Below are positions 1 through 61,280 of a stretch of 61,280 nt of DNA, in pieces (the stretch's first letter is position 1; each line of letters opens with the position of its first letter). This stretch comes from an uncultured Fibrobacterales bacterium. GTDB taxonomy: Bacteria; Fibrobacterota; Fibrobacteria; Fibrobacterales; CAWVXU01. The stretch covers positions 1-61,280 of the forward strand of contig CAWVXU010000006.1 of the NCBI GenBank assembly GCA_963934255.1. The letters run 5' to 3'. The position numbers and the translations under genes are program-made. The notes beneath the pieces were generated by a model that saw only the letters and a list, made by a program, of their open reading frames with translations, did no database searches and had not been told where the DNA came from.

Positions 1-555
1 CGTTTATGACCCAAAATATTCCATGACGAACTACTCTTTGAAGTAGATAGGCAAATTTCCTGACCGGAAAGGGAGGAATCAGAAGTTTATTGGAGTCGCC
101 TCCAGACCCATTTAATTAAAAGCTAGTATCTCTTGTGATTTTGGATTTCGTCTACTTTTACTACAATCTACTTTGGAAGCACCCACAATAAAAACTACTT
201 GAAACAAAAGCACTCCGTATCAACTGGGTCAAGTTATTTAGTGTTCTTTGAATTAGTTTTCAAATCAGTTTGATTTAATTAGAGGTTATTATTTCATATT
301 TTGAAATATCATTTTAAAGGTGGATTCAATTTATTATAAGGATTAAATAGGAAAGTACAATATCATTGTATTTTCTTTTGATTTTTATGATCTCGAAAAC
401 TATGGAGTATTCTGATTTTAAAAAAAATCAGGTTGCTAAAGGTGAGCTGTCTAAGCAGATACACCCCATAGATTTTTGATTGTTTAAAGCCTATTAGGGT
501 CTAATTGTAAAAGTTGAACGAGTGTTTTATAATTAGAGAAGAAAAGTTTGAATAT

Positions 556-1914
556 TTATCGCTTTAATGGATATGTATGTAAATCTTGGTAAAATTGCCA
601 CCATTCAATTCCAGCGGCTCCTATACTATAATCTTCTGAACGGTCAAATGATTTGATTCGCATTGCTTCGTATAAACGAGGAGAACAACGCTTTGCACCC
701 TCAGCTTTTGAAATTGCATTTATCCACTCCTCTTTATTTTTCCAATCAACAATCCAACCAGTTAATTGATCTTTAACAATCATTTTTGGACCTCCACTAT
801 TACTAACTAATGCTGGTGTACCACTGGCTAAACTTTCAACAACAACATTTCCAAATGTATCTGTACCCGAGGGGAAAATAAAAAAATCAGCTTCTGCATA
901 CATTGTGCTAAGGTCCTGACCGTGTAATCCACCCGTAAAACTTACTTCGGGACAGCCGTCAAAGTTTTGTTTTAGCTCTGCAAGGTAGGGACCGTTCCCA
1001 ACGAAGCAAAGCTCAATATTATCTAATGTGGTGCGAGCTTCCTTCCAAATATCTTCTAAAAATGGTAGTTCTTTTTCTTTTGATATACGTCCTGCAAAAA
1101 GAAACCTTGTCGTTTTCGTCAAGTTGCTGCCACTTAGAGAAGCCCAGCGATTATTTTGGCGTTGCTTCGGTGAAAAGTCTGAAAGGTTAATACCGCGCCT
1201 TAATTGGACAATTTGATCATTACGAAGTTTCATTTCAATATTCATTTTAGTTTTGAAATCTTCGGAAGGCACTATCACAGGAGTGGTTAAACGACAGAAT
1301 GCTTTTGTGAAGAAATATACCCATGAATTAACAAGCTTACTTTTTACCAAAAGTTTTGTGTAGCCAAGTACATCTGTCCGGTAGTGCGATATGACTTTGA
1401 CACGGACAAATTTGCACATTAAGAGCACAAGCCATCCACCTAAGCCTGGAACTTCAAGCTCAACAATATCAACAGGGAACCTTTTGAAATAACGTAAGAG
1501 TAATTTCATCTTTGGTACGGCTAGTTCATTCTCATCATAGCCCGGCATTTCCATACTAAACCTTGACGGGAGTAAAAGAGTTCCATTTGACTCCCAAAAA
1601 CCACCATCTTTATCATGAAAAGCTGTCCCTATAAGATTGATTGTTTTTCCTTCTGACCTCAGGTGATTAACTAGTATACGGGAGTTTATTGCGATTCCAT
1701 TAATTTCATCGATATTGTCAGAAAAGATTACGACCCGTGGTGAGTCAGACTTTATATGAGTTTTGTAATGGGAGCGAAGTTTTATCAGTCTAGGGATATT
1801 TGTAACTAACTCTAGACTTAAATTTATCATCATCCTAAGACTGTTGATAAAATTAGCCTTTCTATGTTTAGAAAGGCGCGGATCACCAAATTTTTTTACA
1901 GGGCTTCTATCCAT
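556..1914 (-). CDS. GT4-family glycosyltransferase (group 1)
   Basis: GT-B motifs FAGRISKEK and FPSGTDTFGNVVVESLASGTP; AAGGAG RBS upstream. Confidence 0.9.
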   Translation of the reverse strand: MDRSPVKKFGDPRLSKHRKANFINSLRMMINLSLELVTNIPRLIKLRSHYKTHIKSDSPRVVIFSDNIDEINGIAINSRILVNHLRSEGKTINLIGTAFHDKDGGFWESNGTLLLPSRFSMEMPGYDENELAVPKMKLLLRYFKRFPVDIVELEVPGLGGWLVLLMCKFVRVKVISHYRTDVLGYTKLLVKSKLVNSWVYFFTKAFCRLTTPVIVPSEDFKTKMNIEMKLRNDQIVQLRRGINLSDFSPKQRQNNRWASLSGSNLTKTTRFLFAGRISKEKELPFLEDIWKEARTTLDNIELCFVGNGPYLAELKQNFDGCPEVSFTGGLHGQDLSTMYAEADFFIFPSGTDTFGNVVVESLASGTPALVSNSGGPKMIVKDQLTGWIVDWKNKEEWINAISKAEGAKRCSPRLYEAMRIKSFDRSEDYSIGAAGIEWWQFYQDLHTYPLKR

Positions 1915-1971
1915 TTTATGCTCCTTCTCAAATGTAAATGTAGCAAACTGAATGACCTTAGTTAGATTTGT

Positions 1972-2835
1972 ATGATGGAAAATTTCAATGAAAATCGAGG
2001 GTACTATTGGCTAATGGTATGTCTGACACCTATTGGTGGATTAAGTTTCCCGATTGTCAGATTTCTTTTAACAGTACTAGCACCATTCGAGTTACTTTCT
2101 TACCGATTAGGCTTGGGGGCAATCGCATTAATACTACTTTCTCCGAAGTCGTTCTTTACGGCAACTAACCTTGAAATTAAAGGCGGTTTAGTATCTGGAT
2201 TATTCTTTGGGTCGGCAATGGGGCTACTTGTTTATGGGATGCAGACGACAGGAGGGGGACAAGCCGCTTTTATTCTATCAACTCAAGTGGTAATGGTCCC
2301 TATTTTACGTCGATTAATTTGGAAGGAAAAGTTTGAAAATAAATTTAAAATTGCGATTGGAATTTGCTTTGTTGGTTTAGTTATATTAACTTTTCGCCCT
2401 GATGTCGGGTTTAGGCTAGCAGATGGCTTTATTTTCCTTGCAGCCTTCTGTGTAGCGCTTTTTTCCATTTCAAATTCCCATTTTAATTCAAAGCCTAATG
2501 TGCGAACTCTACCAATGGGGATTTGGCAAATCTTTAGTGCTGGTTCGGGGATGTTTATTCTAGCAAATGTTACAGGTAACCCATCATGGAAAATTCCAAA
2601 TGATATGTGGTTTGCTTTGATATTTCTAATTCTTATATCTACTTCGTTTAGGTACATTGTACAATTAAAGCTTCAATCAAAATTGTCAGCCACAATTACA
2701 GGCCTCATTTTTACATTAGAACCGGTATGGGCCACATTATTTTCATTTATTTGGTTAAAAGAATCAATGTCTTTGTATGAATTTTTGGGTTCATTAATTA
2801 TTTTTATAGGGCTGTTTGCTGCTAAAAGTAGATAA
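1972..2835 (+). CDS. DMT/EamA-family transporter
   Basis: About 10 hydrophobic segments in two repeats; LEPVWATLFSFIWLKE motif. Confidence 0.85.
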   Translation: MMENFNENRGYYWLMVCLTPIGGLSFPIVRFLLTVLAPFELLSYRLGLGAIALILLSPKSFFTATNLEIKGGLVSGLFFGSAMGLLVYGMQTTGGGQAAFILSTQVVMVPILRRLIWKEKFENKFKIAIGICFVGLVILTFRPDVGFRLADGFIFLAAFCVALFSISNSHFNSKPNVRTLPMGIWQIFSAGSGMFILANVTGNPSWKIPNDMWFALIFLILISTSFRYIVQLKLQSKLSATITGLIFTLEPVWATLFSFIWLKESMSLYEFLGSLIIFIGLFAAKSR

Positions 2836-2858
2836 CAAAAATTACGCACTCTTTAAGA

Positions 2859-3380
2859 GTGGAAAGCGAAAATATTATGGTACGTACAGAAATAGGATTC
2901 GACGCAGTATTAACTAAAATTGGATCAAAATTCAAACCAGAAATTGATGATGTAGTTATTGAGTTCGTTATTCGTTTTGTTGATAAGCATGATGTACAAA
3001 GTTTTTTAGATTCTTATCAAAAAAAATGTTCGTTAGAAAATGTTGCAAATTTATTTAACGAACCTGTTCAATGGAAATCAATCGCCATAGATGCTAACTA
3101 CCGCTTTAACTTAGATTTTGATGAACTTAACGATATGACTTGTATTCTTAAGACCATCAAAGTTAGGCGCAAATATAGTGCTAAAGATTTATCTGATGTT
3201 TTTACTTATGATTTAGTATTTGAAAAAAACGTCGAAGATGGTGAGCAAGATTGGACATTTACTTCTTATCTTAACCGAAAAGAAGAAGACGAGGATGGTA
3301 AGAAGACCTTAATGTCTTATCGTGTGCATCTTGATGCTATAGAAAGTGTAGAAGACTATTTAGCACCAGAGGAAGACTAA
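2859..3380 (+). CDS. Hypothetical acidic protein
   Basis: 173-aa ORF, co-directional with neighbours; no family recognised. Confidence 0.65.
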   Translation: MESENIMVRTEIGFDAVLTKIGSKFKPEIDDVVIEFVIRFVDKHDVQSFLDSYQKKCSLENVANLFNEPVQWKSIAIDANYRFNLDFDELNDMTCILKTIKVRRKYSAKDLSDVFTYDLVFEKNVEDGEQDWTFTSYLNRKEEDEDGKKTLMSYRVHLDAIESVEDYLAPEED

Positions 3381-3449
3381 AATTTAAAATTAAGCTTTAA
3401 ATTATTTTGATGAGTATCCAAGTTCAATAGCATAGTTAAGGAATATTTA

Positions 3450-3824
3450 ATGAAAAAATTAATAATTATTTGTCCATCATGCTCTAGTAAAGCCGATTTA
3501 TCAATTGAGGCTGAAGCTGAAATGGTATTATTAAATTGTTTTCAATGTAAAACACCAATATTGTACTTTCATGGCGAAACTACTCAAGTAGATGAAGTTG
3601 AAATGGGTAAATTTCAAGAAGAATCAATGAAGGCGATACAAGGTTTTCTAAAGATACACCACAACAAACCATTAATTGGTAAGAATACAAGATTAATAAA
3701 AAACCATTTACACCCCTTAGGTACTCCCAGTCTAAATGGTGTAGTTTCTACAGATGATATTTCCAATTTGAAAATAGATCTTCATTATTGTGAAGATGTG
3801 TTAGACACAATCAAAAGGTTATAA
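3450..3824 (+). CDS. Hypothetical protein with N-terminal zinc ribbon
   Basis: CPSC...CFQC pair; AAGGA RBS; stop abuts the next ATG. Confidence 0.7.
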   Translation: MKKLIIICPSCSSKADLSIEAEAEMVLLNCFQCKTPILYFHGETTQVDEVEMGKFQEESMKAIQGFLKIHHNKPLIGKNTRLIKNHLHPLGTPSLNGVVSTDDISNLKIDLHYCEDVLDTIKRL

Positions 3825-5153
3825 ATGAGTCACTCTATAAACAATGTCATTCGCCTAGCTTTTCAATTTTGTCTTATTTGCTTGTTTGTTGGATGCCAAA
3901 CTAAGGACATTCAACCAGCAGCCATTCATGATACCCCTGTTGTCCAATCAAGTACTAAAGCTCCTGTAAAGGTGATTTCTAAATGGATAAGCGCTCAAGT
4001 TGAACCTAACGATGGATTATTTCAAGTGTTAGAAAAACTTAATGTTAAACAGGTACAAGCCATGGAATTGATCAATCGGCTGCGGTTTGAAGTTGATATG
4101 ACGACGTTAAAGGTAGGTCAAACAATTTCAGTCTTGTGGGGAGACGATTCATTGAAAGTTGAAGAATTAAAGTTTGAACCTAACCAGATTACGACACACC
4201 ATATTAAATGGCAACCTGATTCAAGTAATTATTCGCTTGAGACAATCGAAAAACCAACAACTAAAAAGTATCGGTTTGTTCATGGAGTACTTAAATCTGG
4301 ATCTACAGTAGATCAAATACTTTATGCTAATGATATTCCTAGTTATTTAGTTCAAACAATTAATGGCGTTTTACTTTGCAAAATTTCTTTTAGATCAGAG
4401 GCCCAGCCTGGGGACAAGTTCAGTGCATTATTAGAAGAAGATTATTTTGACGGAAAAGTCGTTCGGGGTAATGTTCTATATACTTCCTACGAAGGTAGAG
4501 TAACGGGTTTTCATGAAGCTTTTCGCTACCAGGACCCAAAGGATGATAAGTCATCTTTTAATGCTCATTATACACCAGAAGGTGAAGCATTAATTGCTTC
4601 GGGTTTAAGGTATCCCGTTGATAGACTTCATATTTCTTCGAATTATGGAATGAGAAGGCATCCTGTAACAGGTAAAAGAAGGATGCATTCGGGTGTTGAT
4701 TATGCGGCGCCTACAGGTTCTCGAGTATATTCTGTTGCTCCAGGTAGGGTTGTAGTTTCGAGTTATGATCAATATTCAGGTAACAAAGTGGCAATTAGGC
4801 ATGCAGATAAAAGTACGAGTTATTATTTGCATTTGAATAAAAGATTAGTTCGAATTGGACAGGATGTTATTTCGAGACAATTGATTGGACGGGTAGGGGC
4901 TACCGGAAGAGTGACAGGTCCACATTTGCACTTTGGATTTAAGAAACCCAGCGGACAATGGATGAACCCTGCGAGAAAAAAGATGATTGCAACGCCTCGA
5001 TTAGAAGGCGACCGCTTAGTTGACTTAAAGGGACAGATTGCACATATTAAAGAGCAAAGAGAAAAGGCTCCTGCTGTTCAAGCTGAGCACCCTCTCCCAC
5101 CTTGGCCTGAGGATGTTCCCTTTCTATGGTTAGAAAAAGAGAAAACAATTTAA
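3825..5153 (+). CDS. M23-family peptidoglycan DD-endopeptidase (MepM/ShyA-like), probable lipoprotein
   Basis: HSGVD (HxxxD) and GPHLHF (HxH) motifs; lipobox-like FVGC. Confidence 0.9.
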   Translation: MSHSINNVIRLAFQFCLICLFVGCQTKDIQPAAIHDTPVVQSSTKAPVKVISKWISAQVEPNDGLFQVLEKLNVKQVQAMELINRLRFEVDMTTLKVGQTISVLWGDDSLKVEELKFEPNQITTHHIKWQPDSSNYSLETIEKPTTKKYRFVHGVLKSGSTVDQILYANDIPSYLVQTINGVLLCKISFRSEAQPGDKFSALLEEDYFDGKVVRGNVLYTSYEGRVTGFHEAFRYQDPKDDKSSFNAHYTPEGEALIASGLRYPVDRLHISSNYGMRRHPVTGKRRMHSGVDYAAPTGSRVYSVAPGRVVVSSYDQYSGNKVAIRHADKSTSYYLHLNKRLVRIGQDVISRQLIGRVGATGRVTGPHLHFGFKKPSGQWMNPARKKMIATPRLEGDRLVDLKGQIAHIKEQREKAPAVQAEHPLPPWPEDVPFLWLEKEKTI

Positions 5154-5174
5154 GTTCACAAACAATCCAGATGA

Positions 5175-5834
5175 TTAAAAAGGGCTCGCTTCAATTCTTC
5201 GATTTTGCTCTCTGCCGCTCGGTGTTTTGTTTGACGCTTTTGGACGAGATTCGCCATACCCTTTTGCTTTGAGCCTACTTGGACTAACTCCTTTAGACAC
5301 TAAATAGTTGACTACTGATTTAGCGCGATTTTCACTTAGAATCAGATTACTTTTGTTTGAACCTACATTATCTGTATGGCCAGAGATTAAAAATTTGTAT
5401 TGAGGGTTGGCCAGCATTCCTTGAATCATCGCATCCAGAGCATCAAAAGAACCCTCTAACAAGTCATATTCCCCAGGGTCAAAAAAAACATTTACAATCT
5501 CCATCTCATCGTTATTAAACATAACATCCCATCTCCCACCACTCACATTGATGGGAATGTTAATCTGTCCGACTTCGTTCAAGCCAGTGATTGACTTAAC
5601 GAATATCAGCATTTCAGTGGATTTAGGTAGGCTTAACCTTGCTTGGCCCATGTCATTTGTCACAACTGAAAACAAATCCCCTTTGACTGTTTTAAAAACA
5701 ATCGTACTTTTGGGTAGAGGTGCCTTTCCGTCTTTAGTGGCATTGATATCTATAATAGCCCGAGTAGTGCTTGAATTCATTTCTTGAGCCCACAACCCTA
5801 AGTTAAGGCAACAAATGATGAGTATCCATTTCAT
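5175..5834 (-). CDS. OmpA-family peptidoglycan-binding protein
   Basis: GHTDNVG...NLILSENRA...GYGESRP...NRRIE motifs; signal peptide; GGAG RBS. Confidence 0.9.
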   Translation of the reverse strand: MKWILIICCLNLGLWAQEMNSSTTRAIIDINATKDGKAPLPKSTIVFKTVKGDLFSVVTNDMGQARLSLPKSTEMLIFVKSITGLNEVGQINIPINVSGGRWDVMFNNDEMEIVNVFFDPGEYDLLEGSFDALDAMIQGMLANPQYKFLISGHTDNVGSNKSNLILSENRAKSVVNYLVSKGVSPSRLKAKGYGESRPKASNKTPSGREQNRRIEASPF

Positions 5835-5963
5835 AAAAGACTCCTTTTTTTGTATTAAATTTATTCTAATTTACAGAAATAGATTCAATTGTGTATCGAA
5901 TTAATTTTCTGATGACAATTCTTCTAAAGTTACACGTCTAAATGGGTACTTGGAGGTAAATAA

Positions 5964-6341
5964 ATGTTCAAATACATATTCATAGCAATTTTCATTATCG
6001 CATGCGAAGATAATGGAGAAACTGAAATAGAGATTCTTTTAAAGGAAGAGAGTTCAAAACAAGATTCAATTCAAAACATTCTAAATTCTATCAATAAACG
6101 AGAAGAAGCTCAAAAAAACTTACTGAAGAATGTTGCTAAAATTTGTCACTTGCAATTAATTGAGTTGGAGAATGGCCATGTTGAAGATTCATTGAGGTTA
6201 GCTGAATTTACTGTAAAAATGAAACTCATGTATCCCGATACGGATAGGCAAGTACTCAGGAGAGTGGCGATGAACATTGAATCTTGTGAAGAGTATAGAG
6301 TAAAAGCTGCAAATAAACGAAAAAACACAAAGAAAAGATAA
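5964..6341 (+). CDS. Small lipoprotein (C-x46-C paralog 1)
   Basis: Lipobox IIAC; GGAGG RBS. Confidence 0.75.
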   Translation: MFKYIFIAIFIIACEDNGETEIEILLKEESSKQDSIQNILNSINKREEAQKNLLKNVAKICHLQLIELENGHVEDSLRLAEFTVKMKLMYPDTDRQVLRRVAMNIESCEEYRVKAANKRKNTKKR

Positions 6342-6434
6342 ATTTTGAGACATGAAATGCTTTAATTTTATTAGATTTCGGAGTTCAATAAGAATTACCA
6401 TCCTCATGAATGAAGGAAAAAGGAAAGTACTCAG

Positions 6435-6842
6435 ATGAAAAAAATTACACTTGCATTAGCACTTACTGCATCTATAGCTCTTATGGCTTGTGGCGAAGAA
6501 AAAACAGCTGAACCAGCACAAGCACCTGCAGCACCTGCAGCTGTTAAAAGTGACGAAGCTAAAGCTGAAAATAATAAAGTTATCAAAAACGCTGTTCGCA
6601 AGCGTTGTCAGCTAAAATTAAAAGCTAAAAACCAAGGAACTCCAGAAGCACAAGCTGAAGCTGACGCTTTCGTAGCAAAATTTGCTGAGAAATTTGCAAA
6701 AACTCCACAAGAAAAAATCAAAGCTCTTAAAGCTGAAATTGGTGCTTGTAAAAAACTTATGGGCGATACAGCTCAAGCAGCTCCTGCTGCAGAAGCAAAA
6801 GCTGCTGCACCTGCTGCACCTGCTGCACCTGCTGCAAAATAA
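6435..6842 (+). CDS. Small Ala/Lys-rich lipoprotein (C-x46-C paralog 2)
   Basis: Lipobox LMAC; AAGGA RBS; AAP repeats at C-terminus; followed by a terminator. Confidence 0.8.
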   Translation: MKKITLALALTASIALMACGEEKTAEPAQAPAAPAAVKSDEAKAENNKVIKNAVRKRCQLKLKAKNQGTPEAQAEADAFVAKFAEKFAKTPQEKIKALKAEIGACKKLMGDTAQAAPAAEAKAAAPAAPAAPAAK

Positions 6843-6875
6843 TTTATTGGTCTAATTAGATCACATAAGTGTATG

Positions 6876-6905
6876 AAAGCTCATCTTTTTAGATGAGCTT
6901 TTTTT
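6876..6905 (+). terminator. Intrinsic terminator
   Basis: AAAGCTCATCT-TTTT-AGATGAGCTTT followed by a T-run. Confidence 0.8.
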
Positions 6906-6916
6906 ATTTTCTAAGA

Positions 6917-7243
6917 ATGAAAAATATATTATTAATAATTTCGGCTCTCATGTTTATCGCTTGCTTCTCAGAAGAATCTAAAAATTATCAATCAGTAAGA
7001 ACGAAGTTAAGCTTAATTTGCAATCAGGAGTTAAGTAAACAAGCTTCCATCACTGATAGCTCTCTTTTACAGCTGATTATTATGAAAAAGGAGTTAGATA
7101 GCTTATCTGTTCCTCTTTCGCTTAACGAATTGAGGACTCAAATGGCTCGTGTCTCATCTTGTATTGACTTATTTAAGGCTAGACAGAAAAATCCACGACC
7201 TGTAAAAAAACGGGAGCTCTATAATTTGGATTCATTAAAATGA
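6917..7243 (+). CDS. Small lipoprotein (C-x46-C paralog 3)
   Basis: Start moved to MKNILL at 6917 because the track start (6893) lies inside the terminator; lipobox FIAC. Confidence 0.7.
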   Translation: MKNILLIISALMFIACFSEESKNYQSVRTKLSLICNQELSKQASITDSSLLQLIIMKKELDSLSVPLSLNELRTQMARVSSCIDLFKARQKNPRPVKKRELYNLDSLK

Positions 7244-7737
7244 AAACCATTATTTGGATGACATTCTTTACGTCGGTTACTTTTTGTTTTGCTTTTGCTA
7301 ATGAAGTTAAATATTTCAGGAAGTCTTTACTGGAACTTAAGCCACTAGCTATGAATATTTCACCTGACACGCTTTTTATTCAGAAAATTGAATACGGGTC
7401 ACAATATGATTATTTTTGGCCAGCTAAGAATTTCTCAATGGAACTTCCTGAATTTTTTGCAATAACTTCCTTTCCTAAAAAAGTCTTTAAAAGTGAGTCA
7501 GCGGCTATACTTACTCTAGAATATTTACAGGGTGTTTCACTTGAAAGTCAAGGGTATCAAAAATCTCAACCCATACCTGCCCCGACTATAAAAAATTGTA
7601 ATCACCATGAAGTCATTCACATTCAAACTAAAGTGAGGGCATATACTCTTGCTTGTATTGGTGATGAGAAAGCTTTTCTGATACTAAGCTCCTTTCCTAT
7701 GGCAATTCCTTGGATTTCAAGCTTGTACCGGCGTTAA
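7240..7737 (+). CDS. Hypothetical exported protein
   Basis: Signal peptide ending AFA; ATGA overlap with the previous gene. Confidence 0.6.
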   Translation: MKTIIWMTFFTSVTFCFAFANEVKYFRKSLLELKPLAMNISPDTLFIQKIEYGSQYDYFWPAKNFSMELPEFFAITSFPKKVFKSESAAILTLEYLQGVSLESQGYQKSQPIPAPTIKNCNHHEVIHIQTKVRAYTLACIGDEKAFLILSSFPMAIPWISSLYRR

Positions 7738-8173
7738 TGATGATAAAATGAAAAGAGTGTTTTTATATTTATTATGGGAGAAGATTAATGTATGCTCCCG
7801 GATAGAGAGCACTTAGTGTTGTTTAATGAGCTTCTTTTATTGTGATATTTTGGGATATTAATAGTAAGCAAGTGCGATGTGAAGAGAAGTTCCTTGTTGA
7901 CATTCAAAGTAGCTGAAATGGCTATAGTGTTGTAAGTAAGGTTAGACTTCAGCTTGTGAAGTCTAATCATGAAGTTAATTTGTAGTATAATTAAAGAATT
8001 GACCGCACAGATGGGCTTAGTACGAGGGTCGTAAACCAACAAAAGGGTCAAGTAATTTTTGGTGAAGGGGGTTATCTTTGAAGCTAATACTCCGAGAATC
8101 AGAAAAGCAGTAAATTTTAAATTCAATAAAGTTGACCTAGGTTAACGATTTACAATTCAAAAAGGAATCAAAA

Positions 8174-8857
8174 ATGAAATATTTAATGAGTGTATTACTT
8201 GTAATGTGTCTAATGGGTGGAACTGTTTATGCTGAGGAAATGAAGCCTTGGGAAAAGAGGCGGGCCGCTAAAAAGAAAAATGAAGCTAAAAAAGAAGCTC
8301 AAAGGCAGAGAGCGAAAGATAAAGAGGCTCGTGAAGTTGGCGCAATTAAAAAAAGAGATCAAGATATTATGCAAAATCGTATTGAATCTAAAGATTTTGA
8401 TTTTGTCTCTATTGGGCCTGCTTGGTTTATATCACCGGATTATGCTCCAAATGATCCAGCGTTTAATATTGGTGGAGGTCGCCTTTGGGAGGTCACTCCC
8501 AATGCCGCAGTTAAGTTCGGAATGAATGCTATAACTGATTTAGGTCTCGACGCATTTCTATTTACTACGGGACTTGGCGCGAATTATTACCTTAATGCTT
8601 CCAATTTTTCGCCATTTCTAGGTGCTGACATGGGGCTTGGTTTTGGCGGCGCGAAGCATAAAGATCCAATTGCTGAACATGATGAATATTTCTTCGGATT
8701 TACAATGGGGATTAGTGGTGGACTTGTTCTATTTAGAACATCTACTACACATCTTATAATTGAGCCTAATATGCAGTGGTTACTTCGTGGTTCATACCCG
8801 TCAACTGTCGGTATCAAACTTTCAATTGCTAATTCAGGAATGTTTGGTGGATTCTAG
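8174..8857 (+). CDS. Small outer-membrane beta-barrel protein
   Basis: Signal peptide, charged helical N-terminus, amphipathic strands (SPFLGADMGLG), C-terminal Phe. Confidence 0.7.
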   Translation: MKYLMSVLLVMCLMGGTVYAEEMKPWEKRRAAKKKNEAKKEAQRQRAKDKEAREVGAIKKRDQDIMQNRIESKDFDFVSIGPAWFISPDYAPNDPAFNIGGGRLWEVTPNAAVKFGMNAITDLGLDAFLFTTGLGANYYLNASNFSPFLGADMGLGFGGAKHKDPIAEHDEYFFGFTMGISGGLVLFRTSTTHLIIEPNMQWLLRGSYPSTVGIKLSIANSGMFGGF

Positions 8858-8896
8858 GGTTGAGACTGTAAAAGTCAATTAATCACCTGGCACTTT

Positions 8897-8926
8897 AAAA
8901 AACCACTCAAACGAGTGGTTTTTTTT
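8897..8926. terminator. Bidirectional intrinsic terminator
   Basis: AAAAAACCACTC-AAAC-GAGTGGTTTTTTTT between convergent genes. Confidence 0.85.
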
Positions 8927-9065
8927 GTGATTCTGAAATTATTCAAAAAACTCAACTCAGAATAGCCATAGTTTTTGAATAAGAAGTGGATATTAAAAAA
9001 TCAAATAATAATTTCCTTATTTGAGTTGAGTTTTTAAAATACATCGAGACTCCGGGAGTATAGAT

Positions 9066-9404
9066 TTATTTTTTCTCTTTAGAAGCCTTGTGTTTGTCAA
9101 TACCATCTTGGTTAACACATGATACAGCACCACCACAAGTGTTTTGGCCTTGACAGCTATGCTCAGAGCCATCAGGGTTAAGTCCTGCACAAGCGTTGTT
9201 ACCATGGCAACTAGGCGCTATTTGAGCTATCTTGCCTTCAGCTTCACAATCTGATTTGTATTGGGCTGTTTTGTCTTGAGCAGCTTTAATGGCACTTGCA
9301 GATACGTGTTTTCTTTGCGGAGACTCTTCTCCACAAGCACCTAAAGCTAAAGCCCCGGTAAGAAGCCCCTGAATGGCTAGTTTTTGTAAGATATTTTTTT
9401 TCAT
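9066..9404 (-). CDS. Cys-rich lipoprotein with two CxGxNxCxG motifs (bufferin BufA2-like)
   Basis: Lipobox LGAC; CHGNNACAG and CQGQNTCGG; AAGGA RBS. Confidence 0.7.
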   Translation of the reverse strand: MKKNILQKLAIQGLLTGALALGACGEESPQRKHVSASAIKAAQDKTAQYKSDCEAEGKIAQIAPSCHGNNACAGLNPDGSEHSCQGQNTCGGAVSCVNQDGIDKHKASKEKK

Positions 9405-9512
9405 AGTAGTTCCTTCGAATCTAATAAATATAATTTTTATTCTCTAGTTGTAATTATCTTCTCTCTATTAAGGCGCTGTAAAAAAGCTAATTTGTGGTTA
9501 TAGGAGGATGTT

Positions 9513-11189
9513 ATGTCCCAAGTTGAAGAAAAAGTTGCTGAAAGTTTAGATTCCAATTTTATCCAAGAGATTATTGTTGCTGATTTAGAACGCGGAAAAT
9601 GTAATGGAAAAATCCTTACTCGCTTCCCTCCAGAGCCCAACGGTTATTTACATATTGGCCATGCAAAATCAATCTGTTTGAACTTTGGTATCGCTACCAA
9701 AAATGGGGGTTTGACTAATCTCCGGTTTGATGATACCAATCCAGAAAAAGAGTCTTTAGAATATGTCCGTTCCATCCAAGAAGATATTAAGTGGCTTGGT
9801 TTTGATTGGGCTGAGCGGGTATTTTTTACTTCAAATTACTTTGAAAAGTTATTTCAATTTGCTATTCAAATGATTGAGCAAGGTGATGCATATGTGTGTG
9901 ATCTTGATATAGATGCGATGCGTGAGCTCCGTGGTGATTGGAATACTCCTGGTCAAGATGCACCTGGCCGTTCTCGTTCTACAGCAGACAATCTCGATCT
10001 TTTTAATAAAATGAGAGCCGGTGATTTTGAAGAAGGCAGCTATACTCTGCGTGCTCGCATTGATATGGCCTCAGGTAATATGAATATGCGAGATCCTATT
10101 TTGTATAGAATTCGCAAGGTGACTCATCATAATACTGGCGATACTTGGCCTATTTATCCCAATTATGATTTTGCACATGGGTTGAGTGATGCGATTGAAG
10201 GAATTTCGCATTCGATTTGCACTCTTGAGTTTGAAGATCATCGTCCTTTGTATGATTGGATTCTTGAAAAATGTGGATTTGATGTTGAGCATCGTCCGCA
10301 ACAAATTGAGTTTGCGCGTTTGAACTTAACCAATACAATTATGTCTAAGCGTAAACTACTTCGGCTTGTGGAAGATGAAATGGTGAGAAGTTGGGATGAC
10401 CCAAGAATGCCTACACTTGCGGGGCTTCGTCGTCGTGGTTATACGCCTTCAAGTATCCGTAATTTTGCTGATCGTATTGGTGTGGCTAAAGTTAATTCAA
10501 CAGTGGACATTCAATTATTACAACACTTTATTCGTGATGAATTAAATAATGATGCGGCACGTGCGATGGTTGTTCAGGATCCTATTAAGGTGACAATTGA
10601 TAATTTACCAGAAGGTGAAGTTATCTGGCTTGACGCTCCACTTCATCCAAATGTTGAAGAGATGGGGACAAGAAAAGTTCCATTTACACGTAACATATGG
10701 ATTGAGCGTGAAGACTTTATGATGGACGCTCCTAAGAAGTTTTTCCGTTTGACTGAAGGCCGTGAAGTTCGTTTCTTAAATGCATTTTATGTAAAATGTG
10801 TTCAAGCTGACTTGGATGAGAGTGGGAATGTTCTTGAACTTCATTGTACTTATGATCCAGCAACTAAGGGTGGTTGGACTCCTGAGCGCAAAGTCAAAGG
10901 AACCTTACATTGGGTTTCAGAATCTCATGGGGTGGAAGTTGAAGTCCGTAACTACAATGACATATTGATTGAAGATGAGTCGGGTGATAAAGATTTCATG
11001 GATTGCATTAATCCTGCATCTGAGACGATTGTGAAAGGATTTGCGGAGCCTGCACTTGCTGAGTGTTCTCAAGGTACGCACTTCCAATTTCAACGTGTAG
11101 GGTATTTTGTTGCTGACAATAAAGATCATGCAAAAGGGACTCCTGTATTTAATCAAGTTGTTTCATTAAAAGAATCTAAGGGTAAATAA
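9513..11189 (+). CDS. glnS: Glutamine--tRNA ligase
   Basis: TRFPPEPNGYLHIGH, MSKR and FQFQRVGYF motifs; AGGAGG RBS. Confidence 0.97.
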   Translation: MSQVEEKVAESLDSNFIQEIIVADLERGKCNGKILTRFPPEPNGYLHIGHAKSICLNFGIATKNGGLTNLRFDDTNPEKESLEYVRSIQEDIKWLGFDWAERVFFTSNYFEKLFQFAIQMIEQGDAYVCDLDIDAMRELRGDWNTPGQDAPGRSRSTADNLDLFNKMRAGDFEEGSYTLRARIDMASGNMNMRDPILYRIRKVTHHNTGDTWPIYPNYDFAHGLSDAIEGISHSICTLEFEDHRPLYDWILEKCGFDVEHRPQQIEFARLNLTNTIMSKRKLLRLVEDEMVRSWDDPRMPTLAGLRRRGYTPSSIRNFADRIGVAKVNSTVDIQLLQHFIRDELNNDAARAMVVQDPIKVTIDNLPEGEVIWLDAPLHPNVEEMGTRKVPFTRNIWIEREDFMMDAPKKFFRLTEGREVRFLNAFYVKCVQADLDESGNVLELHCTYDPATKGGWTPERKVKGTLHWVSESHGVEVEVRNYNDILIEDESGDKDFMDCINPASETIVKGFAEPALAECSQGTHFQFQRVGYFVADNKDHAKGTPVFNQVVSLKESKGK

Positions 11190-11212
11190 TTAAATCATTG
11201 AGAATAAAACTT

Positions 11213-11247
11213 AAGGCTTCATCTTAATTTAGATGAGGTCTTTTTTT
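11213..11247 (+). terminator. Intrinsic terminator after glnS
   Basis: GGCTTCATCT-TAATTT-AGATGAGGTC followed by T7. Confidence 0.75.
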
Positions 11248-11367
11248 GTATAAACCTTGATTGGATTTAAGGATGGGTTTAAAACTAAGCTGGAGTTTCA
11301 ATTCCTCAATAGTACTTCAAACTTGTTATTTGGCAATTAACTAAGGTGCTTAGAGCTTATCGTGAAG

Positions 11368-13164
11368 TCATAGCTTTTTAGTTGGGAGAGATCCCTTTCG
11401 AACAAGCGAATCATAACTTTTAATAACATCTGCATGTCGTAGTGTTGCGATAACTTCTTTTTGGTGATTGATCACAGGGAGTTGAGAAATGCCTGTTTTT
11501 AGGAAATATTGGGAAGCAGCGTGAAGGTCCATGGTTTGTCCTAAATATTTAGGTGGGAACATCATGTCTTCTACAATTACCAGGCTTGAAACACTCTGAT
11601 CAAAGATTGATTTACGAATGGCGTGTACATCAAGTATGCCTACCATTTTACCCTCGTCATTATCCACTATAAATAAATCTTCATCAGTTTGACTCATGAA
11701 ATGCTCTAGCTGCTTGAGAGTATCTTCAGGATGAACTCTGACGATTTCAGCAGTTCTATCGATGACATCCTTTACGAGAGCGCCTCTTAATATATCGATA
11801 TTGATTTCTGATTTGTGAGCCTTGGAGTGAAACTTATTTAGCACTTGATTTTCGTATATGGACCATTTGTGGGCTAAGAATACATGTATGACTGAAGCTA
11901 ACATAAGAGGAGCAAGTAAATTATAGTTACCTGTCAGTTCACATACCATAACAACAGAGGCAATAGGTGCATTGGCCGCACCACTGAAGAAAGCACCCAT
12001 CCCTACAATCATAAATGCGCCTGGGTGGCTAATGAGGCTTGGGAACAGCATATCAAGTGTCACACCAAAGGCGCCACCAAACATTCCGCCGATGAAAAGA
12101 GATGGACCAAAAACACCACCAGACCCGCCAGACCCTACTGTTAATGAAGTTGCGATGATTTTGAGAAAAGCGATACTTAATAATAAGATTGCGAAGCTAT
12201 AACTAGGCTCTGGACTTCTTATGCACTCAACTAGAAACTGCCAGCCACCAGCAATGATGTTCGGTTGTATGTAGAACAAGATACCCACACCAAGGCCGCC
12301 TATGCCTGGTTTAATCCAAATAGGAGCTTTGATGTTTCTAAACCCATCACGTATCACATAGAAGGTTTTAACATAAAGGAGACTAAGAGGGGCCATCATT
12401 ATCCCAAAAAGACTATAGAACACGAGCTCCGTGGGATTCTCGGAAATGAAAGAGGGCATACTCCCAAACTGTTCAAAAAATGGTGCGTAACCCATAAAGC
12501 TACAATAAGTCGCATATGCTACAACTGAGGCGATAATGGAAGACAAAAAAGCATCTGATTCAAAGTCTTCTTTATAAAGCACTTCAACTGAAGTGAGCGC
12601 ACCACCAAGTGGGGCTTTAAAAATTGCACCCAGGCCGGCTGCAGTACCTGCAAGTGTCAGATTGCGGCGAAATTTGGCGGATATTTTGAAGCCTCGAGAG
12701 AGGGTTGCACCAAGTCCTGACCCGATTTGAGCTACAGGTCCTTCGTATCCAGCTGAGCCGCCGGTTGAGATAGTGAGTATAGAGGTAATCGCTTTGACAA
12801 ATGGGACGCGTTTGCGGACTCTGCCTGAGTTGTTATGGAATGTGTTAATCATGGCGTCGGTGCCATGCCCTTGAGTCTCTGGGGCTAACATAAACACTAA
12901 AAAGCCCGAAAGAAGTCCGCCGATAGCCGGTACGAGAAAGAATAGCCAACGAGGAATGATAGCGAGCTCACTTTGACCCCCAAATAACTCAAAACCGACC
13001 AAAGTACCCAAAATATATTCTTGAAAGAAGTGCAAAAGGTAGTGAAAGCCTACGGCGCCTGACCCTCCGATGAGTCCAACAACAGCTGAGAGCACCAAAA
13101 CGGGCCCTTGGCTTTGAACAAGACGGAATTTTCTGAGGGTTTGGTTGAGCTGTTTTGAAATCAT
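11368..13164 (-). CDS. ClC-family chloride channel/antiporter with C-terminal CBS pair
   Basis: GHGTD, GYEGP and GVFGPSL signature regions; CBS-like C-terminus. Confidence 0.9.
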   Translation of the reverse strand: MISKQLNQTLRKFRLVQSQGPVLVLSAVVGLIGGSGAVGFHYLLHFFQEYILGTLVGFELFGGQSELAIIPRWLFFLVPAIGGLLSGFLVFMLAPETQGHGTDAMINTFHNNSGRVRKRVPFVKAITSILTISTGGSAGYEGPVAQIGSGLGATLSRGFKISAKFRRNLTLAGTAAGLGAIFKAPLGGALTSVEVLYKEDFESDAFLSSIIASVVAYATYCSFMGYAPFFEQFGSMPSFISENPTELVFYSLFGIMMAPLSLLYVKTFYVIRDGFRNIKAPIWIKPGIGGLGVGILFYIQPNIIAGGWQFLVECIRSPEPSYSFAILLLSIAFLKIIATSLTVGSGGSGGVFGPSLFIGGMFGGAFGVTLDMLFPSLISHPGAFMIVGMGAFFSGAANAPIASVVMVCELTGNYNLLAPLMLASVIHVFLAHKWSIYENQVLNKFHSKAHKSEINIDILRGALVKDVIDRTAEIVRVHPEDTLKQLEHFMSQTDEDLFIVDNDEGKMVGILDVHAIRKSIFDQSVSSLVIVEDMMFPPKYLGQTMDLHAASQYFLKTGISQLPVINHQKEVIATLRHADVIKSYDSLVRKGSLPTKKL

Positions 13165-13238
13165 TTTGACTTAGCCTAAAATCAGAGGTGGTACAAAGGT
13201 AACAATTTCCTATTTTTGGCGAAACATTTGGAGATAAT

Positions 13239-14672
13239 ATGAGTACACAATTTGAAAGTCCATTAAATTCCCGTTATAGTTCTAAAGAAATGAGCTTTAT
13301 CTTTTCACCTCAAAACAAGTTTCAAACTTGGCGCAAACTTTGGGTCGCACTGGCTGAATCAGAACAAGAGCTTGGTTTAGACATCAAAGATGAGCAAATC
13401 ACTGAGATGAAAAAGTTTGAGAAAGATATTAATTTTGATGTCGCTCGTGATGAAGAAAAACGCCGTCGTCACGATGTGATGGCTCACGTACACGCTTTCG
13501 GTGTGCAGTGTCCTGCCGCTAAACCAATTATACATTTAGGTGCAACATCTGCATACGTGGGTGATAACACTGATTTGATGCAAATGAAAGAAGCACTTGT
13601 CTTTGTGCGTCAGCGCTTATGTAAGGTGATTGATTCACTTTCGTCATTTGCCAAAGAATATAAAGGGATGCCTCAATTAGGTGCAACTCACTTTCAGGCG
13701 GCTCAACTCACCACTGTGGGAAAACGTACTTGTCTTTGGATTCAAGATTTGTTGATTGACCTTGAAGAAGTAAATCACCTGATTGAAGTCCTACCATTTC
13801 GTGGTGTCAAAGGAACAACTGGTACTCAAGCCTCTTTCTTAGAACTTTTCAATGGTGACCATGACAAAGTGGTTTCTTTGGATGAAAAGGTAACGGCTAA
13901 AGCAGGGTTTTCTAAGCGCCTGACAATTACTGGTCAAACTTATACTCGTAAATGGGATGCGCGTGTCAATGCGACACTTTCTTCTGTGGCTCAGTCACTT
14001 TCTAAGTTTTCGACTGATATGCGTTTGATGGCAGGGCTAAAAGAACTTGAAGAACCATTTGAAAAAGACCAAATCGGTTCGAGTGCCATGGCTTATAAAC
14101 GCAATCCTATGCGTTCTGAGCGTATTGGTTCACTTGCACGCTTTGTGATGGCCCAGGTGAACTCAACTGCTTTCACTCAAGCGACACAGTGGTTTGAGAG
14201 GACGTTAGATGATTCAGCCAATAAACGTCTTGCAATCCCCGAAGCTTTCCTTGCTATTGATGCGATGTTGATTATTGCTGAGAATGTGACTAACGGTATT
14301 GTTGTTTATCCTAAAATATTGAATAAACGTATCATGGCTGAACTCCCTTTCATGGCAACAGAAAATATTATTATGGCAGCAGTTAAAAAAGGCGGAGACC
14401 GTCAAGAGCTGCATGAAGACATTCGTGTTCTTTCTATGGAAGCGGCAAACAATGTAAAAGTTGAGGGTGGTGATAATGACCTTCTTGAGCGCATTTTAAA
14501 TTCTGATAAGTTCAATTTGGTTCAAGCTGATCTTGATGTTATCCTTGATACACGTAAATTTGTTGGGCGTGCTCCAGAGCAGGTAGATGAGTTTGTTGAT
14601 CTTGAAGTGATGCCGATGCTTGCTCAGTTTGATGATTGGAAAAATGTTCAAGAGGGTGAAATTAACGTTTAG
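13239..14672 (+). CDS. purB: Adenylosuccinate lyase
   Basis: RHDVMAH, HLGATS and SSAMAYKRNP fumarate-lyase signatures. Confidence 0.96.
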   Translation: MSTQFESPLNSRYSSKEMSFIFSPQNKFQTWRKLWVALAESEQELGLDIKDEQITEMKKFEKDINFDVARDEEKRRRHDVMAHVHAFGVQCPAAKPIIHLGATSAYVGDNTDLMQMKEALVFVRQRLCKVIDSLSSFAKEYKGMPQLGATHFQAAQLTTVGKRTCLWIQDLLIDLEEVNHLIEVLPFRGVKGTTGTQASFLELFNGDHDKVVSLDEKVTAKAGFSKRLTITGQTYTRKWDARVNATLSSVAQSLSKFSTDMRLMAGLKELEEPFEKDQIGSSAMAYKRNPMRSERIGSLARFVMAQVNSTAFTQATQWFERTLDDSANKRLAIPEAFLAIDAMLIIAENVTNGIVVYPKILNKRIMAELPFMATENIIMAAVKKGGDRQELHEDIRVLSMEAANNVKVEGGDNDLLERILNSDKFNLVQADLDVILDTRKFVGRAPEQVDEFVDLEVMPMLAQFDDWKNVQEGEINV

Positions 14673-14714
14673 TTGAGTTTTTTATGTTTTGACTTTGTCG
14701 TTCTGATTAAAATG

Positions 14715-14745
14715 AAAGCCTTCCATAAGTATGGAAGGCTTTTTT
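14715..14745 (+). terminator. Intrinsic terminator after purB
   Basis: AAAGCCTTCCATA-AG-TATGGAAGGCTTTTTT. Confidence 0.8.
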
Positions 14746-14821
14746 GTAACTGGAGGGTTTTCACTTAGTGACAATTAAAATTAAAGTGGCGAAGTGAGAA
14801 TCAAGATGAACTGTGTGATTC

Positions 14822-14853
14822 AAAAAAAAAGGCTCTCAAAAATTTGAGAGCCT
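14822..14853 (-). terminator. Intrinsic terminator of the PorV-like gene
   Basis: Minus strand AGGCTCTCAAA-TT-TTTGAGAGCC followed by T9. Confidence 0.8.
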
Positions 14854-14896
14854 GAATAGGTCGTTTAAAATGAATAGTTTGTTTGAAAAACTGTGC

Positions 14897-17122
14897 CTAG
14901 AATTTAAACAATAATGAAAACCTTGTTTGGCTGTCGCGGACTTTGTTAGCGCCCAGGGAGGAAACCATCGCAAAATCTAGAGTCAGAATATCTGAGACTA
15001 ACACTCCGACCCCTATATCTAATTCTTCTCGAGTACCTGGTCTGTCAAATAAGTAACCTGTGCGAAGAGCAAGTGTATTGGCGTAGGTGAATTCTCCACC
15101 AATATTGAATTGTGCTTGACCAAAGTTTTTTAAGCCATCAGAATTTTTTTCTGATCCTGCACCACCAGGCTGGGTCCAACCTAAATATAGTGCTTCATAG
15201 AACGCTGCTGTTGAGCCGTCGTCATTTTCAAATATGAGTGTTTTATTGTAATCGGCCATAGCCAGGATTCTATAATCCGGCGTATTGAGTACTTCATAAG
15301 CTACACCAAATTTCCAAGTTAATGGAATAGGGTCATTTTGACTTTTATCCACATAAAAGACATTGGGGCCCATGTTGGCGATGACAGTTCCAAGGTTCAA
15401 GCCTTTGATAAATACATCGCGTTGAATGACACCAACATCAACCGCATATGAAGCTGTGGTAGCATCTTCTTGCCCTGCTACACCTGAAACCAAGTCAGAG
15501 TAGATGAATTTGAAGTTAAGTCCAAGAGCGGTGTTAGTTAAGAGGCGTGTACCATAAGACGCAGTAGCCACAAGTTCAGTTGAATTAAAAGTGGCATCGG
15601 AGTCAACACCTAGAGTTGTTTCACCAAAGGAAACAAAATTAATGTTGCCACCAATGGTACCCCAATCTTCAGCAGGGAAGGTAAATGCAGACATCACGTG
15701 AAATAAATCGGGCAAATTTAATTTAGGAAGTAGACTCTCACCAAAGACGGAGACTTGAGTTTTGGCTTTTGAAAACTGTTCGATACCTTTTGAGGTTGCA
15801 AGCCAAATATCAGAGCCTTGTGGCTCTACTTCAAGAATTTTAGAGCCCAGAAGCCCATGACCGGTGTGGTAGTGATACCAACTGCCTTGAGCTGCAGACT
15901 CTGTATTGCCGGCCTGATTTCTTTTTTCTTGAGTGTCAATGGTTACTTTTTGATTAAGGTGTTTCGGCTGGTGATGCCAAATGCCTTTATAAGTACCTAT
16001 CCAAATACCGCCTTTGGAGTCGGATGAAACTGAGGTGATTTCATTATTGTCAAAAAGAACTTGTTCCCACTTTTTACGAGTAAAGTGGGAAAGGCCTGTG
16101 GCATGTGCAACCCAGATGTGACCTTCGGGGTCGGATGTGATTTCAAGAGGAGTTTGATCAACAAGTCCATCGACTTTTGAGTTGTACAAGCTCCACTTGT
16201 CTTTTTCCCCCTTTTTTACTTTAGGGATTAGGCGAGCGACTCCACCTTCTTTCAGGCCGACATAAAGTTCTTTGTTTTTTTGATTCCAGTTAAGTGAGGT
16301 GACATGTTGAAATGGAAGTACTTTACCACGGCGTTTAATTCGGCCTTGGCGACTTCTATACAATCCGTCTTGAGTACCAATCCAGATTGTCGCACCTTGA
16401 GCTTCAATCTGGGTAATCCAAGGGTTGGTGAATTCTTGGTTAAAAAACTTCCATCTTTTACCATCAAAACGATAAAGCCCCTGTGTGGTGCCAATCCAAA
16501 GCTTATCAGTCTTGGCTTCGTAAAACGATGATGTTATCGGGTGTTTTATTACAGAAGCCCAGGGGAGGCGGAGCTCAACAAGGAATTTTTCATCCTCGGG
16601 GGTGTTAATTTGGTTAAACTTTTTGATTGTTGCAACGATGGAGTCAAGTCCTTGGTCTGAACCAAGAAAGGTACGAACGAGCCCATGTATTTTGACATCA
16701 CCTTCAATAGTGACCGTATGGTAGTTTTTCCAAGTACCATTGTGGAAATGTATAAGGCCTTTGTTGGTTCCCGCCCAAACTTCTGATTGAGACAAAAATC
16801 CTCTGCGACCTCGTGAAGTAATAGACCTGACAATGTGGTCTTTGGGGAGCTCGTGAGAAAGACGCCACTCATCTGCAAGTGGAGAAAAGGCAAGTGCAGC
16901 TGGATTCCAATAAGTAGCAAAAGGGTCTTCAGAAAGTGCAACACCCGTCTCACCCATGCCTAGTTGTCTAGCACCAGCAGGCATGCCCAGAGTAATAATT
17001 GCGGAGTTTTTACCAGCAAAAAGATCAGAATAAAATATCGCAAGGATAAATAGTATGATTACTGATGGTCGTGAGTATTTATTTCTCAAAACTTCTCCAA
17101 TCGGGCACCTGAAATTGGCCAT
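14897..17122 (-). CDS. PorV/FadL-family outer-membrane barrel with inserted beta-propeller
   Basis: N-terminal GARQLGMGE...YWNPAAL; repeated WIGTxxGL blades; C-terminal barrel strands ending in Phe; exact start uncertain. Confidence 0.75.
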   Translation of the reverse strand: MANFRCPIGEVLRNKYSRPSVIILFILAIFYSDLFAGKNSAIITLGMPAGARQLGMGETGVALSEDPFATYWNPAALAFSPLADEWRLSHELPKDHIVRSITSRGRRGFLSQSEVWAGTNKGLIHFHNGTWKNYHTVTIEGDVKIHGLVRTFLGSDQGLDSIVATIKKFNQINTPEDEKFLVELRLPWASVIKHPITSSFYEAKTDKLWIGTTQGLYRFDGKRWKFFNQEFTNPWITQIEAQGATIWIGTQDGLYRSRQGRIKRRGKVLPFQHVTSLNWNQKNKELYVGLKEGGVARLIPKVKKGEKDKWSLYNSKVDGLVDQTPLEITSDPEGHIWVAHATGLSHFTRKKWEQVLFDNNEITSVSSDSKGGIWIGTYKGIWHHQPKHLNQKVTIDTQEKRNQAGNTESAAQGSWYHYHTGHGLLGSKILEVEPQGSDIWLATSKGIEQFSKAKTQVSVFGESLLPKLNLPDLFHVMSAFTFPAEDWGTIGGNINFVSFGETTLGVDSDATFNSTELVATASYGTRLLTNTALGLNFKFIYSDLVSGVAGQEDATTASYAVDVGVIQRDVFIKGLNLGTVIANMGPNVFYVDKSQNDPIPLTWKFGVAYEVLNTPDYRILAMADYNKTLIFENDDGSTAAFYEALYLGWTQPGGAGSEKNSDGLKNFGQAQFNIGGEFTYANTLALRTGYLFDRPGTREELDIGVGVLVSDILTLDFAMVSSLGANKVRDSQTRFSLLFKF

Positions 17123-17642
17123 CTAGAGGAAGTACAGGAACCCAAGCAGATTTGTTCTGATTATCCCAGGCTTCTCGACTGGTGAGTTTAGTAGTACAGC
17201 CGATGAAAAATGGAGGCAATAGTTCCGGGTGGTGATAAATTTGTTCACGGGTAATATACGAATCTTTATCCAAGAAAGTACAAACCTTCAAGTCTTTGTC
17301 CTGAAAATCAAAGCTATAAGTGTTGTAGCCTTTAGCGTCACCGGCTTCAACCATAGCTATAGAGGATTGAATACTTTGGGTCCATTGATCGGTTATGACT
17401 TGAATCTGGGAATCATTGAGTTCGGTATGAGACTCCAAATGACTGCGTACTTCGTCAATGTTAGGTTTGACTTGATAGATTTCCTCAATAGGGGATTCTC
17501 TAATTAGGGAATATTTACCCGAATCTTTTATTACCGCCTTGGCCCTGTTTTCAGCCTGGTTTTTTTGTAATACTATGTGAACTCCTACGCCAAATAGCAA
17601 AAGAGAGGAAAGTGAAATGAGAACCACAATCAAAATATCCAA
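17079..17642 (-). CDS. Hypothetical protein with N-terminal membrane anchor
   Basis: TTG start with GGAG RBS; one transmembrane helix. Confidence 0.65.
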   Translation of the reverse strand: MDILIVVLISLSSLLLFGVGVHIVLQKNQAENRAKAVIKDSGKYSLIRESPIEEIYQVKPNIDEVRSHLESHTELNDSQIQVITDQWTQSIQSSIAMVEAGDAKGYNTYSFDFQDKDLKVCTFLDKDSYITREQIYHHPELLPPFFIGCTTKLTSREAWDNQNKSAWVPVLPLDGQFQVPDWRSFEK

Positions 17643-17752
17643 TTGAAAAGCTCCAAGCTAATGTCAACAAATAAACTAACTTTAAAATCTAACATTTTTT
17701 TGGCCAATTTGGCTTTAACTCGCATATAATATATGGAACTGGTATACTCCTC

Positions 17753-19027
17753 ATGAAATCAATGAATATTCTACTTATTTTGGGCCTATATACTTCTCTT
17801 GCAATGAGTTTTGCAGCAGAGAAAAAGGCTAAGGCGCCTAAACTTTCAAAGTCTTCCAAAGTTATAGCTTCAGTCGTAAAGGCTGATTCAATCATGCCTT
17901 TGGGTAAGCTCCCAGCGATTATGATTTTAAAAAATGGTCTGAAAATTGAAATATTGGAACTCGGTCAGGGAGATGCCAGTGAAGTGGGTGATAAGCTTGA
18001 ACTTCATTATGTGGGTAAACTCTTTGGTGTGGGTACCGAATTTGACAATTCGTATACTCGCTCTCAATCGTTCTCATTTGTTTTGGGCAGCGGCAAAGTG
18101 ATAAAGGGATGGGACCTTGGTTTAGTGGGTATGTTAGTGGGGGAGAAACGCAAGTTATTTGTCCCTGCAGAATTAGCTTATGGGTCAAGGAATCTCGGGG
18201 TTATTCCTCCAAATTCAAGCCTTGAATTTGAAGTTGAATTGTTGAGTAAAACTAAAGGTTTGAAACCAGATATATTTCCAAAACATCAATTATTTCCTTG
18301 GCAAACTCTGCGGCCTGGAATTGAGGCACATATTGAAGTGACTGGTGAGGGTGCTGATGCTAAATCAGGAGATCAGATTGTGGTACATTATACAGGCTGG
18401 TTAATGGGGGGCACAGAAGTTCATTCTTCAGTTAGATCAGGCGAAAAAGGAGCATTTACTATCGGGGCTGGTGAAGTGATTCGCGGTTGGGAACAGGGAT
18501 TGATTGGTACCAAAGTTGGTGAAGTTAGATATTTGAATTTATCACCAATGATGGCATTTGCTTCAAATCCGCAATCAAGAATTCCACCGAACTCACGTCT
18601 GATTTATAAAATCAGAGTTTTGGAAATCAACCAAATTGAGCAAGAGTCTTCTCAAGATGTATTCCCGGATTTGGGAAGTATCAAATGGGAGGGGCCATCA
18701 GGTGACCTGCAGTATTTTGAAATGGTGAAGGCCCCAAAAGGCAGCCCACTTCCAACTGCAGGTAATAAAGTTGCGGTCCATTACACTGGTTGGCTTGAAG
18801 ATGGAACAATGTTTGATTCAAGTCGTCGACGTGGAGCACCATTTGAGTTTGCTCTTGGTGGAAATCAAGTCATTCGTGGCTGGGACCTAGCCATAAAGAA
18901 GATGCCTATAGGCTCAAAACGCTTACTTAAGATTCCGGCACATTTAGGCTATGGAAACAAAGGCGCTGGTTCAATTCCAGCGGGCGCCACACTTCTCTTT
19001 ATGGTGGAAGTCATCAGGGCTCCTTAA
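17753..19027 (+). CDS. FKBP-type peptidyl-prolyl isomerase with three FKBP domains
   Basis: Three repeats of HYxG...VIxGW...IPP/IPA; signal peptide. Confidence 0.92.
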   Translation: MKSMNILLILGLYTSLAMSFAAEKKAKAPKLSKSSKVIASVVKADSIMPLGKLPAIMILKNGLKIEILELGQGDASEVGDKLELHYVGKLFGVGTEFDNSYTRSQSFSFVLGSGKVIKGWDLGLVGMLVGEKRKLFVPAELAYGSRNLGVIPPNSSLEFEVELLSKTKGLKPDIFPKHQLFPWQTLRPGIEAHIEVTGEGADAKSGDQIVVHYTGWLMGGTEVHSSVRSGEKGAFTIGAGEVIRGWEQGLIGTKVGEVRYLNLSPMMAFASNPQSRIPPNSRLIYKIRVLEINQIEQESSQDVFPDLGSIKWEGPSGDLQYFEMVKAPKGSPLPTAGNKVAVHYTGWLEDGTMFDSSRRRGAPFEFALGGNQVIRGWDLAIKKMPIGSKRLLKIPAHLGYGNKGAGSIPAGATLLFMVEVIRAP

Positions 19028-19047
19028 ACTTTTTTATCAGGTAAAAC

Positions 19048-19875
19048 ATGACTCAATGGCGAATGAATTTACACGAAATTATCTACGAAGCTGATACACC
19101 AGCTGGTAAGTTGTTTGATGTCGTTTTGTTGGTGGCGATTGTTATATCCGTTTTGGCGGTGGTGCTAGAATCTGTCAATTCCATCAAACTAGAATTTGGT
19201 TACATTTTCAATATCCTTGAGTGGGTGTTTACAGTTCTATTTAGTATTGAATATATCCTCAGGATTTTATGTGTAGAGCGCAGTCGTTCCTATATTTTTT
19301 CCTTTTATGGTGTAATTGACTTACTCACAATATTACCAGCATACTTAGGTCTCTTCCTCGAAGGTGTAGAGTTTTTAATGGTAATTCGTGGTATTCGATT
19401 ACTACGAATTTATCGTGTTCTCAAGCTAGGGCGTTATGTGCAAGAATCAGAACACCTATTAGCCGCTCTTAGGAATTCTAGACGTAAAATTATCGTCTTT
19501 TTAATGACCGTCTTGATTATCGTGTTAATTGCTGGCTCTGCTATGTATTTGGTGGAGGGAGCAGATAATGGATACACATCTATCCCTCGTGGTATGTATT
19601 GGGCGATTGTGACAATGACTACTGTAGGTTACGGAGACATTGCTCCATCCACACCATTAGGTCAATTTTTGAGCTCATTTTTAATGGTGATGGGCTATGC
19701 GATTTTGGCGGTGCCTACTGGTGTAGTTACTCATGAAATGATCCGTCATGGGCAGGTTATGGCGTTACAGAACTCTCAAATATCAACACAGGCTTGTTCT
19801 GTATGCTCTCTTGAAGGACATGATGTCAATGCTAAATTTTGTAAATACTGTGGTGGAGATCTGAATCATGTATAA
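19048..19875 (+). CDS. Six-TM potassium channel / ion transporter
   Basis: TTVGYGD selectivity filter; S4-like RGIRLLRIYRVLK; C-terminal CxxC...CxxC. Confidence 0.92.
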   Translation: MTQWRMNLHEIIYEADTPAGKLFDVVLLVAIVISVLAVVLESVNSIKLEFGYIFNILEWVFTVLFSIEYILRILCVERSRSYIFSFYGVIDLLTILPAYLGLFLEGVEFLMVIRGIRLLRIYRVLKLGRYVQESEHLLAALRNSRRKIIVFLMTVLIIVLIAGSAMYLVEGADNGYTSIPRGMYWAIVTMTTVGYGDIAPSTPLGQFLSSFLMVMGYAILAVPTGVVTHEMIRHGQVMALQNSQISTQACSVCSLEGHDVNAKFCKYCGGDLNHV

Positions 19876-21490
19876 ATCTATGATTATTTCTGATAGCCAA
19901 ATGAGGTCTATAGATAAATTAGCTCGTTCTGGAAATAATGATTTAGGCTTTGCTTATATGCAAAAAGCAGGTGCTGGAGCTGCCGGTGTTTTACAGTATA
20001 AATGGGGCGCCTTTGATGAAGATGAAGTCATTGTCATTTGCGGTAAAGGCAATAATGGAGGTGATGGCTTAGTGATGGCTCAGGCATTAAAAGAATTAGG
20101 TGCAAATCCAGAAGTTCTTTTGGTTTCCCATCCTGAAAATTTTAAAAATGAAGCCCAACTGGCTTGGCTTGAATTTCTAGAAAGTCAAATTCCATGGAAA
20201 TCATGGAATGGTGAAAGTTTGGAGTGGGAAGAATCAGATATAATTGTGGATGCTATTTTGGGTTTGGGCTCTGTTGGTGAGCCTCAAGAAGATATCAAGC
20301 CTTTGCTAAACTCAATTCATGAAGCTTCTGATAATGGAATTTATCTTGTTGCTCTTGACGCACCTACGGGTAATTTGAATGCAGATCTAACTGTTTTGTT
20401 TGGCTTTACAAGGTGGAGCGCTATTGACCCTTTAAGTTCACAATATTTTGGTGAATTAGGCCTTGTAAATTTGGAGTATCCTGAAGCCATATTACGTGGT
20501 TTTCTGGGGGTGAATGAAACCCCGCACTTGCTAGATAGCCAATGGTACTTACCATTTATCCCGAGTCGTGATGCCCTAGGGGACAAACGTTCTCATGGTA
20601 CTGGGCTTCTGATCGCTGGTGGAGAAAATATGGGTGGAGCGGCAGTACTTGCGGGTTTTGGTGCTTTGCGTCTTGGAATTGGTTATTTGAAAATAGGCTG
20701 TGCTTCAACTGAAAGACTTTTAGTGCAGAGCCAATTAATTGAAGCACCTTATATTGATTGGTTAGCCCTCGATTATGGTGGTACTCAAAAAATATGGACG
20801 GAAGTCGATGCTATTGCTATGGGGCCGGGTCTTGGCTTGGATACCAATGTCCAAGAAAAAGTCATTCATTGGTATCAAAATTTTCCAGGAACAATGGTTT
20901 TAGATGCAGACGGGTTAAATGCCTTTAAGGGGCGTAGTGAACTTTTAAAGCTTGGAAGCAACACTCGCAAAGGTGCTAGAATTTTAACACCACACCGTGG
21001 TGAATTTGAACGGTTATTTGGCCCCCTGGATGAACCACTTGAATCTATTGTTAAAAGAGTTTCTTCAATAGCTCAAGATTATGGCATTGAAATTTTACTC
21101 AAAGGTCCTGTTTCAATTTTGGCTTCTTCTCGTGGTGAGGTTGTATTGTATAAACAAGCAAGTAGCGCTTTGGCTCGTGCAGGCACAGGCGAAATTCTGA
21201 CAGGAATTTTATTGGCACTTTCAACTCGTTGGTTGGCCCCTGAATTTGCATTTCCCAGCTTAGCTTTAGGGGTTTGGCTTCATGGGATGGCTGCTGATTT
21301 GGCCAAAGACGATTTATCTGAAATTTCTATGCGAAGTAGTGAAATTCCTAACTATTTAGGTCAAGCAGTCGAGTACTTACTTGATCAAGTTTTGGATGAA
21401 AATGATGACTTTATGGACCGTTTCGGTGACATTGAAGACGACTCCTTTGGTGGTTTTGATGACCTTGATGATATTGAAGATTCAGACTAA
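19868..21490 (+). CDS. nnr: Bifunctional NAD(P)H-hydrate epimerase/dehydratase
   Basis: GKGNNGGDG, GPGLG, DADGL and TPHRGEF motifs. Confidence 0.88.
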   Translation: MYKSMIISDSQMRSIDKLARSGNNDLGFAYMQKAGAGAAGVLQYKWGAFDEDEVIVICGKGNNGGDGLVMAQALKELGANPEVLLVSHPENFKNEAQLAWLEFLESQIPWKSWNGESLEWEESDIIVDAILGLGSVGEPQEDIKPLLNSIHEASDNGIYLVALDAPTGNLNADLTVLFGFTRWSAIDPLSSQYFGELGLVNLEYPEAILRGFLGVNETPHLLDSQWYLPFIPSRDALGDKRSHGTGLLIAGGENMGGAAVLAGFGALRLGIGYLKIGCASTERLLVQSQLIEAPYIDWLALDYGGTQKIWTEVDAIAMGPGLGLDTNVQEKVIHWYQNFPGTMVLDADGLNAFKGRSELLKLGSNTRKGARILTPHRGEFERLFGPLDEPLESIVKRVSSIAQDYGIEILLKGPVSILASSRGEVVLYKQASSALARAGTGEILTGILLALSTRWLAPEFAFPSLALGVWLHGMAADLAKDDLSEISMRSSEIPNYLGQAVEYLLDQVLDENDDFMDRFGDIEDDSFGGFDDLDDIEDSD

Positions 21491-21588
21491 AACGGCCCCA
21501 TATGAGTAGTCTGTGATAAAGGTGAGTGATTCATTTTTCTCCAAATATTACGAACTTCCCTTTTTGCCTTTTTAAACAGATGTTTCAT
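21487..21588 (-). CDS. Putative small basic protein, 33 aa (MKHLFKKAKREVRNIWRKMNHSPLSQTTHMGPF)
   Basis: Hand-translated; GGAG RBS; ATGA overlap with the upstream sORF stop. Confidence 0.4.
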   Translation of the reverse strand: MKHLFKKAKREVRNIWRKMNHSPLSQTTHMGPF

Positions 21589-21737
21589 GAAAGTTTCTCC
21601 GTGATAAGATTAATACGATTCCTTATGGCTGTAATACCATAAATCCTAGTCAGACGAAGTGATGCTTCATCTAAATTAAAAGCATTTAGGGTCATCATCG
21701 CTTCGTTGCATCTATTGTATGTTGTAAATGTTTTCAT
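21585..21737 (-). CDS. Putative small protein, 50 aa (MKTFTTYNRCNEAMMTLNAFNLDEASLRLTRIYGITAIRNRINLITEKLS)
   Basis: Hand-translated; AAGGA RBS; TACTTTTG motif at 21756-21763. Confidence 0.5.
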   Translation of the reverse strand: MKTFTTYNRCNEAMMTLNAFNLDEASLRLTRIYGITAIRNRINLITEKLS

Positions 21738-21775
21738 GTCTAAATTCCTTTAATACAAAAGTAGGTAGTAATGTA

Positions 21776-21790
21776 TGACACTCATTGTCA
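21776..21790. promoter_or_regulatory. Dyad TGACA-N5-TGTCA, candidate operator
   Basis: Perfect 5-bp inverted repeat just upstream of the TAnnTTTG motif of the sORF unit. Confidence 0.35.
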
Positions 21791-21834
21791 CATATTTAAA
21801 TTATGATACTATTTATTCAGACGCTTATAAAACG

Positions 21835-21859
21835 AAAAAGGATACCGTTTTCGATATCC
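21835..21859 (-). terminator. Intrinsic terminator of the TPR-like gene
   Basis: Minus strand GGATATCG-AAAA-CGGTATCC-TTTTT. Confidence 0.7.
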
Positions 21860-21901
21860 CTTGTAAATAATTTGATTAAATTGGATTAAATACAGTGAAT
21901 G

Positions 21902-22423
21902 TTACTGCTCTGAGTTTGTATTCTCACTATTGATAGTACCATCAAACTTGTCGCCTTCACCAATATTAGCGGGTGGAATTAAGAAGTCAGGAAAATCTTC
22001 TGATGCCATAGCTCCGAGTTCTGAAGCTTTTAGAGCATCAATAAACTGTTCATTATGCTCATCAAGTGGAATAAGTCGATCTTTTAGAAGTGGAATGGCA
22101 ATCTCTGGTTTGTTCATAGTATAGATTAAACAAGAAGCCATGGCCCATAGCGTTTCTATAGACTGAGGTTCAAAATTAAGGCTTTTTTCCCATTTGAGTA
22201 ATGCCTGTTCGGGTTCATCTAATAATTCAAGACACCGGCCCCATTGTAAGAAATAAGCAGATTGCTCCGGGAAAAGATTGTCTGTAAATTCCACTTGAGT
22301 TCGAGCCTTAAGCTCCTCAATAATTAGATAAATTGCTTTTTGTGCTTTTGCGTCTTGATCTTCTGCAAGAAGGTCGTAAATTTTGCAAATATCAGCTTCG
22401 ATTTGTGGGTCTTTCTTCATCAT
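21902..22423 (-). CDS. TPR-like helical protein
   Basis: TPR-like pattern WGRCLELLDEPEQALLKWEKSLNFEP. Confidence 0.7.
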   Translation of the reverse strand: MMKKDPQIEADICKIYDLLAEDQDAKAQKAIYLIIEELKARTQVEFTDNLFPEQSAYFLQWGRCLELLDEPEQALLKWEKSLNFEPQSIETLWAMASCLIYTMNKPEIAIPLLKDRLIPLDEHNEQFIDALKASELGAMASEDFPDFLIPPANIGEGDKFDGTINSENTNSEQ

Positions 22424-22549
22424 GTTGCAAATGTAGTTATTACAGAATGTTTTCTAATTGAAGTCTATAAAGCGAGTGATTTTTATAGTAAATATCTTAT
22501 GAATACTCTGTCGTGGACTACTCTCTTTTGATTATTTGTAATAGTTGAG

Positions 22550-23452
22550 TTACTGCTTGGTACGATCCCATAATTGTAGTTTAATTTTTTTAATTTTTAT
22601 TTTGTCAATTTCTTGATAGAAAAGTGCTGCATGATCGGGTTCAAATAATGGAATTTTATTTTGATTCCATTCAAAACTTGGCTTTTTCTGAAGCCCTAAC
22701 ACTGAGGTGATATGAGGGTTCATGGTGTTCCACTGCTCAACAAGAGCATCATTTTGAGCTCCAATCCAATAGAGTAGAGACACTCCTTGTTCTGGGTTAA
22801 GAGTTGGAGCCTGTTGCCCAAAATGATGTATAATGTGGTATCCTTGCGAGTTCAAAAATATTGTCCTCCCGACAGAAGTATAATGAACTTCTAGTCTTTC
22901 GGTTTCACTGAGGCTGAGAAAAAGAACTGGCTTTGAGTGTGAGAGTTTAAATACTTGAACTTCACGCCCTTGCCAAATTCCTTGATATTGATCAATCTCT
23001 TTTTGAGGTTCTTCTAACCAGATTTGAATGCTGCCACCAGAATCTATGCTCAATATGAGTTCCTCAACTGTAGATTCTTTAATGGTGCGCGCAAAGACCG
23101 TCATCTTCGGCCCTGCAAAGCGAGCTGAATTTGCGAGGATTTGACTGGGTTTAATGGGCGGGTCTATCCAAATACGGTGGCCAGTACGTGTGAAGTTGGA
23201 GTCATTATTATCATCAGGGCTTACAAAAAGGAGAGAATGGCCATGCGCTGTGGGGAATGTCCAGGATACTAAAGAGTGGGTACGGACGATATGTGGTTCT
23301 GGGGCTGAAAATTTGGCAATATAAGTGACGCCGCCTAAAAGAACCAAATAAAAAACTCCACGAAGAACAGGACCGAAGATAGTGGGGACTACTTCACCTT
23401 TCTTAGGTGGATTGTGAAATTTTATAGGCTTTTTTGCTGAGTTGACTTCCAT
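22550..23452 (-). CDS. Hypothetical membrane-anchored protein
   Basis: 300-aa ORF with one N-terminal TM segment. Confidence 0.65.
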   Translation of the reverse strand: MEVNSAKKPIKFHNPPKKGEVVPTIFGPVLRGVFYLVLLGGVTYIAKFSAPEPHIVRTHSLVSWTFPTAHGHSLLFVSPDDNNDSNFTRTGHRIWIDPPIKPSQILANSARFAGPKMTVFARTIKESTVEELILSIDSGGSIQIWLEEPQKEIDQYQGIWQGREVQVFKLSHSKPVLFLSLSETERLEVHYTSVGRTIFLNSQGYHIIHHFGQQAPTLNPEQGVSLLYWIGAQNDALVEQWNTMNPHITSVLGLQKKPSFEWNQNKIPLFEPDHAALFYQEIDKIKIKKIKLQLWDRTKQ

Positions 23453-23480
23453 AAGTTAAATTTATATTCTTTTAGAAAAT

Positions 23481-24122
23481 GTGAGGCATCTGTTGGGTAT
23501 ACTGTTTATTTTGTTTTTGGCAAGCTCATTGAGTTTAATGGGTTGTTCTAGATTATCGCCTGAGGTGATAAGTGTTTCAAATTCATCCAATAGTAATGAT
23601 GATTTGACTTTTAAGGAACTACATACCTTAGAATTACCCCATGGAGAAGTTGCCAAGATGACTTCCGATGGGACGACTGCCGATGGGATGACTGCCGATG
23701 GGGTGACTACCGATGGGTTAAGTGGGAATTATGAAAAAGTCAAAGATTACTCGCGAGGACTAGGATTTGGTAAAGAAACACCAATAGATCAGCAATTAGA
23801 AAATAAAGAATTTTATATTGAGAATTTTTCTAAGGCCAATAAAGAGGCAGCACACGCTCGTGCTTTGAATAACTCTCAATCAACAGATAAAGCTTCAACT
23901 GAGCGTTATACTCTTCAATTTGCTACCATCGGAAATTTTGACGCAGCTCAGGCTCGTAAATATCAACTGACTGAAGCCTATGGTTTGTCACTTTATCTAA
24001 AGTTTGACCCACCATTTTATAAACTACAAGCCGGACACTACACTGATAAACAAAAAGCCGAAGATCGAGCTGCTGACCTAAGAGATAGTGGCATTTCTGC
24101 TTTTGTAGTGAAGCTTAATTAA
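23481..24122 (+). CDS. SPOR-domain lipoprotein
   Basis: Lipobox LMGC; C-terminal YTLQFAT...YKLQAGHY...AFVV SPOR pattern. Confidence 0.8.
   Translation: MRHLLGILFILFLASSLSLMGCSRLSPEVISVSNSSNSNDDLTFKELHTLELPHGEVAKMTSDGTTADGMTADGVTTDGLSGNYEKVKDYSRGLGFGKETPIDQQLENKEFYIENFSKANKEAAHARALNNSQSTDKASTERYTLQFATIGNFDAAQARKYQLTEAYGLSLYLKFDPPFYKLQAGHYTDKQKAEDRAADLRDSGISAFVVKLN
23658..23717 (+). repeat. In-frame 15-nt tandem repeat, 4 copies
   Basis: ATGACTTCCGATGGG / ACGACTGCCGATGGG / ATGACTGCCGATGGG / GTGACTACCGATGGG, encoding xTxDG four times. Confidence 0.9.
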
Positions 24123-24152
24123 AAAGTTCGTATGAAAATATCATACGAACTT
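24121..24152. terminator. Hairpin terminator between convergent genes
   Basis: AAGTTCGTATGA-AAATA-TCATACGAACTT; T-run on the minus strand. Confidence 0.7.
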
Positions 24153-24204
24153 AAAAATCTAGGTGCCAGATGTGAAACGATATCTGACAGTATGTAAGAA
24201 CGAT

Positions 24205-25041
24205 TTAATTAACTTGCCCGGTAAATACTTCGACTGCAGGCCCAGTCATAATGACAGGTCCACCTTCTGTATATTGAAGCTGTAAATCACCACCGGTAAG
24301 GTGAATCAGCACATCACTTTGAGTACGACCAGTCAATACTCCTGCAACACTGACAGCGCTTGCTCCTGTGCCACATGCCCATGTTTCGCCCGATCCACGT
24401 TCCCAAGTTCTTTGGATAACTTCATTTGGCGAAACAACTTCGACAAATTCAATATTGATTCGAGCTGGGAATGCTTCGTGGTTCTCTAAGATAGGGCCAT
24501 ACTCCTCTACTGGAAATTCAGCAGCATTGTCAACAAAGATGACGCAGTGAGGGTTGCCCATATTAATGAGTGTAGCTTTAAATTTTTTTCCACCAGCGCT
24601 AATTTCTTGTTCAACAATTTTATCACCAATAAAAGTCGATGGGATTGAAGAACCTTCTAATTTGGGAAGACCCATGTCAATTGTGAGGGCGTCAGCTTTG
24701 GTAATGTCTTGTTTTTTGGGGTGGACAATCACGCCTTTAATACCATCACCTGTGAGCAGGTTCATTTCTTTTTTGGCGACTATACCGTGATCATAGACAA
24801 ATTTGGCAACACAACGTAGACCATTTCCACACATCTCTGACATTGATCCATCGGAGTTGTACATTTCCATTTCGGCATCGGCTTGATCTGTGGGTTTTAT
24901 TAAAATGAGTCCATCTGACCCTACGCCAAATCTGCGATGAGAAACTTGAATAGCAAGTGCTTTGGCATTGGAGACATTTTCTTCGAAACAGTTAATGTAG
25001 ACGTAGTCGTTACCACATCCTTGCATTTTTGTGAATTTCAT
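24205..25041 (-). CDS. dapF: Diaminopimelate epimerase
   Basis: KMQGCGNDY, EMCGNGLRC, MGNPH and ERGSGETWACGTG motifs. Confidence 0.97.
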   Translation of the reverse strand: MKFTKMQGCGNDYVYINCFEENVSNAKALAIQVSHRRFGVGSDGLILIKPTDQADAEMEMYNSDGSMSEMCGNGLRCVAKFVYDHGIVAKKEMNLLTGDGIKGVIVHPKKQDITKADALTIDMGLPKLEGSSIPSTFIGDKIVEQEISAGGKKFKATLINMGNPHCVIFVDNAAEFPVEEYGPILENHEAFPARINIEFVEVVSPNEVIQRTWERGSGETWACGTGASAVSVAGVLTGRTQSDVLIHLTGGDLQLQYTEGGPVIMTGPAVEVFTGQVN

Positions 25042-25042
25042 T

Positions 25043-25594
25043 TTACCATCCTGATAGTGCGTTCGAAATTATAAGTGATTGTAATTCGTCAAGGGCACGT
25101 TTTTGCCCGTGTAATTCTTCTGATTCACCTTTTGAAACATCATAGACACCCACACTTGTAAGTCCCTTTTTTTCATAGATATCGTAGGCTTTGACTTGAT
25201 CGACAAACCTGACATCAACTTTGAGTCTGACTTGATAAAGATTGACCTGCCCACTTGAGTTAAAATTCATAGGGGCATTTGTGTATGAGACAAGTGTGCT
25301 ATAAAACTCAGCATGTGCACCTGAATTGATTTGTCTTAAATTGGGTGACTCTTTAAGAAAAAGCTCTTGAATGCCTTGAGTCAAGCGATCGCCCATCAAG
25401 GCTTGATAGGTTTTATTAGCAGCGGGATAGATCGTGATTGATTGAATGTGACGAGGAAGGCTGGTTTGAGAAAATGAATAACACCCAGTCAAGACTACTA
25501 TAGACAATAGAGTTAACAGAATCAGCGACATTGAAGGTGACAAGGTCGTCACACGAAGGCTCTTTGCTTTTATAGTTGTTAGAAGTGATTCCAT
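25043..25594 (-). CDS. lptE: LPS assembly lipoprotein LptE-like
   Basis: Lipobox LTGC-YSF...LP..I.SI.I; ends SGW; start uncertain. Confidence 0.75.
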   Translation of the reverse strand: MESLLTTIKAKSLRVTTLSPSMSLILLTLLSIVVLTGCYSFSQTSLPRHIQSITIYPAANKTYQALMGDRLTQGIQELFLKESPNLRQINSGAHAEFYSTLVSYTNAPMNFNSSGQVNLYQVRLKVDVRFVDQVKAYDIYEKKGLTSVGVYDVSKGESEELHGQKRALDELQSLIISNALSGW

Positions 25595-25705
25595 TTTCTT
25601 TATTTCGACTTTCAATGTTAACGCTTGTAAAAGATTCAAGTGAGATCCAAATGACACAGCTCTCAAAAATACGATTAATTACTCATAAGCAGCAATCTTA
25701 TCATG

Positions 25706-28417
25706 CTAATTTTGTGAATTAAACTCTAAAATTTCATGATTTGATTTCCAAAGGTTTTGAAATTGACGACCATAAGGTGAATTCACAACTCTATTGTCAA
25801 GGATAATAATTGTTCCTAAATCATCTTCACTTCTAATGAGACGACCCATACCTTGTTTAAGCTCTAAAAGAGCTAATGGGATGTGAAGTTCTTGAAATGG
25901 ATTACCTCCATTTTCTTCAATTTGCTTTGACATCCAAGCAATTCGAGGCTCAAATGGATTTGGAAATGGGAGTTTAGGGATAATGATTGTTTCTAGTTCT
26001 TTTCCAGGACAGTCAAGCCCTTCCCAAAAAACTTGATTTCCCATTAAAATTGATCCAGGTTGTTTTTTGAACATTCCAAGTAAGTTGTCTATTCCACCAT
26101 CAAGATGTTGAGCAAGTAAAAGTTTGTTTTCTATTTGGGAGCTTAAAACTTTCTGATGTTGTAAAAGTTGAGCGACACTAGTATAAAGAATGAGAGTTGA
26201 TTCATGGTTTTCTTTAATGTAAGATGCCATCCAATCAACTACATCTTGACTGTGCTCTTTGGATCCGCCTTTGTGCATCCCTTTCATTAGCTTGACAGTA
26301 ATTTGATCTTGCTTAAAATGCGATTTGATTGAATACTCTTGAGTCCTTGGTGTACTTTGTAAGCCGATTTGGTTTTTGAAAAAGTCAAAGTTGCCATTAG
26401 GAGTCAAGGTTGCGCTGGTGAAGATACCAGTGCGAAGCCAAGGGAATAACTTGGCCCCGAGATCTTTATCAAGTTGTCCAGGAGCGCTATGGATTTGAAT
26501 TTTGTGTGGATTATGCCAGTCTTGAATCCAATACACCGTGTTGGCTTCTTCTCCAGAAACGAGATGTCTTAGCTGAGATTGAAAGTCTTCTAGTGCTAGC
26601 CTGAAGCTATGTAAGCCCTGAGCGTATTCAATTGCTTGATGATTATCTTGACTTAAGTATTTGGATAATTGATCTGAGCTTTCAATGAGCTCTTCGAGTG
26701 CAGTGTAAACAGCATCTGGAGTGAGGCTAAAGGTGCTCGCAAGAGGTTCGCTAAAGGCAAAGCGATCACTTCTCGGCTTCGTCTTAGTAATTTGTTTTCC
26801 GAGTTTCATCAGGAACTTGTGAAACTTACGTTCTAAATTTTGCATTTGCTCTAGAATAGTCGTGCAGATTTCGGCTTCTTGCGGGAGAAGTTCAGCTTCT
26901 TTCATCAGAGAGTGTAAAAGCCCAGTCTTCTCAGAGTAGGGATTGTGAATAAGTTGAAATTGATTGCGTAAAGAGTAGAACATCAAATTCGAACCTAGAT
27001 GGTGAGGTCCTTGTTTAATAAGCTGATGCGCTTCATCAAAAATAATTCTATCCCATGAGGGAAGTAATGAAAAGTCAAGTTCGAGATCTTTAAAAAAGAG
27101 CGCGTGATTAACAATTATCAACTGGGATTGGTTCGCTACACGGCGGCTTTGGAAGCTATAGCACTCGTGGTCAACTTCACATTCGGGGCCTTGGCATGAA
27201 CGGCCATCACCTTTTAATTTGGACCAAAGGATGCGATTACGTAGTGGATTGAAACCACTGTTTTCACTGATGTCACCCGTAGTCGTTTTTGCGACCCAAG
27301 GGATGAGAGTGAGGAAATGTTCACGATCAGTTATAGATAAAGTGTCTACTCGATGATTGAGATAAAAGGCGTATTTTCTCAAACAGAGATAGTTGTCACG
27401 ACCTTTAAGTACACTCGTTTTTAGATTAAAGTGCTTTTCAATGATAGGTAAAGTCTTTTGGATGATTTGGTTTTGCTGTTGTCTTGTACCGAGAGATAAT
27501 ACAACACGTTCACTGCTTGTCTGTGACCAGATAGCTAGTGCACCTAAATATCCGAGTGTTTTTCCAATTCCAGTCTCTGCTTCTATACAAAGGAATTGGT
27601 TATTTTTCAGGGCTTTTAAAATATTCTTTGCATAAAAAAGTTGTTCTTTACGAAACTTGAAATTAGACAAATCTTGAGACAGAATTCCTGGAGTTTCTTC
27701 AGTACCAAAAAAATCTTCTAGACTTATTTCTTTAGATGGAACTTTGTTGGAGCTTAGTTCAGATGGCTGTGAGCTTTTATTTTCTTTGTGTGTAAATGGC
27801 TTAAAGTCAATTCTCTCTTTAGCGCTAGTTTCATTAAATATTTTTTCTAGACTAGTACCTTCAGATATTGCTGACATCGCTGAAACAACTTCAGGTTGGA
27901 AATTTTCAAAAGTTTCTTGAGCGCGAAGAAAGACTTCACCGGCATGGATGGCATCTGGCAGTGCTCGGTGTGCGCTAGTCTGATTAAGTTCTAAAAAATC
28001 AACCAATGTGACTAATTTGTGATTTGGGCTGTGAGGCCAAGCAATTCGTGAGCAAAGCAAACTATCATAAACGTCTTGATTTAGTTTGGCCTCTCCGGCA
28101 GCCTGTAGTTCTTTATTTAAAAAGTGTAGATCAAATTGTGCGTTATGAGCAATCAGAGGTGAATCACCAATGAATTCGACAATTTTACGAGCATAGAACG
28201 AAAATACTTCTGCTTGAGATAGTTCTTCACGATTGAGGCCAGTGAGCTTTAAAATGAAATCTCTTAGTTCTACAGCTGGTTGAACCAAAACGGATAAACT
28301 GTCAGTGACCTGGCCATTTTCAAATTTTGCGAGTGCGACTTCAATGATGACATCACTAGTGTAATCTAATCCAGTCGTTTCAAGATCAATGGCTATAAAG
28401 TTTTTAACTGAATTCAT
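25706..28417 (-). CDS. dinG: DinG-family helicase fused to a DEDDh 3'-5' exonuclease
   Basis: DLETTG and HRALPDA exonuclease motifs; ETGIGKT, DEAH, QGMGRLIR; four Cys of the Fe-S domain. Confidence 0.9.
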   Translation of the reverse strand: MNSVKNFIAIDLETTGLDYTSDVIIEVALAKFENGQVTDSLSVLVQPAVELRDFILKLTGLNREELSQAEVFSFYARKIVEFIGDSPLIAHNAQFDLHFLNKELQAAGEAKLNQDVYDSLLCSRIAWPHSPNHKLVTLVDFLELNQTSAHRALPDAIHAGEVFLRAQETFENFQPEVVSAMSAISEGTSLEKIFNETSAKERIDFKPFTHKENKSSQPSELSSNKVPSKEISLEDFFGTEETPGILSQDLSNFKFRKEQLFYAKNILKALKNNQFLCIEAETGIGKTLGYLGALAIWSQTSSERVVLSLGTRQQQNQIIQKTLPIIEKHFNLKTSVLKGRDNYLCLRKYAFYLNHRVDTLSITDREHFLTLIPWVAKTTTGDISENSGFNPLRNRILWSKLKGDGRSCQGPECEVDHECYSFQSRRVANQSQLIIVNHALFFKDLELDFSLLPSWDRIIFDEAHQLIKQGPHHLGSNLMFYSLRNQFQLIHNPYSEKTGLLHSLMKEAELLPQEAEICTTILEQMQNLERKFHKFLMKLGKQITKTKPRSDRFAFSEPLASTFSLTPDAVYTALEELIESSDQLSKYLSQDNHQAIEYAQGLHSFRLALEDFQSQLRHLVSGEEANTVYWIQDWHNPHKIQIHSAPGQLDKDLGAKLFPWLRTGIFTSATLTPNGNFDFFKNQIGLQSTPRTQEYSIKSHFKQDQITVKLMKGMHKGGSKEHSQDVVDWMASYIKENHESTLILYTSVAQLLQHQKVLSSQIENKLLLAQHLDGGIDNLLGMFKKQPGSILMGNQVFWEGLDCPGKELETIIIPKLPFPNPFEPRIAWMSKQIEENGGNPFQELHIPLALLELKQGMGRLIRSEDDLGTIIILDNRVVNSPYGRQFQNLWKSNHEILEFNSQN

Positions 28418-30315
28418 GGCGTTTCTTTCTTAAGAAGCGAGTCAAGTATGTTGAGGCTATCTCTTTGTAGCATCAAGGTATCGGCAAATTTAAAGTAGGG
28501 TTCAGGTGCTAGGAATGGATGTACTCGTCCTGGGTTTCTAATATTATTAGAATCTAAATCATGATAGCCTTCAAGGAAATATTTGGAGACTTCAATTGAC
28601 TTGAAAATAAATTGATTTTGATCATCACATGTAGTGAAGTATTCTGAGTAGTTGTTAAATAATCGAAGCTCTGTAGTGTGACTACATTGAGGAATAGTGC
28701 CTTGGAGCTGGGTGATTTTTAAAGGGTCCCATGTTGTGTAGCTGACGAGTAATTTGGAATTGACTATAATATTTGTGTCGAGCCGATTGGGGCTATCATC
28801 TAGGGTCCCGTCATTTGAAGTGACTGAGTTTATGGACAGATTGGTCTTGGTTTTTTTGATGCTATCGAGACTAAGGTCTTGAGTGAGATCTGTGTTTTTT
28901 CTTTGAAAAATGGTGTCGCTAATGAGTTTGAATATTTTAACTTGAGCGCCTGAACCTGGCTTGATTGCTGGTTTTAAAACAATTGAATTAGCCAGAGAAT
29001 CTTTTAGAGAAAATTCTGTAGTATCTCCATTAATTGTAAGCATAAGCTGATCTTGCCAATCAGAGCCTGATGTGAGTCTGTCAAAATAAAGATGTACATT
29101 TTGAGCGGGTTGAATACCTGCAGACTTGTTGCGAGGCTCACTATAAATCATTTGAGCATGTGTGGTGTCTAGATTCCATATAAAAGATTGTTTGGCTTCA
29201 ATAGAATCGACAAGCCGACCCAGGGTGTCTTTAAGTGTAGGAAAATAGATCGTGTAGGTAGAATCTTTTTTGAGGCCGTTTGTTTTTAAGATTAACCCGG
29301 GTGATTGAGGTAAAGCAAAAACTTTACTCGGATGAGTAGACCAAGTAGAATCCATATTGTAAATGACATACTTAGATGTATCACTAGCCTCTGGCCATTT
29401 GGGTGAGCGATTAAATTTAATGTAGAGCTGTTCATCTCTGTATGAAACAACACTAATTTGACTCAAGCCTACAGTGTCCATTGGCGTAAGACTAAGGTTT
29501 AAGGGTTGTTGTTTGTTGTTGAGTGAAACATCATAAGATAAGAGTGCAACATTTTCTTCACTGAGCTCTGGTTTGGAGTTGCCGTTTCTATCTTGGAAAG
29601 CCATCACTCTAAATTTCATTTGTGGTAGCCCTTGGAACTCAAAATAACCTTGAGTGTCTACGCCAGTTTTATACATCGGAGGCTCAAGGATGAGATGTGG
29701 CTCAAGGTCAATAGCCTTTTCTGAAAGTTGAATGTTAGAATCGGTTGGATTCTTTTCAGCTTCTGTATTTAAATATTGTAGGTGTGGTGTTTTTCGTCTT
29801 ATTTCACCTAGAGGATAAAGTGCTACTATGGTGTTTGCTGAAATTTTTGCAGTAGAAAATGCGTTTTGGACAAAGCCTTGAAGTTTGAGGCTGTCGAGAA
29901 TTTCGCCTGTACTAAATGTAAGTGAAAAGGGTTTGGTCATATTGTTGCCGCGTAGATCTTCAATAGAAGTACTTAGGCTAATTGTGTAGGTCGTGTTGGG
30001 GGCTAGAGTATCTCTGCTTGTGATCGTCAGTTTGTCACCGTGAGCATCAAGCTTGAGAGGTGTTTCAAGTGGAGGAGAAATATGAGCGTGTTTGAAATTA
30101 ACGCGATCATTAATCCATTCATTGAACTGAATCACAGCTTTAAAGTCTTGATCCACTTTAATTTGATTTTGAGCAGGATAAATCCCAGCTACCCGAGGTG
30201 CTGATTTGTCTGGTGGACCTCCGCTAGGACCTTCGACATGAGCACAAGAAATGACAAATGCAATAACAAAACTTGTCATTGCGAAAACCGAATATACTTG
30301 AGTCCATCTTGCCAT
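28414..30315 (-). CDS. Ig-like (Big_5) domain lipoprotein
   Basis: Lipobox ISCA..GPSGGPPD; F-N-E-W-I...PNTTYTI...DLRGN...FSTG pattern. Confidence 0.75.
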   Translation of the reverse strand: MARWTQVYSVFAMTSFVIAFVISCAHVEGPSGGPPDKSAPRVAGIYPAQNQIKVDQDFKAVIQFNEWINDRVNFKHAHISPPLETPLKLDAHGDKLTITSRDTLAPNTTYTISLSTSIEDLRGNNMTKPFSLTFSTGEILDSLKLQGFVQNAFSTAKISANTIVALYPLGEIRRKTPHLQYLNTEAEKNPTDSNIQLSEKAIDLEPHLILEPPMYKTGVDTQGYFEFQGLPQMKFRVMAFQDRNGNSKPELSEENVALLSYDVSLNNKQQPLNLSLTPMDTVGLSQISVVSYRDEQLYIKFNRSPKWPEASDTSKYVIYNMDSTWSTHPSKVFALPQSPGLILKTNGLKKDSTYTIYFPTLKDTLGRLVDSIEAKQSFIWNLDTTHAQMIYSEPRNKSAGIQPAQNVHLYFDRLTSGSDWQDQLMLTINGDTTEFSLKDSLANSIVLKPAIKPGSGAQVKIFKLISDTIFQRKNTDLTQDLSLDSIKKTKTNLSINSVTSNDGTLDDSPNRLDTNIIVNSKLLVSYTTWDPLKITQLQGTIPQCSHTTELRLFNNYSEYFTTCDDQNQFIFKSIEVSKYFLEGYHDLDSNNIRNPGRVHPFLAPEPYFKFADTLMLQRDSLNILDSLLKKETP

Positions 30316-30320
30316 TTATA

Positions 30321-31775
30321 TTAAACTCCGTGAATCAATTTGCCAATTCTAGTCCAACGAATTTTGAGTGGTAGGCTTAACCAGCTAAAAGGATTGAATA
30401 GTGAAATATTATTTTCATTATCAATAGACATATAAATGATGAATGCCTTGGCTTTGACATTGTTGCGACTTAAGTAACCCCAAAAGCGTGAGTCTGAAGA
30501 ATTATCACGATTATCACCAGCCATGAAATAGACATCTTGTTCAATGGTATAACCTTTGATTTCTTGACCATCAATTGTGAGTTTTGACCTAACTTCGAAA
30601 TCAGGGATTTGCCCAATCTTGGTTGGTTTCACAGAAGCTACTGAAGTAGTTGATGATGAATCAGATATTGATGAAATGTTTTTATTTGAAATAGAATCAT
30701 GAACCGAAGTTAAACCTGTAACTACAGTTGAGACTTGAGTTAAGCTAGCAAGTTCTCTTTTTCTCATACTTTTATAAGTCTGTAAATTGTAATCCAGGCC
30801 CTCGACCCAACTTGTGAAGTAATAGTAATAAGCAACAGACCTCATACCCATAGAAGCCGGTTGATTCATTATTTGTTGATCAGGTAAAAACCCTGTCAGC
30901 AAGGGTTCCTTAAATTCTCGTTGGAAACTGATGGGATCTTTGGAAAAATCTGAACGCGCTAAGGTCTTAGTCTGATCAGCTGAATAGATATCCTTGGTGA
31001 GTGCAATATTCATCGCCTCAGCAGATCCTGGAGCATAAAAAGGCGAACCATTGATGGGAGACCATTGGTATTCATTGTTGAGAATGCCATCTACATAAAG
31101 GTTGAGGTCTAGGTTAACTATAGATGATGGATTTTCTTGAACGATAAGTGATCGCACCCTGTGAAGCTCTGCAAGACTGAGTGTGTCAAACTGGATAGTT
31201 TGTCCTGGCTTTGGAAGTGTTACCGGTCCGAAGTTATCTCGAAAAAGCCTCGCCACTGGATCTAAAATTTTGCCATAACCAGGAATAGGGGTTTGTTTGC
31301 CATCAATAAAAAACTTTTTATCGCGAACTTCTATAGTTTGGCCGCTTTTGGCAACGACCCTTTTAATAAAATCCTTAGGTCCCTGGAAGTATGAAATCAG
31401 AGACGGTTGGTCTCCTTTGGGTTGGTGGTCCCAATAGTAATTGCCTAAAATGAGTAAATTGGCAAGATGTGAGTATCTATCATTGTCATAGTCAGGGTAC
31501 TGAGGCTCGCCAGGGTAACGGAAAATAATGATGTTTCCAGTGTCTGGTTCTATCATACTCGGTGTGCGATTATCTGAAAAAGGAAGTGGGCTTCCATAGA
31601 CAAATTTAAGTCCCAATAAAAAGTCACCTACAAGTAGGCTGTCTTCCATTGATTGAGAAGGAATCTTAAATGCCTGAATAACAAATTGGATAACCAATAT
31701 TGCCATTGCTAGTGGCATTATAATTTCTTTACAAACCCATTTAATAGGGTTTTTAGTAAATCGTAATCTTTTCAT
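30321..31775 (-). CDS. lepB: Signal peptidase I
   Basis: IPSQSM (catalytic Ser), DFIKRV (Lys), GDNRDNSSDSR; start set at MKRLRF. Confidence 0.92.
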   Translation of the reverse strand: MKRLRFTKNPIKWVCKEIIMPLAMAILVIQFVIQAFKIPSQSMEDSLLVGDFLLGLKFVYGSPLPFSDNRTPSMIEPDTGNIIIFRYPGEPQYPDYDNDRYSHLANLLILGNYYWDHQPKGDQPSLISYFQGPKDFIKRVVAKSGQTIEVRDKKFFIDGKQTPIPGYGKILDPVARLFRDNFGPVTLPKPGQTIQFDTLSLAELHRVRSLIVQENPSSIVNLDLNLYVDGILNNEYQWSPINGSPFYAPGSAEAMNIALTKDIYSADQTKTLARSDFSKDPISFQREFKEPLLTGFLPDQQIMNQPASMGMRSVAYYYYFTSWVEGLDYNLQTYKSMRKRELASLTQVSTVVTGLTSVHDSISNKNISSISDSSSTTSVASVKPTKIGQIPDFEVRSKLTIDGQEIKGYTIEQDVYFMAGDNRDNSSDSRFWGYLSRNNVKAKAFIIYMSIDNENNISLFNPFSWLSLPLKIRWTRIGKLIHGV

Positions 31776-31809
31776 GAACTCACCTTCGTCGGAGCTCAAA
31801 GATACAAAT

Positions 31810-32706
31810 TTATCCTTGCCATTTCCACTTTCTAGCTAGGAACTTTGAGAATAGATTCATAGCCAAAATCATCACCAAAAGAACAAAAGCTGCACCCCAG
31901 GCTTGAGATTGTACCAATTCATCTGGGTCTCTTGCATAATTATAGATCATTAATGGAAGAGCTTCCATTTCCTTGAAAATATTATAATTGGTGAATCTAG
32001 ATCCGAGTGCAGTAAATAGGAGTGGTGCTGTTTCACCTGTGACTCTAGCCACAGAGAGTAGAATGCCGTTGACAATACCTGACATGCCAGCCGGTAATAT
32101 CACCAGTATAATCGTTTTCCAATAAGGTGCACCAAGCGCTAAAGAGCCTTCTTTCAAACTAGTAGGGAGTAACTTAAGCGTTTCTTCTGTCGAGCGAATG
32201 AGTACAGGTAGCATCATTATAGCCAAAGCTATACCACCTGACAGTGCTGAAAATTGGCCAGAAGTCTTAACAATCCAGGCCCAACATGCTATTCCTACGA
32301 CAATGGAAGGTATCGAGTGTAAAATTTCGACACAAAGCCCTGTCAATTTGGCCATGCGTGAAGTTTTATATTCTGATAAAAAGACACCAATAAGGACTCC
32401 AAAGGGGACAGCAATGAATGTGGCAATACCCACAATTGTTATGGTGCCTACAATGGCGTTAAAAATACCACCCTTGACCCCAGTATCACTGACAGCAGGA
32501 GTGGATATAAAATCCCAAGATATACTAGAGATTCCCTGCTTAAAAATAAAAGCAAAAATGAAAAACAATGGAAGCATTGCCAAAAAGCAAAGGGCTATGA
32601 CGGCAACTTTAAAAATAAAGTTCTTTCTTTGGCGCCAAATTGTTTGGACTGATTGTTTGGTATGTATTTTTTTTGATATAGAGTCATCGACTGTGGTAGT
32701 ATTCAT
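31810..32706 (-). CDS. pstA: Phosphate ABC transporter permease PstA
   Basis: SIPSIVVG and ARVTGETAPL motifs. Confidence 0.95.
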   Translation of the reverse strand: MNTTTVDDSISKKIHTKQSVQTIWRQRKNFIFKVAVIALCFLAMLPLFFIFAFIFKQGISSISWDFISTPAVSDTGVKGGIFNAIVGTITIVGIATFIAVPFGVLIGVFLSEYKTSRMAKLTGLCVEILHSIPSIVVGIACWAWIVKTSGQFSALSGGIALAIMMLPVLIRSTEETLKLLPTSLKEGSLALGAPYWKTIILVILPAGMSGIVNGILLSVARVTGETAPLLFTALGSRFTNYNIFKEMEALPLMIYNYARDPDELVQSQAWGAAFVLLVMILAMNLFSKFLARKWKWQG

Positions 32707-33599
32707 TATCCATTCCTCGATAAGCTAGTGATAGTCAATTTACCCAAAAGATTAATAATGGTTGTGATCACAAATAAAATAAGTCCAATGAAAATGAGTG
32801 CTGAAATATAGACGTCATCGCTTGCTTCAGCAAATTCGTTTGCTAAGAGTGATGCCATTGTATTACCTAAGGCAAAGATGCTTCCAGGGGTTTCATTATT
32901 ATTGCCAATCACCATTGTCACGGCCATAGTTTCACCAAGTGCACGGCCGAGTGAGAGCATAAATCCTGCGAAAATTCCTGACTTACAATAAGGGAAAATA
33001 ATGTCTTTAATGACCTCAAAACGGGTGGTACCAAGAGCATAAGCTGATTCCTTTAGTCCTTGAGGGACCATTCCCATAATCTCACGTGTCATAGAGGCGG
33101 AAAATGGAATTATCATAATTGAAAGAACAATTGCAGACGTCATCACACCAAAGCCGTTATTATTCATCCCCATAGAAACTTTGAATTCCTGCATCTTGGG
33201 TACAAGGTAAAAAAGAGCCCAAAAGCCATAGATAACTGAAGGGATACCTGCAAGTAATTCAATGAGTGATGTGATAAAAGAAGAAATAGCACCCTTTTTA
33301 AAATACTCACCTAGTAAGATGGCAATAGAAAGAGAGAAGGGAATACTTATCAGGAGTGCTAAAAATGAAGTTAAGAGAGTTCCTACTATAAATGGTAAAG
33401 AACCAAGAGTTCCACCCACGTCATCATAGTTGGGATTCCAGTCATTAGCCCATATAAATCTGGCACCAAATTCTGAAAAAGCTTCACTTGAACCGTTTAC
33501 TAAAGTGATGAAAAATGCAACCACTAGCATGATAAGAAGCCCGGCCAGCATGCGCAGGCCGAGGCTAAAGAAATCAATGGGAAATCTCTTTGTATCCAT
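32706..33599 (-). CDS. pstC: Phosphate ABC transporter permease PstC
   Basis: AGIPSVIYGFW and GRALGETMAVTMVIGN motifs. Confidence 0.95.
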   Translation of the reverse strand: MDTKRFPIDFFSLGLRMLAGLLIMLVVAFFITLVNGSSEAFSEFGARFIWANDWNPNYDDVGGTLGSLPFIVGTLLTSFLALLISIPFSLSIAILLGEYFKKGAISSFITSLIELLAGIPSVIYGFWALFYLVPKMQEFKVSMGMNNNGFGVMTSAIVLSIMIIPFSASMTREIMGMVPQGLKESAYALGTTRFEVIKDIIFPYCKSGIFAGFMLSLGRALGETMAVTMVIGNNNETPGSIFALGNTMASLLANEFAEASDDVYISALIFIGLILFVITTIINLLGKLTITSLSRNG

Positions 33600-34684
33600 T
33601 ATTTACTCATTAGTGGTTGCCCACCAAAAGTGATGGATTTTAGAATTGCTTCACCTGCTAGTTTGGCTTTAGCGGGGATTGGAGCGTAGTGCAGAGGTTC
33701 AGCATATTTTTGACCTGCATGAGACATCCACCAAATAAGTTCAATCAGAGCTTTTGATTGTTCTTTGGTGCGCTTTGAATATTTTTGTTCTTGGTAAAGC
33801 AGGATCCATGTGAATCCTGCAATTGGATATCCAAATTCAGCGGCTGTATTTGTCAGTGACACACGAGTGTCAGCGGGGATTTCACCTTCGCCAGCTAGGC
33901 TTGTACCTTGGATATCTGGTTTAACAAAATTTCCAGCAACGTTTTTAACAGCAGCTACGGGTAGGTTGTTTTTGATTGCATAGGCAAGTTCAACATAAGC
34001 AATAGCACCCGTTGTTTTTTTCACAACGTTAGTCACGCCATCATTACCTTTAGCACCAAGACCTACCGGCCATTTAACTGATTTGCCTTTGCCGACTTTC
34101 TTAGCCCATTCAGGAGAAACTTTCGCTAAATAATCCGTGAAAATTGCGGTAGTACCCGAGCCATCTGATCGACGAACAACTGTGATTTGTTGATCTGGAA
34201 GTGAAACACCGGGGTTGTTTTTAACAATGCGCTCATGATTCCATTTTTTGATGTTACCTAGGAAAATATCTTTTATAAGAGCGGGGCTTAATTTCAACTG
34301 AGGTGAGCCGTCGATGTTATATGTGATTGAAACGGCGCCAAGTGCCATTGGAATGTGTACAAGAGGAGCTTCGAATTTAGCTAGTTTCTTGTCAGAGACA
34401 AATGCGTCAGAGCCACCAAAATCAACTGTTTTGTTTTTGATTTGACGCTGACCACCACCTGAACCAATGGCTTGATAATTGACTTTCACCCCTGTTTCTT
34501 TTACATATGCAGTGAACATTTCAGAGTATAAAGGATAAGGGAAAGTTGCTCCTGCACCTAGAATTTCTATTTGTGCAGCGGCCGGTGCAGCTGTTTTTTC
34601 ATTTGAAGTTTTATCTTCGCCACAGCCGATAACTGTGAGTGCAAGACCAAGTGAAAGTCCAAGTAGTATTGTTTTAAATTTCAT
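33599..34684 (-). CDS. pstS: Phosphate-binding lipoprotein PstS
   Basis: GAGATFPYP, GSGGG, RRSDGSGTT; lipobox VIGC; start at MKFKT with AGAGGA RBS. Confidence 0.96.
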   Translation of the reverse strand: MKFKTILLGLSLGLALTVIGCGEDKTSNEKTAAPAAAQIEILGAGATFPYPLYSEMFTAYVKETGVKVNYQAIGSGGGQRQIKNKTVDFGGSDAFVSDKKLAKFEAPLVHIPMALGAVSITYNIDGSPQLKLSPALIKDIFLGNIKKWNHERIVKNNPGVSLPDQQITVVRRSDGSGTTAIFTDYLAKVSPEWAKKVGKGKSVKWPVGLGAKGNDGVTNVVKKTTGAIAYVELAYAIKNNLPVAAVKNVAGNFVKPDIQGTSLAGEGEIPADTRVSLTNTAAEFGYPIAGFTWILLYQEQKYSKRTKEQSKALIELIWWMSHAGQKYAEPLHYAPIPAKAKLAGEAILKSITFGGQPLMSK

Positions 34685-34749
34685 TTTTTTCCTCTGGTGG
34701 ATGGGGTAAAAAGTGTTGTTTTCATGTTGATTCAAATAAAGCTTTTAAG

Positions 34750-34800
34750 TGTTAGTATTTTATTAGTGCTTGGTTTGAATCAAGTTTGAATCTCATTTGA
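34750..34800 (-). promoter_or_regulatory. Pho-box-like 11-bp direct repeats upstream of pstS
   Basis: Plus-strand heptamers TGTTAGT, TATTAGT, GGTTTGA, AGTTTGA, CATTTGA at 34750/61/72/83/94. Confidence 0.65.
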
Positions 34801-34804
34801 AACA

Positions 34805-35452
34805 TTAGTGCAGGTGTCTCATTATTTTACCATTGATCATGTATTCAACATCTTCTGCAATATTTGTGCAATGGTCTCCGATACGCTCTAAATATCTAGA
34901 TATAGCCATGTGGCGCATGAGGTACTTGATACGCTTAGGTTTCTCTTCACCAATTTTTGCTATAACCCCATAGTTATCAATATGCAATTGATTGAGCTTG
35001 TCTTCCAAATAAACGACTTTTGACACATTATCGAGCTTCTCATGAATCAGCGCATCAAGACTAAGGATCAACATCTCTTCAGTGATCTTGGCCATTTCAG
35101 AAAAATCAATTACCAATTTGTAATCATCAGTGAGAGTTTGCGTTTGTTGAGCTATATTGACGGCTAAGTCTCCAATGCGTTCAAGATCGTTATTGATTTT
35201 TAAACAAGCCACGACATAGCGCAGTGCACCGGCTACTGGTTGATGGAGGGCTAGGATTTTCAAACACTCTTCTTCGACTTCAATTTCTAGTTTATTGACT
35301 AATAAGTCACCTTCAATAACTTGTTGGCATTTGCTGTTATCGCCTTCAGTTACGGCCTCTAGTGCGTCATGAACACTTCTTTTAACTATTTCACCAAGGT
35401 TTAAAATCTCGGTATTTAATTTTTGAATTTCTCTTTCAAAATGAATACTCAT
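34805..35452 (-). CDS. phoU: Phosphate signalling protein PhoU
   Basis: Two ERIGD motifs; LALHQPVA. Confidence 0.95.
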
Positions 35453-36198
35453 CCGAATCTCCCTGTAATGTAATCTTCTGTTTTTTGCTCTTTAGGTTTG
35501 GTAAACAATTGTTCTGTTTTAGTCATTTCAACGACGACGCCTTCATAGAAAAAGGCAGTGAGGTCAGATACACGTGAGGCTTGTTGCATATTATGCGTGA
35601 CGATTACAATCGTGTATTTTTCTTTAAGTTGGTCAATGAGTTCTTCGACCTTGGCAGTTGATCTAGGGTCAAGTGCTGAAGTCGGCTCATCCATCAGCAA
35701 TATCTTGGGTTCGACGGCAAGGGCTCGCGCAATACACATGCGCTGTTGTTGACCACCAGATAGTCCGAAGGCACTAGATTTAAGACGATCTTTGACTTCT
35801 CCCCAAAGGGCTGCGTTTTCAAGGCTTTTTTGGACAATCTCATCAAGAGTTGATTTGTCTTTAGTGCCATGAATTCGAGGGCCATATGCGATATTGTCAT
35901 AGATGCTTTTGGGGAAAGGGTTTGATTTCTGAAAAACCATTCCCACATTTTTTCTCAGGTTGATGACATCGGCTTGTGGGCTATATATATCCTGACCATC
36001 AATTATCACTTGACCTTTAACTCGAGCAATTTCAATTAAATCATTCATCCGGTTGAGGGTTCTCAGGTAGGTTGATTTTCCACAGCCGGAAGGGCCAATA
36101 AGCGCAGTCACCTTTTGGTGGGGTATTTCCATGTTAATATCATGGAGAACTTGGTTGTCCCCATAAAAGAAATTTAAGTCTTTCGAAATGATACTCAT
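35449..36198 (-). CDS. pstB: Phosphate ABC transporter ATPase PstB
   Basis: [17 protein letters not shown] and YITGRFG motifs. Confidence 0.97.
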
Positions 36199-36240
36199 TT
36201 GACACCTCTTAAAATAGTTGCATAAACCTTAGAATACACT

Positions 36241-36310
36241 TGTTAGGATATTGTCAGGATTTTATAAGAAAATGACTGTGAGTGCGTTAAAATGTTAAGA
36301 TAGTGTTAGC
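36241..36310 (-). promoter_or_regulatory. Pho-box-like 11-bp repeats between pstB and the Na/Pi symporter
   Basis: TGTTAGG 36241, TGTCAGG 36252, TATAAGA 36263; second pair TGTTAAG 36293, TGTTAGC 36304. Confidence 0.6.
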
Positions 36311-36501
36311 GTTTGAGATGATTTATTGACATTAAGGCTAAACTCCCATTTTTAGACTTTAGATAGAGTTCTGTGGTGTTATTCTAACTTGAGGAAGTTT
36401 CAAAAATTAATCAATAAAGCAATTCTTTTGAATATACAAGGTGACAATTCGCTGTGAAATCCTATTATTTCACTCGCTGATTAAAAAATGGAGACCAAAG
36501 T

Positions 36502-38178
36502 ATGGATTTGGTTGCGATTCAAAAAATGCTTTTTGCCCTTATTGGTGGATTGGGAATATTCTTATTAGGCATGAAATATATGTCCGAAGGGTTGCAGACT
36601 GTTGCTGGCCCTAGCTTACGTAAGTTAATTGCTATGGTAACGGGTAACCGTATTTTTGCTACTGGTGTTGGTGTGATTGTTACCTGTCTTGTTCAATCAA
36701 GCTCGGTGACTACAGTAATGACTGTGGGCTTTGTGAACTCAGGCATCATGGCGCTTGAATCTGCCATTGGAGTGATCTTAGGTGCTAATATTGGTACTAC
36801 TGTCACTGGTTGGATACTTGTTCTTAAAGTGGGTAAATGGGGGCTCCCCATATTAGGTGTGGCGACTTTCTTCTTCTTATTTAGTAAAAAAGAAAAAGTC
36901 AAATACGTCGCTCTGGCTATTTTGGGTATTGGGATGGTGTTTTATGGCTTAGAAGTCATGAAAGGTGGCGTTAAAGTCATTAAATCAATTCCAGAATTCC
37001 ATGAAGCCTTTAGTTACTTTACTGCAGATACTTATTTAGGTGTTTTGAAATGTGCTTTTATTGGGTGTTTATTAACGATCTTGGTTCAATCTTCCTCGGC
37101 GACTCTTGGTATTACCATAGCACTTGCTTCAGAGGGTGTCATTGGATTTGAGACGGCTGCTGCTCTTGTACTTGGTGAAAATATCGGTACAACGATTACA
37201 GCTCTTCTAGCCTCTATTGGTACAACAACTAACGCTAAGCGTGCTGCATATTTCCACATGCTATTTAATTTGATTGGTGTTATTTGGATAACGAGTCTAT
37301 TTAGGTTCTACATACCATTCATTGAATGGATTGCTAGTACCTTTATGGGGATTAGTGAAATCAATAGAATGGTCGTGGTAGATGGGGCAGAAACATACCC
37401 CAATGTCCCAATGGCCATCGCAACTGTGCACTCAATCTTTAATGTTGCTAATGTGGTCTTTTTCCTACCATTCACTCATATTTTCTCGAGATACCTCATT
37501 AAGTTTGTCCCAGAGAAAGAGTCTGAATCAAAGTATTTGACTCACCTTAATTTCAAAAACCTAGAATCGCCATTTGCAGCACTTGAAATATCAAGTCGCG
37601 AAGTAGATAAAATGAAAGCTTATAATACTTCTATGATTCAAGATCTTCGTATTGTTTTAGAATCTGAAGAAACAGATACTAAGCGTATTGCAGAAGTATT
37701 TAAAATGGAAGAGATGTTTGATCAAGTTCAAAAAGAAGTCACAGAATTCTTAACTGAGCTTCTGAGTGAGCCTTTGGGGGTTGAAGACGTTGAGCGAGCC
37801 AAACGTCAGTTAAAACTTGTAGATGAGTATGAGTCTGTTTCGGATTATGCTGCTCAAGTATTGAAGCTTTTCTTGCGTCTACAAGACCAAGAAAAAATAA
37901 TCAATGCATCACAAAGACTAGGGTTAATTGATCTTCATAAGCAAATCGAGTTATTAGTTGATCTAACAATGGAGCCTACTCAAGAAAAATTAGTACAGAT
38001 TTTGGAGAAGTCTGACCGGATTACTGATGAAGTTCGTCGCTTGAGAAATGCACATTGGGACCTTCTTTCGACTGAAAAAGTTGATCCTCTCGTCTCCACA
38101 TCTTATACGGATATCTTAACATCTTATAGAAAAATGAAAAACCATATGGTACAGGTAGCTGAAGCTCAAATGAGTTAA
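36502..38178 (+). CDS. Na/Pi cotransporter family protein with PhoU-like C-terminus
   Basis: Two QSSS motifs; GANIGTT and GENIGTT. Confidence 0.92.
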   Translation: MDLVAIQKMLFALIGGLGIFLLGMKYMSEGLQTVAGPSLRKLIAMVTGNRIFATGVGVIVTCLVQSSSVTTVMTVGFVNSGIMALESAIGVILGANIGTTVTGWILVLKVGKWGLPILGVATFFFLFSKKEKVKYVALAILGIGMVFYGLEVMKGGVKVIKSIPEFHEAFSYFTADTYLGVLKCAFIGCLLTILVQSSSATLGITIALASEGVIGFETAAALVLGENIGTTITALLASIGTTTNAKRAAYFHMLFNLIGVIWITSLFRFYIPFIEWIASTFMGISEINRMVVVDGAETYPNVPMAIATVHSIFNVANVVFFLPFTHIFSRYLIKFVPEKESESKYLTHLNFKNLESPFAALEISSREVDKMKAYNTSMIQDLRIVLESEETDTKRIAEVFKMEEMFDQVQKEVTEFLTELLSEPLGVEDVERAKRQLKLVDEYESVSDYAAQVLKLFLRLQDQEKIINASQRLGLIDLHKQIELLVDLTMEPTQEKLVQILEKSDRITDEVRRLRNAHWDLLSTEKVDPLVSTSYTDILTSYRKMKNHMVQVAEAQMS

Positions 38179-38244
38179 GGTTGACCCTCGCTTTTGACTC
38201 GTGGGTGACTTGTATGAGTTAACTGTAGGGTCAAGATGTATTTT

Positions 38245-38277
38245 AAAAGGCTAAGTGATTGATTCACCTAGCCTTTT
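38245..38277. terminator. Intrinsic terminator, possibly bidirectional
   Basis: AAAAGGCTAAGTGA...TCACCTAGCCTTTT. Confidence 0.65.
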
Positions 38278-38337
38278 ATGTTCTATGGGGGTGAGATATC
38301 ATACACCTGGATGTAATTGAGGGATTCAAATAAGGGT

Positions 38338-38370
38338 AAAAAATTAGCCTCTTCATTTGCGAAGAGGCTA
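38338..38370 (-). terminator. Intrinsic terminator of the porin gene
   Basis: TAGCCTCTTC...GAAGAGGCTA stem followed by a T-run on the minus strand. Confidence 0.7.
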
Positions 38371-38402
38371 TTAAGTAAAGCTTTAAAGTAAGAGCACAGA
38401 GC

Positions 38403-39518
38403 TTAGAACTTTACAACGAGATCAATTTGAGTCCTATTATAAAGATTTCCTTCTCCAATGTCACCTTCACCTAAAAGAGGCTGAGCGTCTTTATAGTTGA
38501 GGAAGTGTGAAACGCCAAAGAATGTATTTTCCATTAACGCTAATTTAGCACCAAGTTCATGACCTGAGCCGTTTGCGCCACCACCTGAAAAGTCAGAATC
38601 AGTCAAAGTACCGTAAACAGCATCTTTTTGAACTTCTTTATAAATGTATTTAAGAGCCATAGTCATTGGTTTTTTAGCTTTACCTAGGCTAAGTCCTAAA
38701 GCAAAACCCTTGTTTAGCTCGTCAGCTTCTGTGTTTTGAACATATTCAGCATAGGCTGTCCATGGTAGGCTCCCCTTGGCGGCGACTTCAATATATGGAT
38801 TAATTAGAGTCATACCTGTGGCTATAATTGTTTGATTTGCGGCATCGGTGATTGATGAATTGCCAAAAGAATCATCATCAAATGCTGGTGTCCCTGATAA
38901 GCCTTGGTTATAATCTTCATTATGAATCGAGATATAAGAAGCCCCAGCACCAATAGATATATCACCCATTTTATGAGTTAAATTTAACTGTGTACCTGAT
39001 TGAAGTAAGTCACTTCCTTCCACTTTGCTCTCAGACAACCAAGCTTGGTTGATACGGAGGTCCAACGCTGTCGCGTTTATTTCATAAGCGTATTGAATAG
39101 ATCCACCTTCGGGGTGATAATCTCCGTCCCAAACGAGTTCCGATTTATTAGAGACTTTGTATGGGTTCTTAGTTTTACCAGCCAAAAGAGAGAGACCATA
39201 ACCTGAATTTATTTGAATAAAGGCCAAATCAAGGTTAATCCCTTTACTTGAACCATAACCACTCATTGTTTGATTGCCTGAAATAGGGTCGTTTCCACCA
39301 GATATTAGTGCCACACCGATATCTATACTTTGATTAACTTTTTTGGTCAGAGCAACACGTGCACGAAGACGATCTCGATCTCGAGTATCTTTATCTTTCT
39401 GAATTGCTATTTCTGAGCGTAGGCGGACATCGCCTTTGATGATGAGATCATCAGCAAATACTGTACTTAGAAGTGAGAAAGCAAATGCACTAGTGATGAG
39501 TTTTTTTGAGAGCTTCAT
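38403..39518 (-). CDS. Putative porin, probably phosphate-starvation induced
   Basis: Signal peptide; GDVRLR...RLRAR, DPISGNQT, LVWDGD, DSDFSGG; ends KF; Pho context. Confidence 0.8.
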   Translation of the reverse strand: MKLSKKLITSAFAFSLLSTVFADDLIIKGDVRLRSEIAIQKDKDTRDRDRLRARVALTKKVNQSIDIGVALISGGNDPISGNQTMSGYGSSKGINLDLAFIQINSGYGLSLLAGKTKNPYKVSNKSELVWDGDYHPEGGSIQYAYEINATALDLRINQAWLSESKVEGSDLLQSGTQLNLTHKMGDISIGAGASYISIHNEDYNQGLSGTPAFDDDSFGNSSITDAANQTIIATGMTLINPYIEVAAKGSLPWTAYAEYVQNTEADELNKGFALGLSLGKAKKPMTMALKYIYKEVQKDAVYGTLTDSDFSGGGANGSGHELGAKLALMENTFFGVSHFLNYKDAQPLLGEGDIGEGNLYNRTQIDLVVKF

Positions 39519-39603
39519 TTTAATTTCCTTTAAGTTATTATTCTATTTCAATTCTATTTCAAATCAATTTCTAACTGATGTTGTAACAAATAAAGATTAG
39601 TTG

Positions 39604-39632
39604 TGTTAGGATGGTGTAAGGGTTGTGTTTGG
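39604..39632 (-). promoter_or_regulatory. Pho-box-like 11-bp repeats upstream of the porin
   Basis: TGTTAGG 39604, TGTAAGG 39615, TGTTTGG 39626. Confidence 0.65.
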
Positions 39633-39726
39633 TTTTACAAAGTTATGAGATTGAACAATATTATAGCGAAAAATTGAAATCCTGTATAGTTAATTATAAT
39701 TGTTTTGCTCTAGAGAGCGTCGACGG

Positions 39727-41502
39727 CTAAAAATTTCGTACAGATTCATGTGGCAATAAGATGTAAAAATTGGACCCAATCGCTAGTTGAGATTTGACCC
39801 CTGCCTGAGAGTCGTGTAACCGAGCGATATGCTTCACTATCGCTAAACCTAAGCCCGTGCCTCCTTCATTTCTAGATCTTGACTTGTCAACTCTAAAGAA
39901 ACGCTCAAATAGTCGGTTTTGGTGCTTAATGGCAATTCCTGGACCTTGGTCTTGGACAATGATTTTGATACCATTGTCAGACGCTTGAAGTCGGACACTA
40001 ACTCTTGTGTTTTCGGGCGAGTACTTAATTGCGTTATTAATCAGATTCACTAAAGCCTGTTCAAAAAGTCCAATATTCATATAGACTTCAACATTCTGGT
40101 GGTTATCAAAAACAAGACTGATGTTTTTAGAATGAGCGATACTTTGGCAGGTTTCATCTGCAGATTGAAATAGAGTCTGGACTTTATGCCAGTCCTTGAC
40201 AATGGCATTTGAGTCAAGCATTTGATCTAGACGCGAAAGGTACAGCAAGTCTTCAATAATAGAACTGAGTCTTTTTGCCTGTCGCTCAACAATACCTAAA
40301 AAATGCCGGGAATCTTTTGCGTCAATATCATCATCTAGGAGGGTTTCTAAAAAGCCTTGAATAGAAGTGATGGGTGTTCGTAATTCGTGGGAGACATTGG
40401 CAACAAAGTCTCGGCGCATTTGTTCAAATTGGCGCAGTTGAGTTACATCATGTAAAACAATCAAAGTACCAATTGCTTTACCCTGTAAATCTTTTAGTTC
40501 ACTTCCATGAAATTCAATAATTCGATACTCATCTTCCTGTCCTAATTGGAAATCTTCAACAAGGGGTTCAGGGAATTGACGTGTGCGATTGACTAAAGAT
40601 TGAAGAGTGTTTGATATCACTACATCAAAGAATGAGTGATTAATAAGAGGTTTTGATTTGAATTGCAAAATATCTTGGGCGGATTGATTTGCTGAAAGTA
40701 ATTTTGAATCAGTATCTAGTGCGATAACCCCTTCTGTCATCGAGGCCAGAACCGCTTCACTTTCTTGTTTTTGAAGAGTGATACTATGGATTTGTAAGTC
40801 AATTTCACGAGCCATTTTACTCATGGAGTCTGATAACGATTCAAATTCATCCCAATATTGTTCTTGTCTAAATCCTTTGAGTTCTCTTTTGGCATAACGC
40901 TTAGCATCTTTGGTTAGTTTATATATGGGACTAGTGATTTTGCGACTCACAAAGTAAGCCAAGATTAAGCTTATGAAAAATGAAATTATTGTACTAAAGA
41001 ATATTCTTTCAAAATAGGACATACTAGATTGATGAATTAGTTTTTGAGCTAAGCCAGTGCGTACGAGAAACAATTTATTCGGATTGTAAAATGCAACAAA
41101 GGTCATGGATTGACTTGACTGAGAAAGTTTTCTGACTGAAGTCCCTAGTCCCGTTTCCATAGCAAGCTCTACTTCTGGGAATTTAAGATCAAGCTTTGAT
41201 TGTAAAAAGTCTATTTGAGAGTCTGCAATTAATTGACCCTTCGGAGTAAAGATTGAAAACCTCACCGAAGAAAATTGACTAGCTTCTTCACAAAGCCTTT
41301 GCAAAGTAGTAGGGTCTGTAACATTCTCAATCACTTGAGAGAATAATTTAACTTGAGTTTTAAGATTTTCCTCAGTTTGGTTTTGATTAAATTCACTAAT
41401 AGTCGAGTATGAATTCCAACCAATAATCAAAATATTCCACAGTGTAATGAATAAGAACGCCGGGAATAAAAAGCTAAATAATTTTGGTTTGCCTTTAATC
41501 AA
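39727..41502 (-). CDS. phoR: Phosphate sensor histidine kinase
   Basis: FVANVSHELRTP, NAIKY, GTGLGLAIVKH; two TM segments, HAMP and PAS-like regions; Pho context. Confidence 0.9.
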   Translation of the reverse strand: MIKGKPKLFSFLFPAFLFITLWNILIIGWNSYSTISEFNQNQTEENLKTQVKLFSQVIENVTDPTTLQRLCEEASQFSSVRFSIFTPKGQLIADSQIDFLQSKLDLKFPEVELAMETGLGTSVRKLSQSSQSMTFVAFYNPNKLFLVRTGLAQKLIHQSSMSYFERIFFSTIISFFISLILAYFVSRKITSPIYKLTKDAKRYAKRELKGFRQEQYWDEFESLSDSMSKMAREIDLQIHSITLQKQESEAVLASMTEGVIALDTDSKLLSANQSAQDILQFKSKPLINHSFFDVVISNTLQSLVNRTRQFPEPLVEDFQLGQEDEYRIIEFHGSELKDLQGKAIGTLIVLHDVTQLRQFEQMRRDFVANVSHELRTPITSIQGFLETLLDDDIDAKDSRHFLGIVERQAKRLSSIIEDLLYLSRLDQMLDSNAIVKDWHKVQTLFQSADETCQSIAHSKNISLVFDNHQNVEVYMNIGLFEQALVNLINNAIKYSPENTRVSVRLQASDNGIKIIVQDQGPGIAIKHQNRLFERFFRVDKSRSRNEGGTGLGLAIVKHIARLHDSQAGVKSQLAIGSNFYILLPHESVRNF

Positions 41503-41510
41503 ACGAGAAC

Positions 41511-42242
41511 CTAAGAATCCATCAATCGATAACCAATTCCACGAATTGTTTCAATACATGCTCCTACTTCACCTAGCTTTTTACGAAGTCCAACGATCAT
41601 GACATCAATCGCGCGTTCAGATACAACATAGCCTTCTCCATGGACCTTTTCCATGATTTGATTTCTTGTAAAAACACGCCCCTGGCTTTGAAGAAAGACC
41701 GACAAAGCTTTGAATTCAGAGCTAGTTAATTGAATAGCTAATTCCGCAACTTTAACTTCATGACGAGCTATGTCCATCCTGATTCCATTAGATTCAAAAA
41801 CATCTTTATCTAAATCTTGATTTGATGGAGATGTTTGAGTGGAATCGAATGAGCCTTCACTATTGGAGGGCAATGTGCGGAAAATTTTTGCGATACGAGC
41901 AAATAAAACTTTGACTGAGAAGGGTTTGGTCATGTAATCGTCAGCGCCCATTTCAAGACCTTTGACGATATCTCCTTCTTCTCCTCTAGCAGTCAACATA
42001 ATCACAGGGATCGCTTCAGAACCGAGCTCAGTTTTTATTCTCTGACAAACTTCAAGACCATCAATACCCGGCAGCATCAAGTCTAATAAGACCAGGTCAG
42101 GCTTGATATCTTTGATTTTATTCCAACCAGATTCACCACTTGCGGCACCATAGAACTCATAGCCATGTTTTTCGATATTATACCGAAGTAGCTCCCGGAT
42201 ATCATCTTCATCTTCAATTGCAAGGATTTTTTTTTTATTCAT
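41511..42242 (-). CDS. phoB: OmpR/PhoB-family response regulator
   Basis: Receiver LLDLMLP and KPF; winged helix IETIRGIGY; adjacent to phoR and pst genes. Confidence 0.88.
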   Translation of the reverse strand: MNKKKILAIEDEDDIRELLRYNIEKHGYEFYGAASGESGWNKIKDIKPDLVLLDLMLPGIDGLEVCQRIKTELGSEAIPVIMLTARGEEGDIVKGLEMGADDYMTKPFSVKVLFARIAKIFRTLPSNSEGSFDSTQTSPSNQDLDKDVFESNGIRMDIARHEVKVAELAIQLTSSEFKALSVFLQSQGRVFTRNQIMEKVHGEGYVVSERAIDVMIVGLRKKLGEVGACIETIRGIGYRLMDS

Positions 42243-42333
42243 AGTTTAAACTTATGAAATTCGTGTTAGAGTGAGGTTAGGAAATTTAAAGAATCGTGTT
42301 AAAATTGGTGAGTTATCTGAGAATTCCAAGAAC

Positions 42334-43662
42334 TTAATTTTGTCCCTTTTTAGACTTGAGAGATTCCCACCAGTCAATTCTTTTTTGAATGTCTTTTTCG
42401 AAACCAAATTCACCAGGCTGGTAAATAATAGCGCTCTGCAGATCTTTAGGCAAATGGTCTTGGCCTGAGTATGAATGAACTTGGTCGTGGTCATATTGAT
42501 AACCCTGTCCATAACCTAAGTTTTTTGTTGTTTTATTTACTGAATTCCTAAAAGCTTTAGGGACAGGTAGTTGTCCATATTTTTTAACTAAATCTTCAGC
42601 TGCAAAATAAGCTAGCTCCACTTTATTTGACTTGGGTGCGGTGGCAAGGTAGATACAGAGCTGGTCTAAGGCTAAAATACCCTCTGGAAAGCCTAAAAAA
42701 TCAAAGGCTTCACGAGCAGCGGTTGCTTGAACAATGGCTTGAGGGTCAGCTAACCCAATATCTTCGCTGGCAATTCTCATTAAACGCCTGAGTATATATC
42801 GAGGTTCCTCACCAGAGGCTAGCATCCTGTGCATCCAATAAAGTGCTGCTTGAACATCAGACCCACGAATTGATTTTTGAAAAACAGAGATGAGATTGTA
42901 GTGTTCTTCACCACCTTTGTCATATCTCAGAGGTTTTTGGTTAGAAAGAGATTCCAAAACATCAGAGCTAAGGTGTGCACCTTTGGCTAAAGATCCAGCC
43001 AACCACTCTACTTGGTTGAGTAGGTATCTAGCGTCACCTTGAGATAAGTGTGCGATACTTTTATATACGGCTTCGTCCACCTGAAGGTCATTTCGGTGGA
43101 GCCCTTGGGTACCATGAAGAGCCTTTTTGGCGAGTTCGATGAGCTCTTCTTCAGATAAGGGATGCAACAATAAGAGTTGGCACCTAGAGAGAAGAGCATT
43201 ATTTACTTCAAATGAGGGATTTTCAGTCGTAGCGCCGATGAGGGTGATAATCCCTTCTTCTACTGCTTGAAGTAAAGCATCTTGCTGCGCTTTATTGAAA
43301 CGATGGATTTCATCAATAAATAAAAGGGTGTTTTCACCATCAAGGTTTCTCTGCACAAGGGCTGATTCAATGACCGCTTTAACATCTTTGATGCCGGCGC
43401 TCACTGCTGAAAGGGCTACATAGCGTTTCTTGACTTGTGATTCAATGATTTTGGCGATGGTTGTTTTACCGCAGCCAGGCGGTCCCCAGAGAATAATAGA
43501 GGGGCATTGACCTTGAGACAACAAAAGGCGAAGACTTGCGCCCTCGCCAATAAGTTGTTTTTGGCCGAGTACTTCATCTAAAGTAGTCGGGCGCATTTTC
43601 TCTGCTAAGGGGATTTCTGGAGGCCTTTGCCCCGAAAATGATTGAGAGTTTGCTTGAGCCAT
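42334..43662 (-). CDS. rarA: Replication-associated recombination AAA+ ATPase
   Basis: PLAEKMRP, GPPGCGKTT, DEIHRFNKAQQD, KSIRGSD, SEDIGLAD. Confidence 0.96.
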   Translation of the reverse strand: MAQANSQSFSGQRPPEIPLAEKMRPTTLDEVLGQKQLIGEGASLRLLLSQGQCPSIILWGPPGCGKTTIAKIIESQVKKRYVALSAVSAGIKDVKAVIESALVQRNLDGENTLLFIDEIHRFNKAQQDALLQAVEEGIITLIGATTENPSFEVNNALLSRCQLLLLHPLSEEELIELAKKALHGTQGLHRNDLQVDEAVYKSIAHLSQGDARYLLNQVEWLAGSLAKGAHLSSDVLESLSNQKPLRYDKGGEEHYNLISVFQKSIRGSDVQAALYWMHRMLASGEEPRYILRRLMRIASEDIGLADPQAIVQATAAREAFDFLGFPEGILALDQLCIYLATAPKSNKVELAYFAAEDLVKKYGQLPVPKAFRNSVNKTTKNLGYGQGYQYDHDQVHSYSGQDHLPKDLQSAIIYQPGEFGFEKDIQKRIDWWESLKSKKGQN

Positions 43663-43706
43663 GGGGGTGATTCGTTTATAAGAAAAGTTTATTTTAGCCT
43701 AAGAGA

Positions 43707-44846
43707 CTAGAATGAAACTTCGCCATAAACCTCTGTGTAGAAAAAATCTTTCGCTGCTGGAACATTTTTAAGTCCAACTTGTGCTCCAAACTCAATGCCG
43801 CTTGAAGGATAAGCATATCCAGCGATGCCATATTCCCAAAAATGGTCATCACTTATGTAACGAGATACATCATGGTGAGAGACAGGGAAGCCGATTGCCC
43901 ATTTGTCAGAGACTGGAATAAAGGGTTCCATGTACCAAAACTCTTGCACCGGCATATCCGTTTGAAGCTCAATATCGTCTAATCCGCCTTCAACATGCCC
44001 GGTAGCTGGACTTGAATAATAATAACCAAGACCTAAGCCAAAGCCTTGGTATTGGAAATTAGGCTCAAGTAGGATATTCCATGTTTCACCCTGAGTGAGG
44101 TGCGGCATCCAAGCGATAGTATTGTGAATTGAATAATCTAATTCACCCAGATGACTAGAAAAATCATTATCTAGAGCGAGGTGCCATTTGCGTCCATCTC
44201 CATCATTTAGGCGCCAATCAATTATCGGTTGAACATTTAATTTCATATCACGTGAATCAATAAGGGTAGCATCGTAACTTAAGAAGAAACTGAGGGCGTC
44301 GTTTGTTTGACCATTAAAGCCAATATATCCAACAAAATCTGCAGCTTTTAAGCCAAAACCATGCACACTTCGTTCTTTAAATATTGAAGAGTAAGAAGTT
44401 TGATATTGATAAGGGCGATAAGTAGATATACTACCTGCGTCATATTGAAAACGACCCATCATAAAGGTAGCGTTTTCAATGAATTGCCAATTAATATGAG
44501 CATTTGCAAGTGCAATTTGATTTTGCGTAGGTTCAGCAATGTTTTCTACAGGTCGAGCACCACGCGGGTAGGAAGATCTTTTGGCGGGATCAATAGAATC
44601 ACCTGCAATGCGCGAAACTGCATCAAGGCCCACTGTAAAACTAACACCTTCATTGTAAATAAAGTCTGATTCAATATGGATGTCATGTTGAGTGTTATAC
44701 ACTCTATTATCATCGCTGGCATCGTTGGAGAAATCGCCATAGAAATTAACAAGGGCGTCAACGTGAGTATCGACTTCAACTGAGTGTGCGCTCACAGTCA
44801 GAGCTGCAACGAGTGCAAGTTTCTTTAGAGAATGATTGAATAACAT
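43707..44846 (-). CDS. Putative outer-membrane beta-barrel/porin
   Basis: Signal peptide; alternating aromatic strands; C-terminal Phe. Confidence 0.65.
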   Translation of the reverse strand: MLFNHSLKKLALVAALTVSAHSVEVDTHVDALVNFYGDFSNDASDDNRVYNTQHDIHIESDFIYNEGVSFTVGLDAVSRIAGDSIDPAKRSSYPRGARPVENIAEPTQNQIALANAHINWQFIENATFMMGRFQYDAGSISTYRPYQYQTSYSSIFKERSVHGFGLKAADFVGYIGFNGQTNDALSFFLSYDATLIDSRDMKLNVQPIIDWRLNDGDGRKWHLALDNDFSSHLGELDYSIHNTIAWMPHLTQGETWNILLEPNFQYQGFGLGLGYYYSSPATGHVEGGLDDIELQTDMPVQEFWYMEPFIPVSDKWAIGFPVSHHDVSRYISDDHFWEYGIAGYAYPSSGIEFGAQVGLKNVPAAKDFFYTEVYGEVSF

Positions 44847-44958
44847 AGAGATTCCATAGGTTTTATAAATTTAATTTGGTTATAAACCACCAAAGTTGGC
44901 TATAAAATAGCAAACCCGTGTGAATTTGGTATTTTTAAGGAAACTGAAAGGCGAAAAG

Positions 44959-45585
44959 ATGAGTAAAATAGTATGGATAACCTTGATGATGGGTGTAGTG
45001 AGTCTTTTTGCCAACCCAAGCTCAGAAGAAATACTTGGTCAAGCGCTTAAGCGTTATGAATCAAATAGGGCTTTTGAAATGAAATTTCAGGTATTAAGCC
45101 TAAATGAAATGACCGGTGATAAAAGTCAAAATTCTGGATTTCTGAAAACAGGTAATGCAGGCGAATTCCTTCTTCGAACTCCACAAGTTGAATTTTATTC
45201 TGATAATAAGACCTTTTGGGATTATCGCCCCATTTCAAAGCAAGTGGTGGTTAAAAATTTTGCTGATGTTCAAATGAAAATGGGGCCATCTCAAGTTCTA
45301 TTAAAATATCTAGGGTGCCAAGCAAGGTCGATGATGTTAGAAAAAGTGGGAAAAAAATCTGTTTGGAAAATGGATTTAATCCCAAATAAAGGCTTACAAC
45401 AATATTCTGAGCTAAGAGTCTGGCTTGATCCTCAAACATTTGAGCCAATCCAAATGGAAACTTTGGATTATTCTGAGAATTTAACACAATATAAGATTGA
45501 AAGTTTTAAAATTCTTAGAACCTCAGTACCCACAGATTTTATTTTCCCAAGTCCTCAAGGAGTAGAAATCATTGACATGCGTTAA
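44959..45585 (+). CDS. lolA: LolA-family lipoprotein carrier
   Basis: SDNKTFWDYRP...QVVV and FIFPSPQGVEIID motifs; start at MSKIVW. Confidence 0.8.
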   Translation: MSKIVWITLMMGVVSLFANPSSEEILGQALKRYESNRAFEMKFQVLSLNEMTGDKSQNSGFLKTGNAGEFLLRTPQVEFYSDNKTFWDYRPISKQVVVKNFADVQMKMGPSQVLLKYLGCQARSMMLEKVGKKSVWKMDLIPNKGLQQYSELRVWLDPQTFEPIQMETLDYSENLTQYKIESFKILRTSVPTDFIFPSPQGVEIIDMR

Positions 45586-47140
45586 ATTGAAAAACTTGAA
45601 GTTCGGCGTGAGCTTCTTCGCGGTGCTTATTATGACTATGGTGAGCGGTCTATCTGCGCAGCAGATGATGCACTCAAATCAGGTCGATGCTGTTTTCAGT
45701 GTTGATGACAGCTTTTGGTTGATTCATAATGAGCCCAAAGGTACAGGCGTGAGTCGGCTTCTTTTTAAAGAAAACGGAACATTCTCAACGCATCAAACAA
45801 TATTTTACGAAGGAATGAACTTGATGCCGAAATCTTGGCCTCGAGTTGAGACCAGCGTTAGCTTAAGGCTGGGTGTTTTAGAATTAAAAAACGAATTTGT
45901 TATTCCTAAAAAAAACAGTTTGGGGGAATGGAATGGATTTTACTTATTTGAGAAAGGCAAAAGTCTTAAAAATTCACTGAAAGATTCGGTGACATTAAGT
46001 ACTTCAATTGGCGTATTCAATAGCCCATTCCAATATAATATTGAGTCTGATACCGTTTGGTTTTATGTTGGAGTCAGTGGAAAATTTGGCATTCTACTTG
46101 ATGAGGGTGATTGGAAAAAGTCATCGGGTGACCTTGAACACTTAGTATATAGAGAGTGGGACGCCAGCGAAGGAGACTTTAACCCTTTATTGGATGCCGT
46201 CTGTAATAATTCAAGTGAATGCCGGATGAATGATGATTTTAAGTTATGGAGTGAGAGCGGAGAATATCTTGCGAGCTCCGAAGGGGTTTGGAAAAAACAA
46301 GGTTCAGGCTATGTTCAGAAGTTAGATCCTGAAATTGAATTTTACACTCTATTTAATGGAAGCCAATACCTTGAAGCAGCTGACTCTGAAACAGATAAAT
46401 CAAGTATACAGTATAAAGTACCTAATAGTAATCGCTGGATAGATGTCATATCAAGTTATTGGGATTCTGAGAACCCATGGCAAAAAGCGGTTGAAAAAAC
46501 AATATCTTCTTTTGCAATGTGGGATGAAACTTTATGGGTCGCAGGCATGAGTCTTGATGGTCAATCCAAGGGCTTATTAAAAATAGAATCCGGTGAATTA
46601 ATGATTCCTGTTGATGAGAAGGCATTTCAAGTCAAGGATCTTTTTTACTATATCGATCAAGGCTTGGTCCCTGATACTCGTGAAATATCAGGTGTGGCAA
46701 TATTGGAGAAATCAAACACCAAAATTCTACTTGCAAGCACTCTTGGATTTGGAGTCGCGTACACAGTTGATAATGGAGAAAATTGGAAGGCTTTATTAAA
46801 TCGGACAGAGGTTGCAGGTGGGTTAAAAGAAGTCAGAATTATCCCCTCTATAATGACTCAAAAGGATGAGAAAATTCAAATCGCTTATAAACTAACACGT
46901 GATTCTAAAATTCATATTGAAGTTTATAATTACAACATGGAAAAAGTACGCGATATCCAAAAAAATGCTTGGCGTCTCAAAGACCCTATTCGTTCGAATG
47001 ACCCAAGACTTGATGTTTGGGATGGTAAAGACAATGATGGAAAAGCTGCTAGTCCCGGTCCCTATTATATACTTGTCAAGGATAATAGAGATCATAAGGT
47101 CTGGTCTAAGTGTTTAAAATTATCAGGACCGGTACAATGA
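45572..47140 (+). CDS. Exported protein with C-terminal FlgD-Ig-like domain
   Basis: I.Y.L...I.VYN...WDGKDNDGK..SPGPYYI; BNR-like YTVDNGENW. Confidence 0.7.
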   Translation: MTCVKLKNLKFGVSFFAVLIMTMVSGLSAQQMMHSNQVDAVFSVDDSFWLIHNEPKGTGVSRLLFKENGTFSTHQTIFYEGMNLMPKSWPRVETSVSLRLGVLELKNEFVIPKKNSLGEWNGFYLFEKGKSLKNSLKDSVTLSTSIGVFNSPFQYNIESDTVWFYVGVSGKFGILLDEGDWKKSSGDLEHLVYREWDASEGDFNPLLDAVCNNSSECRMNDDFKLWSESGEYLASSEGVWKKQGSGYVQKLDPEIEFYTLFNGSQYLEAADSETDKSSIQYKVPNSNRWIDVISSYWDSENPWQKAVEKTISSFAMWDETLWVAGMSLDGQSKGLLKIESGELMIPVDEKAFQVKDLFYYIDQGLVPDTREISGVAILEKSNTKILLASTLGFGVAYTVDNGENWKALLNRTEVAGGLKEVRIIPSIMTQKDEKIQIAYKLTRDSKIHIEVYNYNMEKVRDIQKNAWRLKDPIRSNDPRLDVWDGKDNDGKAASPGPYYILVKDNRDHKVWSKCLKLSGPVQ

Positions 47141-48150
47141 GTCTATTTAAAATTCAAAACGTAGTTATCCTAATAATACTCGGCTTAGTTTGTTCTCTTA
47201 ACGCAGATAAATTAGGTGCAAGGTTGGGGTGGGTGGAGCGTGCTGGAGCAGGTTCTATACAGCAAAACATGGGCGGTACAGGTCTTTCTAACTCAAAAGC
47301 CCAACTTCCTGCTTTTATTAATCCCGCAATTGTAGGAGTTCAAAGAAAAACTCAAGTGAGTGTCGGAGGAGAAACTCGTTCCTTAGATCGTCGTGGTGGT
47401 CATCTTGGGTTTAATTCTACATATGAAAATCATTTGGCATTTGGCTATGCAGTCCTCTATCGCGGGGATGCAGGTATTGAGCTTATTGATGAGAATGATC
47501 AAAACATAGGTGTTGCTAGTCCTGGTTTTTTAAGGCATAGTGTGGCGCTTTCGGCTAGACGCAGCCAAGTTGAGTCATTCGGTGTTTCTTTGGATTGGAG
47601 TTCATTTCACCCGGATGTTGAAGGTTTTCAATCCTATAGTTCTCCGATTAGTTTTACCGTTGGGTATTATCGTAGCTTTGATAATATCCGAGTTGGAACC
47701 GTGCTTCGAAATTTAGGGTTTAATGGGAATCTGAGCGCAGAAGAAATAGCCAGCTTCGAAAATGGTGGTGGTGCTGTGGACACCAAAGAAGATTATTACC
47801 CTAAAGCCCTAGAATTGGAAATATCACATGATTTTGGTGCAGGGACTTATTATGTGAAGAACTCAAGTTATCTTCTACAGAATGGTTTATGGGGTTGGGA
47901 TACAAGTGTCTGGGAGAATCGCTTAGGCTTAGGGTTAGAACTCCCTTTTTGGGCAGATTATGCGATTCAAATGGGATATAAGGGTAAATATTTTTCCACT
48001 GAGGGCGGTGTGCCTGGTAATTTAAGTTTAGGGCTTTCGTGGAGAATGTTGATCGCCGAAGAGGATTGGGTTGAGTGGACGATGGGAGCAATAGCCGAGA
48101 GAAAGTATCAGTATACCCCAATTCATCTCAGCATGAGGATGTTTTTCTAA
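47137..48150 (+). CDS. PorV/FadL-like outer-membrane barrel
   Basis: MGGTG...FINPA plug motif; ends FF; ATGA overlap with the previous gene. Confidence 0.65.
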   Translation: MSLFKIQNVVILIILGLVCSLNADKLGARLGWVERAGAGSIQQNMGGTGLSNSKAQLPAFINPAIVGVQRKTQVSVGGETRSLDRRGGHLGFNSTYENHLAFGYAVLYRGDAGIELIDENDQNIGVASPGFLRHSVALSARRSQVESFGVSLDWSSFHPDVEGFQSYSSPISFTVGYYRSFDNIRVGTVLRNLGFNGNLSAEEIASFENGGGAVDTKEDYYPKALELEISHDFGAGTYYVKNSSYLLQNGLWGWDTSVWENRLGLGLELPFWADYAIQMGYKGKYFSTEGGVPGNLSLGLSWRMLIAEEDWVEWTMGAIAERKYQYTPIHLSMRMFF

Positions 48151-49079
48151 TGTCTTCAACTAAAAATAAGTCAAACATACAGGTTCTTGCTATTTGTTTG
48201 ATATTGATAAACAACCTCTGGGCCACAGGGATAGATTGGTCAGTTAATCGCGGATCTGCTGACTATGCAGAATTACAAATTGCGCATGGTGTAATGAGTC
48301 AGGCTCGCGCAAATTCGGGAGTGGCACTTGTTGACCCTATGGAAAATATCGCAACACTTAGTGTAGATTCAACAAGAGGAGGACACTTAGTTGCTAGCCG
48401 TTATCTTTCCTCAGACGACTTTGCCTTTGAATTTCAAAATATATCTTGGTATCAAGATTCTAAATGGGGTGTTCATGCTAGATTTGGACAGTATGAAGAC
48501 TTAGATGGCCTGGATGATGAAGCTCGTTCAACCGCGGGATTTGGAGCTCAAATACATGACTTTGCGTTGAGTTATAGCGATCAATATCAAGACGTACACT
48601 TTGGTGTAAATACTCATTTTCTTAATTCTAAAATCGCCACGGCTTCCTCACAGGCTTTTTACCTTGATGTTGGCCTCTGGTCTACTCTATTGCCACAGGT
48701 TGATTATGGGCTAGTTGTGGGCAACCTTGGTAGGGGCTCAGCATATGACAATAGAGAGATAACTCTTCCCTTGTATCTCCAAACAGGCTTTGCTTATGCG
48801 CTGCCTTTAATCCCAGTCTTCCAATCTCAAGTGTTTGCGGATTATCAATATCAGAATGATCGAGGAGCAAGCTATATCTTAGGTGGCAAAATGGCCTATC
48901 AACAATTTATTGTGGTGCATTCGGCGATACCTATTTATCGAGAAGATGAAGAACTGCAATACTACCCCAAAAGCGCGGGTTTAGAAGTGATTTTTGAAAA
49001 TCTCATTGTGAACTATGCATTTCAGTCTATTGACGAATTGGGTGCCTCTCACCATATGGGGCTTGAAATAAAGTTTTAA
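48150..49079 (+). CDS. PorV/PorQ-family outer-membrane barrel
   Basis: NLG...LPLYLQTG; NYAFQSIDELGASHHMGLEIKF C-terminus; TAATG overlap. Confidence 0.7.
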   Translation: MSSTKNKSNIQVLAICLILINNLWATGIDWSVNRGSADYAELQIAHGVMSQARANSGVALVDPMENIATLSVDSTRGGHLVASRYLSSDDFAFEFQNISWYQDSKWGVHARFGQYEDLDGLDDEARSTAGFGAQIHDFALSYSDQYQDVHFGVNTHFLNSKIATASSQAFYLDVGLWSTLLPQVDYGLVVGNLGRGSAYDNREITLPLYLQTGFAYALPLIPVFQSQVFADYQYQNDRGASYILGGKMAYQQFIVVHSAIPIYREDEELQYYPKSAGLEVIFENLIVNYAFQSIDELGASHHMGLEIKF

Positions 49080-49378
49080 TTGGTCACATCGTCAAAGTAT
49101 CGTGTCAGTTTCTCTGTAATATCATCACTTACCTGGTCTGATTTATAATATCCAGAGTTGATTCTTGCTTTGATAATAGACATGCGATCTTGAGCTTGAG
49201 TAGAAATTTCGACTTTATCTTGCCCGAGATGTTTGTTCAGTCCTGTTGAGGTGGACCTTGATTCAGATGATTTATTCGCTTGAGATGGGTCATTTGAATT
49301 GCGGATACGCTGTGTAACAAGATTTGATTTATTCAAACCTGTTTTTGAGTATCCCTGTATGGCTGCATCAAGTCGCAT
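49076..49378 (-). CDS. flgM: FlgM-like anti-sigma-28 factor (100 aa)
   Basis: DKVEIS and IKARINSGYY motifs; start at MRLDAA; sigma-28 promoter upstream. Confidence 0.7.
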   Translation of the reverse strand: MRLDAAIQGYSKTGLNKSNLVTQRIRNSNDPSQANKSSESRSTSTGLNKHLGQDKVEISTQAQDRMSIIKARINSGYYKSDQVSDDITEKLTRYFDDVTN

Positions 49379-49452
49379 TTGATCACTTAAATTGAGTTCA
49401 TTGAGGTAAAAACCGTATTTTGAGCATTTATTATGGTGCTCCCCCACTTTAT

Positions 49453-49479
49453 TTATCGGCAACTTAAAGAGAATCTTTA
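49453..49479 (-). promoter_or_regulatory. Sigma-28 (FliA) promoter
   Basis: Exact TAAA-N15-GCCGATAA (TAAA GATTCTCTTTAAGTT GCCGATAA). Confidence 0.85.
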
Positions 49480-49549
49480 ACTTTTTTTTCAAGTTTTCTT
49501 TAAAGACATTTTTGCTATATTTCTCAAAAAAGTTAACTAGGTATGAACT

Positions 49550-50872
49550 ATGCTCAGTGTATGTAAATTTGGTGGCTCTTCGGTGGCCTCTGCTTCGCAA
49601 TTTAAAAAAATCAAAAAAATCGTTGAATCAGACCCTGCTCGAACTGTGATAGTAGTTTCTGCTCCAGGTAAAAGAATGTCAACCGAAGCCAAATTAACGG
49701 ATCTTTTTTATGCGGTTTATGATTTAGCTTCTCGTGCGATGGATTTCTCAAAACCATGGGATTTAATCTGTGACCGATTTGACGAAATTGCCCAATCCCT
49801 TCAATTGACGACTGATGTCAGTCCTGATTTATTAGAAATCGAAACTTTTTTAAAAACAAAGCCAAAAGAAATAACTGTTGATTTTGTGGTTTCTCGTGGA
49901 GAATACTTATCAGCAAAACTTATGGCTGAGCATTTAGGTTTTCGCTTCATTGATGCATTTGATTTAATTACTGTGGATATTCATTTCCGTGTTAATTCTG
50001 AGGCTGCACAACAAATTCGGGCCGCAATCTCTGATGGTGAAAAAATTGTTCTACCTGGTTTTTATGCAAAAAACCACAAGGGAGTATTGAAAACTTTTAG
50101 TCGAGGCGGTTCTGATATTACTGGAGCTATATTAGCTAACGCATTAAATGCTGATGTCTATGAAAATTGGACGGATGTATCTGGGTTATTAATGGCTGAC
50201 CCTAGGATTGTGGATTCACCTGCTCCTATGGAGTCAGTATCTTATCGTGAAATCAGAGAATTAGCTTATAGTGGGGCAAATGTGTTTCATGATGATGCCA
50301 TAGCTCCTTGCAAGGATAAAAACATCCCTATCCAAATCAAGAATACTAATCGTCCAGAAGACATAGGAACAACTATCGGACCAGTACCGGAGACTCCACT
50401 GAGAGTTGTGACGGGGATTGCTGGACGGAAGAATTTTGCGCTGATATACCTTGAAAAAAACATGATGAATAAAGAGCGTGGTTTTGGTCGTAAAGTATTG
50501 GGTATTTTGGAATCTCAAAATGTGTCATATGAACATTCTCCTACGGGTATTGACTCAATGTCTATTGTCGTTGACCAAACAGACCTTGAAGAAGTTGAAG
50601 AAATAATTTTAGAAGAATTTGAACGGCAATTGCTTCCTGATGTAGTGAAAATAGTCAAAGATTTAGCGTTGATTGCAACAGTGGGGCATGGGATGGCTCA
50701 CCGTATTGGTGTGGCAGCGACGCTTTTCCAAAAACTTGCACAAGAAAATATTAATATTCGAATTATTGACCAGGGTTCATCAGAGGTGAACATCATTGTT
50801 GGTGTAGATGCAATTGATTTTGAAAAATCAATTCAATCCATCTATGACGGATTTGTAGAGTTAGCGTTATGA
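49550..50872 (+). CDS. lysC: Aspartate kinase
   Basis: KFGGSS, VVSAPG, SRGGSD, ADPRIV; two ACT domains. Confidence 0.95.
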   Translation: MLSVCKFGGSSVASASQFKKIKKIVESDPARTVIVVSAPGKRMSTEAKLTDLFYAVYDLASRAMDFSKPWDLICDRFDEIAQSLQLTTDVSPDLLEIETFLKTKPKEITVDFVVSRGEYLSAKLMAEHLGFRFIDAFDLITVDIHFRVNSEAAQQIRAAISDGEKIVLPGFYAKNHKGVLKTFSRGGSDITGAILANALNADVYENWTDVSGLLMADPRIVDSPAPMESVSYREIRELAYSGANVFHDDAIAPCKDKNIPIQIKNTNRPEDIGTTIGPVPETPLRVVTGIAGRKNFALIYLEKNMMNKERGFGRKVLGILESQNVSYEHSPTGIDSMSIVVDQTDLEEVEEIILEEFERQLLPDVVKIVKDLALIATVGHGMAHRIGVAATLFQKLAQENINIRIIDQGSSEVNIIVGVDAIDFEKSIQSIYDGFVELAL

Positions 50873-51330
50873 GTAAGAGTTTAAATGGACAACTGAGCTT
50901 TGAAGATGCGACTGATTTATATTCCAAGTATCTCAAAAAAGAAAAGATGTTTTTTACAAAAGAACGTTTATCCATACTCAAAGCTGTCTATGAGATGGAT
51001 GGAGAGCATTTTTCCGTCGACGAATTCCTCTTTGATATTATGAAAAGAGATTATAAGGTGTCTCGCGCTACTGTATATAGATGTCTGTCACAACTTGCTA
51101 AATCAGGTGTTTTAGTGGAGGCAGACTTTGGACATGGCCATACGCATTATGAGCTTGTCGGTCATGAAAATCATGAACATATTATTTGCAAAGAATGTGG
51201 TAAAGTGATTGAGGTCGATTCAGATACAATTTTGAATGCAGCTAAGAAAATGGCGGTACAAAATGGATTTACTTTTATTTCACATCAATGTCAGATTCAC
51301 GGCGTTTGTAAAGAGTGCAATCAAGTCTAA
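50869..51330 (+). CDS. fur: Fur-family transcriptional regulator
   Basis: SRATVYR, HEHIICKECG and CKEC motifs; metal specificity not determinable. Confidence 0.85.
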   Translation: MSKSLNGQLSFEDATDLYSKYLKKEKMFFTKERLSILKAVYEMDGEHFSVDEFLFDIMKRDYKVSRATVYRCLSQLAKSGVLVEADFGHGHTHYELVGHENHEHIICKECGKVIEVDSDTILNAAKKMAVQNGFTFISHQCQIHGVCKECNQV

Positions 51331-51339
51331 TTATTGATC

Positions 51340-52411
51340 TTAGGCATTGAATGCAAGTTTCACTTCGCCTTGATGAGTTCTGATGTCCACAATGATTTTT
51401 GAGATGTCATGTGGATGCTGTTTCTATAATAGTACACCATTTTTTTGTCAAACAATGAGCTCTACGAGCTCGGCTGTAATGGCAAAAGTCAATTCAGTAG
51501 GGTACTTTTCACAGAGTGGATTTGCGTCAAAATTTAAAGAATAATCTTTTAAATTAGTAATTACTTGAAAAGAATAGTTTTCACGAGTATATCGATATGC
51601 AATTACATCACTTGGTGTTCCCACCCACAAATCACCCAATGCAATGGATTGAGTTGCGTAATCAAAATGATTTCTTAATTCAGTTGAGTTTAAAGCCCCC
51701 AGCTAGCATCATCTGAGCCGTGAAGTTCACGGATTCCATAGCCTTGTACTTCGATAGTCGAATCAATCAGTTGGTTGAGAGTGTATTTCGGGCTATTTTT
51801 TTATCCTTAAAGGGGGAGTTCACGTGGAATTTTAATTCAAAAGGGTTTTCAAAGTGAGCATCGTTTATTTGCATTTTTTGACCGGTGCGAAAACCATAAT
51901 ATCCGTTTTCAGAGCGATAAGTTCTCATGGTGTCAATGGATAGGTCAAATGGGAAGATAAAGAAAGTAGGGATAATCCCTGTATTGGTAGCAATGAGATT
52001 GGTTGATTGGTCAATTTCAATAGGGAAATCACCTCAACCCCAAAAATCAATACACCAAGATTCAAAAAATTAACCACAGCGGTAGTTGTGGTTAATAGCC
52101 TCGTGGCCCTTAGTAATCATCTCTCTTGCACGTTTCCATTCTTGGTCATCACAGTGGTTAGTGATGATTCCAAAGCCAATGGGGACACCTCTATTGGCTG
52201 CTAATGAATCTGCTTGATCTTAGATGCCCGATACTGAATCAGAGCAGAAGTCATCAAAAATAATTGAGTAGGAAAATCGAGCTGCATTTTTCCACAACAT
52301 AACCTCAAGAGTGATTGCTGTACTACCCAGAGTTGTCTTAGGTTTGATTTGGCTATTTAAAGTACTCGTTTCAGAACAACCAGTGAGGAAAATCAATAAA
52401 AGGGTACCCAT
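51340..52411 (-). pseudogene. Decayed polysaccharide-deacetylase (CE4/NodB-like) lipoprotein
   Basis: Lipobox LTGC; colinear SIIFDD, GHEAINH, FPFD, ELHG..D.SWG, LWVGTP; at least five in-frame stops and frameshifts in homopolymer runs near 51800 and 51698. Confidence 0.75.
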
Positions 52412-52460
52412 TCCAATAAATGTTTTAGGTTTTAGGCCCTAACAAATTGACCAGCTAATT

Positions 52461-53894
52461 TTATTGAACTTCTGTAGTAATAAAGATGACCAATTCCTTT
52501 TTTTCTTGAGTCTCATAGCTCCACCTGAAAAGGGCTCCAAGGATAGGAATGTCCCCTAATAGTGGAATCTTGCGTTGGATTGATTTGTCCTTAGTTTGTT
52601 GAAGGCCTGAGATCCTCACAGTTTCTCGATCATTGATTCGAACAATCGATGATGACTGTTTGATGTCAACGATAGGCGCTGTAGATCCGATAACCGATGT
52701 AATTGTCCCGGTTAAATCGGTGAGTACGGGATCAACTATGAGCGTGATAATAGAATCACTGCTGATCTGAGGTGTGATTGAAATCCATGCACCAAGTGAG
52801 ATGAGTTCTGCTTCCTCAGTCACTGTTCTAGCTCCAGTCTCTGCATTAATCTCAGTCGTTGTTGTGAAGTACGGATATAGTGTACCGACTTTAACTACAG
52901 CTGTTTGATTATGCATTGTAATAATACGGGGCTGGCTCACAGCGCGAACTTCACCTTGCTCTCTTAAAGCTGTGATAGTTGTGGTCATTTTATCACCCAT
53001 GAACCCCAAGTTAGCAAGGATTGTATTAGGCTTATAGCTGTCTGTTAAGCCGTTTGACGTTGAAATGCCTTTGTCTAAGCCAGCATTACCAACAAGCCCA
53101 TCAACATAACCCCAGTCAACGCCTAGCGAGTTGTCTTCACTAAGGATGACCTCATAGATACGTGCAGTGATAATCACTTGACGTGTCAGTATTGGGGCTA
53201 CTTTTTCAAGATAATTTTGAATAGTATTGAGTGTCTTTGTATTAGCTTGGATATAAATAACACCCGTTAAATAGTTAATAGAAAATTTGTCATTTTCATC
53301 AACTAAGGCTGTGATCATCTCCTTTATTTCAGCCCAAAAATCCACTTTGTCTTCTGACTTTAAGGAGACTTTGGCGGCACGACCATCAATTCCATTGACA
53401 GCGCCTTCAAGTTCTGAATTTGAAGTTCTTCCCATACGTGGGTAATTTATTGTGATGATGCGATAAGTGTCATCACCTTCAACTTCCATCCCTCGAAATG
53501 CCTTTTTTATTTTTGGCTCTGGTTTGTGACCAATGATTAACTGATTATTTGCGATCTTCCACTCAATACTATCTGATTCAAGGATTTTATTGACTGCAGA
53601 ATTAAGATCTAAATTGGTAAATTCAACATTACGATTACCCACAAGAGGTTGGTAAGTTTTTAGGGTCAACCCTGCACTTTGAGCAAATAAGGCCATTGCA
53701 GTGTGAAGCTCTACTGAATGAGCTTTGAAGCTGAAGCCACCAGAGTTGGCAATTTTACTACTATCTCCTTGGACTAAATATGAACCCTCTGATCCGCTTG
53801 AATCTTCATAAGTGATGTTAGGTGTTTCTAGCGGGCTCTCTTGAGCAAATAAGCTACAAGTGAGCAGGGTACTCAAAATGGCTAATTTAATCAT
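52461..53894 (-). CDS. Secretin (MshL/PilQ/GspD family)
   Basis: QVIITARIYEV, LGVDW, SQPRIITMHNQTA and KIPLLGDIPILGALF motifs. Confidence 0.92.
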   Translation of the reverse strand: MIKLAILSTLLTCSLFAQESPLETPNITYEDSSGSEGSYLVQGDSSKIANSGGFSFKAHSVELHTAMALFAQSAGLTLKTYQPLVGNRNVEFTNLDLNSAVNKILESDSIEWKIANNQLIIGHKPEPKIKKAFRGMEVEGDDTYRIITINYPRMGRTSNSELEGAVNGIDGRAAKVSLKSEDKVDFWAEIKEMITALVDENDKFSINYLTGVIYIQANTKTLNTIQNYLEKVAPILTRQVIITARIYEVILSEDNSLGVDWGYVDGLVGNAGLDKGISTSNGLTDSYKPNTILANLGFMGDKMTTTITALREQGEVRAVSQPRIITMHNQTAVVKVGTLYPYFTTTTEINAETGARTVTEEAELISLGAWISITPQISSDSIITLIVDPVLTDLTGTITSVIGSTAPIVDIKQSSSIVRINDRETVRISGLQQTKDKSIQRKIPLLGDIPILGALFRWSYETQEKKELVIFITTEVQ

Positions 53895-54451
53895 GGTGTC
53901 GCCTTTGGTTTAAATATAAATTTTTGTTTTTGGTGGTTGAGAATAAACTCAACAGTGTCTTTTAATTGAGGACTGAGGTCCTTGATTTTTACAGTTTTTC
54001 CGCCGATTAAAGCTAAAGTATCTTGGGTGCCAATAGATATAGCTTGTACAAAATTTGACTTGCGATAATTTCTGGATCGATATCGTTTGGTAGGTTTGAC
54101 GGCTTGTTCAGGTCTTAAGTCTACAGTTTGAGCATGTCTTTTTCGGTTTTCAATTCTAAATGGATCACGAGAGAAATCAAATACCCAGCTAGGCTTCCAA
54201 TGATTGATTACATTAGAATCATAGGTGAGAACTTTTAAGTTTTTGCTGTTTTCTTCTGATTCGTTGTTTTCATCATTGTCGAAATTTTCATCTTGATGAG
54301 GATTTTTGGCTTTTGCAACTTTAACTTTAGCTTTGGAGTCCAAACCAAGCATAGGACGCATCACATTCCAGTATAAGTAAAAGCCAGCCAGCAAGACAAG
54401 TATAAGAACGACAATAGGGTTTTGTAATAGTTTTTTCATTGGCGAATCCAC
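53891..54451 (-). CDS. Pilus-associated protein (PilP/MshK-like position)
   Basis: N-terminal TM; RDPF motif; directly upstream of the secretin. Confidence 0.55.
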   Translation of the reverse strand: MDSPMKKLLQNPIVVLILVLLAGFYLYWNVMRPMLGLDSKAKVKVAKAKNPHQDENFDNDENNESEENSKNLKVLTYDSNVINHWKPSWVFDFSRDPFRIENRKRHAQTVDLRPEQAVKPTKRYRSRNYRKSNFVQAISIGTQDTLALIGGKTVKIKDLSPQLKDTVEFILNHQKQKFIFKPKATP

Positions 54452-54993
54452 CCACCTAAAGTCACTATGGATTGAGTGACACCTGCTGTATCTGCATTAA
54501 CGATGAGGCTTTTAATGAACAAACTTTTTGTAGAATCTTCGGTACTTGCCTGCAGGAATGTCAAAAGTGAAGTGAAGTCTTGATTAAAGAAGTTAAGCTG
54601 ATAATTAATGTTAACCTCTTGTGTGGTTTTATGCCCTTTAGGGTGAAGAATAAGAGGGGCAATTTCATATTGGTAGCCCAACATATTTTGTTCGGTAATC
54701 GTTCTGTTATTCTCAACCCAATGGGCAACATCAATCCAACTTGAAAATACGTTAAGTTTTGCTAATGAGTCTGTAAGAACAACAATACTATCGGTAGTCT
54801 TTGCTTGAATTACTTTTAAATCAGTCTGAGAATCTTCAAAGTCCTGAATAATACTCTGTTTTTCTTGGATGGCTTCTTTTGTGTTGTATATATCCCACAA
54901 AAAGAGCAGGCTTAAAACAAAGCCAGCGGCAATGGTGAGCTTAATTGCAAACCTAACGTTTTCTTCTTTGAGAAATAGCTTCATCATATTCAT
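54436..54993 (-). CDS. PilO/MshJ-like bitopic protein
   Basis: One TM, coiled coil, C-terminal F..LL.FL..IKSL pattern; operon position. Confidence 0.55.
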   Translation of the reverse strand: MNMMKLFLKEENVRFAIKLTIAAGFVLSLLFLWDIYNTKEAIQEKQSIIQDFEDSQTDLKVIQAKTTDSIVVLTDSLAKLNVFSSWIDVAHWVENNRTITEQNMLGYQYEIAPLILHPKGHKTTQEVNINYQLNFFNQDFTSLLTFLQASTEDSTKSLFIKSLIVNADTAGVTQSIVTLGGWIRQ

Positions 54994-56399
54994 TCTTGAA
55001 GCACTCCTGAAAGGTGAAATGGTTTGTTGACTGAATTTAAGTCACTATTATGGCCAAATTTCAAATTCTCCAGCCATGAAACCTTCCAAGCAATTTTAAG
55101 GTTGAGGCGACCAAAATCTTCAGTCGCATTATTTTCAAATTCTGCTAGGAGTTTTGCTGCTTCAATTGGATCTCTAGGGGATTTCCCAAATATATCGATA
55201 TGCCAGACCCCAGGTAAACTGTCTCTAATGACTTTAGTGTCAGTCAAGACAAGGTTGTCTGGGATGTGTTCTGAAAAATATATCATTAGCCAAGCTGGAA
55301 TAGGTTGATTGGAATAAGTCTTGACCAAAGTTTGCTGATCTTTAGACTTGTTGATAGATTCTAAAACCACTTGCTTGTTTGAAATTTTTGTTAAAATTTC
55401 AGTAGATTTTTCGACGATTTTTTCAACTTTAATCTTGTCAGCTAAAGCAAAATCAACACTGTGTAGATATAAATTCCAAATAAGCATAGAGATAAAACAA
55501 AGTGAAGAAACAATGAAAGTAAATAGAGCTTTACGTAAAGTACTCTGAATCTGTTGAATCCGAATAGGTATCAGATTATAGGATTCAGACACACTAGAAA
55601 GCTGTAAGTCTTGAACCCAGTTTTGTTTTGAATCTAATTTATAGCTTAATTCATCTAGGAGTGAGCACAAAATATCTCTATTTTCATAAAGCTCTTCGCC
55701 ACAAAAGACAATCTGTTTAGGGAAAAATTTAAACTGTTGTTTGCCGTAGAGCCAAGTTCTCTGAATCTCACGAGAGAGGCGGTCAAATTCTTCTTTGCGA
55801 TCTAAAAAAGACGTATAAGGCATCTCTCTTATAATCACTGGTTTTCCATTAGAAGCTAATACTACAAGAAGTGCATCATCATCATCATAAATGAGAATAT
55901 TATCTTCACCGGGGCTTGTTTTGACACTACTATTAAACAATGCTAAGGCGTGTGTAGGGATGGCCTTTAAGGGGAGGATATTGTTTTTGCGGGAAAGTCG
56001 TATAAATTCATCAATGTAAAGGCTATCAAGAGTAAATGTAAATACACTATCCTTTTTACCCTCTGGTAAGATTAAGTTATAAAAACTCGAATGATACTCT
56101 TTAGAACTATTCCATTCTTTTTTAACATGCCCTTTAATAAAATTTCTTTTTTCTTTTGGTGTTAGAAAGGGAAGAGTAAATTGGTTGAGTTTTAGGTTTG
56201 TATGGCGTATTAATAAAGATGATTCAATCACTTCTTTTAACTTGAGGTGTTGATACAATTCTTCAAAAAGCTCAGGGGCTTTTTTCTCGCTACTAATCAG
56301 AACAGAGTTTGTTTGGACTATAGTCCCGTTCTCATCAAAGACTTCTGCGCTAAGAGCAAAAGGCTCCCAATAAACTAATAATAATTGTTGTTTTTTCAT
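54990..56399 (-). CDS. PilM/PilN (GspL/MshI)-like alignment protein
   Basis: Cytoplasmic domain (REIQRT, YNLIP), then TM and periplasmic PilN-like IPDNLVLT. Confidence 0.6.
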   Translation of the reverse strand: MKKQQLLLVYWEPFALSAEVFDENGTIVQTNSVLISSEKKAPELFEELYQHLKLKEVIESSLLIRHTNLKLNQFTLPFLTPKEKRNFIKGHVKKEWNSSKEYHSSFYNLILPEGKKDSVFTFTLDSLYIDEFIRLSRKNNILPLKAIPTHALALFNSSVKTSPGEDNILIYDDDDALLVVLASNGKPVIIREMPYTSFLDRKEEFDRLSREIQRTWLYGKQQFKFFPKQIVFCGEELYENRDILCSLLDELSYKLDSKQNWVQDLQLSSVSESYNLIPIRIQQIQSTLRKALFTFIVSSLCFISMLIWNLYLHSVDFALADKIKVEKIVEKSTEILTKISNKQVVLESINKSKDQQTLVKTYSNQPIPAWLMIYFSEHIPDNLVLTDTKVIRDSLPGVWHIDIFGKSPRDPIEAAKLLAEFENNATEDFGRLNLKIAWKVSWLENLKFGHNSDLNSVNKPFHLSGVLQE

Positions 56400-56693
56400 T
56401 TATGGACATACCTGTAAATAGAGCCAATCATAGGTGGATCCTGGAGGTGTGTTACCACGGTTGCTATTTTGAAGTGAACGATAGACTCTTAAGTCAGCTG
56501 TATAATAAGCTTCATTGGCATTTTGATAGCTTGTTGTTGCGCTCCATAAAGAATAGGCTCCACAAGTAGCTGAATTACTACTACTTCCTCCTCCGCTAGC
56601 TGAAGCGCCTGGGTTGAAACCTTGATTTGTTAAGTATGCACCATCTATGGTGCCACTTACTTTAGCGCGCCTATAAGCTGTTGAATTATTCAT
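56400..56693 (-). CDS. 97-aa ORF: duplicated pilin tail, Gly/Ser linker and CBM5/12-like module
   Basis: ATG overlaps the pilin stop (TAATG); C..W...Y.....Y.....Y......P.....W....C pattern. Confidence 0.6.
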   Translation of the reverse strand: MNNSTAYRRAKVSGTIDGAYLTNQGFNPGASASGGGSSSNSATCGAYSLWSATTSYQNANEAYYTADLRVYRSLQNSNRGNTPPGSTYDWLYLQVCP

Positions 56694-56783
56694 TATAAGG
56701 TGTAACCTTGATTTGTTAAGTATGCACCATCTATGGTGCCACTTACCGTAGCACGCGTATAAACTGTTGAATTCTTCATTATA
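56618..56783. repeat. Tandem direct repeat, 80-nt copies at 86-nt period
   Basis: 56618-56697 vs 56704-56783; 6 mismatches; a 43-nt block is identical. Confidence 0.95.
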
Positions 56784-57436
56784 TATTGAGTCGTCACACT
56801 CGAGGGCCATGGTCGTTCATCGGCAATAGCAGTTGAATTAACCGCCCATGTTGCTGGAGGACTTAAAATGTTCATGACAAATGGTTGAAAAATCCCACCA
56901 AGGGAAATGCGTTGAATAACCACTGAGTCACTGAGGGAGAAACCTGCAGGAATTGTCCCGCTTTGGCTCCAAACGGCATCAAATTGAGCTTGGTTTAAAG
57001 TGGTGGCAGGTAGGTCCTCAACAACATTAGAAATAAGCAGTATTTGAGTGTTGGTTGGCTTAGTCGTGGTCAGGGTGTTATTTGCTAAAAACAATGAATC
57101 TTGATTGTAGGAATCTGCAGGAAAATTATCAATGGTGAAACTTGGGTGAACAATGTAACGTCGAGTACCGGATTTTGTTGCTAATAAATCCGTCGCGGAA
57201 AGAGTTGTGTAATTTGAAAGGCTAACAGCCCAAACTGCGTTACTGGGGATAATATGATTGTCTGTAATATAAGTGGTGAGTGATTCTGCTATATCAGAAA
57301 GAGTTTCTACTTCTTGATCATAGGTTGCATTCTTAATTTGGTTAATAATTGAAGGAGTGGCCGCGGACAATACAATGGCAATAATAGCCAATACGCCAAT
57401 GAGTTCTATTAAGCTAAAGCCTTTTTGATATTTCAT
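56693..57436 (-). CDS. Minor type IV pilin/pseudopilin
   Basis: Prepilin site KG|FSLIELIGVLAIIA with E5. Confidence 0.88.
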   Translation of the reverse strand: MKYQKGFSLIELIGVLAIIAIVLSAATPSIINQIKNATYDQEVETLSDIAESLTTYITDNHIIPSNAVWAVSLSNYTTLSATDLLATKSGTRRYIVHPSFTIDNFPADSYNQDSLFLANNTLTTTKPTNTQILLISNVVEDLPATTLNQAQFDAVWSQSGTIPAGFSLSDSVVIQRISLGGIFQPFVMNILSPPATWAVNSTAIADERPWPSSVTTQYIMKNSTVYTRATVSGTIDGAYLTNQGYTL

Positions 57437-58665
57437 TTGATGCCCCCAGTGATTGATAAAATTGGAAGGAAAATAGAAAGTGCGACAAAACCTACAATCC
57501 CTATTAATGTTAAGATAAGTGCTGGTTCAAGTAAACTTAAAACTTTTTTTAGCCGTCTTGGAATTTCTTCATCATAGAATTTAGTGGCTTGATCAAGTGA
57601 GTATTCTAATTTACCTGAGCTCTCACCAACAGCAACCATCCTCATAATAAGGCTAGAAAACACACCAGTATCCCTCATTGAATCCGTTAATGAGCGGCCA
57701 TCTCGAATATCATCTTTGACTCGAGTAATTGCAGATTGATATATACGATTGGGCACAAATCGATAACAAAGGTCTAAGTTTTCTAAAATGGAAATTCCGG
57801 CTTTGTGGATAATTGTAAAATTATGTACAAATCGCGCTTGCAGAACAATTGAGGTAAGTGGACCAAAAATAGGAATTTTTAATTTAATCCTATCGACTTC
57901 ATAGTGAAAAGTCGCATTATGTTTGTAGAAATACATCGTAGTCATAACTGTGATAACAATTGCTGCAAATGTATATAGACCATAGTTCAGAATAAAGTCG
58001 GAAATTGCCATCACTACCTTTGTCATCCAAGGGAGTTCGACTTTGAGATCCACAAGTATTTTGACAATCCCTGGTACAATTGATGAAAATAGAAAGAGAA
58101 TAAATATCCCAACAACTACCGCAACGATGGAAGGGTATACTGTAGCTTGGGACATTTCAGATTTTATTTTTTCACTCCATTCTAAGTATTTTTTAAGTTC
58201 GTTCAAGGCGTTGGGTAAGGTACCAGATTTTTCACCAGCTTTAATGAGATAAGTGAATTCATCTGAAAAAACTTTAGGATAGTCAGCCAGGGAATCACTT
58301 AAAGAAGCACCATTGGTAACCCGGATATAGAGGTCTTTAATGACATACTTAAAGTAGGGGTTTTTGACTTCTGGGATAAAGTCCTGTATTGATTGAGTCA
58401 GAGAGACACCTGCCTCAACGAGTACTGATAAATGAATACAAAATTCAATTAATTCACGTGTTTTAACACGCCGCGGAGTTTTAGAATCTTCACTATCTAC
58501 AGACAGATGAGTTATAATACTATACCAAGGGGCTTGTCTGATTTGAAGGTAATCAATCCTACGGCGATTTAAATCAGATTCTAATTCAAGAATAGATTCA
58601 AAATCTTCAACCACCCACGAGGTTTTACCTTTGAGATCAACTAAGGAATATTCGTATTTAGCCAT
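57433..58665 (-). CDS. PilC/GspF/MshG platform protein
   Basis: AGEKSGTL, YPSIV, VGESSGKL and LLEPAL motifs. Confidence 0.93.
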   Translation of the reverse strand: MAKYEYSLVDLKGKTSWVVEDFESILELESDLNRRRIDYLQIRQAPWYSIITHLSVDSEDSKTPRRVKTRELIEFCIHLSVLVEAGVSLTQSIQDFIPEVKNPYFKYVIKDLYIRVTNGASLSDSLADYPKVFSDEFTYLIKAGEKSGTLPNALNELKKYLEWSEKIKSEMSQATVYPSIVAVVVGIFILFLFSSIVPGIVKILVDLKVELPWMTKVVMAISDFILNYGLYTFAAIVITVMTTMYFYKHNATFHYEVDRIKLKIPIFGPLTSIVLQARFVHNFTIIHKAGISILENLDLCYRFVPNRIYQSAITRVKDDIRDGRSLTDSMRDTGVFSSLIMRMVAVGESSGKLEYSLDQATKFYDEEIPRRLKKVLSLLEPALILTLIGIVGFVALSIFLPILSITGGIK

Positions 58666-60347
58666 TAGCCCACTAACCTTCTAACTTCATCGAGCGAGGT
58701 TAATCCTTTGCTTGCTTTTGCAACACCGTCATCAACCATAAAAGCTTGGGTGTCTTGAAGATATTCTGAAATTTGGCGCTCAGTAATCCCAGGGACAAGC
58801 ATCTCTTGAATACCTTCGTCAATTTCGAGTAACTCATAAACTGCAACTCGACCATGGTAGCCTAAATTATTACACTCACTACATCCGACGGGTTTTTTGA
58901 AGTTGTACTTTGTTTCACTGACGTCAAAGTCGGCGTTTTTTGTGAGACTTTTAAGATACTGTTCTGCGTTTTCATCTCTTTGTGAACAAATGGGACATAA
59001 ACGTCTCACTAGACGTTGTGCCACGACTAAACAAAGTGAGGAGGATAATAGGTAAGGTTCAATCCCCATATTAATAAGTCTAGGGATAGCTCCAATTGCA
59101 CTATTTGTGTGCAAAGTAGAAAGAACCATGTGACCTGTTAATGCAGCTCGAACAGCAAGTTGGGCAGTTTCTTCGTCACGAATCTCACCCACAAGAATCT
59201 TATCTGGATCCTGGCGAAGTAGTGATCGTAGTCCTTCGGAGAATGTGAGTCCAACATCAGGTCTTACTGCAACTTGTCGAATGTTGATGAGGTCATATTC
59301 AATTGGGTCTTCTAATGTGAATATCGAGTAGTCGGTTGAATTCATAGTAGAAAGCGCTGCGTAGAGTGTAGTGGTTTTACCTGATCCTGTGGGACCTGTC
59401 ACAAGTATAATACCGTTGGGTTTATCGATAAGTTTTTTGAACTTCGTTAGTTCTTTTTCTTCCATACCCAAGTATGTGAGGTCCAATATGGTCATCTGTT
59501 TGTCAAAGATCCTCATCACAACACTTTGGCCGTATTGAGTTGGGAGGGTAGATACCCTTATGTCGATGTTTTTTTGACCAATATGGAATTCAATTCGTCC
59601 ATCTTGAGGAACTCGATGTTCTGTAACATCAAGATTGGCCATGACTTTAATACGCGCTTCAACTGAAGCTTTTAGACTTATTGGAAGTAGGCATTCTTGA
59701 TAAAGTATTCCGTCAATTCGGTACCTAATTCTAAGACTTGTTTTCTCTGGCTCAATATGAATATCTGTTGCTCTTTTTCTTGACCCATCAATAATTAGCT
59801 GATCAACAAGTCGAACTAGCGCTGCTGCTTCACCAGTCTCCGATTCATCTGCTGCAATTGTGAGCTCTTTAATCGCATCATCAATTATGGAGCTAATATC
59901 TTCAGCTTGGGTGTATTGCTGAATAATGGCTTCTTGAATGGATTGTTTGGTAGCGGCGACAACTTCAATATGAAAACCTGTCATCTTCTTGATGCGGTCA
60001 ATGGTCACAACATCAAAAGTATTAGCTAAGGCAACTTTTAGAGTTGACTCGGTTATGTCGATTGGGATGACTGTATTTGCTTGGGCAAAGTCTTGAGGGA
60101 TTTTCTTAATCGTCTCAATATCAATAACAATATGTTCAAGGTCCATATACTCTGTCTGAGACTCATCAGCTACGAGTTTGGATATTTCATATGCGGTTAC
60201 AAAACCTAAATCATTTAGGATGTCGCCCAAGAACCCACCATTACGCTTTTGTTCAGCTAGTGCTAGTTGGAGTTGGTCGCGACCTACGAGACCTGAATCT
60301 ACAAGTATTTCACCGAGTCGTTTTTTACGTGGAGTGACATCTGTCAT
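58665..60347 (-). CDS. PilB/GspE/MshE assembly ATPase with MshEN domain
   Basis: RLGEILV.SG...LAEQ; TDIHIEP, PQDGR, GPTGSGKTTT, LRQDPD, TGH; CxxC...CxxC. Confidence 0.95.
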   Translation of the reverse strand: MTDVTPRKKRLGEILVDSGLVGRDQLQLALAEQKRNGGFLGDILNDLGFVTAYEISKLVADESQTEYMDLEHIVIDIETIKKIPQDFAQANTVIPIDITESTLKVALANTFDVVTIDRIKKMTGFHIEVVAATKQSIQEAIIQQYTQAEDISSIIDDAIKELTIAADESETGEAAALVRLVDQLIIDGSRKRATDIHIEPEKTSLRIRYRIDGILYQECLLPISLKASVEARIKVMANLDVTEHRVPQDGRIEFHIGQKNIDIRVSTLPTQYGQSVVMRIFDKQMTILDLTYLGMEEKELTKFKKLIDKPNGIILVTGPTGSGKTTTLYAALSTMNSTDYSIFTLEDPIEYDLINIRQVAVRPDVGLTFSEGLRSLLRQDPDKILVGEIRDEETAQLAVRAALTGHMVLSTLHTNSAIGAIPRLINMGIEPYLLSSSLCLVVAQRLVRRLCPICSQRDENAEQYLKSLTKNADFDVSETKYNFKKPVGCSECNNLGYHGRVAVYELLEIDEGIQEMLVPGITERQISEYLQDTQAFMVDDGVAKASKGLTSLDEVRRLVG

Positions 60348-60393
60348 GTTAGTTCGTTACCCTGTGAGTCCCTTAAGTGAGGCTCGTTTCAAT

Positions 60394-60427
60394 AAAAAAA
60401 CAAGCTCTTGGCGTAACCAAGAGCTTT
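60394..60427 (-). terminator. Intrinsic terminator after the major pilin gene
   Basis: Minus strand AAGCTCTTGG-TTACG-CCAAGAGCTT-G-T7. Confidence 0.8.
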
Positions 60428-60452
60428 GCTTTCATTAACTTAAAAAACTTAC

Positions 60453-61088
60453 TTATTCGCTTGCAACAAAAATGATTAAGTTAGTTCCGTCGTATTTGAC
60501 TTTACCAGCAGTTGTTGGGTCAGTTCCTTGACTGCCATCAATGATTGCATCAACCTTTTCATACATAGAATTTGTGATTTCTTCAATTCTTAACGAAACA
60601 ATGTGATCACCAGATGATATTGATCCGGTGCCTGTGAATTGTAAGTCAAAGTCAGTATTTGTAGAGTTACTTAAAGTTCCATCTCCTGTGCTAATGTCTA
60701 AACCCATTGCTTCACCAGTTGGTGGTGAAGCTTGTACAAACTCATCGAGGTATGGACCGCGAAATTTTTTCCAGTCGTTTCCGTTATTGGCAGCAATCTT
60801 AGTATGTGTCAAAAGAGCTGAGAATGAGTTATTGTTATTTGCATCAACACGAGAGTAACTCATGTTCATATTACCGTTGGTACGGTTGGTAGTTCCAAGT
60901 GTGTTAACGTCAGCAAAGTATTTAGTAGTTGCTGTTTGCACTGTTTTGTGAAGACTGGCGATGTTGTTTGCTTTTGATTCTTGAATTGCTTCAAAGATAC
61001 GAGGGGCGACTGCACCGACTAAAATAGCGATGATGGCCAGTACACCAATCATTTCGATGAGAGTAAAGCCTTGATATTTCTGTTTCAT
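60453..61088 (-). CDS. Probable major type IV pilin
   Basis: QG|FTLIEMIGVLAIIA; GGAG RBS before MKQKY; own terminator. Confidence 0.88.
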   Translation of the reverse strand: MKQKYQGFTLIEMIGVLAIIAILVGAVAPRIFEAIQESKANNIASLHKTVQTATTKYFADVNTLGTTNRTNGNMNMSYSRVDANNNNSFSALLTHTKIAANNGNDWKKFRGPYLDEFVQASPPTGEAMGLDISTGDGTLSNSTNTDFDLQFTGTGSISSGDHIVSLRIEEITNSMYEKVDAIIDGSQGTDPTTAGKVKYDGTNLIIFVASE

Positions 61089-61280
61089 AATGTCTCCATA
61101 GGTCATTGTAAAGTTTTCCTTACGTTAAGTATGGTAAACAAATAGAAGCTAGTCAACATATAAATTTTGACAGTCAACGAGCTGACTGGGGGGTCTCGTT
61201 TTGATAGAATTATAGTATTAACAATTTTTTTGATAGTAATTCATTGATTTGCGTCTGTGGACGAATTTAAAATGGGACAA

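Follow-up and report, generated by a model that had tools for sequence, protein, structure and literature searches.

A pilin gene in an uncultured Fibrobacterales bacterium appears to have lost its C-terminal module for good through one small duplication. We read the locus as an old and fixed 86-nt split of a former pilin-linker-module gene, whose loose, signal-less piece is likely decaying and would not be the off state of a switch, and we give this reading a probability of about 0.7. The locus lies on the minus strand of a 61,280-nt stretch of DNA, called the window below.

The split gene sits in a type IV filament operon that runs on the minus strand through a 217-aa pilin, PilB/GspE, PilC/GspF, a 247-aa pilin, the 97-residue ORF2, three genes without family match and a secretin. 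The 217-aa pilin (60453..61106; PF07963) is probably the major subunit, judging by its position. It is followed by the PilB/GspE ATPase with an MshEN domain (58665..60347; PF00437, PF05157) and the platform gene (57433..58665; PF00482, E 5e-50), which overlaps the start of the next pilin by 4 nt; the secretin (52461..53894; PF00263, E 3e-35) comes last. The 247-aa pilin-like protein (56693..57436) combines a class III signal peptide (G-F-x-x-x-E plus hydrophobic helix) with matches to PF07963 (33.7 bits, cut-off 21.2) and TIGR02532 (27.1 bits, cut-off 16.3), and ends in ...NQGYTL*. With an ATPase, a platform protein and a secretin encoded alongside, it qualifies as a type IV pilin or pseudopilin, and a pilus and a type II secretion system are both compatible with this set. 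More prepilin-like genes are found outside the operon on genome contigs C103, C43 and C38, several of them grouped on C103.

ORF2 (56400..56693, minus strand) consists of a duplicate of the pilin's terminal peptide, a Gly/Ser linker and a CBM5/12-like module (residues 44-97; 56403..56564) with Cys44 and Cys96 at its ends. It contains no hydrophobic signal stretch, its best 9-residue hydropathy being 0.38 compared to 3.68 in the pilin, and the initial annotation was right to describe it as lacking an export signal. Its stop adjoins the start of a 469-aa gene (54990..56399, minus strand) that is PilM/GspL-like by position alone, has no family match and has its counterpart as the same neighbour in syntenic loci. 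Close to its start, at window 56376, the 469-aa gene carries an in-frame deletion of 3 nt in the sequencing runs X6 and X7.

The junction between pilin and ORF2 is built from two copies of one sequence. A repeat search returned a direct repeat of 83 nt per copy at 56615-56697 and 56701-56783 (92% identity, spacing 86), and a tandem-repeat search an array of period 86 at 56618-56783. Read on the minus strand, the exact 86-nt units extend from 56781 to 56696 and then from 56695 to 56610. Copy 1 (56696..56781) provides the last 28 pilin codons and has kept the ancestral residues, while copy 2 (56610..56695) is the source of the pilin TAA and the ORF2 ATG and encodes the duplicate peptide, which is drifting. 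Of the 86 positions, 10 differ between the copies, which are 88-92% identical overall; at the changed residues of the 5' half, the alignment gives K, V, T and T in copy 1, as in fused homologues, and N, A, R and K in copy 2. Each unit starts with TAATG, so that joining two units writes the pilin stop and the ORF2 start together, with an overlap of 1 nt. Wherever the crossover is placed (87 of 87 points), removing one period yields a frame of 316 aa. The sole stretch in which such a collapse leaves no new junction is an identical block of 43 nt (56618..56660, unstranded, equal to 56704-56746), which reappears as a 43-nt unitig in assembly graphs; the unit ends have just 2 nt in common. The geometry described by the initial annotation (an 86-nt duplication with TAATG overlap and 97-aa ORF, a shared 43-nt block, and a 316-aa frame after deletion of one period) is thus confirmed by coordinates and translations.

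Among 12 families of direct repeats in 54000-59000 the 86-nt repeat is the only long one, the runner-up measuring 30 nt at 70% identity, and a blastn search of the genome found no third copy. Short tandem repeats occur elsewhere in the window, at 23657-23717 (15 nt x 4.1), 6802-6836 (9 nt x 3.9), 6521-6541 (9 nt x 2.3) and 39540-39571 (11 nt x 2.9). A diversity-generating retroelement was ruled out, as the differences between the copies are not adenine-specific. The ORF2 frame is also open for 41 codons 5' of its ATG (window 56693-56816), which gives a 136-aa ORF from 56810.

The duplication is real DNA and is seen in the assembly graphs of three studies. The evidence comes from assembly contigs and unitigs. 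The depths given below are unitig means of 2-15 and hence rough, and if the copies collapsed within the identical block, depth alone would show it. Six runs cover the junction: X1-X4, from one study and a strain with its own SNPs, as well as X7 and X9, which along with X5 and X6 (both outside the junction) represent four other studies. The graphs of X1-X4 each contain a flank, the 43-nt unitig at about twice the flank depth, a 103-nt inter-copy unitig and a second flank, and no one-copy joint is listed in them. Relative to the flank, the inter-copy unitig has depths of 0.69, 1.02, 1.15 and 1.00, and the identical block has depths of 1.49, 2.39, 2.43 and 2.00 (pooled 2.07). X1, at a depth of about 11, is the sole run whose values would suit a sizeable one-copy fraction. 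A 116-nt piece from X9 spans the junction without differences from the window, and locus L009, which may be the window's own source, has both copies with 1 mismatch in 1692 nt.

The strain of run X7 is about 96% identical to the window (45 differences in 1109 nt and 58 in 1747 nt). Its unitigs of 36 nt and 110 nt again give a period of 86, and its joint skips 122 nt, which corresponds to 36 nt (12 codons) missing from copy 2. According to the unitig table, in which the letters of X7 are not visible, its pilin end (window 56696-56783) differs by 16% compared to about 3.5% elsewhere. The split is likely old, because 10 of 86 nt now separate the copies and this strain, roughly 4% diverged, has the same period.

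All recorded alleles, the window's included, are split (3/3 for the 247-aa pilin, 4/4 for the 97-aa ORF2), and a one-copy allele was found neither among the three pilin alleles of the species nor in the six junction-covering runs or locus L009. A count of one-copy and two-copy alleles, which the initial annotation had suggested making on reads, was carried out on the assembly graphs; it returned the two-copy state only, with a pooled inter-copy depth ratio of 0.93. The accompanying worry of an assembly artefact proved unfounded. The window does stem from a 138-contig assembly, which would be the one point in favor of an artefact, but the copies differ from each other and the junction recurs in runs of three studies from strains with their own SNPs, leaving this explanation with a next to negligible probability.

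What did the gene look like before the duplication? Beyond the species, the three closest homologues (identity 46-55%, length 321-334 aa) carry the same linker and module at their end. Counting cluster members and P0022, fused sequences of pilin, linker and module total seven in four clusters, all of 321-334 aa, and they support an ancestral pilin-linker-module fusion, as the initial annotation had proposed from the window alone. The module of the window is 45-51% identical to these relatives and the pilin part 52-54%. Alignment and a structure model of the fused homologue P0002 (mean pLDDT 74.5) suggest that the pilin stop coincides with the last predicted strand of the pilin domain in the fused relatives; in the model this strand spans residues 251-253, followed by a low-confidence linker at 256-288. 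A modular pilin carries its C-terminal module in the same polypeptide, which is so in P0002, P0003, P0004, P0016-P0018 and P0022, and not in the split allele of the window.

Outside these clusters the module is rare. Among 147 family representatives and 10 first-round matches, the CBM profile finds only P0002, P0003, P0004 and P0022. A search across the phylum matched 11 of 296 genomes, own genome included, and in the eight loci examined all complete syntenic orthologues (7/7) are 251-292 aa long and without module. The distance from their pilin stop to the next ATG is -1 to +2 nt in 7/7 orthologous loci, and three syntenic loci read whole by eye have the platform gene and a relative of the 469-aa gene as neighbours. 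Of the 41 near genomes, 6 contain the pilin, own genome included, the other 5 being matched via the signal region alone, as is the case for the one same-family genome (78% complete). The 469-aa gene was not found in any of the five genomes searched with it, and by eye no obvious module was present in the 8 loci translated out of 75 distant-pilin loci. A search for longer proteins containing ORF2 returned 0 of 358 candidates, but also missed the known fused homologues and is uninformative. Looking for orthologues in relatives, another of the checks proposed at the outset, therefore gave a twofold answer, with seven fused homologues on the one hand and seven complete, module-free syntenic orthologues on the other. 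Since the wider family and the syntenic orthologues are mostly without the module, it was likely added in one lineage and then dropped in the species of the window; that 7/7 complete syntenic orthologues do without it also indicates that it is dispensable.

The family as a whole looks like a carrier for varied modules. More than half of the representatives (87/147) exceed 300 aa and have C-terminal extensions, P0026 and P0028 among them. When 20 members were scanned, the one Pfam name that any extension received was SdrD_B in P0152, with a score below cut-off. Some open frames measured 653-696 aa and were considered as long modular pilins, but were rejected as upstream open frames in GC-rich DNA; their mature lengths are 251-256 aa.

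The nature of the module can be approached through its profile. No match to PF02839 over the curated cut-off was obtained with Pfam for ORF2, the module alone or the fused homologues, the locus is absent from the three PF02839 matches in the genome search, and sequence searches of Pfam, NCBIfam and the PDB returned no match to the module. A profile of the module nevertheless finds P0136 and P0159 through the module alone, both of which are Pfam CBM_5_12 proteins over cut-off. Against a profile of 16 repeats from these two proteins the window's module reaches 34.4 bits, compared to 13.4 for the best of 1000 shuffles (0/1000 reach it), in a test that is partly circular, as the repeats had been picked with the fused-homologue profile. 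CBM_5_12 clusters also rank first in the Atlas, with 0.91 and 187 shared features for the module and 0.82 for P0002, and the Atlas model of the module has a TM of 0.80 to a CBM_5_12 stretch, below the bar of the service. The module model is weak (pLDDT 56), and neither structure model obtained a Foldseek match at E 0.001; for the module, chitinase C of Streptomyces griseus ranks first and the best 9 hits include structures of CBM5/CBM73, with E values of 1.9-3.7 throughout.

The module measures about 54 aa, follows a Ser-rich linker and shows the Trp/Tyr pattern of the Pfam-positive repeats; its aromatics comprise a Y64-Y65 pair, W50, Y56, Y71 and W90. The Cys residues at both ends, 52 residues apart, resemble those of CjCBM5, where the pair is 253-306 (PMC8449059). 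It differs from CBM5/CBM12 in having no direct PF02839 match, and no counterpart was located for the two consecutive surface aromatics (Y-W/W-W) of CBM5. Taken together, profile comparison supports a CBM5/12-like module, which would be predicted to bind chitin. The resemblance to CBM5/12 seen by the initial annotation hence stands at the level of profile homology and Atlas rank and not as a direct Pfam match; the HMM searches it recommended placed PF07963 over its cut-off in the pilin and returned no CBM_5_12 match even in the fused homologues.

The organism is a chitinase-rich marine bacterium: the family search of its genome gave, over cut-off, 10 matches to GH18 and 4 to Fib_succ_major, and there was none to GH5. 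Its genome contains a CBM5/12-like Cys-flanked module in a 321-aa open frame with Ser-rich linker (C87:9796-10758) and a GH18 chitinase with C-terminal modules of the same kind (C75:10850-12676). A Fib_succ_major-like match with two internal TAA stops (C100:404-652) is possibly another broken gene.

Between X7 and the window, 40 of 114 differing places are listed, of which 39 were classified and one in pilC was omitted; 7 of the 45 differences on the left contig of X7 are not visible. In this set, 7 nonsynonymous and 3 synonymous changes fall in the module, a pN/pS of 0.65 that does not depart from neutrality (P 0.37), compared with 10 and 18 (pN/pS 0.14) in the neighbouring 469-aa gene. Nonsynonymous density differs between the two (Fisher P 0.002) and synonymous density is alike (P 0.74); at these small counts the direct comparison of 7/3 with 10/18 is borderline (P 0.078). 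X7 has lost conserved aromatics through Y88S and Y92C. One ORF2 allele carries W50C in a column that is W in 7/7 fused homologues, a change from a single 1360-nt contig that could be an error. Variable sites fall in the module in 0 of 11 cases within the fused clusters and in 4 of 9 in the species of the window (P 0.026). The detached module thus likely evolves at a near-neutral rate as a decaying remnant, to judge from these substitution counts, although the excess of amino-acid change could alternatively reflect diversifying selection.

These observations bear on the reversible adhesin switch put forward by the initial annotation, in which collapse of the repeat would give part of the population the 316-aa pilin-module adhesin back, with the two states alternating. 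The restored frame at every crossover point, the identical block and the depth ratios of X1 (0.69 and 1.49) speak for it. So do signs of exchange between the copies: those of the window are identical over the 3' 43 nt and those of X7 over the 5' 36 nt, and in the pilin end of X7, 8 of 50 nt are not those of the window (for a background of 3.5%, P 0.0005, in a stretch chosen post hoc). Gene conversion between the copies is possible as the simplest reading of these shifted blocks, and as converting DNA can also collapse, and fresh tandem repeats do revert in the penA case given below, occasional revertants are to be expected; a rare revertant as a minority one-copy allele is compatible with the contig-level data. 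There is, however, no sign that revertants are selected or that the cycle closes. Phase variation would call for young, near-identical copies, and here they are diverged from each other and share their period with a distant strain. It would call for coexisting states, and the two-copy state alone is seen in contigs, which hide rare alleles, with one run at 0.69 against the pooled value near unity. It would further call for purifying selection on the silent part, and the ratios of 0.65 against 0.14, at small counts, together with the lost aromatics, point the other way. Collapse would restore the 316-aa frame in the window's strain, but would give in X7 a product short of 12 pilin-domain codons, most of the last two predicted strands, and the return step requires the same duplication anew between unit ends that share so little. 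With no one-copy allele at hand and every allele split, the switch finds little support and we consider it unlikely. A slow contingency variant, in which a bare pilin serves in open water, rare recombinants with a chitin-gripping pilin are selected on particles and the off state is costless through a ribosome relay, seems rather improbable as well.

Known reversible duplications also look different. Tandem duplications within pneumococcal cap3A are reportedly fresh and reversible, with revertants observed. In the penA beta-lactamase gene, for which reversion of de novo tandem repeats at about 1e-6 to 4e-5 is reported (PMC4169377), an in-gene tandem duplication is likewise undone by exact loss that restores the old frame. 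Those duplications are fresh and their revertants were observed, whereas the copies here are 88-92% identical and common to diverged strains, and no revertant was found.

Could ORF2 instead be a separate working protein, a cytoplasmic sugar binder or an exported partner of the pilin under relaxed or diversifying selection? It is open in 4/4 alleles and in X7, and its module is about as similar to the fused relatives as the pilin part. A signal peptide is missing, though, the terminal Cys pair would suit periplasm or surface, conserved aromatics are lost, and among proteins of 53-170 aa no stand-alone relative was found outside the species (1 match of 3 candidates), all of which makes this idea quite improbable. 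Another idea is that ribosomes shifting by -1, or a transcriptional slip, within copy 1 yield some fused protein from the two-copy allele; the pilin gene has 18 open stretches of this kind, and the one before the ORF2 ATG is the longest. With no slippery heptamer near the junction (a single one lies at 56999), no homopolymer run of 6 or more and a module that is not conserved, this appears very improbable.

On the reading of a lasting domain loss, the duplication would have ended the pilin at a predicted domain boundary, with the pilin domain kept at full length and a 97-aa piece without signal left over. The pilin would still be processed and assembled without the module, the pilus would have lost its display, and the ORF2 protein would stay in the cytoplasm. 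Translation of ORF2 probably continues by termination-reinitiation, and at about even odds this ORF may be kept open as a ribosome carrier to the next gene of the coupled operon. From pilB to the secretin the junction spacings are -1, -4, -1, 0, -4, -16 and -4 nt. The -1 TAATG overlap between pilin and ORF2 and the 0-nt gap between ORF2 and the next gene lie within the -8 to +6 nt of termination-reinitiation systems; gaps of about 20 nt nearly abolish such coupling in E. coli and Haloferax (PMC10666635). The present case differs from those systems in that the coupled ORF would be a spacer with a dispensable protein, proposed here from sequence. Had the pilin domain simply been followed by a stop, some 200 bases would lie untranslated ahead of the next gene. 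Both ORF2 indels, of 36 nt and 3 nt, are in frame. An unbroken stop-start chain could therefore explain why the duplication was tolerated and why ORF2 stayed open despite the drift of its residues.

Domain loss may also have occurred without any relay, with ORF2 as simple debris in which no stop has yet arisen and TAATG as a by-product of the junction, a possibility that we hold tentatively and would not favor. The junction makes TAA and ATG automatically, a coupled restart arises by chance in 820 of 5931 modelled module-dropping duplications (14%), and the 3-nt deletion sits in a Ser triplet run. The probability of no stop in 25 substitutions is 0.22, so that an open frame by itself says little for a relay, and the next gene has its own weak AGGT-type motif, which also counts against one. 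Against debris stand the overlaps throughout the operon, the coupling conserved at the pilin junction and the in-frame 36-nt deletion of X7.

Modular pilins are a known and diverse class in which carbohydrate-binding modules are among the common architectures, according to the parts consulted of the work that describes them (bioRxiv 10.1101/2021.01.27.428410). The fused relatives share with PilB/PilC of Streptococcus sanguinis a class III signal and pilin domain, a linker and a C-terminal binding module. The modules named in those parts are ConA-like lectin, PF13620, PA14 and vWA; a CBM5/12-like module is not among them, though the supplements may list it (bioRxiv 10.1101/2021.01.27.428410). 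The species of the window departs from the class in that its module is detached. Type IV pili of Fibrobacterota have been proposed to attach to cellulose or chitin, and in the parts consulted these papers name no pilin fused to a chitin-binding domain (PMC4704652, PMC4814513); the listings of our literature search contained no pilin-CBM5/12 fusion either. The fusion of a pilin to a CBM5/12-like module in marine relatives thus offers a concrete candidate for the proposed contact between pilus and chitin, open to expression and assay. The locus of the window itself would be a record of clean domain loss, in which one duplication ended the pilin at its domain boundary and kept the stop-start chain of the operon intact. 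If it is true that the remnant stays open only as a relay, it would be a natural ORF selected for being translated and not for its product.
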